DNA of 48,766 nt, taken from positions 1 through 48,766 of the forward strand of contig JABLTJ010000025.1 in assembly GCA_013166775.1 (NCBI GenBank), given 5' to 3'. Below, piece after piece: positions 1 to 48,766 of this stretch. The position numbers were made by a program, and so were the translations under genes. Each line of letters starts with the position of its first letter. Position 1 is the first letter of the stretch. Source of the DNA: Promethearchaeati archaeon. Lineage in GTDB: Archaea; Asgardarchaeota; Heimdallarchaeia; Heimdallarchaeales; Heimdallarchaeaceae. Below the pieces are notes generated by a model that saw only the letters and a list, made by a program, of their open reading frames with translations, was not told the DNA's origin and did no database searches.

Positions 1-124
1 GCTCAAATTACAAATTTATAAGAATATTGATTAATAAAGAAAGACAAGAAAAAAGAGTATCCACAAACCGTTTTTTCAAGTTTATTTAAGATGTTACACA
101 ATCAATTTAAGTGCTCAATAGTAT

Positions 125-799
125 TTAATCTTTGAAAGCTCTGTTTCTTCGTTTCCTTTTAAGATATGCTCGAACTAAGAACAGAAGGGAAAAGACATAA
201 AACGGTATTTCGAAATCTGCCACTTCTATAGTTTGTGTAGGAGAAACAACTCTGGTATCGTTATTATACTCAAAAAAGTAGATGATGGTTGTTTCACTAA
301 CATCAATAATCAGCTTTTCTGTCACTACAGGAACAGGACAAGTACTGCAATTTGTGTAATCAAACCACAATTCATACCTGCCTAGAGGAAGACTCTTGTT
401 TAGGTGATACCATATCTCGAAATAGAAGTTGTAAGTTTCTTTCTTAATGCCAGGACGAAATGTATGCTGCCCCATTACCCATTCAACACTAAAAGCTTGA
501 TAAACCTCGAGAGTCTTATTCACTAAATTGGTTTTCAATCTAGGAAAAGGGTAAGGAGCACATACAAAGTCTATTGTTATCCAAGATTGTGTAGGATTCT
601 CAATCTGATAATCCACAGTAAAACCAAAAAGAGTATAATTCCGTTTTTCATCCACACCCATTAATGGAGGAAAACTCGCATCCACCACTCTAACAATAAG
701 ATAATCCTCCGCAGCAGAAATTTTTACTGATGGGTAAAAAGTGATCGATAAGATGCGGAGTGCAATTAATTGCCATTTTAAACGTTGAAGCGAATACAT
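125..799 (-). CDS. Putative cell-surface protein (signal-like N-terminus, beta-rich ectodomain, C-terminal TM plus basic tail); paralog of 45674..46339
   Basis: C-terminal hydrophobic stretch FYVFSLLFLV followed by KRKRR; shares TLFG, PGI..FY and LP.G.Y.L blocks with 45674..46339. Confidence 0.7.
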   Translation of the reverse strand: MYSLQRLKWQLIALRILSITFYPSVKISAAEDYLIVRVVDASFPPLMGVDEKRNYTLFGFTVDYQIENPTQSWITIDFVCAPYPFPRLKTNLVNKTLEVYQAFSVEWVMGQHTFRPGIKKETYNFYFEIWYHLNKSLPLGRYELWFDYTNCSTCPVPVVTEKLIIDVSETTIIYFFEYNNDTRVVSPTQTIEVADFEIPFYVFSLLFLVRAYLKRKRRNRAFKD

Positions 800-897
800 G
801 CAGACAACTTTCCATCTGTTTTTGAAATTAAAAAGTTTCTCCCAAATTCTTATTTTTTATTTTTTTATCTCTGAGTTAGTAGATAAAGTGAAAGTAA

Positions 898-1716
898 TCA
901 AAAAGATAAGCTATCACTCAGTTCAATACAAAAAGTGATATCAAATAATATGGTTGAAAATAGAATCAATTTTCTATCAATAACATTTTCTTCATCTAAC
1001 ACATTAGAATTTTGAAGAAGAGAAGAATAGAAATTCACTAGAGCACGAAGTAGATTTCTAGCTAGCTCTTCTTGCTCCCAATTATTAAAATCTCTATGTT
1101 CAAAATCAAAATATTTATTGTAAACTTCCGCTACTAGACTGAAGGATATTCCTACTTCTGGGAAGGATTGGAGAAATTCTCCAGAATTTACTTTCTTATT
1201 TAAGTTTTCTACTGTTTTTCTTATCTTTTCTTCAATATTATATTCTTTAGTTAAACCATATTTTGATAGAAATAATTCAGAAGCGTTATCAGAAAGAATG
1301 TACTTTGCTGTAGGGAGATATTTAAGTTCCTCATCCACAATTTCAAAAAGATCAAACAACTCCCAATCAATGAAACCAGTGAATGTATCAAATCCCTTTA
1401 ATCCGTATTCATTCATTATATTTTCTCTAGACCTTTTTCCATAAATAATATCAATGAATCTTTCTTTTTCTTTTTTGTAAAAATTCTTAAAATTAACAAA
1501 AACGGTAATTTTCTCCTTAATAGTAAAATCACAGTAATCGCATTTTTCTTTATCAACACTTAGAGGATTTTTGCAATTTGAACATAGCTTTTTGTCACCA
1601 TGTAAAAAGACACCACACTTGGCACATAAATCATTATTTGAATTATTGAAAGTATTACAGTTAACACATGGGTAAACGGAAAAAACAGTTTCTTCAGCAG
1701 CCATTTTTACTTCCAT
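898..1716 (-). CDS. Double zinc-ribbon domain protein with helical C-terminal region
   Basis: Four CxxC pairs at the N-terminus (CVNC, CAKC, CSNC, CDYC). Confidence 0.7.
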   Translation of the reverse strand: MEVKMAAEETVFSVYPCVNCNTFNNSNNDLCAKCGVFLHGDKKLCSNCKNPLSVDKEKCDYCDFTIKEKITVFVNFKNFYKKEKERFIDIIYGKRSRENIMNEYGLKGFDTFTGFIDWELFDLFEIVDEELKYLPTAKYILSDNASELFLSKYGLTKEYNIEEKIRKTVENLNKKVNSGEFLQSFPEVGISFSLVAEVYNKYFDFEHRDFNNWEQEELARNLLRALVNFYSSLLQNSNVLDEENVIDRKLILFSTILFDITFCIELSDSLSF

Positions 1717-1817
1717 TTAACATACTTAACTGTACATTTAAGCTTTGCGAGGCAAAAATAAAGCAGATGAATGAAAATGAAAGAGAAAAGAAAAATCAAA
1801 GTAAATGGAATTATGAA

Positions 1818-2405
1818 TTAGATGATATATTCTTCTCGGAATTTCATGTGCTCATTACTGAATTGATGAGAGAGGCGACTGGCATGATAAAAGAGTTTGT
1901 CAACGTTGTGAGAGGAAAGAGCAGAGGTTTCAACGTAATCAAAACGACGGAGACGAACATAGTCGAGAATAGCATCTTTGTCAACAGAACGAGCATCAAC
2001 AAGATCGAATTTGTTACCACAGATGACGATAGGGATGTCGGGGCATTTACCAATAACCTCATTGACCCAAATTTCGACATCGTCGAAGGAGTTCTGGTTG
2101 GTGATGTCGAAAATGATAACGGCGCAGGTAGCACCAGCATAGTATTTGGGGCGGAGATAGGTAAACATCTCTTGGCCTCCCGTGTCCCATAGACTCAGCC
2201 TTAAAGTCTCTGGTTCACTATATAATTTCTTTGTTAAATTTTCATTTAGTTGTTCTTCTGTTAATGTTATTGTTTTTGTCAGCCATGATACACCTAATGT
2301 TGGTATGTAGCTGTGTATGAAAGTGTTTAACGTGAATCTTCTTGCTAAGCTTGTTTTTCCCACAAATGCTGATCCTACACAAATTATTTTTTGTAGTTGA
2401 TTCAT
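1818..2405 (-). CDS. Rab/Ras-like small GTPase
   Basis: G1 GSAFVGKTS, switch I YIPTLG, G3 WDTGGQE, G4 NKFD, G5 ETSA; no C-terminal Cys prenylation motif. Confidence 0.93.
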   Translation of the reverse strand: MNQLQKIICVGSAFVGKTSLARRFTLNTFIHSYIPTLGVSWLTKTITLTEEQLNENLTKKLYSEPETLRLSLWDTGGQEMFTYLRPKYYAGATCAVIIFDITNQNSFDDVEIWVNEVIGKCPDIPIVICGNKFDLVDARSVDKDAILDYVRLRRFDYVETSALSSHNVDKLFYHASRLSHQFSNEHMKFREEYII

Positions 2406-2409
2406 TTTT

Positions 2410-3258
2410 CTATCTCCACACTATTGTTAAAACATCCTGTACTAAACTTAATCCGAGCATTCTTTCCCATTCTCTTTTCATTATCGTTGGTAATTTGTAC
2501 GAAATTATTTGTCTCAGACCTTCTTTTCCGAATTGTTCATCCAGATATTCAATTATATTCTTCATCAGAAGTATGAATTCTCTTTTTACTTCTGTTGTTG
2601 TCCCTTTCTGTATATCCACTTCACAGAAATCAAATCCTTCTTCTTCTTCAATTTTGAACTCTTCTTTCAAATGGTAAGTATTACTCTCAATATAATTTCG
2701 GAAATTCTCTATTATTGATTCAATAGTTACTTCTTTCTCTGCTGCGCTTTCCACTATGTACATCCTTATACCAAGCCATACAGAGTTAAGTATATTTTCA
2801 AAAACTTCTATCATGTTTCTCTTATCTATATCTTCAATATGCAGATCTAAAACATTCCACAGCATAAAGGAGTGTGCGAGAGACTCTGATACTTCTCTCC
2901 TCTTTATTCCTTCTAGTTCTAACAGAAACTCATTTGTGCTTTCTTCATCCGTTATTTCAAAAGCGTTTAGAAATAATTTCATGAAGAAGAATAATTGTGA
3001 GGAAACCATATCTGTTGAATAATTAGGTGGGCTTAAAAGAACAAACAGAAAGGAGTACTTACTCATGAATAAAATTTTGGAGTTCTTAAATTTCAAAACC
3101 TGTAATTCGTTAAGAGTTGGTTGTTCTTCTGTTTCTTTGTAAAATGAAAGTAGTAATCGAATGATAGCATCTACTTCTGTTTCATCAGTACTTATCTTTA
3201 ATGGCCTGCAAAATAGCACGTCCATCTTTTCTTTATTTATGATGTAGAATCCCATCAT
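2410..3258 (-). CDS. Longin-like domain protein, probably co-transcribed with the Rab-like GTPase
   Basis: N-terminal beta-beta-alpha-beta-beta-beta-alpha pattern (GFYIIN..DVLFCR / AIIRLLLSF / LKF..KILF..FLFVLL / QLFFFMKLF); 4-bp gap to the GTPase. Confidence 0.6.
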   Translation of the reverse strand: MMGFYIINKEKMDVLFCRPLKISTDETEVDAIIRLLLSFYKETEEQPTLNELQVLKFKNSKILFMSKYSFLFVLLSPPNYSTDMVSSQLFFFMKLFLNAFEITDEESTNEFLLELEGIKRREVSESLAHSFMLWNVLDLHIEDIDKRNMIEVFENILNSVWLGIRMYIVESAAEKEVTIESIIENFRNYIESNTYHLKEEFKIEEEEGFDFCEVDIQKGTTTEVKREFILLMKNIIEYLDEQFGKEGLRQIISYKLPTIMKREWERMLGLSLVQDVLTIVWR

Positions 3259-3385
3259 TATTCGAGCAACTCTTCAAGGATTAATGTGAGAAATTTATCT
3301 CTTGATTATATATTTAAAATAACATATAGGCAACATTAATCTCGAAACATGAAAAAGAAGTTTGATGGTTTTACTTTATCAATTT

Positions 3386-5599
<2,214 letters not shown>

Positions 5600-5747
5600 T
5601 TATTTTACGCTTATTTTCCGATTATCTTTGAGCTTTATAATGGTTTGTTTTATGTCGTTCTATCACACTTATACCTTCAGAAAAATCATATATAAACTGG
5701 TCTTAATCACGAATAATTTTAGTTTTTCTTAAGATAAAAAAACTGCA

Positions 5748-6671
5748 TTAAAACCTGAAGGTTAGTTTTAATGCACCCTCCTTACAAGCATCGATACAAT
5801 CACCACAATTCGTACACATTTTATCTGTTACATCCCGATCAAAAGTTAAAATCGGAATTTGTACAGGGCACGCTTGTTCACAATCATTACAACCACTTAA
5901 ACAACGGTTTTTATTCAAACGAATACCTAAAAGACTAAATCTGCTGAAGATGCCTAGGAGTGCTCCAGTTGGGCAGAACCATCTACAATAAGCTCTGGGA
6001 TATAATGTAATAAGTACTAAAACAACTATGAATATGATTATTCTTAGAAAGAAGATAAATCTCCAATCACCCATTTCAGCACCAAGAGTAGTTCCTTGAA
6101 TTCCCCATCGTAAATAATAGTAGAGTGAAGCGAAAAGTGTTGATGCGGGATCTATTGTACTAAACGGCATATCTTTTCCTGTCCCAAAAGCACTTTTTGC
6201 TCCGCTTCTCATGTAAGTTAAACCAATGATAAAAGACATCAATAATACAAAAATCACAATACCTATTCCAATTCTGCTAAGATTTTTATTTGTAGGTTTC
6301 GAAACTTTCTTCTTTTTGATTGGAATAATTCTGAAAATATCTTGAAATAAACCAAAGGGACAAACCCAACCACAAGTAGTTTTACCAAAAATGGTACCAA
6401 ACAATGCAAATATAGAAATTGCTAGGTATGGAAAAATCCAGAAAGTCATTGCATACTGTAATGCTTCAAAAGCATTCCAAGTAGTACCAAATTGAGCACC
6501 TGTTGGAAATTCAATTGGCAATAGTACACTTACTCTGCCCAAACCAAAGATAGCTCCATTCAGTAGACCAAATGATATGATTTGAACAATTACTCGGATA
6601 ATCTTAATTCGGTGTTCACTTATTGGACGTAAAGCAGTAGTTATTTTTGTTTTGATCTCCTTTGTTGCCAT
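5748..6671 (-). CDS. Membrane polyferredoxin (NapH/MauN-like 4Fe-4S binding protein)
   Basis: TM helices, two CxxxCP motifs (CGWVCPFG, CRWFCPTG), C-terminal 2x[4Fe-4S] ferredoxin motifs. Confidence 0.88.
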   Translation of the reverse strand: MATKEIKTKITTALRPISEHRIKIIRVIVQIISFGLLNGAIFGLGRVSVLLPIEFPTGAQFGTTWNAFEALQYAMTFWIFPYLAISIFALFGTIFGKTTCGWVCPFGLFQDIFRIIPIKKKKVSKPTNKNLSRIGIGIVIFVLLMSFIIGLTYMRSGAKSAFGTGKDMPFSTIDPASTLFASLYYYLRWGIQGTTLGAEMGDWRFIFFLRIIIFIVVLVLITLYPRAYCRWFCPTGALLGIFSRFSLLGIRLNKNRCLSGCNDCEQACPVQIPILTFDRDVTDKMCTNCGDCIDACKEGALKLTFRF

Positions 6672-6692
6672 GATATCACTCTTCCTTTTCTC

Positions 6693-6890
6693 CTAAGCCC
6701 ATGGACGTGGAAAACCCGCTACATAAGTATTCAAGAAATCTTGTACTTGAGTTTCTGTAAAAGTACTAATTGTTTCATAAAGATTAGCTTGTTGATGTAC
6801 AAATGCAATTAATAAGAAAATTATTCCTATTGAGAGGAAGAATATTAGATATATTCGTGCTCGGGTATTCATGATGACTGAAGACTTCAA
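6693..6890 (-). CDS. Small single-TM protein upstream of the polyferredoxin (likely start ATG at 6872)
   Basis: Hydrophobic stretch IYLIFFLSIGIIFLLIAFV; 21-bp gap to the polyferredoxin. Confidence 0.6.
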   Translation of the reverse strand: MKSSVIMNTRARIYLIFFLSIGIIFLLIAFVHQQANLYETISTFTETQVQDFLNTYVAGFPRPWA

Positions 6891-7077
6891 AAAACTTACT
6901 TATTAAAAGTTTTACTTTAAGAAATCTATTTTCCTAAATTGATATCATTCTCATAGTTAATTGAGAGAGAGCTAAAAATTAGGGCGATTTTATCCAATAT
7001 TAGAACAAAACTATCTTCTCGCAATCATAATGCATTTAAACTGTTGAAATTAAACACTATACAGGAGTTCAAGTGAA

Positions 7078-7329
7078 ATGTGGAAAGTTACACCACTAAA
7101 GTCATGCATTCTGGCAATTTTAGAAAAACGAGGCGGAATTCTTTTAGAGAACGATTTAGAAAATCCTTTGAAAGAGATGTATGGTGATTTCAGTGAATCA
7201 GAATTAAATAAAGCACTAATGACACTCGAAAATCAAGGATTAGTTCATGTAACTTGGATTTCAAAAACAAGAAGAAGAATTCAGAAAATGACAAAGGATA
7301 TGGGATTTCTAGCTATTGGTGAAGACTAG
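7078..7329 (+). CDS. Small archaeal winged-helix protein
   Basis: wHTH pattern (ILAILEK..L...SESELNKALMTLENQGLVHV); AGGAG SD-like sequence upstream. Confidence 0.75.
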   Translation: MWKVTPLKSCILAILEKRGGILLENDLENPLKEMYGDFSESELNKALMTLENQGLVHVTWISKTRRRIQKMTKDMGFLAIGED

Positions 7330-7365
7330 TTTGGAAATGATTTTTCACAATATCTTAGCACACAT

Positions 7366-8619
7366 TTACTTGGTATAAATCACAAGTTTTCTGTTTATTA
7401 TATTGTGCTTTCTCCCAATCTGAACAGGTAGTTTTACATTGAATAATGTACTTTTAGTTTGAAACTCTAATTTGCAGTTTTTAGCAATCTTTTGATAATC
7501 AGGATATATTGAATAATCTTGCGAATATCTATATTCAGGAATGATTAGGATAACCCGATGACCTGTCTTTAGATATTCCACACTTTTTTGTAAAACCTTT
7601 GTATAGAGTTTTTCCAGCATGGTCATTGTATCCTTAGCTTTTTCTTTGGTTGGTAGTTCCTTGATGAAAGGACCAAGATATGGTTCAGTTACCAGTCCTC
7701 CAATTTTAATATCAATTACTTCGTTGAGATTTTGAGAATCAAGAAGGTATATCGACCACTTGTCTTTCATTCGTTCCTTAGAAGGAAATTTCATTGAGAA
7801 ATGATTTAAATTAGCTTTACTTGCCCTAACACTTTTTGGATCTCTATCTATTCCTATTGCTTGTAAGTTTTGTTTAAGTCCTTCCAGTAAAATTGTTCCT
7901 GTTCCACAAAAAGGATCAAACAAAACATCTCCTTCCTGTATTTTTGAGAGATTCACTAGAGTCCTAGCTAATTTTATTGAAGTACCATGAGTAAAGAGCC
8001 GAACTGGTCTTTCTTCATCTTGTTTTATGTCCTTAAGTGGATTAGTTACCCACTTTAGATGTCCAATAAAAATTGTTGATTTTATAACCAAGCAAGTTAT
8101 TTCAATTCCTCGCTTATGAAAATTTTCTTTGAAAAATTGATATGGGGATAATTCAGATGTCTCTTTTTTTGGGGAACGGATTTTTGATTCAAAAAGTAAA
8201 TCAGATGATGTTTGATATATAGATTTCTTGATTATACTATTGAGTTGTTTTCTAATTGTAATTGTAGAAGTTTGGATATTTATTGAAAACTTAATTTTTC
8301 TTGTTTTCTGAATTGGTAAAGTTTGAAGTGTTTTTTTAAGATAAGCAATAATTTTAGGTTTCAACTCATTTAAGTCATTCACTTTTTCTTCAAGCTCAAT
8401 AAAACCTGCTTTAATTATACTCCCAGATTTTTCCAGAGATTTGATCAATTTGGTCTGTTGTTCTTTACTCAATTCCAGTAAAAGATATTTTTTCCATTCC
8501 TGGAACTTTAACTCCGTTATCGAAAATTCTTCCAAAATCGACGATAACTCTAGCTTAGACAATTCACCGTTAGCTCCTAGTTTTATAAAAGTGTTGAAAG
8601 AGAGTGACATTTTAATCAT
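7366..8619 (-). CDS. tRNA guanine-N2 methyltransferase, Trm11/TrmG10-like (THUMP-like plus SAM MTase)
   Basis: KLARTLVNLS, motif I DPFCGTGT, motif IV-like TEPYLG. Confidence 0.78.
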   Translation of the reverse strand: MIKMSLSFNTFIKLGANGELSKLELSSILEEFSITELKFQEWKKYLLLELSKEQQTKLIKSLEKSGSIIKAGFIELEEKVNDLNELKPKIIAYLKKTLQTLPIQKTRKIKFSINIQTSTITIRKQLNSIIKKSIYQTSSDLLFESKIRSPKKETSELSPYQFFKENFHKRGIEITCLVIKSTIFIGHLKWVTNPLKDIKQDEERPVRLFTHGTSIKLARTLVNLSKIQEGDVLFDPFCGTGTILLEGLKQNLQAIGIDRDPKSVRASKANLNHFSMKFPSKERMKDKWSIYLLDSQNLNEVIDIKIGGLVTEPYLGPFIKELPTKEKAKDTMTMLEKLYTKVLQKSVEYLKTGHRVILIIPEYRYSQDYSIYPDYQKIAKNCKLEFQTKSTLFNVKLPVQIGRKHNIINRKLVIYTK

Positions 8620-9674
8620 TAACCAAAAAAAGCATCGAGACTCTTCTGCTTAAGAGCTGTATCTTGTCCTTTCTTTGCTTTTTGCAAAGTGCTGGCTACT
8701 CGTTCTTTGTTAAAACCTCTTTCTTCACACAAGAATTGGATGATGCCATCCACATCAAGGGATTTAAAAATTAGGCTATAATCTTCAGTAACAACTGGAT
8801 TGAGAAATACATTTCGTATTTCTCCAAAATCCTCATCAACGATAATTTTTTCTTCTTTCTCTATAACATCTTCTAAACTTCCGTGTTCTTTTATGAGTTT
8901 GAAAGCCGTTTTAGGTCCTACTCCTTTTACTCCCCCAGGATTAAAATCTGTACCTATCAAAATAGACATATCAATTAGCTGTTCTCTAGTAATATCTAAT
9001 GTTCGTAATAACTCATTCTGATGAAATTCTTCAACGTTAACTGTAACGGTTCTTGTGGATCTTGGGAGTTTTCTTTGACCAGAAAGAGTAAGATTTCTTA
9101 TTAGAACAGGGGAACCGAATAATAAACTGTCATAATCTTGAGACGCAACAGCCCACACTTTTTTCTGGTTTACTAGATGAGCAGCTTGAGCTTCACCTTC
9201 TTGAGGTGCTTCAATCACTGGGATACCCATTAATTCCAATAATCTTTTGCTATCATTTATCATGTTTGTTGTTACAGCGCTTGTTCTTTGTGCAACTACT
9301 CGTGCCCGTGCCATATCTCCTCGTTCTAGTGCTTCTTCATACTCTTCCCTCGCTTTTCTTTTAACTTCACCCCTTCGTTTAATTTCTTCTCTCTTCAGCA
9401 CTGAAGGTTTTCCATCAAAAACATAAGCTAGCTGGATTCCTTTTTCAATAAGTCTAGCATTTCTGTATAACAAACCTGATAAATGACTAGTCACGGTACC
9501 TTCAGAATCCGAGAGCAGACTGCCATCATAACCTCTTATAGAGGCTAGGAACTGGTATATGATATTATATGCATCAATAGCAAGTTTTTTTTGTCTAAGT
9601 TGATCTAATTCAATAGGAGTACCCTTAAACAGCTCACTTATTTTTTTGACACCCATCGACGATCTACCTATCAT
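8619..9674 (-). CDS. fen: Flap endonuclease 1 (likely start ATG at 9656)
   Basis: MGV start, DAYNIIYQFL, TSHLSGL, EGEAQ, SQDYD, GTDFN; C-terminal PIP box QKSLDAFF. Confidence 0.97.
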   Translation of the reverse strand: MIGRSSMGVKKISELFKGTPIELDQLRQKKLAIDAYNIIYQFLASIRGYDGSLLSDSEGTVTSHLSGLLYRNARLIEKGIQLAYVFDGKPSVLKREEIKRRGEVKRKAREEYEEALERGDMARARVVAQRTSAVTTNMINDSKRLLELMGIPVIEAPQEGEAQAAHLVNQKKVWAVASQDYDSLLFGSPVLIRNLTLSGQRKLPRSTRTVTVNVEEFHQNELLRTLDITREQLIDMSILIGTDFNPGGVKGVGPKTAFKLIKEHGSLEDVIEKEEKIIVDEDFGEIRNVFLNPVVTEDYSLIFKSLDVDGIIQFLCEERGFNKERVASTLQKAKKGQDTALKQKSLDAFFG

Positions 9675-9721
9675 TTGTTATATTTAATTTGAAATTAAAA
9701 ACTTGTCTAAAATGAGAAAAT

Positions 9722-10402
9722 CTATCCATATTTCCCAGTTAAAGGAACAAAAGCTACTCCACCCATGCTTCTTTCATTAAAATCTTTTTCAGATTTTTTT
9801 TCAATAATTACTAACTCTTGGTAAAACATTCTTCCAACTGGAATTATGAGCTTTCCATTAATTTTGAGTTGTTCCAGCAAAGGAGGTGGAATTTGTTTAC
9901 TAGCTGCTGCTACTGAGATTATATCATATGGCCCTTCTGATGGATGACCTATTCCTCCATCTCCTTGAATAATTGTTACACGATCAGAATAACCCGTTCG
10001 TTCAATATTATTTTTTGCAAATTCTACAAGCTCTGGGATTATCTCGACAGCATAAACATGACCTGGATTGTCAACTCCTTCAGGAGCAACCATTTCTGCA
10101 AACATAGCAGCATTGTAACCACTACCTGCTCCTACTTCAAGGATCTTGTTCCCAATCTGCGGATCTGAACATGAAGAGGAGATGTAAATCATTACCATGT
10201 GAATAGCACTGATTGTTTGTCCAGATAGAATTGGAAGAGGAGTATCAATGTAAGCCCTTTCCTTGTATTTTTCAAGAACAAATTCTTCTCTTGGTACGTT
10301 TAGAAAAGCTTGCTTCATCTGTTCAGTGACATTTATCCTATGAGTACGTAATCTTGATAAAACATCAATTTTTGTTTTCAGTAATTCTTCTTCTATGGAC
10401 AT
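9722..10402 (-). CDS. pcm: Protein-L-isoaspartate O-methyltransferase
   Basis: VPREEF, GQTISA, LEVGAGSGY, PYDII, FVPL motifs. Confidence 0.95.
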   Translation of the reverse strand: MSIEEELLKTKIDVLSRLRTHRINVTEQMKQAFLNVPREEFVLEKYKERAYIDTPLPILSGQTISAIHMVMIYISSSCSDPQIGNKILEVGAGSGYNAAMFAEMVAPEGVDNPGHVYAVEIIPELVEFAKNNIERTGYSDRVTIIQGDGGIGHPSEGPYDIISVAAASKQIPPPLLEQLKINGKLIIPVGRMFYQELVIIEKKSEKDFNERSMGGVAFVPLTGKYG

Positions 10403-10664
10403 ATCTTTTCACAAAAATCTCTTTCAGATAGAGAGTCTATCCTTCAGACTTAATTAAATTTTGGTCAAATATGCAAGAATTTCACATGTAAAGCTAATTA
10501 GGTGAGTTTTTATAATAAACTATGAAAGAAAATTAGGTTATGCATATTTTGTGGAGAGTATCATAAGTTTTTAAAAATAGATTATAATAAGTATATATCA
10601 GCCTTGATAATAAAAGTAAAAAGTAGCAATAAATACAGTTACCTATTGAAAAGGAGAATTTCTA

Positions 10665-10964
10665 ATGATATCAGGAAAACAATTTGAAGAAACATTAAAG
10701 TCATTAGCGTCACATCCAGGAGTTAGAGGAGTTATAATAACAAGTAATGATGGTTTACCAATTTCAAGTACAGAGAACCTCAGCATGGAAATGCGAGAAA
10801 ATGTATCTGCTCTGGTTGCCTCATTAGTTGGACGAGCAAAAGCAGTAGTTAACGAGCTTAACGAAGGAGAACTAAACTTTTTCACATTAGATACTAGCCA
10901 AGGGGAAATTCTTGTTGCCCCAGAAAATGATTATGTTTTAATTGTGTTAAGAGAGAAAAGATGA
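10665..10964 (+). CDS. Roadblock/LC7 protein, dynein light chain roadblock-like
   Basis: EETLK..GVRGVII...GLPISST...KAVV...[14 protein letters not shown]; GGAG SD. Confidence 0.9.
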
Positions 10965-11013
10965 GAAAACTACCCTATAGAAACAGAACAAGAGAAAAGA
11001 TGATGAGGACAAG

Positions 11014-11586
11014 ATGAGGAAAGACGCATCAGGGAAAATGCATTTCAAATTGGTCTTTGTTGGACCAAGCTTAGCTGGAAAAACTACGCTTCTTAAAAGG
11101 CTACATACAGATGTTACCGGTATCAAGAAAGGAGGGCTAAATAGTATTGAAGATCCCTCAGGAAGAACAATTTATTTTGATTTCAGTCCATTTATGGCAA
11201 CATCATCTGTTATTCTAGATATATACACAGTAGCAGGACAAAGAAGACACAGGCATCAACGATCACTTGTTCTAAAGGGTGTGGATGGTTTACTATTTGT
11301 AGCTGACTCATCTCGAGCAATGTTAGCCGATAATGTTGAGTCTGCTGAAGAGCTAAAACGTGAATTGGGAGATAAAATCGGAGGAGAGATTCCTATTGTT
11401 ATTTCTCTGAATAAAAGAGATGCCCCTGATGCAATGCCAAAGAGAGAATTGGTAGATGCTATGGATTTAGGAACAAATATACCAGTTTATGAAACAATAG
11501 CAATCGAAGGGATTGGAGTAAAGAGATGTTTCCAATCATTAGCTAGAGAAGTTCTTCTAAAGAAACTGTATGCTGTTGAACAATAA
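11014..11586 (+). CDS. MglA-like small GTPase
   Basis: GPSLAGKTT, RTIYFDF, YTVAGQ, LKGVDG..FVADS, NKRD; lies downstream of a roadblock gene. Confidence 0.9.
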   Translation: MRKDASGKMHFKLVFVGPSLAGKTTLLKRLHTDVTGIKKGGLNSIEDPSGRTIYFDFSPFMATSSVILDIYTVAGQRRHRHQRSLVLKGVDGLLFVADSSRAMLADNVESAEELKRELGDKIGGEIPIVISLNKRDAPDAMPKRELVDAMDLGTNIPVYETIAIEGIGVKRCFQSLAREVLLKKLYAVEQ

Positions 11587-11598
11587 GGATACAATTTT

Positions 11599-12333
11599 CT
11601 AATTTTTACTAGGCATTAAGAGAATATGATCAATATTACTAGTCTCATCCTGGTCAATTATGAAACGAACAGCTTTAGCAACGTCCTCCACAGCTAACAT
11701 CTTGGATCTATCTACAGCCTTGCCATCAAACCATTGTGTGTTAACGGAACCAGGATTTATTGTTGCAGCTTTCACCCCTGTTCCTTTCAACTCATCCCTT
11801 AAACTCCAAACCATTGCTTGAACAGCATGTTTTGTTGCTGCATAGAGAGAACAACGCGCTCCAGTCTTCAATCCCAAGTCTGAAGATGTGACTATCACTT
11901 GACCACTGTTTTGACCTTTTAACAAAGGCAATGTTTTATTCAACCAAAGAAATACTCCTCGAACATTGGTATTGAACTGTTTATCATACTGCTCTATGGT
12001 TAAATCTTCTAGATTACCAAAATAACCTACACCTGCGTTTGCAAAAATAACATCAATTCCTCCAAGTTTAGATTTAACATCACTTAATAGAGTATCAACA
12101 TCCTCTTCATTTCCAACATCTCCAGTACCAAAATAGGCTTCACATCCTAGAGTTTCTAAACTGTCACAAACTTTCTTCAATCTCCCTTCATTTCTTCCTG
12201 TGAGATAAAAACGATGACCACTTTTTGCCATTTCTAGTGCTACAGCTTCTCCTATTCCGCTTGAACCACCAGTAATAACAATTCTTAAAGAATCTTGATT
12301 CTTTTGAGCATTCATGGTTTGAAGATTTAACAC
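11599..12333 (-). CDS. Short-chain dehydrogenase/reductase
   Basis: TGGSSGIG, NAG, YAATK, INPG. Confidence 0.93.
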   Translation of the reverse strand: MLNLQTMNAQKNQDSLRIVITGGSSGIGEAVALEMAKSGHRFYLTGRNEGRLKKVCDSLETLGCEAYFGTGDVGNEEDVDTLLSDVKSKLGGIDVIFANAGVGYFGNLEDLTIEQYDKQFNTNVRGVFLWLNKTLPLLKGQNSGQVIVTSSDLGLKTGARCSLYAATKHAVQAMVWSLRDELKGTGVKAATINPGSVNTQWFDGKAVDRSKMLAVEDVAKAVRFIIDQDETSNIDHILLMPSKN

Positions 12334-12352
12334 TACTTAATAATTTTTTAGA

Positions 12353-13957
12353 CTATTGTTTTTTGTATACAATTTCTCCCTCTACAATAGTCAGGTCTAC
12401 TGAAACATCAATAATTTGTTCTGTGGGAATAGTAAGAATATCCTCACTTAAAACAACCATATCAGCTAACTTACCAATTTCGATTGATCCTAACATATTC
12501 TCATCGAATGAATGGTAAGCTGCATAGATTGTATATAGCTTTAATGCTTCAATTACGGTTATCCTCTGACTCCTTCCAATTGGTTTTCCTAATTTAGTAG
12601 TTCTATTCACTAGTGCATGTATTGCCATGAGAGGATTAAAAGGTGCACAGGGGTGATCAGAATGAGCAGCTATTTTCACCCCAGCGTCCAAAAACGATCG
12701 AGCAGCAAACATTGACTCTAATCGTTTTTCTCCAAATGCTGGTATTAGTTTATCTCCATGATAATATGCATAAGGACCAAAGATTGAAGGGAGTAAATCT
12801 AAACTCTTAATTCGTTTCACTATTTGGTCATTAATTACTGTACAATGAATGTCCCTATTTCGAGGATCTGAACGAGGATATGTTGTTTGTAGCTCCTCCA
12901 TTATATCTAGAAACATTTCAATTGCTCTATCACCATTTGCATGAGCTGAGATTCTGTAACCTTTTTCGTATACATTGGTTAGAAGCTCACCTGCAATTTC
13001 CTTAGTTGTTGCCATTACTCCATAGAAGTCTGGTTTATTCAGATAAGGCTCAGATACTGCAGCAGTTCTTGCTGAAATTGCTCCATCAAAGAAAAACTTT
13101 ATTCCACAAATTCGAAGCCAATCATCTCCAAGACCTCTATATATTCCCAGTTTATCCAGCTCTTCAAAGAGTTCTATTGTTACATCCATTCTTACTCTTA
13201 TAGGCAGTTTCGTATCATTTTTTAGATCAATAGCTGCCCTAATTTCATTGTTTCCTACAAGATCATAGATACAGGTTAAACCAACAGATGCACATTCATT
13301 CAGAATCTGATAAGCACCTTCATATGCTTGTTCTCTTGATGATTCTGGAGAGCCTTCTGATCTTAGAACATTGTAAGCTTCCTCATGAAGACCACCAGTC
13401 AGTTCACCAGTTTTAGTATCTCTATCAAACTTTCCTCCTACAGGATCAGAAGTAGTTTTTGTAACACCAACGTTACTGAAAGCTTTAGAATTAGCAATCC
13501 AGAAGTGTCCACCAACTGTTGTTACTATAATAGGGTGATCAACTGAAGCTTCATCTAACTCCCATCTAGTAGGATGTCTTTTCTCCAAGAGTTTTGAGTC
13601 ATCTTCCTGATAACCAAAAATCCACTCCCCAGCTGGTGTCTCATTTGCCTTTTCTTTTAATTTGTGTTGAATGTCTGCGATTGAGGTTACTCCTGCTTCT
13701 TCACTTAAATCTATAAACAATTTTCTTGCGGATCCTTGTCGCATAAAATGACCATGGGAATCGATTAATCCTGGAATCATGGTTTTTCCCTCAAGATCAA
13801 TCACTTCTGTTTCATCTCCAATCAGATGATTCACATCTGAATTCTCCCCTATAGCAATTATTCTCCCAAATTTAACTGCTATTGCTTCGTTGATTGAATC
13901 TTTCGAATCCATTGAAATTATTTTACCATTTTTAATCACTAAATCTGCAAACATCAT
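12353..13957 (-). CDS. Amidohydrolase 3 family (YtcJ-like) metal-dependent hydrolase
   Basis: PGLIDSHGH, KFFFDG, HANGD, GSIEIGKLAD. Confidence 0.92.
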   Translation of the reverse strand: MMFADLVIKNGKIISMDSKDSINEAIAVKFGRIIAIGENSDVNHLIGDETEVIDLEGKTMIPGLIDSHGHFMRQGSARKLFIDLSEEAGVTSIADIQHKLKEKANETPAGEWIFGYQEDDSKLLEKRHPTRWELDEASVDHPIIVTTVGGHFWIANSKAFSNVGVTKTTSDPVGGKFDRDTKTGELTGGLHEEAYNVLRSEGSPESSREQAYEGAYQILNECASVGLTCIYDLVGNNEIRAAIDLKNDTKLPIRVRMDVTIELFEELDKLGIYRGLGDDWLRICGIKFFFDGAISARTAAVSEPYLNKPDFYGVMATTKEIAGELLTNVYEKGYRISAHANGDRAIEMFLDIMEELQTTYPRSDPRNRDIHCTVINDQIVKRIKSLDLLPSIFGPYAYYHGDKLIPAFGEKRLESMFAARSFLDAGVKIAAHSDHPCAPFNPLMAIHALVNRTTKLGKPIGRSQRITVIEALKLYTIYAAYHSFDENMLGSIEIGKLADMVVLSEDILTIPTEQIIDVSVDLTIVEGEIVYKKQ

Positions 13958-14163
13958 TAAATCACTTTATGGCTACCAATAGTTCAATCTTACTAAGAAT
14001 TACATCGTAGTTCTTTATTAAATTTACAACTCAATTATATGTTTTTGATTGTATAAAGACACAAAAAACAGTAAGAAATCTTCATGCACTGTAACCTTAT
14101 TTTCTGATTTTTCTCTGCTTTAAATAATAAAATCTTTCCATCTTTTTGAAGTGGTGAATAGCT

Positions 14164-14298
14164 ATGGATAAGAAAGAATATGCTTCTTGGGATAATGAGA
14201 AAATTGCTTCTAATGATGATGAGATTTTTTACGAAGAACTCTGGGAAGTTGGAATCCTTATTCTTACTAGTAACTTTGAAAAAACAAAAATCAGATAA
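14164..14298 (+). CDS. Possible 44-aa small protein (not in the supplied ORF track)
   Basis: ATG..TAA encoding MDKKEYASWDNEKIASNDDEIFYEELWEVGILILTSNFEKTKIR, preceded by a GGTGA SD-like sequence. Confidence 0.35.
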   Translation: MDKKEYASWDNEKIASNDDEIFYEELWEVGILILTSNFEKTKIR

Positions 14299-14318
14299 TG
14301 TTCTTCAGTAAAAAAATA

Positions 14319-14350
14319 TAAGCTGAAAAGCTTATGATTATTTCAGCTTA
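14319..14350. terminator. Inverted repeat between convergent ORFs
   Basis: TAAGCTGAAA-N12-TTTCAGCTTA, perfect 10-bp arms. Confidence 0.4.
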
Positions 14351-14364
14351 AGTTTGATGCAAAT

Positions 14365-14838
14365 TTATGATTGAGCTTCTAATCTTCTAGCAAATATCAG
14401 AAGTAGGATTGTAATAATTCCTCCTAAAAGCCCTGTGTAGAAGGTTGTTCCAAAACCCCAATCAGTTCCTTCACTAGCTAAAATGCCAAATATTATTGCA
14501 GTCATTATTGTTAAAATCACAACTGCTATAGTTGCATAAAAAGCTCCTTTTTCTAAGTTTTCCTCTAGTTCACTATCAATCTTAAGGAAAGGATATAATT
14601 TTTGAAGTGAAACAAAAGCTACAAAGAGATAAAATAATCCCAATACTACTAATATTATTTTACCATACCATGGAGTATATTCTCCATAGAGAGCAAAATC
14701 ATACCCCCAGGAGTAACCTTCATACCACCATCCAAATTCAGTAGCTAAGAAAAGAATACCGCCTACAAGGCTAATCAAAAAAGCTCCTAAGTATAAAACT
14801 GGTTTGGTATAAACAGGGGTTTTTTCTGTTGAATTCAT
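14365..14838 (-). CDS. Four-TM membrane protein
   Basis: Four hydrophobic helices; aromatic-rich first loop. Confidence 0.75.
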   Translation of the reverse strand: MNSTEKTPVYTKPVLYLGAFLISLVGGILFLATEFGWWYEGYSWGYDFALYGEYTPWYGKIILVVLGLFYLFVAFVSLQKLYPFLKIDSELEENLEKGAFYATIAVVILTIMTAIIFGILASEGTDWGFGTTFYTGLLGGIITILLLIFARRLEAQS

Positions 14839-14899
14839 GAAATAAATTTCTGCAACTTATTTAAAAGAATTATTAAGGAACAAAAATAAATGGGATTTG

Positions 14900-14918
14900 A
14901 AACGAAAGTTTTATTAAA
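14900..14918 (+). promoter_or_regulatory. BRE-TATA promoter of tRNA-Lys(CUU)
   Basis: AAACGAAAGTTTTATTAAA, identical to 30835..30853. Confidence 0.75.
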
Positions 14919-14941
14919 AATGTGAGGGGACAGATTTCAAA

Positions 14942-15045
14942 GGGCCTGTGGCTCAGTTAGGTAGAGCAGCGGACTCTTAAACGAGAAAGAAATTTCTCTT
15001 AGAGTTATCCGTCGGTCGCCGGTTCAAATCCGGCCAGGCTCGCCA
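14942..15045 (+). tRNA. tRNA-Lys(CUU) with 27-nt intron (14980..15006) at position 37/38; CCA encoded
   Basis: Acceptor GGGCCTG/CAGGCTC, anticodon CTT at 14976-14978, BHB helix CTCT/AGAG, T-arm GCCGG-TTCAAAT-CCGGC. Confidence 0.95.
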
Positions 15046-15046
15046 C

Positions 15047-16018
15047 CTACGATAAACTTGATCTGACCTCTTGTTCTAAAATCATCATTTGCGCGTATTC
15101 TCTCTCCCACTCTTTAATCAGATGCTTCTCCCATGTATCTGTATCAATGATTAATTTTATCATATCTTCGAACTGTTTTCTCTCTTCAAAAACTTGGAAG
15201 GCTTCATCTATCTCCATATCATCTTTTCTAAGCCAATCGTTGCACAAATTAGCGATAAATTCAGCAAACCTTTTGTAAGTTGTTTTGTGTTCTTTGTTCT
15301 GAGTAATTATTACAGCAAAAGCTTTCTGAATTCTCTTAACATAAATTATCAGGTTCTCACTTTCTAGTTTTGTCAACTCACCTAACCCAATTGATTTCCC
15401 TAAATCTAAAATTGCAGCCATAAAAGCTGTGAAAAGTGTAGCATCATAAGGAAGTGTAAGGGTCAACATTAAGAATACAGGCTGTCCTGTATCTATTGTT
15501 ATCAATAAATCTACATCACTAATTACAAGTGGTTTATCAATGAAATCTTCTTCAACTGTTACGCTTTTTGTGCCCTTCTCTATAAGAGTTCTCTTATTTA
15601 TAATTAAATTCAGATTACGCATAAAATGATATATTCTTTCTTTTTCGTTTTCAAGAAATTCCTCATCTTCGATCCATGCATGGGCTTCTTGTAAAACTTG
15701 TAGTGGTTGAAAATTATCTCGAAAATTATTTTTTACTCTTTCAGTTAAATTTTCATATTTTCCTTTTTCTTTTACAATTGTTAGGATATATTCTCCTTTT
15801 GCTTCGCATACTATTTCATTATCTCCAAATTCAATTGATTGTGGAGATTTTTCACCGAATTCACTTATTATAGATGTTACAGCTGTAATATAACTTACAA
15901 CCTCAACATTCTTATCTTCGGAACCCCATTTTTCATCATAGATTCTATAGTATCTACATGAGCCATTTGTCTTTAGAACCAATATAGCTTTAATCAACGA
16001 GGTTTCACTTCTGCCCAT
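15047..16018 (-). CDS. Tandem longin-like domain protein
   Basis: Two longin-type repeats: IKAILVLKTNG..VSYITAVTSIISEFG..IEFG and LLITIDTGQPVF..LFTAFMAAILDLGKSIGLGEL. Confidence 0.65.
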   Translation of the reverse strand: MGRSETSLIKAILVLKTNGSCRYYRIYDEKWGSEDKNVEVVSYITAVTSIISEFGEKSPQSIEFGDNEIVCEAKGEYILTIVKEKGKYENLTERVKNNFRDNFQPLQVLQEAHAWIEDEEFLENEKERIYHFMRNLNLIINKRTLIEKGTKSVTVEEDFIDKPLVISDVDLLITIDTGQPVFLMLTLTLPYDATLFTAFMAAILDLGKSIGLGELTKLESENLIIYVKRIQKAFAVIITQNKEHKTTYKRFAEFIANLCNDWLRKDDMEIDEAFQVFEERKQFEDMIKLIIDTDTWEKHLIKEWEREYAQMMILEQEVRSSLS

Positions 16019-16087
16019 TTTATTTTAAGAACTTAACTTCAATACGGAAAAAGAAGTCTTAAAAGGTTTCTTTCGGGGAAACTCATA

Positions 16088-17164
16088 ATGCACATAGAAT
16101 CTATAGGGATTAGAATAAGCTATTCGAATGCTGAACATCTGCGAAAATGGCTTAGTTCACATAATGCTATTAATCAATCCTTATCTTTCACTAAGGAAGA
16201 GAACAGTTTGATAATGCCGCTAATTCTTTCAGAGGAAGAAGCTAGTAATTTACTTTTGACTTACAGCGAAGATGTGTACTTTTTAATTAGGGTTTTCCAA
16301 TTCGAAGAAAAGGATTTCCATCCGAAAAATCTCTTTGAAGCTGTGGAAAAAGCCATCCCCATTAATCAACATAAGTACATCCCAAAAGCATATGATATGA
16401 TAGGAGACATAGTGGTTGTTGACATACCAGAAGAAATCTCAGACTATAATAATGCTATAGGGGATTCATTGTGTGATTTGTTCCCTTCGATAAATTCCGT
16501 TTACCGAAAAGCTTCTTCAGTTTCAGGAAAATTTAGAATAAGAGAATTAGAGTTAATAGCTGGAGAAGAAAAATGTGAGACTGTTCACTTAGAATATGGT
16601 ATAAGAATTTCAGTTAATGTATGTGAGACTTACTTCAGTCCAAGATTAGGAGATGAACACAAGAAAGTAGCTGATTCAGTCAAACAGAATGAATGTATAA
16701 TAGATCTCTTTACAGGAGTGGGTTCATTTCCTCTGCATATAGCTAAAAATCATGATTCTATAGTATATGCAATAGATATTAATAAAAATGCAATAGAATG
16801 TTTGGAAAAATCAATTTCGATGAATAAACTCAAAGGAACTATTCACCCTATACATAGTGACTGCAGAGAAGCAGTAAAATCTATCCCTAAAGCTAACAGA
16901 GTTATAATGAACCTTCCAGGCAAATCACTGGAATTTGTAGATGTTGCATGTGATGTTCTGAAACCTAATGGAATTTTATATTTCTACCATTTCACTTCAG
17001 AAAAAAGTCCGAAAAAAGAAATAATTAAAGAACTCAACAAGGAATTAACAAAATCTGGATGGAAAATTAAAGAAACCATAGATTATAGAAAAGTTAGAGA
17101 TAGTGCTCCCCGTGAGATTCAAGCTTGTTTAGAGGTTACTGCTGTTCCATTATCTGAATCGTGA
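16088..17164 (+). CDS. trm5: tRNA (guanine37-N1)-methyltransferase, Trm5 family
   Basis: YDMIGDI, FRIRELELIAG, YFSPRL, DLFTGVGSF, DIN, IMNLP. Confidence 0.9.
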   Translation: MHIESIGIRISYSNAEHLRKWLSSHNAINQSLSFTKEENSLIMPLILSEEEASNLLLTYSEDVYFLIRVFQFEEKDFHPKNLFEAVEKAIPINQHKYIPKAYDMIGDIVVVDIPEEISDYNNAIGDSLCDLFPSINSVYRKASSVSGKFRIRELELIAGEEKCETVHLEYGIRISVNVCETYFSPRLGDEHKKVADSVKQNECIIDLFTGVGSFPLHIAKNHDSIVYAIDINKNAIECLEKSISMNKLKGTIHPIHSDCREAVKSIPKANRVIMNLPGKSLEFVDVACDVLKPNGILYFYHFTSEKSPKKEIIKELNKELTKSGWKIKETIDYRKVRDSAPREIQACLEVTAVPLSES

Positions 17165-17579
17165 TTTTCATTTTACTACTAGGATTTTTCATGATTTTAA
17201 TTATTCTATCATTAATATCATTTGCAGCTTTATCAGATTTAATCATCAATGTTCGAGAACAGATGAAATCACTTTTTCTTATGATAATAGCGTGTTCATC
17301 AGATAGTTCTAGCCTTGAATCTCCACAACCTTCAATAGTATCAGAGTATCTTCCCACGTGTAAATGTACCAATATTCTTGCTGCTGGACTCTTTATTCTT
17401 TCCTTTAATTCTGAAGGAAAACTAATCAGATTGCAAGAGGAACTGACGCCTAAGATGCAATCACCCCTTGGAGTAAGACTTTCATCTTTTGTGAATTCCA
17501 AGGTTGTTTTATGAGTTGCGCGTATATTCGGATGACCGTTACAGTAAAAAACAAAACTATCCATTTTATCATCCTTCAA
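17136..17579 (-). CDS. DUF371-family conserved archaeal protein
   Basis: GHPNIRATHKTTLEFTKD, LTPRGDCILGV, IIRKSDF..RT. Confidence 0.88.
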   Translation of the reverse strand: MKDDKMDSFVFYCNGHPNIRATHKTTLEFTKDESLTPRGDCILGVSSSCNLISFPSELKERIKSPAARILVHLHVGRYSDTIEGCGDSRLELSDEHAIIIRKSDFICSRTLMIKSDKAANDINDRIIKIMKNPSSKMKITIQIMEQQ

Positions 17580-17673
17580 ATTAACTATTTTAACTATGTT
17601 TCGTAGTAAAGTATATAGTCTCTTTCCTATATTCTTAAAAATAGTTGTAAATCATTAAGTATAGGTTGTTTCA

Positions 17674-18888
17674 ATGTCACTAGAAAAAAACCTAGATGAA
17701 ACACTAGAGTGGTTTAAAGAAAAGATATCATCGAATGTCTCTAGTTATAGAAACAATGCGATGAAGCAAATTAGAGCAATAAGTGATAGAATCGAAGAAG
17801 TTAAGACGGCAGCTCATCGATTTGATTACTCGGATTTAAAGGATCCTGATGTTTACCAGAATTATGCAACAACCATTTATGATAAAACATTAGAAGTTTT
17901 TGAACAAATTCAAGCTCCAGAAATTATTACATATAATAATCTAGATAATTTTGCTAGAGATACAAACAATAAAATCAATACATACATGAATATTCTATCT
18001 AAATATCTATCTTGGTTAAAGAGAGATCGTTCTTACAAAACCAAAGTTAAGACTCTTGATAGAGCTCTAACCAGACTAAAAGAAGAGCTTCACATTTTTG
18101 AAAATAAAACTATGCTCTCCTACTCTGAAATTATAAATTTTGAAAAAGTTTGTGATGATATAACCTCTTTAATAGGATTAGTAGATAGGATCCAGTTCCT
18201 AGAAAAGGAGATTGAATCTCACAAAGATGATATCGAAAAACTTACACAAACAATCGAAAAGAACGAGAAAGATCTAATTGAACTAAAAAATCATCCTGGT
18301 TTTCAACAATTGGAGAAAAACAAGAAGGAACTAGAACATATCGAAATTTCCATTTCTAATAAAGTATCAGAGATTAAAAAATTAAGCAGTAAAGTTCTAA
18401 GAGCAGCAGATTCCAGAAAAATTGAACTCAATGAGTATGATAAAGAGTTGATGAAGAATTTAACAAAAGATCCACTTGGAGTATTCGTGAAGGAAAATGA
18501 AGGTTATAGAGGAGTTAAAGCAATGCTCAATACCTTAAAAGAAATTAGTAAAGAACCCGCAATTCAGATGAAAAAAGAAAAACTGCAAAGAGCTTACGAG
18601 AATATTGATGAGATACTAAATGATGAAATCTTGGAAATACAGATTAGAGCCCAATTTTTAGTTCAGCAAAGTGAGGCAATTAATGATAAATTCAAAGAAA
18701 TGCAATTAGATATCAAAATCAAAAAGCTTGAAGATGAAATAGACAATTTAAAAATAGATAGGAATCGTATAACCCTCCCACTTAGGAGAGAAAAAGAAGA
18801 AAAGGGTAAAGAAATAGATACAATATCAAAATCAGTAGAAGAAAGAATCGAGGAATTTACGAGTAAAGTTGTGAAACTAATTCTATAA
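17674..18888 (+). CDS. Long helical/coiled-coil protein of unknown function
   Basis: 404 aa, E/K-rich heptad pattern, no enzymatic motif. Confidence 0.7.
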   Translation: MSLEKNLDETLEWFKEKISSNVSSYRNNAMKQIRAISDRIEEVKTAAHRFDYSDLKDPDVYQNYATTIYDKTLEVFEQIQAPEIITYNNLDNFARDTNNKINTYMNILSKYLSWLKRDRSYKTKVKTLDRALTRLKEELHIFENKTMLSYSEIINFEKVCDDITSLIGLVDRIQFLEKEIESHKDDIEKLTQTIEKNEKDLIELKNHPGFQQLEKNKKELEHIEISISNKVSEIKKLSSKVLRAADSRKIELNEYDKELMKNLTKDPLGVFVKENEGYRGVKAMLNTLKEISKEPAIQMKKEKLQRAYENIDEILNDEILEIQIRAQFLVQQSEAINDKFKEMQLDIKIKKLEDEIDNLKIDRNRITLPLRREKEEKGKEIDTISKSVEERIEEFTSKVVKLIL

Positions 18889-18945
18889 AATCCGAATTTT
18901 CTCACTAAAACAAATCTTAAATTTCGTTTTATAGATGTTTTTAAT

Positions 18946-20148
18946 ATGGAACAGATAAAGAAATGGATAGCTACTGAAGAGGAAATTGCTGAGGGAAAAA
19001 CTACTGATGTTTATTTTGTTCGAACCAAACAATGTTTAGACAAAGATAATCTGAGTGACACAAAAGTTTGGACTGAAGTAACCACAGGAGGGATACCTAG
19101 GGAAGGGAAACAATTTCTATTCCTGGGTTTATATGATGTATTAAATTTATTCTCAAAAGCAAACTTGGATGTAAATGTTTATTCGATAAAGGAAGGAACC
19201 ATTCTTCCTAATAATGACGTCAACGGTGTTAGAATACCTTTCTTAATAGTCGAAGGCATGTATGGTGATTTCGCTATATATGAAACACCAATGCTCGGTT
19301 ATTTATGCTTTCAATCTGGAGTAGGTACAGCAGCTACACGACTAAGAATAGCAGCTCAAGATAAAACCTTGCTCTCATTTGGAATTAGAAGAATGCCTCC
19401 AGAAATAGCACCTACTATTGATAGAGCTTGTTATATTGCAGGATTTGATGGTATATCTTGCGTATTAAGTGCAGATAAACTAGGTATTCCTGCAACAGGA
19501 ACAGTCCCACACGCTTTAATTATGATAGAAGGTGGGATAACACAAGCAGTTCAATCATTTGATAGACACATTGATAGCGATATCTCAAGAGTTGCGCTTG
19601 CTGATACATTTAATGATGAAAGAGTTGAGGTTCTTCAAGCACTGGAAGCTTTAGGGGATAAACTCTCGGGGATTCGATTGGATACACCTAGTTCAAGAAA
19701 AGGAAGTTTTAAAGACATTGTTCAAGAGATAAAATGGGAACTAAAACTAAGAGGAAGAGAAGATATTAAGATTTTTCTAAGTGGTGGCTTAACAGAAGAT
19801 ACTGTTAAAGAATATCGAAGCTTTGCAGATGGTTTTGGTGTTGGTACCTTTGTTTCAAACAGTCCAACAGTAGATTTTGCATTCGATATTGTTGAAATTG
19901 AAGGAAAATCCATTGCAAAAAGAGGAAAATTCGCTGGCAAAAAACAAGTTGGTTTTTGTAATCAATGTCAAATTTATCTTTGTGAAGAATTTCATAAATC
20001 AGCCATTAAATGCCCTTCTTGTGCAAAACCCATGGATAAAATGATCGATCTAGTAATGGAGAGAGGTAAAATTCTAAATGCGATTCCTACTGAACTTGAA
20101 CTTAGAGATTATGTAAAAAAACAGTTAAATGGAAAATTGGAGATTTAA
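18946..20148 (+). CDS. pncB: Nicotinate phosphoribosyltransferase
   Basis: TDVYF, SFGIRR, GTVPH, IRLDTP, SGG, GFGVGT; C-terminal CxxC..CxxC. Confidence 0.92.
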   Translation: MEQIKKWIATEEEIAEGKTTDVYFVRTKQCLDKDNLSDTKVWTEVTTGGIPREGKQFLFLGLYDVLNLFSKANLDVNVYSIKEGTILPNNDVNGVRIPFLIVEGMYGDFAIYETPMLGYLCFQSGVGTAATRLRIAAQDKTLLSFGIRRMPPEIAPTIDRACYIAGFDGISCVLSADKLGIPATGTVPHALIMIEGGITQAVQSFDRHIDSDISRVALADTFNDERVEVLQALEALGDKLSGIRLDTPSSRKGSFKDIVQEIKWELKLRGREDIKIFLSGGLTEDTVKEYRSFADGFGVGTFVSNSPTVDFAFDIVEIEGKSIAKRGKFAGKKQVGFCNQCQIYLCEEFHKSAIKCPSCAKPMDKMIDLVMERGKILNAIPTELELRDYVKKQLNGKLEI

Positions 20149-20249
20149 CTCCTTCCTTCTATTTTGCCCAACCAAATAAATTTAAAAGTGATGTTGAGAA
20201 AAATGTACCAGCAATAGCTGGATTTATAAGTAAAATTCAGCATTCAACA

Positions 20250-20654
20250 ATGCGGGTTATCCACATGGCATTTGGCATAACTTTTGAGAATAAAACAGCG
20301 GAATTAAAATCCACGTTAAGTGATTTAAAGATAAAAGTACCAGAGATAGAAAGTGCAGCGATTGTTTCAATCGAAGGATTACCTATAGCATCTGTTCTAC
20401 CTCAAGAAATCGAAGAGGCAAGGTTAGCAGCGATGACTGCAGCGATGCTTTCATTGGGAGAGAGAGTAGCTCAAGAAATGCAAAGGGGAGAGTTAGAGAA
20501 GATTTTCATTGAGGGGGCATATGGATATATTATAACGATTGCTGCAGGACAAAATGCCGTATTGACAGTTTCTGCGAGGAAAGAAGCAAAACTGGGTCTA
20601 GTCTTTCTAGATATGGCAAGAGCTGGACAGGAAGTCGAAAGGCAGCTGAGTTAA
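20250..20654 (+). CDS. Roadblock/LC7 (MglB-like) protein (likely start ATG at 20265)
   Basis: SAAIVSIEGLPIAS, AAMTAAMLSLGER, AKLGLVFLDM. Confidence 0.92.
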   Translation: MRVIHMAFGITFENKTAELKSTLSDLKIKVPEIESAAIVSIEGLPIASVLPQEIEEARLAAMTAAMLSLGERVAQEMQRGELEKIFIEGAYGYIITIAAGQNAVLTVSARKEAKLGLVFLDMARAGQEVERQLS

Positions 20655-20775
20655 CTATATCTTCCTCTAATTATTTTTATTTTGCTTTTACAAATTCTAG
20701 TTATTCCATAATTTTTGTTCTCTTAATACGAAAAATCTTTAAAATCCGATACTTCTTCAACACTTGTGCTAATGT

Positions 20776-21684
20776 ATGGAAATTACTACTGAAAGACATA
20801 GAAGAAACGAAGATTTAGTCGTTAGACTAGGAAAACTGGAAGAAGAAATTAGTTTTTTTAAGAAGAAAAGAGATGAACATAACCAATTGACAAAGGAAGT
20901 TTTAACCAAACGAAACGAATTCAATGAGCAAATTAATGAAGATTTAGCAAAAGCAAAAGATTATACAGCTAAAAGAGATGATTTAAACTCCCAAGTAAAA
21001 CAATCAAAGCAAAAACGAAAAATACTACAAGATAAGGTTAAGGAAAATAAAAAGGTTCTAGAAGAAGTAGTAGAAAAAGATCAAGCACTAAAAAAGGACA
21101 ATATAAGAAGAAAACGAAGAAGTATGCGTAGTCTTAATGAGAATATTAATAAAATAGAATGGGATTTACAGACAAGTGTTTTAACTTCAGAGAAAGAAAA
21201 GGAAATGGTACAACTTCTTGAAAAACTTTCAGAACAATTAAATAAAATAGCAGAAGAAGTTCATATAACTTCTCAACAGACACAAATGTGGAAGGAGATT
21301 TCTGTAGCACAAAGGGAGATTAATATATTACATATTCAGATTATTGATGCAGCAAAAGAATCACAAATTTACCATAATTTAATGAATCAAAATTATCACC
21401 AAATAAATGAATTAAGAAAGCAAGCAAATGATAACCATAAAAAATTCTTGAGTTTCAAAAAGCAATCGGATACTTTTCACCGTGATTTCTTATCGAAAGT
21501 AGCAGAAAAAAATGAATTGAAAGGTGAATTGAGGGAAAGCAAACAAAAAATCAGAGCCGAGATACGAGAAAAGAAGCAAGCAAATCTAGAAGAAAATACA
21601 CAAAAAGCATACGAGAAATACGAGAGGGGAGAAAATCTCTCACTAGATGAATTTAGATTGCTTGTGGAAAAGGGAATGATTTAG
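20776..21684 (+). CDS. Conserved archaeal coiled-coil protein (COG1340-like)
   Basis: KRDE.N repeats, IEWDLQT..L, C-terminal YERGENLSLDE. Confidence 0.8.
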   Translation: MEITTERHRRNEDLVVRLGKLEEEISFFKKKRDEHNQLTKEVLTKRNEFNEQINEDLAKAKDYTAKRDDLNSQVKQSKQKRKILQDKVKENKKVLEEVVEKDQALKKDNIRRKRRSMRSLNENINKIEWDLQTSVLTSEKEKEMVQLLEKLSEQLNKIAEEVHITSQQTQMWKEISVAQREINILHIQIIDAAKESQIYHNLMNQNYHQINELRKQANDNHKKFLSFKKQSDTFHRDFLSKVAEKNELKGELRESKQKIRAEIREKKQANLEENTQKAYEKYERGENLSLDEFRLLVEKGMI

Positions 21685-21732
21685 ATTTTTAATGAAAACC
21701 ATATACTGTAAAAACAGCTCCAATAGATGTTT

Positions 21733-22176
21733 TTACAATTCATCAAGTGATATAATATAATCTGAGTAAGGCAAATAGCTTTTTGCTATTGTTTTTGTTG
21801 GACTTATAAGTAAGATATCAATTGTTTCCCTCAATTTTATAACAACAGGAAGTAAAGAATCATCTTTTACACCTATGCAGATAATATCTACTTGTTGCGA
21901 ATTCGCAACATCAAGGCTTTCAAGTGTTATGTTAACATCCTTATCTGAAGGGACTATTTTTGGAGAAAATCCTCTACTTAAGTACATCTCATAAACCTCT
22001 GGAGCCAACTGACTATCAAAGAAAACAATAGATTTTCTTATGCTCCCTAGTTGTTTAATCTGTTCCAATAGCAGCTTAATACTCAAAGGAGAAAGGGATT
22101 CTAATATTGCTCCATCAATTAAGCAGAAAACTCTTTTTGTTTGCTTTCTAAGTATTTTCATAATTTTTTCAGACAT
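21733..22176 (-). CDS. NYN (PIN-like) domain protein
   Basis: LIDG, GFSPKIVPSDKDV, D..LLPVVIKLRE, SDYII. Confidence 0.75.
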   Translation of the reverse strand: MSEKIMKILRKQTKRVFCLIDGAILESLSPLSIKLLLEQIKQLGSIRKSIVFFDSQLAPEVYEMYLSRGFSPKIVPSDKDVNITLESLDVANSQQVDIICIGVKDDSLLPVVIKLRETIDILLISPTKTIAKSYLPYSDYIISLDEL

Positions 22177-22383
22177 CTTTCAAAAGAACATAGGGTTTTA
22201 CTTTTTAAATATTTTTTACCATTATTAGTCTAGGATGTAAAAAAATAATTGCAATTGATTATATTAGCTGTTCTGTTTTTTAAAAATATTATTTAAATCA
22301 TAAAAACAAGTATTAATAAACTTAAACAAAAAACTTCTATTGAAAATATTAAATAAACTATTAGAAATCTTTGAGGTAATCAA

Positions 22384-23154
22384 ATGCAATGGTTTATGCC
22401 TGGTCTTATTTATCGTATCTATGAAAAGAAGCTTTCATCTGAGATAAAAAATCAACCTATTCCAAAACATATTGGGGTTATTCTAGATGGAAATAGGAGA
22501 GCAAGTGAAAAACTAGGTTTAGGTTATAAAGATGGATACAGACTAGGTGCAAAAAAACTCGAAGAAGTTTTAGGTTGGTGTTGGGATCTTGGTGTTAAGG
22601 TTGTAACCTGCTGGGTTTTCTCAACAGAAAATTTCTCTCGTCCAAAGGATCAAGTAGATACAATTATGAATCTAGCTACTATGTATTTACAAAGATTGAG
22701 AGAGGATAAGCGGATAATCAAGAACAAGGTTCAAGTAAAAGTTCTTGGAAGATTAAACCTATTGCCTGAAAAAGTTCAAAAGGAAATTAAAAAAACTGAA
22801 AAAGCAACAGAAGAATTCTCCAACTATCGCTTGAACGTATGTATGGCTTATGGCGGAAGAGCAGAGATAGTTGATGCTTTAAAGCAAATTTTGAAGAAAG
22901 CAAATAGTGGTCATATCAACTTAGATGAGGTAGATGAAGAATTAATAAGTAATCACTTATACACTGATGGTGTTCCAGATCCTGATTTGATTATCAGAAC
23001 TTCTGGTGAAGAAAGATTATCTGGATTCCTTTTATGGCAATCTGCTTACTCTGAATATTACTTTGTTGATGTTCATTGGCCTCTGTTCCGAAAAATAGAT
23101 TTGTGGCGTGCAGTAAGAACTTATCAACGAAGACAAAGAAGATTTGGACAATAA
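22384..23154 (+). CDS. uppS: cis-prenyltransferase (polyprenyl diphosphate synthase)
   Basis: HIGVILDGNRR, FSTEN, YGGR, DLIIRTSGEERLSGFLLWQ, RRFG. Confidence 0.96.
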   Translation: MQWFMPGLIYRIYEKKLSSEIKNQPIPKHIGVILDGNRRASEKLGLGYKDGYRLGAKKLEEVLGWCWDLGVKVVTCWVFSTENFSRPKDQVDTIMNLATMYLQRLREDKRIIKNKVQVKVLGRLNLLPEKVQKEIKKTEKATEEFSNYRLNVCMAYGGRAEIVDALKQILKKANSGHINLDEVDEELISNHLYTDGVPDPDLIIRTSGEERLSGFLLWQSAYSEYYFVDVHWPLFRKIDLWRAVRTYQRRQRRFGQ

Positions 23155-23177
23155 CGCATTAGTTTCCCAGATTTCTA

Positions 23178-23957
23178 TTACTCGTAAAAATCATCTCTTT
23201 CTCCCCAATCTCTTTCCATTTGTCCAATTAATGTGTCAATGTTGTGTCCTGTATTTGCACTTATAGGTATTAAATCACCTGTAGTTTTGAATTGTTCCAG
23301 TATCTCCATTATACTCAAGCCAAGTTGTTGAGACAAGGAAGTTTGTCCAACGCTCTGAATATCTGCTACTAGAGAATCTGGGGATTCTATCCAATTTTCC
23401 AAATTTTCCATTTGCTCTTTTTCTATAATATCATCTTTTGATATTGCGACAATCTGAGGAAGTGAAAGCTGAAAAGCAACTGATATACTTAGCAGTAAGA
23501 TACTTGAGAAACCTTCAGGTCGCATTGCTAAAGAAGGATCTATAAGAAAAACCGAAGTAGGCTGACTTTCGTCAGATATAACAGAAGAAACTAAACGACC
23601 ACTACTTCTATACGCAAACAATTCAATTTGCCCTGGGGTATCAACTAGCAAATATTCTGGGCCGATGTAATCAATTTCTGCTTTTATTTCGTCGATTTTA
23701 GTTGCAATTAAATCCATACTTGCAATCATAGCACCATTTGGTCCTAGATCCAGTTTCTCAGTAAGATTATCTATATTAACCAAATCACGAACATCAATAT
23801 CAGGATTATAAGGTAATCTCCTAACTCCTGCATCAAGATTTAGTGTAGCTACATCCAGATGTTTTTCATTGAACCAATCATACAAGGTTCTGGTAAGTAC
23901 TGTTTTTCCACTCCCCGCTGTACCCAACATAAATATTACATAAGACCTTTGAGCCAC
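23178..23957 (-). CDS. GPN-loop GTPase
   Basis: GTAGSGKT, NLD, LGPNG, DTPGQIELF. Confidence 0.95.
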   Translation of the reverse strand: MAQRSYVIFMLGTAGSGKTVLTRTLYDWFNEKHLDVATLNLDAGVRRLPYNPDIDVRDLVNIDNLTEKLDLGPNGAMIASMDLIATKIDEIKAEIDYIGPEYLLVDTPGQIELFAYRSSGRLVSSVISDESQPTSVFLIDPSLAMRPEGFSSILLLSISVAFQLSLPQIVAISKDDIIEKEQMENLENWIESPDSLVADIQSVGQTSLSQQLGLSIMEILEQFKTTGDLIPISANTGHNIDTLIGQMERDWGERDDFYE

Positions 23958-23963
23958 TTTTCA

Positions 23964-24755
23964 TCAATCCTTCATTTCTTGAATATTAATCGAAGATAAA
24001 TTGGAAAGAAAAACTTCTTGAAGCATTTTCTTTGCGTTAACAACTTCTTCTTTTCCCTTTTCTCCTGTGCCTGAGATATGTATAACAATTCCTTTTTTAT
24101 CTTTATAGGCTGGATGAGATTTAATATAGAGATTCTGATAATTAGTCTTAATTTCATTAATAAAGGGCGCTAGTTCACTTTCTACGCAACCAAAAATTTG
24201 AAATTTCTCTTCATATAGTTCGTTTTTTGTTTTCTCTTTAAGACTTGATCTAATGCAATTTGCAAAAATATCTTTCATCTCTGTTGGAACACCGGGCAAA
24301 CAATAAAAATCAATGTCACTATATTTAAAATAGCATCCTGGTGCTCCACCAACATTATTCTCCAAAACCTCTGATCCTTCTGGAAGAAAACCCATTTTTC
24401 TTCTTTCTTTTGTTATTTTTAGATTCTTCTTTGCATAATAATTTTTAATCTGTAGAATAGCTTCTTGATTTTCTTTTAATTCCAATCCAGTAGCTTTTGA
24501 AAGAACTTCAAGCTGAATATCATCATATGTTGGTCCTAAACCCCCGGTGATAATTGTTAAACTGGGTTTTCTTGAAATCAATTCAATGAAGAAATCAGCA
24601 GCTAAATCAACATCATCTCGTATAGCTGAGATTCTCCTTACTTCATATCCAAGTTTAGTAAGTTGGTCTCCAATATAAGTGGCATTAGTGTTAACGGTAA
24701 CACCAATCAATAACTCATTCCCCAAACATACAATTTCTGCTGTTGGAAGATTCAC
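23964..24755 (-). CDS. CinA N-terminal (molybdopterin-binding/COG1058)-like protein
   Basis: GNELLIG...NTN, TGGLGPTYDD, LPGVP.EM, YIKSHP. Confidence 0.9.
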   Translation of the reverse strand: MNLPTAEIVCLGNELLIGVTVNTNATYIGDQLTKLGYEVRRISAIRDDVDLAADFFIELISRKPSLTIITGGLGPTYDDIQLEVLSKATGLELKENQEAILQIKNYYAKKNLKITKERRKMGFLPEGSEVLENNVGGAPGCYFKYSDIDFYCLPGVPTEMKDIFANCIRSSLKEKTKNELYEEKFQIFGCVESELAPFINEIKTNYQNLYIKSHPAYKDKKGIVIHISGTGEKGKEEVVNAKKMLQEVFLSNLSSINIQEMKD

Positions 24756-24768
24756 TTAATTATCACAC

Positions 24769-25842
24769 CTATTTTTCTCTATTAATCCCCATCTTAGCTA
24801 TTTCAATCAGGTATTTCTTAAACTTCTCTTCTATCATTGGATCTAGATTTTCCAGGTAGGAAATACAATTATTAAATAATTCTTCTGCTTTCTTATTGGC
24901 AAAATCAAGTGAACCAGTTTCTTTGAATATTGTTCTTACTTCGTCAATTTCTTGATCTGTAGCTTGACGGTTACCTACAACCTTTGAAATTATCTGAAAT
25001 TGATCGTCATTTGCATTCTCAATAGCTTTTATTAGTAAAAGAGTTTTCTTTCCTTCTTTTATGTCGCTATTAGTTGGTTTTCCTGTTATTCTCGAATCCC
25101 CAAAAGTCCCAATAATGTCATCAACAATTTGAAAAGCAATACCTGCATCCAAAGCATATTTACCAAGACCATCAATTTGAGATTCAGTTCCACCAGCAAA
25201 AATAGCTCCTAATCTAGCTGCTTTTTCAAAGAGAGCTGCTGTTTTTCCAGTAATCATTGAAAGGTATTGAGTCTCAGTGACATCTAGTTTTTGCATTAAA
25301 TCAGTTTCTACAATTACGCCTTGAACAATGTGCAAGAATCCCTCATTAAACTCTATTGCTGCTCGTAAAGTTACAGCAGGTGGAAAGTCTTTTGTATTAA
25401 TTGCTTTGTAAGCAAGATTGTAAGCAAAATCTCCACCTAGAATCCCCATTGATATTCCATAATTATTGTCATTTTGTATATTAGAACTAGAATTATTTTC
25501 CGCATAATCTTGAAGAACATGGTGAAAAGCTTTTCTTCCTCTTCTAGTTTCAGCATTATCCATTATATCATCATGAATTAAACTAGCATTGTGAAGTAGT
25601 TCTAAACTAAGTGATGCAGATAAAATTCCTTTATCAACAGCAGCGGATTTTATGGATTGATAGCAAAGAGCCATGAGAACAGGACGAATTCTTTTCCCTC
25701 CTGAGAACAAGAAATCATTAATTTGTTCATAAAAGTATTTGAGTAAGTGATTGTCCTGAACTGAATTTATTTGTTCATTCATAAAGTCATGAAGAGCATC
25801 ATCGACTTTTCTTTGAAGGTTAGCATAATGCATAAGAAACAT
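24769..25842 (-). CDS. idsA: Geranylgeranyl diphosphate synthase (trans-isoprenyl diphosphate synthase)
   Basis: GGKRIRP, HDDIMD..RRG, KTA, FQIVDD, DIKEGKKT. Confidence 0.92.
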   Translation of the reverse strand: MFLMHYANLQRKVDDALHDFMNEQINSVQDNHLLKYFYEQINDFLFSGGKRIRPVLMALCYQSIKSAAVDKGILSASLSLELLHNASLIHDDIMDNAETRRGRKAFHHVLQDYAENNSSSNIQNDNNYGISMGILGGDFAYNLAYKAINTKDFPPAVTLRAAIEFNEGFLHIVQGVIVETDLMQKLDVTETQYLSMITGKTAALFEKAARLGAIFAGGTESQIDGLGKYALDAGIAFQIVDDIIGTFGDSRITGKPTNSDIKEGKKTLLLIKAIENANDDQFQIISKVVGNRQATDQEIDEVRTIFKETGSLDFANKKAEELFNNCISYLENLDPMIEEKFKKYLIEIAKMGINREK

Positions 25843-25959
25843 AGGTATCTTCCTTGTTTTACACTTTGATACAGAAATTTAGCTAGTATTAATTTTTTGT
25901 TCTTTAGGTGATATGTTTACCTAATCGCAAGATATTTTTATTTAAAAGATTTATTCAGA

Positions 25960-26592
25960 ATGATTATTATGGTTGATACTTCGAAATTCCAGAACATAGC
26001 ATCACAAATAGAACAAAGACTCATCGAGTTGGATAGTATTCGAGAAGAGATAATCAAACTATCTAGAAAAGTGGTTAGAAATGCGGGGCAGAGTATTGAG
26101 AATTTTCATAACAAAAATTACGAACAATCAAAAGAAAAGCTACTGATGGCCAAGGATTCTTTATCTGAGGTTAAAAACTATCTAAAGAGATATGCTACAT
26201 TTCAACAGATTGGTCTCGTTGGAGTCGCAATGCAAGAATATGCAGAAGCAAAACTGCTTTTTGAGTTAATCACGAATAATAAATTTCCTTCATTTGAAGA
26301 AATTGGAATTGATGAACAATCCTATATCTTAGGGGTTGCAGATTTGATAGGTGAATTGAGAAGACATGTTCTGGAAAAACTAGTTGAAGGACAAATCGAT
26401 GATGCAAAGAAGTTTTATGAAATCATGAAAAAACTATATGGTAGTTTCTTACAAATTGATTATGGAAAGAATCTAATTCCAGAATTTCGCAGAAAAAAAG
26501 ATACAGCTAGGGTTCTAGTTGAGCGGACACTTTCTGATCTTTTTGTTGCAGTGCAAGGAAAGAAACTTGAAGAAAAACTGAAAAGAGAATAA
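25960..26592 (+). CDS. Translin-family protein
   Basis: RE..IK.SR, QEYAEA, YILGVADLIGELRR, RRKKD. Confidence 0.92.
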   Translation: MIIMVDTSKFQNIASQIEQRLIELDSIREEIIKLSRKVVRNAGQSIENFHNKNYEQSKEKLLMAKDSLSEVKNYLKRYATFQQIGLVGVAMQEYAEAKLLFELITNNKFPSFEEIGIDEQSYILGVADLIGELRRHVLEKLVEGQIDDAKKFYEIMKKLYGSFLQIDYGKNLIPEFRRKKDTARVLVERTLSDLFVAVQGKKLEEKLKRE

Positions 26593-26596
26593 GGAA

Positions 26597-28000
26597 TTAT
26601 TTTTCTTTATCAAATTTCATGCAGATTATTCCAATATCCAGTAAGTTTGTTCCTGTGTGATTAGTTATAATTTCTCCCCCATATTCTTTGAAAAAGGAGT
26701 TTGAATCATGTGTAGATAAAGCTACATTGGCTTTTTGTTTTTTAACATCATCTGATATTGTAAATGGACCAATCAGTGCCCCTGCAGCTAATGATGTTCC
26801 ATCTATACCATCTGTTCCGAAAGAAGCTAAGTAAATGGGATAATTATTCATAATCTCTAGTGCAAAAGACAGAGCTAGCTCTTGATTACGCCCCCCTAAA
26901 CCTGCTGGAGTTTTTAGTGTAACAGTGGTTTCCCCTGAGAAAAGTAAAAAATAATAATGAGATTTACTTGAAGATTTTTCATCTGTAAAGTGCTTAATTG
27001 AGGTGATAGCTAGCTCTTTTCCTCTTTCACTTGATTCACCTGTAAGTGAATGAGTCAATATTTTAACGCAATAATTATTAGAAATTTTATCTTTCAATTT
27101 GCTTAATAATAAGGAATTATCGCCAATTATAAAATTGGATACATGAGAAAAAAGAGAGTGATCTGCTGGAGTATCTTCAATATTATTGCTTAATCCGTTT
27201 TCGATATTAAACGTGATACTTTTGGGTAACTGTGTTTGAAGATTGTATTTAGTGAGAATGTCTTTACAGTCATTCCAAGTTGATACATCAGGAGCTGTTG
27301 GTCCTGATGCAATAATAGAAGGATCATTTCCTATAACATCTGACATAATTAAAGCAATTATCCTTGCCTTTGTTTGTAAAGCTAATTTACCACCCTTCAC
27401 CTTAGAGAAATGTTTTCTAATGGTGTTAATCTCATGGATAGATGCACCACTAAATAATAGTAACCCTATGAGAGTTTGATAATCCTCTAAAGACACATCA
27501 AAACTAGGAGATTCGAAAAGAGAACTTCCTCCACCTGATATTAATACAAAACAAAGATCATCTGAAGAAAGGTTTCTAAGGAAATTCAAAGTGTATTCCG
27601 CTGCTTCTAAACTTTCGTTATTTGGTGTTGGGTGACCTGCTTTAAAAAAGGAGAAATCAGGTAAAGATTCAAAGTGATCATCGCATTCGTTTGGGGATAC
27701 AAGAATAATACGAGAGAAATACAACGGAAAATTATCTAAAAGCCATTTTGACATAGTTTGAGAAGCTTTACCGAATGCTAACATATGATATTTATTAAAT
27801 TCTGACAGGTCAATTTTTTCTTCTTTTATTATCATCTCTAAATTATTGAATAAGATATATTCGGACATCAGATTACAAGGTTGAGCTATATCTAGAGATT
27901 CCTCAATTAAGTCAAATAAAAGAGGTACTATTTTATGCTCAATTTCGTTTCGTGACAGCGATAGAAGAGAAGACCTATTTTTAATAAACATCTCAATCAA
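26597..28000 (-). CDS. Glycerate 2-kinase (MOFRL family)
   Basis: FGKA, GHPTP, ISGGGSSL, RKHFSKVKGG, SDVIG, GGRNQE, TDGIDG, TGTN. Confidence 0.92.
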   Translation of the reverse strand: MIEMFIKNRSSLLSLSRNEIEHKIVPLLFDLIEESLDIAQPCNLMSEYILFNNLEMIIKEEKIDLSEFNKYHMLAFGKASQTMSKWLLDNFPLYFSRIILVSPNECDDHFESLPDFSFFKAGHPTPNNESLEAAEYTLNFLRNLSSDDLCFVLISGGGSSLFESPSFDVSLEDYQTLIGLLLFSGASIHEINTIRKHFSKVKGGKLALQTKARIIALIMSDVIGNDPSIIASGPTAPDVSTWNDCKDILTKYNLQTQLPKSITFNIENGLSNNIEDTPADHSLFSHVSNFIIGDNSLLLSKLKDKISNNYCVKILTHSLTGESSERGKELAITSIKHFTDEKSSSKSHYYFLLFSGETTVTLKTPAGLGGRNQELALSFALEIMNNYPIYLASFGTDGIDGTSLAAGALIGPFTISDDVKKQKANVALSTHDSNSFFKEYGGEIITNHTGTNLLDIGIICMKFDKEK

Positions 28001-28054
28001 GAATTAATTCCTGGGATTAAGAAAGTTTCTGATAAAAATCAAACTAAATTATGT

Positions 28055-28699
28055 TCATTTTTTCTCTAGACGGTAATTATGTTTTATCATATCTTGCATG
28101 ATTTTTGTTGTTGATTTGCCAGGAATATATTCCTTAAGTCTAACAATTTTCACATGAGGATATCCATTAGTGGATAATGATTCATAAAGATGTTCTACAT
28201 CATGATATTGATCATATCCTAACGCGATTATATCAGGCTGAATCAAACTAACAGTTTCCATAAAATCATACTCACTCCCTATTAAAGCAACATCCACATC
28301 TTTGATATGATCAACAACCTTTACTCTTTCTTCTTGGGTTTTGGAGGGATGACGGTTTTTTTCTTTTTCAACCGTTTTATCAGTGGCAATTACTACTGTT
28401 AAGATATCGCCTAACAATTTAGCTTGTTGTAAAGTAAAAAGATGTCCAGAGTGTAGAAGATCAAATGTCCCACCTGTCATAACAACAGTTAATTGCTTTC
28501 TTCCTAATTTCAATAGACTGTATTTGCCATCTGAGCTGAGTGAAAGAGATTCTCTTTCCACTAGATAAGATAGACTAGGTTCCAATAATGGTTGTGAGAG
28601 CTCCAAAAGACGTGATAGAGTCGAGATTGTAGATGGTATTTGTTTAATTGAATTAGAGTAGATTGTTTTCAATACAAGATGTTCTATTGTCCCAGCCAT
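28055..28699 (-). CDS. ribL: FAD synthase (FMN adenylyltransferase) with N-terminal wHTH-like extension
   Basis: GGTFDLLHSGH, PDIIALGYDQ, STTKI; follows ribK. Confidence 0.85.
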   Translation of the reverse strand: MAGTIEHLVLKTIYSNSIKQIPSTISTLSRLLELSQPLLEPSLSYLVERESLSLSSDGKYSLLKLGRKQLTVVMTGGTFDLLHSGHLFTLQQAKLLGDILTVVIATDKTVEKEKNRHPSKTQEERVKVVDHIKDVDVALIGSEYDFMETVSLIQPDIIALGYDQYHDVEHLYESLSTNGYPHVKIVRLKEYIPGKSTTKIMQDMIKHNYRLEKK

Positions 28700-28705
28700 T
28701 AATCA

Positions 28706-29407
28706 TCAATTCCCCTTTTTCTTTTCAAAAGTAAACTCAACAACTACTTCATCTCCATCTACTATGTCGAGAATTTCACGCAAATAAACATCGCTGATTA
28801 ACTCTAATATATTTGAACCATAATGGGTTCTTCGAGGGATAATCCCTGCTACATTGGCAGTTTTTTTTGGAATTTTAAGGGGATAGCACAGAACATCTCC
28901 AAATCGTCTTCCCTCTTCTTCGAAGCCTTTGATTATAATTGGCCAAGAACCTCGTATTAAATCCAACCTATCTATATCATTGGTGTTAATCCGCAGATTA
29001 AGTGTTCCATGATAAGGCTTGAAACCAAGTTTGGATGTAAATTCCTTAAAATAAGAAGCTCTTGATATGTAGTATTTACCCTCTCCTAATCCTGAAAATG
29101 CGACACCTCTTAGTTTAATCGAAGTTAAATCAGGATGAAGAGCCCTTTCTAGTTCAAAACGTAATTGATGTAGTATCGAATCCCCAGTTGGTGTCAGTTG
29201 TACAAGGGATCCTTTAGGTGAGGATTTCCATAAAATAATTCTTTCTTCCTTGAGTTTGAGTAAACATCGTGATGCTGTTTGCTGTGAGATAGAGAAGAAT
29301 TCTGCTATTTGGGTTGTTGTTACTTCAATTTCTTTGTCAATTGCCCTGTTTTGGGCTAAGTAAATGAGAAGGCCAAGTTCTCGACTTGAGAGATTGTATA
29401 TATCCAT
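28706..29407 (-). CDS. ribK: CTP-dependent riboflavin kinase with N-terminal wHTH (RbkR type)
   Basis: SQQTASR HTH; SGLGEGKYY, LGFKPYHGTLN, PRRTHY, LRE...DGD. Confidence 0.93.
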   Translation of the reverse strand: MDIYNLSSRELGLLIYLAQNRAIDKEIEVTTTQIAEFFSISQQTASRCLLKLKEERIILWKSSPKGSLVQLTPTGDSILHQLRFELERALHPDLTSIKLRGVAFSGLGEGKYYISRASYFKEFTSKLGFKPYHGTLNLRINTNDIDRLDLIRGSWPIIIKGFEEEGRRFGDVLCYPLKIPKKTANVAGIIPRRTHYGSNILELISDVYLREILDIVDGDEVVVEFTFEKKKGN

Positions 29408-29418
29408 CTACTTCACCA

Positions 29419-29432
29419 AATTGGTACCAATT
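29419..29432. promoter_or_regulatory. Perfect 14-bp palindrome at the predicted ribK transcription start
   Basis: AATTGGTACCAATT between the minus-strand BRE/TATA (GAAAAG-CTTAAGTA, ~29451-29464) and a GGTGA SD. Confidence 0.4.
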
Positions 29433-29539
29433 AACACAAAAAAGTTAGGATACTTAAGCTTTTCAATCAGACATACATAAATGAGTAACAGTGACTTTTA
29501 ATCAGATAGAGATTTATATTGCGAATTTGATTTGAGGTC

Positions 29540-30115
29540 ATGGTTGAAGAGCTAACAATAATTGAGGAATGGGAAAGAGTGAAGGTTCCCACAGTTCCTG
29601 AATTGGAAGAAGTAAAATTAAAGTTGAGGGAATCCGCTCTTTTAGTATTAGATATTCAAAATCAAAACTGCAATGAAGATAGAAGACCTAGATGTGTCAG
29701 AACACTTCATCATATACAGATGTTAATAGAAAAAGCTCGAAATAGTGGAATGTTAATAATATTCAGTTTAACTAGTGCTGCGAGTAAAGCAGACATTAGA
29801 AGAGAAGTACTTCCAAAGAGGAATGAAATCATTGTAAAAGCTGGTGTAGATAAATTTCATAACACGAAATTGGAAGATATGCTACGAGAGAATGGAATAA
29901 AAAGTGTTATTATAGTAGGAACTTCAGCAAATGGTGCTGTTTTGCATACTGCTACTGGTGCTGCAACAAGGAAATTTGGAATTATTGTACCTGTAAATGC
30001 TATTTCAGCAACTTATCCGTATGAGGAACAGTATACAGTTTGGCATCTGATGAATTCGCCAGGTACTCGAAGAAGAGTAATTTTATCTAAAGCAGAAATG
30101 ATTAATTTCGTCTAA
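29540..30115 (+). CDS. Isochorismatase/cysteine-hydrolase fold protein
   Basis: ALLVLDIQN, DKF.NT.L...LR..GI..VIIVG; the usual Cys position reads GTSANGAV. Confidence 0.85.
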   Translation: MVEELTIIEEWERVKVPTVPELEEVKLKLRESALLVLDIQNQNCNEDRRPRCVRTLHHIQMLIEKARNSGMLIIFSLTSAASKADIRREVLPKRNEIIVKAGVDKFHNTKLEDMLRENGIKSVIIVGTSANGAVLHTATGAATRKFGIIVPVNAISATYPYEEQYTVWHLMNSPGTRRRVILSKAEMINFV

Positions 30116-30145
30116 GAAAAATACATGAAGATATCCTTACTTTGA

Positions 30146-30829
30146 ATGGCAGTTGATTTAATGAGTACGTATATTACCTTGCCTAACGTGCGTAGAAGGA
30201 AAATTCCTGAGGAGTTTAAAGATAATGATAATCGTTTCTCTGAAAGTTTGGTAGAATACTTTTTAGAAAAATACACTAAAAAGGGAGATATAGTGCTGGA
30301 TATTTTCGCGGGTCTTGGAACTACTCTTTTTGTAGCTGAAGAAATGGAACGTATTCCATTTGGAGTTGAGTATTCAGAAGCAAGGTATATTTACATTAGA
30401 GAGAACTTGCAGAATAAGGATAACATAATTTATGGAGATTCCTTGAAATTATTGGAATATAATGTCCCTAAATGCGATTTTTGTATAGCATCTCCAATCT
30501 ATATGAATAAGAGCGAAACTGAAAATCCATATACAGCTTACACTACCAAAGGTACCTATAAACAATACTTAGAGGACACAAGAAAAATCTATTCTAACGT
30601 TAAAAAGAAAATGAAGCATAATTCAAAAATAGTGGTTGAGGTTTCGAATCTAAAAAAAGATGATTCAGTAACTACACTTGCATGGGATATTGGTAAAGAA
30701 ATTTCTAAAATATTCCATTTCGAAGGAGAAATAGTTGTGAATTGGACCAGTAATAGTTCCGAAAATAAAGATGGGTTCTACGGTTATGGGTATGATCATA
30801 GTTATTGTCTTGTTTTTTCCAACAAATAG
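30146..30829 (+). CDS. Orphan amino (N4/N6)-methyltransferase
   Basis: Motif I DIFAGLGTT, motif IV-like ASPIY. Confidence 0.75.
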   Translation: MAVDLMSTYITLPNVRRRKIPEEFKDNDNRFSESLVEYFLEKYTKKGDIVLDIFAGLGTTLFVAEEMERIPFGVEYSEARYIYIRENLQNKDNIIYGDSLKLLEYNVPKCDFCIASPIYMNKSETENPYTAYTTKGTYKQYLEDTRKIYSNVKKKMKHNSKIVVEVSNLKKDDSVTTLAWDIGKEISKIFHFEGEIVVNWTSNSSENKDGFYGYGYDHSYCLVFSNK

Positions 30830-30834
30830 ATGAA

Positions 30835-30853
30835 AAACGAAAGTTTTATTAAA
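30835..30853 (+). promoter_or_regulatory. BRE-TATA promoter of tRNA-Lys(UUU)
   Basis: AAACGAAAGTTTTATTAAA, identical to 14900..14918. Confidence 0.75.
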
Positions 30854-30879
30854 CGAGTATGATGAGAGGAAAACGGAAT

Positions 30880-30956
30880 GGGTTATTAGCTCAGCTAGGT
30901 AGAGCAGCAGGCTTTTAACCTGATGGCCGCCGGTTCAAATCCGGCATAACCCGCCA
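30880..30956 (+). tRNA. tRNA-Lys(UUU), intronless, CCA encoded
   Basis: GGGTTAT/ATAACCC acceptor, anticodon TTT at 30914-30916, T-arm GCCGG-TTCAAAT-CCGGC. Confidence 0.96.
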
Positions 30957-31122
30957 TTATATCTTTAAGTCCTAGCTTTTCTTGAAAGAATTTATAATTA
31001 TAGTCATTTTTTGTAAATCATGGATTTAGTTACAGAGATACTAGAAGCATGTGATGAATTTGGGAATTTTAGATCGTTTGCATATATGAGACCACTTTCT
31101 ATATGGGCAATAAAATGGGCTG

Positions 31123-33132
31123 TTGATAGAAAAGGGGAAGAACAATAACCATTCTTTTTTCTATAAGAACAGATTCTTTTTATTATATCGGCTCTTTTTT
31201 CAAGAAAAGAAACTTCCTGGTGTTATATTGAGATCCTTTCAACCATTTTCTCAGCAAGGTTTTGCACGAATCTTAGCAGAGACTCGAACACATTTTCCTC
31301 TTTCACCAGGTCTTATTTCAATAGAACAGCTTAAATCAATTGATGGATATTCAGCATTTTTTAATTTCCCATTTCCACCCACATATTCAGACATGGAAAT
31401 TAACGAATATTCTCTAGAATGGAATCTACCTGAGAAGAAGAAAGATAAAGCACTTTTCACTTCATTTACACTTTCCAGTCAGCCATTTTATCCGTCGTAT
31501 ATATCATGTAACATTTCTTCAGATGATTTCACTAACTACGTCGAAACATTTATCTCCCTACCCGAACAACACAAACAGATTTTCACTCTACCTTTATCTT
31601 GGATTGATTCTCCTTTTATTGATGAAGTGATAAAAAAGGATGTTTCATTAATAGTTCTTACAGGATTACCATCTCTTTTTAACAACCAGAGGAAACTAAC
31701 AGAAGCACTAGTATCAATTAGAACAAAGCTTCCCCCAGACATTGCTTTATATCTTCCAGGACATATCTCACCTGAAATCTACTCATTTCTAGTTTATACA
31801 GGTATTGATTTTTTTGATAATTCTATAGCATACTTCACATCAAAGAAAGGATATTTCTTAACATCGAAAGGAACTTTCAGTTTACAAAATCACCCCTCTT
31901 GTTATTGTAAAGATTGTATGTCATCTCCACCTAATATCTTTGGTCACAATGAGATGATACTGAAGAACAATTTAGCAGAGATAAGATTTGCTCTCAACTC
32001 AGGAACGCTTCGATCTTTAGTAGAACAAGATATACATAATTCAGTAACATTCGCTGCAGCTCTTCGTCAAATTGATAGGAACTATTCTTCAGCATTTAGA
32101 CTTCGCACACCTGTTCTCTCATCTTCACCAATCAAATGCATTGGAGAAGAATCGCTTTTCCGACCAGAAATTACTGAATTCAGAGAGAGAGTGAAAAATA
32201 GGTTTGTCCCAGATTCTAATAGTAAAATAATAGTTCTTCTTCCTTGTTCAGCTAGAAAACCCTATTCGTTTTCTCGGTCTCACATGTTTTTTAGAAAAGC
32301 AGTAAAGGAAGGTATTGGTAAATTCAGAAGCATCTTATCGGAACTTATCATAACATCACCTCTTGCAGTAGTTCCTCGAGAGCTTGAAAGTATTTATCCT
32401 GCTAAATCCTATGATATTCCTGTAGCTGGTCTATGGAATAACGAGGAAATCGAAGTGACATCTTCTTTATTGTTGGAAATCCTTTCAAAATATAGTAGTG
32501 ATACTACAATCATAAATCATACATATGGAGAAGGATATAGCAATATTATTGAAACTATAAGAACTGAAATTCCCAACAGGATACTATCCACATCACAAGA
32601 ATCTTCTCCTACAAGTAATGAATCCCTATCAAACCTGACTTTAGCTCTTAAAGAGATTGTTTCAGATTCCCAGAATGTCCAAATACAGGGAAGACCTACT
32701 ATAATGAAACATTTACAAGCTGTTGCGGATTATCAATTTGGGAGAGGGGTAGGGAAAAAACTGTTTAGTGGCATTATTAAAATAAAGGGAAAATATCCTC
32801 GTGACAGGCAAATCTTCAGAGAGAAAGAACATATTGCAAATCTTAGATCAACGGACGGTTTCCTTACGATTCTACCTCAACATGCTCAGGAAATAGTGAG
32901 TCTTTCTTACAATAATTTAGAATTTGGTGATGAACGTGTATCTGGGAGCAATATCTATGCACCAGGTTGTTTAAACGCAGATAAACGTATTCACCCTAAT
33001 GATGATATTCTCGTCGTATTCAATAATCAAGTAATTGCTACAGGAACAGCAGTTGTTTCAGGAGAGGATATGAATAATATGACCTCTGGAATTTTAGCTA
33101 GAGTAAAGAAGAAGCATAAGGTGAAAAAATGA
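31123..33132 (+). CDS. arcS: Archaeosine synthase alpha subunit (TGT-like, DUF5591-like and PUA domains); likely start TTG at 31228
   Basis: LVYTGIDFFD, CYCKDC, LPCSARKPYS.S.SH, TSPLAVVPRELE..YP..YD, DYQFG, C-terminal PUA. Confidence 0.88.
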   Translation: MIEKGKNNNHSFFYKNRFFLLYRLFFQEKKLPGVILRSFQPFSQQGFARILAETRTHFPLSPGLISIEQLKSIDGYSAFFNFPFPPTYSDMEINEYSLEWNLPEKKKDKALFTSFTLSSQPFYPSYISCNISSDDFTNYVETFISLPEQHKQIFTLPLSWIDSPFIDEVIKKDVSLIVLTGLPSLFNNQRKLTEALVSIRTKLPPDIALYLPGHISPEIYSFLVYTGIDFFDNSIAYFTSKKGYFLTSKGTFSLQNHPSCYCKDCMSSPPNIFGHNEMILKNNLAEIRFALNSGTLRSLVEQDIHNSVTFAAALRQIDRNYSSAFRLRTPVLSSSPIKCIGEESLFRPEITEFRERVKNRFVPDSNSKIIVLLPCSARKPYSFSRSHMFFRKAVKEGIGKFRSILSELIITSPLAVVPRELESIYPAKSYDIPVAGLWNNEEIEVTSSLLLEILSKYSSDTTIINHTYGEGYSNIIETIRTEIPNRILSTSQESSPTSNESLSNLTLALKEIVSDSQNVQIQGRPTIMKHLQAVADYQFGRGVGKKLFSGIIKIKGKYPRDRQIFREKEHIANLRSTDGFLTILPQHAQEIVSLSYNNLEFGDERVSGSNIYAPGCLNADKRIHPNDDILVVFNNQVIATGTAVVSGEDMNNMTSGILARVKKKHKVKK

Positions 33133-34202
33133 AAATTAATAAATCCTTAGCAGAAGAAATTCTGAAAATTCGAGAATCTACTCTACCAACACGCAAGCAT
33201 TCTAGAAAGGTTACTCATTGGAAAGAAAATCATCGTCTTCGTTCCGGAGAGGGTGAAGCATTAGTTTTTATTCTTCCAACAAAAGGATGTTCTTGGGCAC
33301 TGGCAAAAAGCGGTGGTTGTTCAATCTGTGGTTATATCTACGATAATCCGCAAGAATCTAATTTTGATATGATAGTATCTTCCATTAAAAATACATTAAG
33401 AAGAACAATAGAAGAAGGAAAATTTTCGATAAAGGTCTTTACTAGTGGGAGTTTCTTAGATGAGAGAGAATTACCATTAGAAATTCAAACAAGCATAATT
33501 CAAGAAATAGCAAAGTATGATCAAATTGAAGAAGTTGTTCTTGAATCTAGGCCAGAGTACATAACTGATAAAATCTTGCAGAATCTAGCTAAAAATATTG
33601 AAATGAGTAAAATCGAGATTGCTATTGGTTTAGAAAGTGCCAATAATAGAATATTGAAGAATTCAATCAACAAAGGATTCTTTTGGGAGGATTTTGAAAA
33701 AAGTGCAATAAGAGTTTTGAGTTCTGGTGCCAAGGTAAAACCGTATCTTCTTTTCAAACCACCTTTTGTTTCAGAATATGATTCTATTAAGGATGTTCTT
33801 CAAAGTGTTTCCAAAGTTGTAAGTTTAGGTATTGATACTGTTTCAATAAATGCAATGAGTATTCATAGAGGTACTTTACTTTCTGAGGTTTTTGAAGAGA
33901 AATTATATCGTTCCCCATGGTTATGGTCATTGCACGTAATCTGCAAAGAAATTAAGCAAAAATATCCAGAGATACGAATAATATGTGATATTGTAGCAGG
34001 GGGAAAAGAAAGGGGAGCACATAATTGTGGAACATGTGACAGTGAGATTATTCGTAAAATTCAGAAATTCACGCTAACTCAGAACATTGATGAGCTTGAA
34101 GAGGAGATGTTATGTAATTGCAAAGAAGAATGGAAGAGTTTCCTAGTTTTGGAGAAAATTAATATCTCAGACTATCTTCATGTTCCTTACTTAGAGAAAT
34201 AA
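33129..34202 (+). CDS. Archaeosine biosynthesis radical SAM enzyme RaSEA
   Basis: TKGCSW...GGCSICGY, FTSGSFLD, ESRPEY, IGLESA, RGAHNC; 4-bp overlap with arcS. Confidence 0.9.
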   Translation: MKINKSLAEEILKIRESTLPTRKHSRKVTHWKENHRLRSGEGEALVFILPTKGCSWALAKSGGCSICGYIYDNPQESNFDMIVSSIKNTLRRTIEEGKFSIKVFTSGSFLDERELPLEIQTSIIQEIAKYDQIEEVVLESRPEYITDKILQNLAKNIEMSKIEIAIGLESANNRILKNSINKGFFWEDFEKSAIRVLSSGAKVKPYLLFKPPFVSEYDSIKDVLQSVSKVVSLGIDTVSINAMSIHRGTLLSEVFEEKLYRSPWLWSLHVICKEIKQKYPEIRIICDIVAGGKERGAHNCGTCDSEIIRKIQKFTLTQNIDELEEEMLCNCKEEWKSFLVLEKINISDYLHVPYLEK

Positions 34203-34213
34203 AAGTAATTTTC

Positions 34214-35128
34214 TTATTTACTTTCTTCATATTCCAGGACAACATTCTTAATTCTAATTGCTATTCTCTCAAAAATAGGTTGTAGGAGGACAGGGTCTGC
34301 TGCTTTAGTTGCAACAGCGTACATGAAATTATTTTCGTTTAACGGAACAAAGATGATTTGATATTTTTCCGAAACCTCGATTGCATTTTCTGAATCTTCA
34401 TCTCCCATAAGTTTTAGAATATCTTCTAGAAATTTCTGACAAATACCCAAGGTTTTGTTAACAATTTTTTCACTTAATTGACCGTTTTGAAATCTAAGTA
34501 CTGTATTATTCTCCTTATGTTCAACAAATACTAGATGCTCAATACTTTCCATTGAATTTAGAATATTAAAAGTTACAGCACTTAATTTCTGTTCTTGCGA
34601 TACTTCTTCCTGTATTAATTTATCTTTCTTATCTGCTTTTTTCCCTTTTTTCATTGTTTTTGCAACCAATGCGATTTCATCATATTGCATCGGTAAATCA
34701 ATAAGTTCCATATCGATTAGTACTTCTGAAACAGGGGTAGGGATACTTTCTCTTTCAGCTTTCAGTTGTTCATAATGTTTTATTACTGCCTTAAACAACT
34801 CCTCTACTATTTCAGCGAACACTGCAGAAGCTCCAGCAAAAACTTGTTTAGGATCGTCACTATGAAATTTAGCTCTTGATTTATCTTCAAAAATCTTTGA
34901 TATATCTCCTATCAGTTTGTCAGCGACTTTTTTTTCTTCTAATCCATGAACAAGAACATACGTTATATCTTGGATTTTTATAAAAGAAATCTTTGATTTT
35001 GAAAGTTCAATAGTTCCATTATCAGAGACCTGTGTCTCATCAGCAAATGAACAAATGGCTTTAACTATATTTGCTAGAATTTGCTCATGGCATAATTCCT
35101 TGTTGAATATTCTTTCCTTGTATATCAT
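34214..35128 (-). CDS. Longin-like plus Roadblock-like two-domain protein; N-terminus probably extends to about 35161-35170
   Basis: In-frame upstream IYGFFLGNAEG completes the longin beta1; C-terminal IEHLVFVE..QIIFVPL..FMYAVA..LLQPIFERIA roadblock pattern. Confidence 0.6.
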   Translation of the reverse strand: MIYKERIFNKELCHEQILANIVKAICSFADETQVSDNGTIELSKSKISFIKIQDITYVLVHGLEEKKVADKLIGDISKIFEDKSRAKFHSDDPKQVFAGASAVFAEIVEELFKAVIKHYEQLKAERESIPTPVSEVLIDMELIDLPMQYDEIALVAKTMKKGKKADKKDKLIQEEVSQEQKLSAVTFNILNSMESIEHLVFVEHKENNTVLRFQNGQLSEKIVNKTLGICQKFLEDILKLMGDEDSENAIEVSEKYQIIFVPLNENNFMYAVATKAADPVLLQPIFERIAIRIKNVVLEYEESK

Positions 35129-35389
35129 ACCCTCTGCATTACCAAGAAAGAATCCATATATTGATTCAACGTGTTCAGAAATACTAGTTAATAATGCCTT
35201 TTCCGTTTGTATCTCCTCTTTTACCTTTTTTTACTTAATTCCAACATAAATATTTAGTGTTTGTATGCAGTTAATGGATGAAAATAGGTTTGTTCATTGT
35301 TATTTAAATGGAAGCTTTCTATATGTTTATTATGTAGATAAGATTAGTTCGAATATCCAAAATATAAGGGAAGCAATCTCTAACCAGCT

Positions 35390-37492
35390 GTGATTAAAAT
35401 GGTGGGCAATCAGATTGTTGATAATCTTTCTGAATTCATAAAACTACTTCTAGGTGGGGAGCTTGATGAAGAAAGAAGAAAAAAAACAATACTTCAAAAT
35501 CTGTGTAAAACAATACTTAATACACTTAACCCAGCTATTGTAATTATTAGCCTATATGACCAAGAAAATCAATTCCTCACTCCATTTTTTATGACCGATA
35601 ACAGTTTTGATATGGAAATCCTCAAAACCGAAGTGGATGTATTTGACAGCGATAATCCATACACAGAACTGTTTACAACTTCTAATGCAACATGGTTGAA
35701 AGTTCAAGATCTTTCCAATAAGTTTCCAATAAAGAAAGCACTCAAAGATGCTGGAGTTAGTGAAGTTATCCTAACACCAATTTTATATGATAACAATAGA
35801 ACAATCGGTGTTTTAAACACATTTCTTACTCCAGATACTGTAAGATTAAATGTAGAAAACTATTTTGAAGTAATTAATGATGTTACTCAAATTGCTTCTG
35901 TCATTATCACATCTTGGGTAGAAGAGTATAGTTCTAAGCTAAAACAGAAACAAACTGAATTAGTAGTGGAAATGTCAAATCTGACTTTAGAAACAACTGA
36001 AATTCAAGTGATTTTAAATTCCATTCTACCCAAAGTAGAAAAAAGTACAGGAATTGATGGAATTGGTGTGTTTATCAAAGATGTGAATCAGTTCTCATTA
36101 GTCCAGCATATAGGTTTAAACGATGAAATCGAAAAATACTACTCTTCACCTGATTTAGATATTTCAAATCTACCTTATTATAATACTGCTAATGAAATAA
36201 ACGAGGTAGATTTTGGTCTATTCACTAACCAGTATGGAGTTGTTTTACCTATAGGTTCAACGAATTTGATGCTAGGTTTTCTTTTAGTTTTATCTTCCTC
36301 TTTAGAGAAATTATCTGAATCTAATATTCATGTCCTCAGAATCGTCACAAACCAACTTTTTCTTACTCTTCAAAGAAAAAGATTATTGGATGATATAAGA
36401 CAAATCACTCAAACATCGGAATTCTCATCTTTTCCAATTATTTTAGTCAATAACAAAAACGAAATTATTTACCTTAATAAACAAGCAGAAAAAACTTTCA
36501 ACATTAATCACGATGAATCAATAGGAGTAAAACTAGATTATTCTTTAGAGTTGAATCCCGATAGAGCAAATAGCATTATCCAGAAAACAAGAGAAGTCAT
36601 AGCTAATATAGCAAAAGATACTATGAAATTAGATATTGAAGTTCTTCAAGCTGGAAAAAAAGATACAAGAACATTTTTTGTACAATTATCTCCAACAATA
36701 AACAATTTGACTGGAGAATACTGTGTTGTCCTTTCTTTGGTAGACATTTCAGAAGCAACGAAGCTTCAATCAATAGCTGAAGAGTACTCAAATCGATCTA
36801 GAATGTATTTGAATGTGCTGACACATGATATTTACAATATTTTGTTTGGGATCTCAGGTTATTATGAACTACTGAAAGATAGCATACCAGAAGAAGAGAG
36901 TTCTATTATAGAGAGAGTGAGGATTTTAGTTCGAAGGGGAACAGGCATTGTTCAAGATATTCGTCTATTATCTAATGTTCTTGATATTACTACAGGTGCA
37001 GAATTAAATTTCATACCCTTGAGAATGACTTTAACTAATGTTATAGAAAAGATTGATGAAGAATATTATGACAAGGAAATTAGTATTAATGTTGAAATCC
37101 CTAGTTATGTCAAAGTAATAGGGGGAGCTTTTCTTCATGATATGTTTCTATATGTTGTTTCAAGTCTTGTTCAGAAAACAGAAAGTAAAGAAGTAAAACT
37201 AGAAATTACTGGTAAAGAATTTACAACTGAGGAGGAAAATTATTTTGAGATAGAGTTTATTGATAGAGAGGGGACTCGACCTCAATTGAAAGAAGAGATT
37301 CATAGAGCATTAGATCTTTCTCCATTTGATGAAACTGTAAGAAGACATCTAGGTTTTATGATTGTTAATGAAATTGCCAAGAAATACAATTACCTTGTAA
37401 CTATGGAAGATATAGATCCTTTAGATTGGAAAAAGGGAAACGCAATAAAGATTATAATGCCAATTTCAGTTGAAACTGAAAAAGAAGAATGA
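35390..37492 (+). CDS. GAF-GAF-PAS sensor histidine-kinase-like protein with degenerate ATPase domain
   Basis: Two GAF patterns (TPI...IGVL; LPI...LGFL), PAS (IILVN..IIYLNKQAEK.F), H-box LTHDIYN. Confidence 0.85.
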   Translation: MIKMVGNQIVDNLSEFIKLLLGGELDEERRKKTILQNLCKTILNTLNPAIVIISLYDQENQFLTPFFMTDNSFDMEILKTEVDVFDSDNPYTELFTTSNATWLKVQDLSNKFPIKKALKDAGVSEVILTPILYDNNRTIGVLNTFLTPDTVRLNVENYFEVINDVTQIASVIITSWVEEYSSKLKQKQTELVVEMSNLTLETTEIQVILNSILPKVEKSTGIDGIGVFIKDVNQFSLVQHIGLNDEIEKYYSSPDLDISNLPYYNTANEINEVDFGLFTNQYGVVLPIGSTNLMLGFLLVLSSSLEKLSESNIHVLRIVTNQLFLTLQRKRLLDDIRQITQTSEFSSFPIILVNNKNEIIYLNKQAEKTFNINHDESIGVKLDYSLELNPDRANSIIQKTREVIANIAKDTMKLDIEVLQAGKKDTRTFFVQLSPTINNLTGEYCVVLSLVDISEATKLQSIAEEYSNRSRMYLNVLTHDIYNILFGISGYYELLKDSIPEEESSIIERVRILVRRGTGIVQDIRLLSNVLDITTGAELNFIPLRMTLTNVIEKIDEEYYDKEISINVEIPSYVKVIGGAFLHDMFLYVVSSLVQKTESKEVKLEITGKEFTTEEENYFEIEFIDREGTRPQLKEEIHRALDLSPFDETVRRHLGFMIVNEIAKKYNYLVTMEDIDPLDWKKGNAIKIIMPISVETEKEE

Positions 37493-37508
37493 GATGAGGG
37501 GGAAACAA

Positions 37509-37778
37509 TTAAAGACGTGTAACAAACGTCATTTGAATTGAAGACACAACTTCAAGAGAATTCAGAAAATCTTCTAGCTCATCTTGAGCTCCATCCTCTT
37601 CTGGAATAATAAACTGACCAACAATTCCAATTAGCCCAAAAAACAAAGGTTTCTCTTCAGGATCATTTTGCATTTTAAACCTAGGCGAGAGGTTGTCTCT
37701 TACTTTTTTTTCTAGCTCTTTTGGTGTTGTTTCAGGAGTTTCAGGACGAATTTCATAAACTAATAATACTTCACCCAT
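37509..37778 (-). CDS. ef1b: Translation elongation factor aEF-1 beta
   Basis: MGEVL..I.P..PE, EEKPLFFGL; adjacent to the conserved zinc-ribbon gene. Confidence 0.9.
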   Translation of the reverse strand: MGEVLLVYEIRPETPETTPKELEKKVRDNLSPRFKMQNDPEEKPLFFGLIGIVGQFIIPEEDGAQDELEDFLNSLEVVSSIQMTFVTRL

Positions 37779-37794
37779 AATATCACTTCATTTT

Positions 37795-37986
37795 TTAAGG
37801 TCCTGTAAAACCACATTTTGGACAAGCATATGCATTGGCGAAGAGTCTGCAATCTTTGCATCTTATAATTATTACATCGTTACATTTAGGACACGAGAAT
37901 CGAGTTTCACTCTCTTCGCTAGGGCTTATTATTTTATTGCAACTAGTGCATCTTGGCATGTCAATCATCTTACTCATTGTAATCAC
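37795..37986 (-). CDS. Zinc-ribbon protein (DUF1610/HVO_2753-like)
   Basis: CTSC, FSCPKC, IIRCKDCR, YACPKCGFTGP. Confidence 0.92.
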   Translation of the reverse strand: MITMSKMIDMPRCTSCNKIISPSEESETRFSCPKCNDVIIIRCKDCRLFANAYACPKCGFTGP

Positions 37987-38138
37987 AATTTAATGTCTAT
38001 AGAGTTAGGTTTAGGTTAGTGTTTTAAGCTTTTTGACTTGTTATATTTTCGATTCTTAACTCAAGGGAAATTATTTTCCACCTTCCGACAAAGAAATTCT
38101 TATAACTATGATTTGCACAGCTTTATTAAGAAACTTAA

Positions 38139-39320
38139 GTGTTTTACAAAAGGAAGATACTAATGAGTGGATATTCTCCAACCTGGACAAACAAAGGCAG
38201 TGATAAATTACGAGCTCTTCAAGTAACTAAAATACTAATGAATTCCTTGAAGAGAATAATCTCATCATTTGATACTTCGAAAAAAGAGACAGAAGATATT
38301 ATAGTTACCGCGATTGCAGGTGTTGTTTATAACAATTTTACACCACACAGAGATTTATCAATAGAAGAACAATATGATCTTCTAGTAGAAGTACTAGGGT
38401 GGAAAAATCTATCCATAGAAAAGCAAGATGAAAATGCCATAATTCAATTAGGAGCTAATAGATTTGTATCTTCTGATACTAAAGATCTTACTTACATACT
38501 AATTGTTACGGGAATCATGAAAGCACTTGGCTACTTTTTGTTTGATTCCAATGTGATGGTAGAGACCATCCCAAGCCAATTTCAATCACAACAATTACAA
38601 ATGGTAATTCAAAAAATTGATCAACCAATACCATCTATTGGAGAAGAAATAATTCCAATCGAAGCCACTGAAGTTTCTCCAATAGTTGCAGAACAAATTC
38701 AAAAAACTGTTAGTGAAGCAACAAAACCACTCTTGTCTGTAGAGGATGAAGAAATTAAACCAAGTATTGATCTTGAATTGGAAACTGTCTTTTCTCCAAT
38801 ACTGCAGAACTATCCAGTTTCTATTCTATTACCTATTTTTCATCAAGTTTTAGCAGAGATTTCTACTACTTTCTTTGGCGATATTGAAGATAATAATGTG
38901 AAGAAAGCAAAAGCTGAATTTACAGAGTTACACATACGATTTCTTATAGAATTCCTACTCATAAACATTAGAGATTCGGAACAGGATATAAGAGAGATTT
39001 CAGTTATGATTGGTCAATATATAATCAAAGCTCTCAAAGCTAAATCGGATGAAGATCTGACAAAATATTTACCAGAAGATATCAAAGCATCAGTATCCAG
39101 AAGAGTTGCTTATGTAGAATTCCCTGCTAGAGGATATTGTACTTATGCTCCAGGAGAAAAATGTGTAGAAGGTAAGAGAGACTTATGTGATTTCGTTCTA
39201 TATATGTGGGAAGGTTTTCTTCAAATCTTATTACCAGAAAAGAATTTTAAAGTTGGGGAACGGATACCTGCTACTCGAAGAGGAAATTTCTGTTTAGTTG
39301 AATTCTTAAAAAATGAATAA
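38139..39320 (+). CDS. Protein with two V4R/Bet3-like domains
   Basis: N-terminal LGW..L.I..N.F..IVTGIMKAL; C-terminal IG...C..LCDF..WEGFL...FC.VEF; Pro/Glu-rich linker. Confidence 0.55.
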   Translation: MFYKRKILMSGYSPTWTNKGSDKLRALQVTKILMNSLKRIISSFDTSKKETEDIIVTAIAGVVYNNFTPHRDLSIEEQYDLLVEVLGWKNLSIEKQDENAIIQLGANRFVSSDTKDLTYILIVTGIMKALGYFLFDSNVMVETIPSQFQSQQLQMVIQKIDQPIPSIGEEIIPIEATEVSPIVAEQIQKTVSEATKPLLSVEDEEIKPSIDLELETVFSPILQNYPVSILLPIFHQVLAEISTTFFGDIEDNNVKKAKAEFTELHIRFLIEFLLINIRDSEQDIREISVMIGQYIIKALKAKSDEDLTKYLPEDIKASVSRRVAYVEFPARGYCTYAPGEKCVEGKRDLCDFVLYMWEGFLQILLPEKNFKVGERIPATRRGNFCLVEFLKNE

Positions 39321-39368
39321 CTAGAAAGATTTTAAACTGCTAGGTATAATTCATGCTAGGGTGAAATT

Positions 39369-39833
39369 ATGGGTAGACGTGTAGTCAAGAAAGTTTACAG
39401 GAATACATACGCCAGAGGACAGCAAGATACAAAGGAATTTGATGACAGATATTGGATTAAAGTAGACTTAATATCTTTAAAAGTTCTTGAAGATCGAGAT
39501 TTACTTGGAAATGAATCGGAATTATATTTTAGAATAGGACAAAGACCTCATTACAGTTCAAGAGTACCAAACAAAGGAACTATCAATCTTGAGAAAAACG
39601 AGGTTTACAAACCACAAGAAGGTTTGACGCTCTATACTGAATTTGTCAAAGCACCAGAGGGAGGAGTTGTTAATGTGCCTTTTCATCTCTTTGAGCGAGA
39701 TCCTGGAAAGAATGACGATGAAATCTTTGAACATGATTTAGCAGTTCCCCTTGGTTCTTCTGATTATAAGGTAATTACGCAAAATTCAGTTAAAGTCAAA
39801 TTGAAATTATCAGGTCTTAGATCAAGATATTAA
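39369..39833 (+). CDS. Stand-alone C2-like beta-sandwich protein
   Basis: IKVDL..LEDRDLLGNESELYF and FHLFERDPGKNDDEI match the C2 calcium-loop patterns D..G.SDPY and D.D...DD.I; GGTGA SD. Confidence 0.6.
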   Translation: MGRRVVKKVYRNTYARGQQDTKEFDDRYWIKVDLISLKVLEDRDLLGNESELYFRIGQRPHYSSRVPNKGTINLEKNEVYKPQEGLTLYTEFVKAPEGGVVNVPFHLFERDPGKNDDEIFEHDLAVPLGSSDYKVITQNSVKVKLKLSGLRSRY

Positions 39834-39840
39834 ATTGCTT

Positions 39841-39859
39841 TTCTGCTGCATCAGCAGAA
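39841..39859. terminator. Hairpin between convergent genes
   Basis: TTCTGCTG-CAT-CAGCAGAA. Confidence 0.45.
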
Positions 39860-39887
39860 GAACATTCAGTTTTTTCATAATTGTTAT

Positions 39888-41117
39888 TTACTTTTTAAGC
39901 AGATATTTTGTCCCTGTTCTAATGAAAAAAGGCCACAGATTATACTTTAATAATAATCTAAAAACTACTCTCTTCTGATTATCTACATCACCGATTTGGG
40001 AGACTATGTTCTTTATCTTTGGTTTGTTGATTAGTAAAAACAATCTTTCTGTTTCTTTGTCTGTTAGTGTATTCAGATACTGACGAACATGTTTCATAAC
40101 AAACAGATTAGTCTTCATCTCTTTCTTCCATTGCTTCTCATATCTTGAAAGAAAATTTGCACTTTGATCATTAGCTGCTATTGAATCAGCAGCAATTTCA
40201 CCAGCAATTCTAGAAGCGACACCTCCCAGAATTACACCCCCACCTGTAGTTGGTTTAGTCTGACCCGCAGCATCCCCGACTACAAGAACATTATCAGTAT
40301 AGGTTCTCTTGATATGAGAACTAAGCGGAATTGCTCCACTTGTTTTTTTCTCTATCTTTGCTTGCTTTAACTTTTCTTTAGCAATTGGATGTTGGAGAAC
40401 AAATTTCTCTAGATACTTTCCAGAAGGAGAATATTGAGAACCAATCCCCACCTTTGCACTTTCATCGTCTATGGGGATAATCCATGCAAAAAAACCTGGT
40501 GCAAATTTTTGTGCTTGATAAATTTCTACAAACTTGGAATCTATATCTTTTATGTTAGACATGACATACATCGAAGCAAAGATGACTCTTTTTCGAGGAG
40601 GAGAAGGTAATTTAACTTGTGCATTTAGTTTTGGAAAACGTCCCTCTGCAAGTATAGCTATTTTGGTTTGTATTATTGCCGATGATGTCCTTTTTCCTGT
40701 TTGTAATTCAAGCCCCTTACTGTTTCTCTTAACACCTAAAACATTAGTAGAAGTTTTAATCTCCACTCCTTTTTCTATCGCTAAGGAACTAATATACTGA
40801 TTGAATCGGACTCGGTCAACTACATAAGCTGTTGTGGAATTTTTACTTACTGTAACTAAATTCCCAGAAGGTGAATAGATACGCGCACCGATAATGTTAT
40901 TGTTCTGAATAATTTCCGAAGGTAAATTTGAAAATTCTATTTTCTCTAATCCTTCTGTACTCAATAGTCCAGCGCAGTGTTCATGGAATCCTATTTTCTC
41001 TTTTGATTCGAATAAAATAACATTAGTACCATGTTCAGCAGCTGATTTAGCCGCAAATAAACCAGCAGGACCCCCTCCAACGACTGCAATATCAGTTACT
41101 TTAGGTTCCACACACAA
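39888..41117 (-). CDS. Geranylgeranyl reductase family FAD oxidoreductase
   Basis: VGGGPAG, HCAG, DR..F, PGFFAWIIP, VGDAAGQTKPTTGGG. Confidence 0.9.
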   Translation of the reverse strand: MCVEPKVTDIAVVGGGPAGLFAAKSAAEHGTNVILFESKEKIGFHEHCAGLLSTEGLEKIEFSNLPSEIIQNNNIIGARIYSPSGNLVTVSKNSTTAYVVDRVRFNQYISSLAIEKGVEIKTSTNVLGVKRNSKGLELQTGKRTSSAIIQTKIAILAEGRFPKLNAQVKLPSPPRKRVIFASMYVMSNIKDIDSKFVEIYQAQKFAPGFFAWIIPIDDESAKVGIGSQYSPSGKYLEKFVLQHPIAKEKLKQAKIEKKTSGAIPLSSHIKRTYTDNVLVVGDAAGQTKPTTGGGVILGGVASRIAGEIAADSIAANDQSANFLSRYEKQWKKEMKTNLFVMKHVRQYLNTLTDKETERLFLLINKPKIKNIVSQIGDVDNQKRVVFRLLLKYNLWPFFIRTGTKYLLKK

Positions 41118-41187
41118 CAGAGATAGAATATATTGAAAAATTGTATGGTTGTTGCGCTAATAGTTAATTTTGATAAATATAGCATAC

Positions 41188-41529
41188 TTATGCAGAATTT
41201 GTTTCAATTTGTAATGGTGTTGATTTTTTCTTTGTTTTGAGATTTTCTTTTTTGACATATTTTTCAAAGTTTTCTAGGGAAAGATCAGTATCATATTGAT
41301 ATTGCATTTCTGATCTTATGACAAAAAGTATTTGTCCACATTCAGAACAATTAATCTCAGTAGTAGAAAAACCCTCATTTATCGAATCAAAAACTGGAAC
41401 AAAGCTTTTACACCGCGAACAATATGCACTGTTTATTTCGAACAACATTATTCTCACCCTTTCTTTCAGGCAAATATTACTTCCTAAATAAAACTTAACT
41501 TTCTTCTTTAAAGGGAACGTAATATGCAT
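41188..41529 (-). CDS. Small zinc-ribbon protein (likely start ATG at 41448)
   Basis: CSRC..CSECG; GGTGA SD before MLFEIN. Confidence 0.6.
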   Translation of the reverse strand: MHITFPLKKKVKFYLGSNICLKERVRIMLFEINSAYCSRCKSFVPVFDSINEGFSTTEINCSECGQILFVIRSEMQYQYDTDLSLENFEKYVKKENLKTKKKSTPLQIETNSA

Positions 41530-41604
41530 ATTATTATCTGGGGGATATTGTTTGTTTATAAACTACTTATAAAGAATCAAGAAAATTATAGCAATAAGAA
41601 AAAA

Positions 41605-42303
41605 TTATTTCTGATATCTAGTTATTTTCGCTAAATATTTCTGCTGTTTTTTCTCCAATCTTTTCATCCTTAGTAAACCCTCAAAATACCAACAAAGAAC
41701 AGTTCTATTAATAAATTTTAGAACTTTCTGGTGAATATTACCTGAATTATCTTCACGGTTAAGTACAATTTGTCTATCTGATGAAAAGAGAACAATTTCC
41801 TCTTTCATATTAGCCCGTTGAAAACTGTAGAATCTGCATTTCTCTTTCGCCCCCTTATCTATTCTAAATCTGTAAGCTTTGGAACCTTCAATTTTGAGAA
41901 AATTAATTATAGCTTCAAGTAGTTCTCCATTTCTCATTTCCTCTATCTGTTTTTCATCGCTAGCAATAGCCTCCAAATCGTCTCCTATTTCTTTTATCTC
42001 TCTAAGCTCTTCGATAAGTTTGTTTTCTATGTGAGCACCTCTATCTTCAAATAATTCCCAGGATCTGCGATAAAGACTATTGACTTTATTTTCAGATTCA
42101 TAATAGTAAATCGATTCAGTTTGAGGGCTATAGGTTACTTTCTGAACTCCCTCGGGGTAAATTTTTTCCTTAACATTAGGAGTAAATACAGTTTCAGTTT
42201 TATTCTCAATATTCTTGATAGCATCCAAATAACCCTCAGTGATATCTATCTGCTCAAAACTAGATTCTTCATTATTCCCTTTGGGCTTTCCTACAGTAGT
42301 CAT
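41605..42303 (-). CDS. Hypothetical protein
   Basis: 232-aa ORF with GAGGT SD; no recognised motif. Confidence 0.6.
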   Translation of the reverse strand: MTTVGKPKGNNEESSFEQIDITEGYLDAIKNIENKTETVFTPNVKEKIYPEGVQKVTYSPQTESIYYYESENKVNSLYRRSWELFEDRGAHIENKLIEELREIKEIGDDLEAIASDEKQIEEMRNGELLEAIINFLKIEGSKAYRFRIDKGAKEKCRFYSFQRANMKEEIVLFSSDRQIVLNREDNSGNIHQKVLKFINRTVLCWYFEGLLRMKRLEKKQQKYLAKITRYQK

Positions 42304-42582
42304 GCTATTACCTCTGATTAGAGATCTCTAGTAGAATAATCAAAGATGGCCTAATAAACACAAATCTTTTCACTATTCTAATGAAAATATCTCCGTTTTA
42401 ATAATAGGGATAAGTATTATCCGCAAAATATCTAAAACTACAGAAATAACTAATTGATAAAAAATAAAGTAAAAAAATAATTTTTAATTTCTCTTTCAAC
42501 TGATTTCTTTATCAATTTATATGAAAATAAAACACAGATTAAATATATAAGTACTTATAGAATATGAGAAATGTGAGAAAAA

Positions 42583-43032
42583 ATGGATTTTATTGAAGAT
42601 TCTATAGAGATAAAAGCAACACCAGAGAGGATTTACAGTTTTTTTGAAAATTGGACAAAAAACTATAAAATCTGGCATCCAGACCATGGAGAAGCAAAAT
42701 GGATTAAAGGGAATCTATCAGAAGTAGACTCAATACTTTACATAGAAGAATATCTTCACGGGGAACTGCATAAAATGAAATTTAGACTAACATACGTAGA
42801 CCCCCCTAATAAATTCGATTACAAAATTCTTTTTCCTATGTCATTAATAATTCCTAAGGGTTCATTTATTATAGATAAAAAAGATGATACTAAAAGTACT
42901 TTTAGAGCAATTATGTATTTCAGGTTAGGAAAGATTCTGAAGAAAGTTACTAGAAAAAAATATGAAGAGCTCAGAAAGCATATGAAAGAGGAAGGAGTTA
43001 ATCTTAAGAAAATATTGGAAGAAACAAGCTAA
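42583..43032 (+). CDS. SRPBCC/START-like family protein
   Basis: SIEIKATPERIY, YKIWHPDH, HMKEEG.NLK..LE. Confidence 0.85.
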   Translation: MDFIEDSIEIKATPERIYSFFENWTKNYKIWHPDHGEAKWIKGNLSEVDSILYIEEYLHGELHKMKFRLTYVDPPNKFDYKILFPMSLIIPKGSFIIDKKDDTKSTFRAIMYFRLGKILKKVTRKKYEELRKHMKEEGVNLKKILEETS

Positions 43033-43150
43033 GAATTATGAAATCAATATCGTATCCTCTGTTCTAACCTCCCTTTTATTTCCTTCAATGCCTGATTGTT
43101 TTCCTTGTCCAAAGGAATTAGATTTCCCTCTTCTTAAATTTCCTCTAAAG

Positions 43151-43648
43151 TCATGTCTTCTTTCTATCTTTTGGTGCATAAAATCTCATTTGGTTTTCTA
43201 TACTTTTTAGGTTTGAGAATGAAATAAACACGATAACACACATTCCTAATAATCCATTAATTGCTGCTAATAAAGGATAAAACCAAACTAGTATGAATGT
43301 GGAAATTATCATCGAGATTATAAAACTAAGTTGAAAAGCACTCCTTGGGATTAAGAATCCTCTGATAAAATGTGTTGTGATTCGGATTGGAATTTGGAAT
43401 CTATAGAGTTGTTTACCTTCTTGTGACAATCTATAGAGAGTAGAGGGGAGTTTTTCTATGAGCCCAGCTTCCTCGAGTTTGTCTAGATGCCATACAGCAG
43501 TACTTGGACTCTTAAGGGAAACTGCTCGTTGAGTTTCCCTAACTCCAATATCTTCTTTAGTTTTGGAGCGTAGGTAGATGAAGAGTTTGAGAGTAGTTGG
43601 GTGTTCAAGGACTCTACTAATCTTGTCTTCTTGTTCTAGAACCATCAA
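43151..43648 (-). CDS. Membrane-tethered wHTH transcription regulator (copy A)
   Basis: VLEHPTTL, IGVRETQRA..KSPS...WHL.KL..AG; two C-terminal TM helices; GGTGA SD. Confidence 0.85.
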   Translation of the reverse strand: MMVLEQEDKISRVLEHPTTLKLFIYLRSKTKEDIGVRETQRAVSLKSPSTAVWHLDKLEEAGLIEKLPSTLYRLSQEGKQLYRFQIPIRITTHFIRGFLIPRSAFQLSFIISMIISTFILVWFYPLLAAINGLLGMCVIVFISFSNLKSIENQMRFYAPKDRKKT

Positions 43649-43660
43649 AATTCACCGAGT

Positions 43661-44413
43661 TTATTGAGATTCGAAGAAATTCTCCAGTAGCTGATTTATA
43701 GCTACAGTGTAATTAGGAAATTGTTCTTCCATATAGCCTAAGTACCATATTTTGTGGAAATTATCATCAACTTTTCCAAACCAATGAGTGTAACCTGAAT
43801 CATATTCAGTAAATCTGTTTAGTTGAATAAAAACCACGTCATCAAAGGATAACAGTCGAATTATTGACCCATCCTGATAGAAATACACAATATCGTATTC
43901 AGTCATATTTTCCTTAACTAAGTTTTGTCTAAGTTCTTGGTAATTTTCAGTAATGTCAGTTAAATTGTCTATAGTTTGAATATCAGAAGATAGAGCAGAA
44001 GGTAGATTAACTAGAATATCGGGATTAATAACATAATAAGTATCATATAGATTGCTACTCCCAACAGCATCATAAACCAGTAACCAATTCTCAGCTTCTA
44101 AATTAAACCAAACATGTACCGTATTCACAGAATAATTGAAGTAAGGGATATCAAAAATACAACCACCATCTTCCAAAGCTCTGCCAACATTAACAGCCAT
44201 AGCATAGAGAAAATCTGAACGACTTAACATCTGATTGGAGAGTTTAACAGGAGAATCAATGTCCCAATCGAAAGAAGGGAGAAGGCCTGTTGCTCCCATA
44301 TTCATAGTAGTGGTTACGAATGAAACACCTAGAATAATTGTAGTTAAACATAGAGCCGTCAGAAAACCAAAAAGAAGATTCTTCTTAACTTGACTTAAAT
44401 GCATAAGTATCAA
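43661..44413 (-). CDS. Single-pass membrane-anchored extracellular protein (copy A)
   Basis: N-terminal KK plus TM; paralog of 47893..48651; 12-bp gap to the wHTH gene. Confidence 0.75.
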   Translation of the reverse strand: MILMHLSQVKKNLLFGFLTALCLTTIILGVSFVTTTMNMGATGLLPSFDWDIDSPVKLSNQMLSRSDFLYAMAVNVGRALEDGGCIFDIPYFNYSVNTVHVWFNLEAENWLLVYDAVGSSNLYDTYYVINPDILVNLPSALSSDIQTIDNLTDITENYQELRQNLVKENMTEYDIVYFYQDGSIIRLLSFDDVVFIQLNRFTEYDSGYTHWFGKVDDNFHKIWYLGYMEEQFPNYTVAINQLLENFFESQ

Positions 44414-44462
44414 AAATAGAATAAGATTTTAGATTAATAAATGTAGTGAGAGAGCATTTTTG

Positions 44463-44504
44463 TTCTAGTGCTAGAACGTCCGTGGCCTAGCGAATCTATA
44501 AAAA
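44463..44504 (+). repeat. 42-bp promoter repeat copy 1 (palindrome plus BRE/TATA)
   Basis: 36/42 identical to 45025..45066; GTTCTAG-TG-CTAGAAC at 44462-44477. Confidence 0.85.
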
Positions 44505-44546
44505 CAAGAATACAAATATTGTACGATAAGGTGTTGAGAATCTGAT

Positions 44547-44906
44547 ATGACAAAGGAAAAAGAGGATAGAAAAATCGGTTTTTACAGTCGTTATCATGCA
44601 AAAATCTTTATTTTCTTAGGGATCTCTGTTATAGTCTTAATTCTTATTTCAATTACATTTATCGTAAGAACAATTTTTACTGGTCCAGTAAAAGTACCAA
44701 CATTGAGATTCAACATTGCTGGAGGATTTCTTGCATTTTTATCTCTTCTTCATGCAATTTTCACAGTCGTTATCTACAGAAGTCGAGATAAAGAAGCTCC
44801 TTATCGGATACTATTGATACTGACTCTGATATTTGATATATTATTAATAATAGGTGGTATAGCAGCAACTACAGTATATATAGGAATATACCCCTCCCTG
44901 AGTTAG
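44547..44906 (+). CDS. Small 3-TM membrane protein
   Basis: Three hydrophobic helices; AGGTG SD-like sequence. Confidence 0.75.
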   Translation: MTKEKEDRKIGFYSRYHAKIFIFLGISVIVLILISITFIVRTIFTGPVKVPTLRFNIAGGFLAFLSLLHAIFTVVIYRSRDKEAPYRILLILTLIFDILLIIGGIAATTVYIGIYPSLS

Positions 44907-45024
44907 AAGAATTGATAAATTCCTAACAATAGTTCAAGTTTGGAAGATTTTTTGAGAGAACTCAAAGACCAAAGAAAAAATAGTCTAAATATTGATGATT
45001 TTCAATCCTTCTTGAATTCGTTTT

Positions 45025-45066
45025 TTCTAGTACTAGAACGTCCGTAGCTGTGCAAATCTATAAAAA
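45025..45066 (+). repeat. 42-bp promoter repeat copy 2
   Basis: Perfect palindrome TTCTAGTACTAGAA (45025-45038), then CTATAAAAA TATA box. Confidence 0.85.
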
Positions 45067-45481
45067 TGGAGAAACTAGTATTCACTGTATGAAAAGATTA
45101 CATGTGATGAAATTCCATGAGAAGAAATCAAGCAACATTGAAGGAAGATTTGAAAAAGAACAAATCCAAAATTTTTTCAGAAGTAAGAAAACCTATACAA
45201 CTTTGTTTGTATTTGGTCAATTTTGGGTTGCTGTAATTTCAATTCTAAGTAATCAATTGGTTCGTATTAATTTCGATTTGCCTTTTTGTGGAGCGATTCT
45301 ACCACTTGTTAGAGCAATTTATGTGATCTTCTTCATAACACAAGGATTCAACTTTGTCTATATATTTTATCTACGTTTTAAAAATGAGATCAACACTTTG
45401 ACTGCCACTCTAACTCCTACATCAAATTTTATCATTTCAGGATTGATTTTCTCTTTTAGCTTCATCATCCCTATGTGCTGA
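45050..45481 (+). CDS. Small 3-TM membrane protein (true start likely downstream, ATG ~45089-45107)
   Basis: Three hydrophobic segments; the annotated GTG lies upstream of the TATA box. Confidence 0.6.
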   Translation: MQIYKNGETSIHCMKRLHVMKFHEKKSSNIEGRFEKEQIQNFFRSKKTYTTLFVFGQFWVAVISILSNQLVRINFDLPFCGAILPLVRAIYVIFFITQGFNFVYIFYLRFKNEINTLTATLTPTSNFIISGLIFSFSFIIPMC

Positions 45482-45673
45482 TAAAAAACAGTTACGCAAA
45501 TCGATAAACTTCCCAACGTATTTCTCCCTATGTTTTCCCACATTGATCCATCTGTAGATATATTGAATAGGACGAAAAATGTAAACAAACCAAGATATGA
45601 AGTTAAAGATTTTAACTGTTGTTGAAAAAGTGATTATTTCTGCTATTTTTGAATTTTTCTCTTCATAGATTCA

Positions 45674-46339
45674 TTAATTGGTTATTGTTTTTCTCCTTTT
45701 GTATACATTAATCAGGAATGATAATAAGAAAATGAAAACGAGTGGGGATGTGAGTAAGAAGTTTGTATCATCAGTAGTTTGATCAGGAGTTTGAGTGTCA
45801 GAGCTTACCTCTTCAGTACGATTATAGTAAAAACTGTGATAAATTATTTTTATAATCCCAGAATTTACAATAATAATGGTTGGAAATTGCTCTCCTGAGA
45901 TAGGTCGACAGAGAGTATAGTTGCCATCTGGAAGCTGAGATAAACCTTTTTGATTAATATAAAATTGCACAACTTCATATTCAACAGTGATGCCAGGCGG
46001 ATAGGAATAGATCTTAGACATATCAAGGCACCATATCCATTGTTCAAGTTCTAATAATTGATCTACAAATACTGCACTAATCAAAACTTTAGGATAACAA
46101 TCTACTCCTACAGATACTGTTTGATTTTCCTCAGCCCTATTTAAGATCTCTACTTTGGTTTTGATTCCAAATAAAGTAGAACTAGATTGATAATTTAGAT
46201 CAATTATTGCAATTTCACTGATCTCAGAGATTCTAGAAGCAATAACGGGTTGATTGCCAGTAACTGCTAACACATTAGAAAGAATAAGTAATTGTATTAT
46301 TACTATTAGAATCAAGAATTTTTCCAGTAATTTAAACAT
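45674..46339 (-). CDS. Putative cell-surface protein, paralog of 125..799
   Basis: Signal peptide, S/T/D-rich linker, C-terminal TM plus KRRK. Confidence 0.75.
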   Translation of the reverse strand: MFKLLEKFLILIVIIQLLILSNVLAVTGNQPVIASRISEISEIAIIDLNYQSSSTLFGIKTKVEILNRAEENQTVSVGVDCYPKVLISAVFVDQLLELEQWIWCLDMSKIYSYPPGITVEYEVVQFYINQKGLSQLPDGNYTLCRPISGEQFPTIIIVNSGIIKIIYHSFYYNRTEEVSSDTQTPDQTTDDTNFLLTSPLVFIFLLSFLINVYKRRKTITN

Positions 46340-47315
46340 GAACTTTTCTCTTCCTTTTTGTTTTTTTAGCCACTAAAATTATTATTAAGACTATTAAAGG
46401 CACATGATAATTAAATTCAGGTTTAACAATCTTTTCTGCAATTTTGATTTTCTCTGGTTCAAAAAGATAGGATTCATTAGTGGATTCATTTACAAAATAT
46501 TCCTTAATCATTAATCCAGTTTTCCGCTCATAATATCTTGTTCTAGAAGAAAAAACATGTGTTTCACCTAAATTCTCAATTTTTATACTAGGATATTTTA
46601 CCTCTATAACATCATATTGAGTTGGAGTATCATTGATTGATGTAAAATCAGTGACAATCCCCTTACAAAATCCAGTGTCTATCTCATGTCCTATATCGAC
46701 TTCTGGAGATATAATGTAGGGAACAATTGGTGGAGAGTAGAAAGTCCAGCTCTTATTCAGAAAGAGATTGGTTTCATATCCACCACCTCTCAGATACCAA
46801 ACAGCGTTTGGTAAATAGTCTCTCAAATAAGTTTGTGATCCATTCTTAAACGTGATAACGGCATTGAGTTTATCTGACATGTCCTCAAATTTATTATAGT
46901 CAAGAAGTGATATTGAGATATTATATCTATCACAGGGAAAACCACTATGTTCAGCTATTAATTGAGCAGTATGTAAAGCATAAGTTCCATTTTGCTTCCA
47001 AATTAAACGAGACCAATGATAAAAAGTAGGACAGAGAAAGACATTTTTGTTCGTATATATATTCAGATATGTTTCTTTGAATTGAATAACCTCTTCTCTA
47101 ATATCTTTAAAACGCCAAATATCTTCAATTTCATAAGAAAAATCGGAGTAACTGGAATTTATTTCTATCAAGGGATTAGCATAAAAAATATGTCCTTCAA
47201 CGAAACTACCCTTAGTTACGGATAAAACAGGATTGGAAGAACACGAAGAATTAGGAATTAGTGCTAAGAATAAAGAAAATATGAGAAATAGCACATAAAA
47301 CTTTTTACTTTCCAT
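46332..47315 (-). CDS. Putative cell-surface protein with C-terminal anchor
   Basis: Signal peptide, many N-x-S/T sequons, YERKTGLMI, C-terminal PEF..TM..KKTKRKRK. Confidence 0.75.
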   Translation of the reverse strand: MESKKFYVLFLIFSLFLALIPNSSCSSNPVLSVTKGSFVEGHIFYANPLIEINSSYSDFSYEIEDIWRFKDIREEVIQFKETYLNIYTNKNVFLCPTFYHWSRLIWKQNGTYALHTAQLIAEHSGFPCDRYNISISLLDYNKFEDMSDKLNAVITFKNGSQTYLRDYLPNAVWYLRGGGYETNLFLNKSWTFYSPPIVPYIISPEVDIGHEIDTGFCKGIVTDFTSINDTPTQYDVIEVKYPSIKIENLGETHVFSSRTRYYERKTGLMIKEYFVNESTNESYLFEPEKIKIAEKIVKPEFNYHVPLIVLIIILVAKKTKRKRKVHV

Positions 47316-47388
47316 AAGACCGCTAAACTAAAGTATAAAACACTTATATAAGTTCAGATTTGGAAGAAATGGAAACAGAAGTCAATTT

Positions 47389-47883
47389 TTATTCTTCTAG
47401 AATCATGTCATATGATTGTAATTCCTTTCTCATCTTAATTAATTGAATAATTACAAATACAAGTATCGCAATCAATGAGAATATTCCATTTATTGCCCCT
47501 ATAAGTGGTTTCCACAAAGAAAAAGCAATTGTTAATACTACGCTTATAAATAAAAATGTTGCAAGAAAAGTAATTTTAGGAACAAAGATACCTTTCACCA
47601 ATAGAACAGATATTTTTACTGGAATTCGTATCTGTTGAGTTAAACCAATATCTGTTAGTTGAAACCTATTTGAAGATAATTTCTCGACAAATCCAGCGTT
47701 TTCTAGTTTTTCTAAATGCCATTTAACAATGCTCGGACTTTTGATATTCAAAGCTCGTTGAGTTTCTCTTACACCTATGGTTTCAGAGGATCTGTCATCG
47801 GAATATCGTAAGTAAAGATAAATCCGTAATGTGGTTGGATGCTCAAGCACAGAAGAAATATTCTCCAAATCATCAGTATTCAT
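47389..47883 (-). CDS. Membrane-tethered wHTH transcription regulator (copy B)
   Basis: VLEHPTTL, IGVRETQRAL.IKSPS..WHLEKL; two TMs with AINGI. Confidence 0.85.
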   Translation of the reverse strand: MNTDDLENISSVLEHPTTLRIYLYLRYSDDRSSETIGVRETQRALNIKSPSIVKWHLEKLENAGFVEKLSSNRFQLTDIGLTQQIRIPVKISVLLVKGIFVPKITFLATFLFISVVLTIAFSLWKPLIGAINGIFSLIAILVFVIIQLIKMRKELQSYDMILEE

Positions 47884-47892
47884 AAAATTAAC

Positions 47893-48651
47893 CTAAGGTG
47901 AATTTTGTTTTATTAAATCATTTATAGCATTTGTATGTTGTGGAAAAAAACCAGTGAGATTACCTCTGTAGGTAATTTCAGGAATGCTAGTATCTATATA
48001 CCAACCAGAAGATCCATCAATTGATACATAATAGTCCCTGAAAAGGATAGAATCAAGAATTATTTGCCCATTCTGCAAAAATAGCTGTAAATATGTTCCA
48101 TCATAGAACACGAACTCTATCCTATAAACTAGAAAACCAACCTCTAATTTATCATCAATTCCAGTATGAAAATATTCCCCTGTTACATCTAGCAAATTCT
48201 GAGTTTGAGCTAAATCTTGAGATAAAGCTGAAATAATAATCTGGATTGTGTTTTTATTAATTGTAAAATCAGGTTTTAATCTTGGTTCTGGAACAATGGA
48301 ATCAAGATGAAAATTCCACACATCCTTTCTTTGATTATGCCATAATGAATAAGACTTTCTATTTCCATAGAAAAATGGAAATGGTGTATTCGTCTTAAGA
48401 GAGTACCCAACAGAGGGAGTAATATTAAAAACTCTTACAATGGAAAAAAGAATTTTATCACTTCTCTCTTCTAGTTGTGATGAAAATAAAGTAATATTGT
48501 CGAAATTCCAAACATATGCAGAAGTTTCAAATTCGTATTTCTTATCAACAATGTAATTTCGTAGATAGACTATACTTACAGAAGATCCTCCAATTAATAT
48601 TGCTAATAGAAGTCCATAAATCATCCATTTTCTTGAAAAGGATTTCTTCAT
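47893..48651 (-). CDS. Single-pass membrane-anchored extracellular protein (copy B)
   Basis: N-terminal KK..RK plus TM; shares RSD, SALS.D, NL.D.T..Y, DG and FP..T.AIN.L with 43661..44413; 9-bp gap to the wHTH gene. Confidence 0.75.
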   Translation of the reverse strand: MKKSFSRKWMIYGLLLAILIGGSSVSIVYLRNYIVDKKYEFETSAYVWNFDNITLFSSQLEERSDKILFSIVRVFNITPSVGYSLKTNTPFPFFYGNRKSYSLWHNQRKDVWNFHLDSIVPEPRLKPDFTINKNTIQIIISALSQDLAQTQNLLDVTGEYFHTGIDDKLEVGFLVYRIEFVFYDGTYLQLFLQNGQIILDSILFRDYYVSIDGSSGWYIDTSIPEITYRGNLTGFFPQHTNAINDLIKQNSP

Positions 48652-48766
48652 TTTCTTTCAACATATCTATTTGAATGAGATTATTTAAAGCTAGTACACG
48701 AACATATAGAATACTGTTAGAAGCAAAATCGAACATGAAAGATAGATTATGAAAGATGTTATGGAT

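Follow-up and report, generated by a model that had tools for sequence, protein, structure and literature searches.

In the bacterial co-component systems VtrA/VtrC, ToxR/ToxS and TcpP/TcpH (Kinch et al. 2022, PMC9214523), a membrane-tethered winged-helix factor is accompanied by an extracytoplasmic partner that is anchored by its N-terminus and encoded by a gene of its own. This gene is adjacent to that of the factor or overlaps it, and the cassettes are fast-evolving and paralogous. The winged helix of ToxR, TcpP and VtrA is OmpR/PhoB-like, and the ToxR-type regulator crosses the membrane once and carries a periplasmic domain. Among archaea, ArnR and ArnR1 of Sulfolobus acidocaldarius are one-component regulators in which an N-terminal HTH is combined with two transmembrane (TM) helices at the C-terminus, and they control surface-structure genes (PMC6396743). 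A survey of transmembrane transcription regulators (TTRs), in which a DNA-binding domain and a TM region are present in one protein, found that most examined archaeal genomes carry them, about 4 per genome (Demey et al. 2023, PMC10269533). Asgard archaea are not mentioned in the text of this survey, and a term search of it found no ArsR or HTH_20 type.

Asgard archaea are the closest prokaryotic relatives of eukaryotes, and their signal transduction is almost unexplored experimentally. The window (the whole stretch of 48,766 nucleotides that was analysed here, from a Heimdallarchaeaceae genome) carries a two-gene unit that is likely to connect the cell surface with gene control in a direct way.

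Two partner-regulator cassettes and their relatives

Two cassettes are located on the minus strand of the window, A (44413->43151) and B (48651->47389). In both of them the partner gene, of a family referred to here as P250, is first and the regulator gene is second.

43661..44413, minus strand: partner A (P250 family), 250 aa, with an N-terminal TM helix; E 2e-87 to the partner profile
43151..43648, minus strand: regulator A, 165 aa, winged helix and TM hairpin; assigned by homology to regulator B
47893..48651, minus strand: partner B (P250 family), 252 aa, signal-anchor helix and outside-facing α/β domain; from the open reading frame and the AlphaFold2 (AF2) model
47389..47883, minus strand: regulator B, 164 aa, ArsR/HTH_20-like winged helix and C-terminal two-helix TM hairpin; from Pfam, AF2 and Foldseek

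The original prediction, made from the letters of this DNA, had described one operon present twice with gaps of 9-12 bp. All four open reading frames are found at these coordinates, and the gaps are 12 bp in cassette A (43649-43660) and 9 bp in cassette B (47884-47892). The motifs that it had listed for the two proteins are visible in both pairwise alignments, that of the regulators (37% identity over 159 aa, E 9e-39) and that of the partners (21% identity over 253 aa, E 4e-12). It had also held the regulators to be better conserved than the partners, which agrees with these two values and with a set of 32 pairs, where conservation is higher for the regulator in 96% of comparisons. Its term 'duplicated module' is correct in that two copies exist, but a recent local duplication is excluded by orthologues elsewhere and by a third paralogue. 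Copies A and B each have their own orthologue in other species (94% identical for regulator A, locus L014), and the third paralogue, cassette C, is found on contig C15 of the same genome. A recent tandem duplication of the cassettes is also ruled out by the tree. Judged from the sequences, A, B and C are ancient paralogues.

The order of the two genes is the same in all 32 P250-regulator pairs, and the distance between them ranges from -26 to 50 bp. Across these pairs the two genes co-diverge, with a Mantel r of 0.95 that was matched in 0 of 2000 permutations. By these sequence comparisons, the cassette is inherited as a tightly linked unit, which is the outcome of the adjacency check that the original prediction had proposed. 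It had named a general lack of linkage between homologues as an outcome that would speak against it. The P250 pairs are tightly linked; in Asgard lineages at a greater distance, most related regulators have no such neighbour and stand alone. The partner is thus not obligatory for the regulator family, which is present in 219 of 399 Asgard genomes, with about 570 hits in all. That the hairpin regulators of distant lineages mostly lack a partner neighbour, and so can work without one, counts against the signalling model that is favoured below.

Five good genomes of the family encode 15 regulators, and for 13 of these the preceding gene has the same direction and codes for a protein that is exported or anchored by its N-terminus; the genome background for this arrangement is 9.4%. 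The class of the partner clusters on the regulator tree (12 changes vs 32 in shuffles). Sister regulators also sit after other anchored surface proteins, namely DUF3160 and a metallophosphoesterase. A complete P250 unit is fused to the C-terminus of NosD β-helix proteins (E 2e-51), and it keeps its own TM helix though the NosD protein already has an anchor. For L034 and L044, two orphan N-anchored upstream proteins, alignment with P250 gave no significant profile match. The upstream proteins include enzyme-like and adhesin-like types that are possibly regulated cargo rather than sensors, another observation that counts against this signalling model.

Structures of the regulator and the partner

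In the AF2 model of regulator B, a winged helix (residues 16-76) is followed by a linker of about 15 residues (roughly 77-92) and by the two helices of a TM hairpin (residues 93-124 and 126-155). The hairpin helices are connected by a turn of a few residues, with no outside domain and nearly nothing exposed. Residues 81-100 are modelled at low confidence (pLDDT 63-66). Two TM segments and almost no external loop had been expected from the sequence; the hairpin is seen both by hydropathy and in the model, and the short turn fits as well.

The HTH_20 score of regulator B is 28.2 bits, above the Pfam gathering cutoff of 27. That of regulator A, 21.3 bits, is under this cutoff, yet the two proteins share the 37% identity given above. 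The Pfam scan (E<=1) of the regulator finds HTH_20, LexA_DNA_bind, HTH_5 and MarR, and at this threshold Trans_reg_C, the OmpR/PhoB-type winged helix, is missing. A search with Foldseek places regulator B with the DNA-binding domains of ArsR/SmtB/CzrA, DtxR and LexA (prob 1.00, rmsd 2.2-2.9 Å). For the CzrA, SmtB, ArsR and YodB chains, the TM score by target is 0.50-0.68 and the rmsd is 2.4-3.1 Å over 80-87 residues (prob 1.00). The similarity in sequence is weak, with ArsR being the sole match of the regulator profile in the PDB (E 0.03). The ArsR/SmtB metalloregulators (PDB entries 6j05, 6cda and 1r22) have the same winged-helix fold and a recognition-helix signature similar to that of the regulator, S-x-S...HL..L. 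Sites for sensing metals or metalloids are placed at α3N or α5 in this family, α5 being a C-terminal helix for dimerisation or metal binding. In comparison, the modelled regulator is without this helix, and the TM hairpin comes after the wing. As modelled, the regulator combines an ArsR/SmtB-like winged helix for DNA binding with a C-terminal two-helix membrane hairpin.

The model of partner B has a pLDDT of 92.2 and a pTM of 0.83, with a single TM helix at residues 7-34 that is also apparent from hydropathy. The partner has a basic N-terminus followed by this helix, and it carries 1.5 N-glycosylation sequons per 100 aa, compared to 0.55 for cytoplasmic open reading frames. P250 is thereby predicted to be a type-II anchored protein with its α/β domain facing the outside, in keeping with the single N-terminal TM segment and the extracellular location proposed originally. 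The family matched 54 representative clusters among 1.84 billion proteins.

Partner B has no match in Pfam or NCBIfam. Fold searches with P250 gave no clear match, and all of the matches are at background level. The best E value with Foldseek against the PDB is 8.7e-4, at a TM score of 0.14 (LolA/RseB-like, Med18/20). The top Z score with VIA-align (48,161 chains) is 6.4, for 2mct, followed by 5.8 and 5.6 (Mago), with YycH at 3.6. In the ESM Atlas, TM scores by shape are at most 0.42 and feature scores are below 0.9. VtrC, ToxS and lipocalin chains are absent among these weak matches (Z 6.4, TM <=0.42) of Foldseek, VIA-align and the Atlas. The original prediction had called for a Foldseek search of the ectodomain and had named a known enzyme as an outcome that would speak against it; no enzyme family was matched in Pfam, NCBIfam or the fold searches.

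Like VtrA/VtrC, ToxR/ToxS and TcpP/TcpH, the cassette pairs a membrane-tethered winged-helix factor with a separately encoded anchored partner, in adjacent or overlapping, fast-evolving and paralogous genes. The original prediction had drawn the comparison with ToxRS and TcpPH, and the adjacent anchored partner is the part of it that holds; the missing Trans_reg_C match and the hairpin in place of a single-pass helix depart from it. Since the regulator has no outside domain, any contact with the partner must be within or beside the membrane. Moreover, the partner gene is first, the host is an archaeon, and P250 has no lipocalin or VtrC match, its best fold matches being weak. An ArsR/SmtB-type winged helix with a hairpin, rather than an OmpR-type single-pass protein, makes the Asgard cassette an analogue of the bacterial co-component systems (ToxRS, VtrAC) and not a homologue, and it is outside that family. 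The regulator fits the definition of a TTR, and it resembles ArnR/ArnR1 in having its HTH at the N-terminus and two TM helices at the C-terminus. However, the HTH of ArnR is separated from the TM helices by a HAMP-like and a sensing domain, where the Asgard regulator has only the short linker, and the Asgard regulator, unlike ArnR, has the gene of an outside-facing partner attached.

Promoter palindromes and genes between the cassettes

The promoter elements of the cassettes and the four genes located between them are as follows.

48682..48703, minus strand: promoter of cassette B, box GTTCGTGTACTAGC abutting TATA box TTTAAATA; conserved upstream of orthologous cassettes
44462..44477, strand not assigned: perfect palindrome GTTCTAG-N2-CTAGAAC in the divergent promoter of cassette A and the 119-aa gene
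44547..44906, plus strand: 119-aa protein with 3 TM helices, candidate target gene behind copy 1 of a 46-nt repeat
45021..45066, plus strand: 46-nt promoter repeat, copy 2, with palindrome and TATA box, before the 130/143-aa gene
45089..45481, plus strand: 130-aa membrane protein with 2 TM helices, candidate target gene behind copy 2 of the repeat
45674..46339, minus strand: 221-aa surface protein with signal peptide, acidic Thr-rich stalk and C-terminal TM helix; from the open reading frame and TM segments
46332..47315, minus strand: 327-aa surface protein with signal peptide, 9 sequons and C-terminal TM anchor; from the open reading frame and TM segments

The box of cassette B and its TATA box are conserved before the orthologous cassettes of two other species, where the flanks differ, and similar boxes precede related cassettes. 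The exact core of the cassette A palindrome is found at 3 places in the 3.85-Mb genome, two of them at this locus. The two copies of the 46-nt repeat (direct repeat family D1), 45021-45066 and 44459-44504, are 85% identical. Cassettes of the A/B type have GTTC...GAAC palindromes, and in one species pair a compensatory change keeps the palindrome (GTTCAG-N3-CTGAAC vs GTCCAG-N3-CTGGAC). In 13 species, cassettes of the C type keep a pair of TGTACA palindromes, spaced 21 nt, that directly adjoins the TATA box. Rows L019 and L020 of the promoter alignment had wrong coordinates and were disregarded.

The classes of recognition helix track the classes of palindrome, and the helix sequence is invariant within a regulator subtype. 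The presence of a conserved, subtype-specific palindrome beside the TATA box suggests that the regulators autoregulate their own cassettes via these candidate operators. As the paralogues A, B and C differ both in their recognition helices and in their promoter palindromes, the three units are probably three insulated channels.

All four genes between the cassettes encode membrane or surface proteins (119, 130, 221 and 327 aa), as had been noted originally. They had been put forward as a plausible regulon, and the promoter repeat and the cassette A palindrome are indeed shared by the two small membrane-protein genes (119 and 130 aa). The 130-aa protein would be 143 aa long with the GTG at 45050 as its start codon. 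The 327-aa gene follows regulator B on the minus strand after 73 nt and is overlapped by the 221-aa gene by 8 nt. A homologue of the 221-aa protein (31% identity, E 1e-6) is located beside the cassette B orthologue in another species and is inverted there; the orientation of this gene is not conserved. A 140-aa membrane protein beside the cassette A orthologue was considered as a relative of the small membrane proteins in the window, and has no similarity to them. Paired TGTACA sites show no enrichment genome-wide (3 places vs 2 in the control). Both this and the variable orientation of the 221-aa gene count against the signalling model favoured below.

Models for the function of the cassette

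On balance, we lean towards the cassette encoding a split transmembrane signalling unit that works without a kinase. A dimer of the regulator would bind the palindrome at its own promoter, beside the TATA box, and the cassette A regulator may also bind the same palindrome before the two neighbouring small membrane-protein genes. P250 would contact the hairpin of the regulator inside the membrane, and an event at the cell surface would, through P250, change the activity, oligomeric state or stability of the regulator. A predicted complex of partner B and the hairpin portion of regulator B, modelled without controls, has a score of 0.00 and weighs neither way. If the partner does gate the regulator across the membrane, systems with a split sensor and regulator would have arisen independently of ToxRS/VtrAC, from different parts, and P250 would add a new extracellular fold family. 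The cassette is a compact and directly testable circuit, in which a single small regulator and a single partner go with a defined palindrome; cognate and non-cognate paralogues are naturally available within one genome.

A broader proposal, which we make tentatively, is that Asgard archaea possess a modular, kinase-free mode of outside-to-gene signalling. A winged-helix/hairpin output would be coupled by intramembrane contacts to exchangeable anchored surface proteins. P250 would be a structurally new, dedicated input or adaptor that can be fused behind larger surface proteins, and each paralogous unit would have its own palindromic operator.

The strongest competing model, which we nevertheless consider rather unlikely, is an autoregulated surface-protein operon without sensing by the partner. 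The hairpin itself would sense the state of the membrane or of secretion, and P250, DUF3160, the metallophosphoesterase and NosD would be cargo. In its favour, the upstream proteins are of several unrelated classes that include enzyme-like ones, many regulators of other Asgard families stand alone, and the conserved putative operators are located at the cassettes' own promoters. On the other hand, the spacing of the two genes is very tight or overlapping, P250 and the regulator co-diverge through ancient paralogy, P250 is without an enzyme signature, and the whole P250 unit, TM helix included, is retained in a fusion to a NosD protein that has an anchor of its own.

It is improbable that membrane attachment keeps the regulator inactive and that an intramembrane protease then releases or degrades it, with P250 protecting or exposing it as TcpH does for TcpP and as in anti-sigma systems. 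The N-terminal DNA-binding domain, the short linker of low confidence before the hairpin and a general layout like that of TcpP/TcpH (PMC11323476) are consistent with such release, but a protease gene is not linked to the cassettes in any examined locus, and ArnR is described as a membrane-bound factor that targets the archaellum gene promoter (PMC6396743).

Least probable, and by our estimate very much so, is a small protein that is not a transcription factor and that uses its winged helix for protein binding, as such helices can also be protein-interaction modules, or for general tethering of DNA to the membrane in a surface-protein assembly complex: the marginal Pfam scores, such as the 21.3 bits of regulator A against a cutoff of 27, would allow it, but the nearest folds are all sequence-specific repressors, and the recognition helix, invariant within a subtype, shifts together with the promoter palindrome.

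Cassettes of the genome and their products

The two-gene operon is present twice in the window, and all four ORFs were found at the positions predicted, on the minus strand:

43661-44413, minus strand: partner A, ORF, 250 aa
43151-43648, minus strand: regulator A, ORF, 165 aa
47893-48651, minus strand: partner B, ORF, 252 aa
47389-47883, minus strand: regulator B, ORF, 164 aa

The genes are separated by 12 bp in cassette A and 9 bp in cassette B, matching the 9-12 bp of the original prediction. Between the two copies, identity is 37% for the regulators (E 9e-39) and 21% for the partners along their whole length (E 4e-12), and the motifs said to be common to both copies are seen in the two alignments. 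A search through the whole assembly finds a third cassette, C, on contig C15 (237-aa partner, 157-aa regulator, 12-bp gap). The copies are real, but the duplication proposed for them is old. In a tree of 69 regulators, A groups with its orthologue of 94% identity and B with its orthologue of 57% identity, and C belongs to another, well-supported clade. This makes the three cassettes ancient paralogues.

Just downstream of cassette A is an SRPBCC/polyketide-cyclase-like protein (42583-43032, plus strand; Pfam Polyketide_cyc2, E 1e-7), whose slot at the orthologous locus of another species is taken by a 140-aa zinc-ribbon membrane protein. Cassette C has, 44 bp downstream, a gene for a surface protein of 557 aa that bears a signal peptide, a C-terminal TM helix and a domain like zinc-dependent phospholipase C (L064:6107-7780, plus strand; L-numbers denote loci fetched from related genomes or metagenome contigs, L064 being from this genome).

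The partner (P250) has no family assignment in Pfam or NCBIfam. Searched exhaustively with a profile, 1.84 billion representative proteins give only 54 matches at E<=1e-3, and almost all of these are full length (245-290 aa). The AlphaFold2 model, from a 49-sequence alignment, is confident (pLDDT 92.2, pTM 0.83); after a TM helix (residues 7-34) comes an alpha/beta domain, in which long antiparallel strands pack on three helices. The fold search suggested earlier for the ectodomain, Foldseek on the PDB, gave background-level matches only, as did VIA-align on 48,161 chains and the ESM Atlas (best figures Z 6.4, TM 0.42), and P250 is thus without an assignable known fold. The N-terminus is basic ahead of the TM helix, and the ectodomains carry 1.50 N-glycosylation sequons per 100 aa, compared to 0.55 in the TM-free ORFs of the window. 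These features fit a domain facing outside, in agreement with the single N-terminal TM and extracellular domain expected of this gene.

The regulator is a winged-helix protein with two TM helices, as predicted. In its AlphaFold2 model (pLDDT 81), the winged helix (residues 16-76) is followed by a short linker of low confidence and two long helices (93-124 and 126-155) with a tight turn between them. Pfam HTH_20 is matched by regulator B with 28.2 bits (cutoff 27) and by regulator A with 21.3 bits; further matches are to LexA_DNA_bind, HTH_5 and MarR, with no OmpR-type domain among the Pfam matches listed. With Foldseek, the N-terminal domain resembles ArsR/SmtB/CzrA, DtxR/IdeR, LexA and MarR repressors (probability 1.00, rmsd 2.2-2.9 Å). 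The family profile has hits in 219 of 399 genomes from the phylum, often several in each; the close relatives are from Heimdallarchaeota/Kariarchaeaceae, judging by source names.

Conserved linkage and co-divergence

The cassettes are a real, conserved feature. Applied to the fetched loci, profiles of both genes find 32 P250-regulator pairs, with gaps of -26 to 50 bp, in the genus, family and order of the window's archaeon and in metagenome contigs. The identity matrices of the two proteins are strongly correlated (Mantel r 0.95, reached in 0 of 2000 permutations), and the regulator is better conserved than its partner in 96% of comparisons, as had been noticed for A and B. Of 15 regulators in five good genomes of the family, 13 have within 82 bp upstream a co-directional gene whose product is exported or anchored by its N-terminus (background 9.4% in this genome). 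The adjacency anticipated for the two genes holds in these groups, but sampled regulators of more distant Asgard families mostly stand alone.

Some arrangements vary. In some genomes of the same taxonomic order, a single regulator gene is preceded by two P250 genes in tandem (L068:5920-8072, plus strand; also the upstream regions of L017 and L018). Regulators with three extra C-terminal TM helices (five in all, 305-306 aa; L036:828-1748, plus strand; L092:1136-2053, minus strand) likewise sit behind a P250 gene. On one Kariarchaeaceae contig, the partner gene is broken into ORFs of 120 and 146 aa (L008:3138-3976, plus strand), possibly through a frameshift or an error of assembly. A distant stand-alone regulator homologue (L011:2596-3033, plus strand) lies within a ribosomal-protein gene cluster that also has a PLD-like gene and a LAGLIDADG-like ORF.

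The genes upstream are of other kinds in further regulator subclades of these genomes. Some regulators of the family directly follow the gene for a DUF3160 protein (733-760 aa, N-terminal TM anchor), one case belonging to a different Asgard family. Another upstream protein, a metallophosphoesterase, has a C-terminal TM helix besides its signal peptide. NosD/beta-helix surface proteins (785-856 aa) end in a complete C-type P250 unit, comprising the juxtamembrane stretch, TM helix and ectodomain (E 2e-51 and 6e-35), and are followed by a regulator gene:

L069:596-2878, minus strand: DUF3160 protein
L070:1454-3655, plus strand: DUF3160 protein
L073:2022-4592, minus strand: NosD/beta-helix with fused P250
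L079:1178-3535, plus strand: NosD/beta-helix with fused P250
L080:1186-3546, plus strand: NosD/beta-helix with fused P250

Promoter palindromes

In C-type cassettes of 13 species, TGTTCAAA is followed by two TGTACA palindromes 21 nt apart, the second adjoining the TTTTATTATAAG TATA box. All of these elements are conserved, while the flanks diverge. A/B-type cassettes have GTTC...GAAC palindromes, and their TATA box is preceded at a distance of a few bases by a GTGTTC(C/T)G box; the cassette-B box GTTCGTGTACTAGC and its TATA box are kept at two orthologous loci. In one species pair, GTTCAG-N3-CTGAAC corresponds to GTCCAG-N3-CTGGAC; the change is compensatory and preserves the palindrome. The classes of recognition-helix sequence track the promoter classes, with TASH(S/A)QYHLQRLE invariant across all C-type regulators.

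A GTTCTAG-N2-CTAGAAC palindrome is located between cassette A and a divergent gene for a 119-aa membrane protein, and recurs before the next membrane-protein gene as part of a direct repeat:

44459-44504 and 45021-45066: 46-nt direct repeat (85% identity) with perfect palindrome, GTCCGT..GC box and TATA box

The exact core occurs in only three places in the 3.85-Mb genome. The palindromes and their classes, a correlative pattern in sequence, are consistent with autoregulation and a small local regulon. The two small membrane proteins encoded behind the repeat copies are unrelated, and the second block of the repeat resembles the cassette-B promoter box. In many species, C-type partner genes have a conserved GAAGT-N6-8-ACTTC inverted repeat immediately ahead of the start codon (L064:4830-4863 on C15; orthologous loci L019-L035, L077, L083 and L090), a possible leader hairpin or element of translational control.

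Proposed mode of action and known systems

The best-supported reading of the cassette is a split, kinase-free transmembrane unit, in which the partner faces outside and the ArsR-like regulator is tethered to the membrane. The partner would have a sensing role and touch the hairpin of the regulator, which would bind the palindromic operators at its own and nearby promoters. This signalling mechanism is proposed with moderate confidence. The main rival explanation treats the upstream proteins as cargo under regulation, with the hairpin regulator sensing alone; the stand-alone relatives of the regulator and the variety of upstream proteins keep it plausible.

The split-unit reading shares its mode of working with the bacterial co-component systems VtrA/VtrC, ToxR/ToxS and TcpP/TcpH (PMC9214523). 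The ToxRS/TcpPH-like character proposed originally stands for the tethered winged helix with a linked outside partner, but not for membership in the ToxR/VtrA family, whose regulators have an OmpR-type winged helix and a single-pass topology with a periplasmic domain; the Asgard regulator has a different type of winged helix and lacks both of the latter. Among the background-level fold matches of P250 there was no VtrC, ToxS or lipocalin chain, which speaks neither for nor against membership. Such partner-regulator pairs in Asgard archaea were not found described in the open-access texts searched. Transmembrane transcription regulators are common in archaea (PMC10269533). ArnR/ArnR1 also combine an HTH with two C-terminal TM helices, but have HAMP-like and sensing domains that are absent from the Asgard regulator (PMC6396743).
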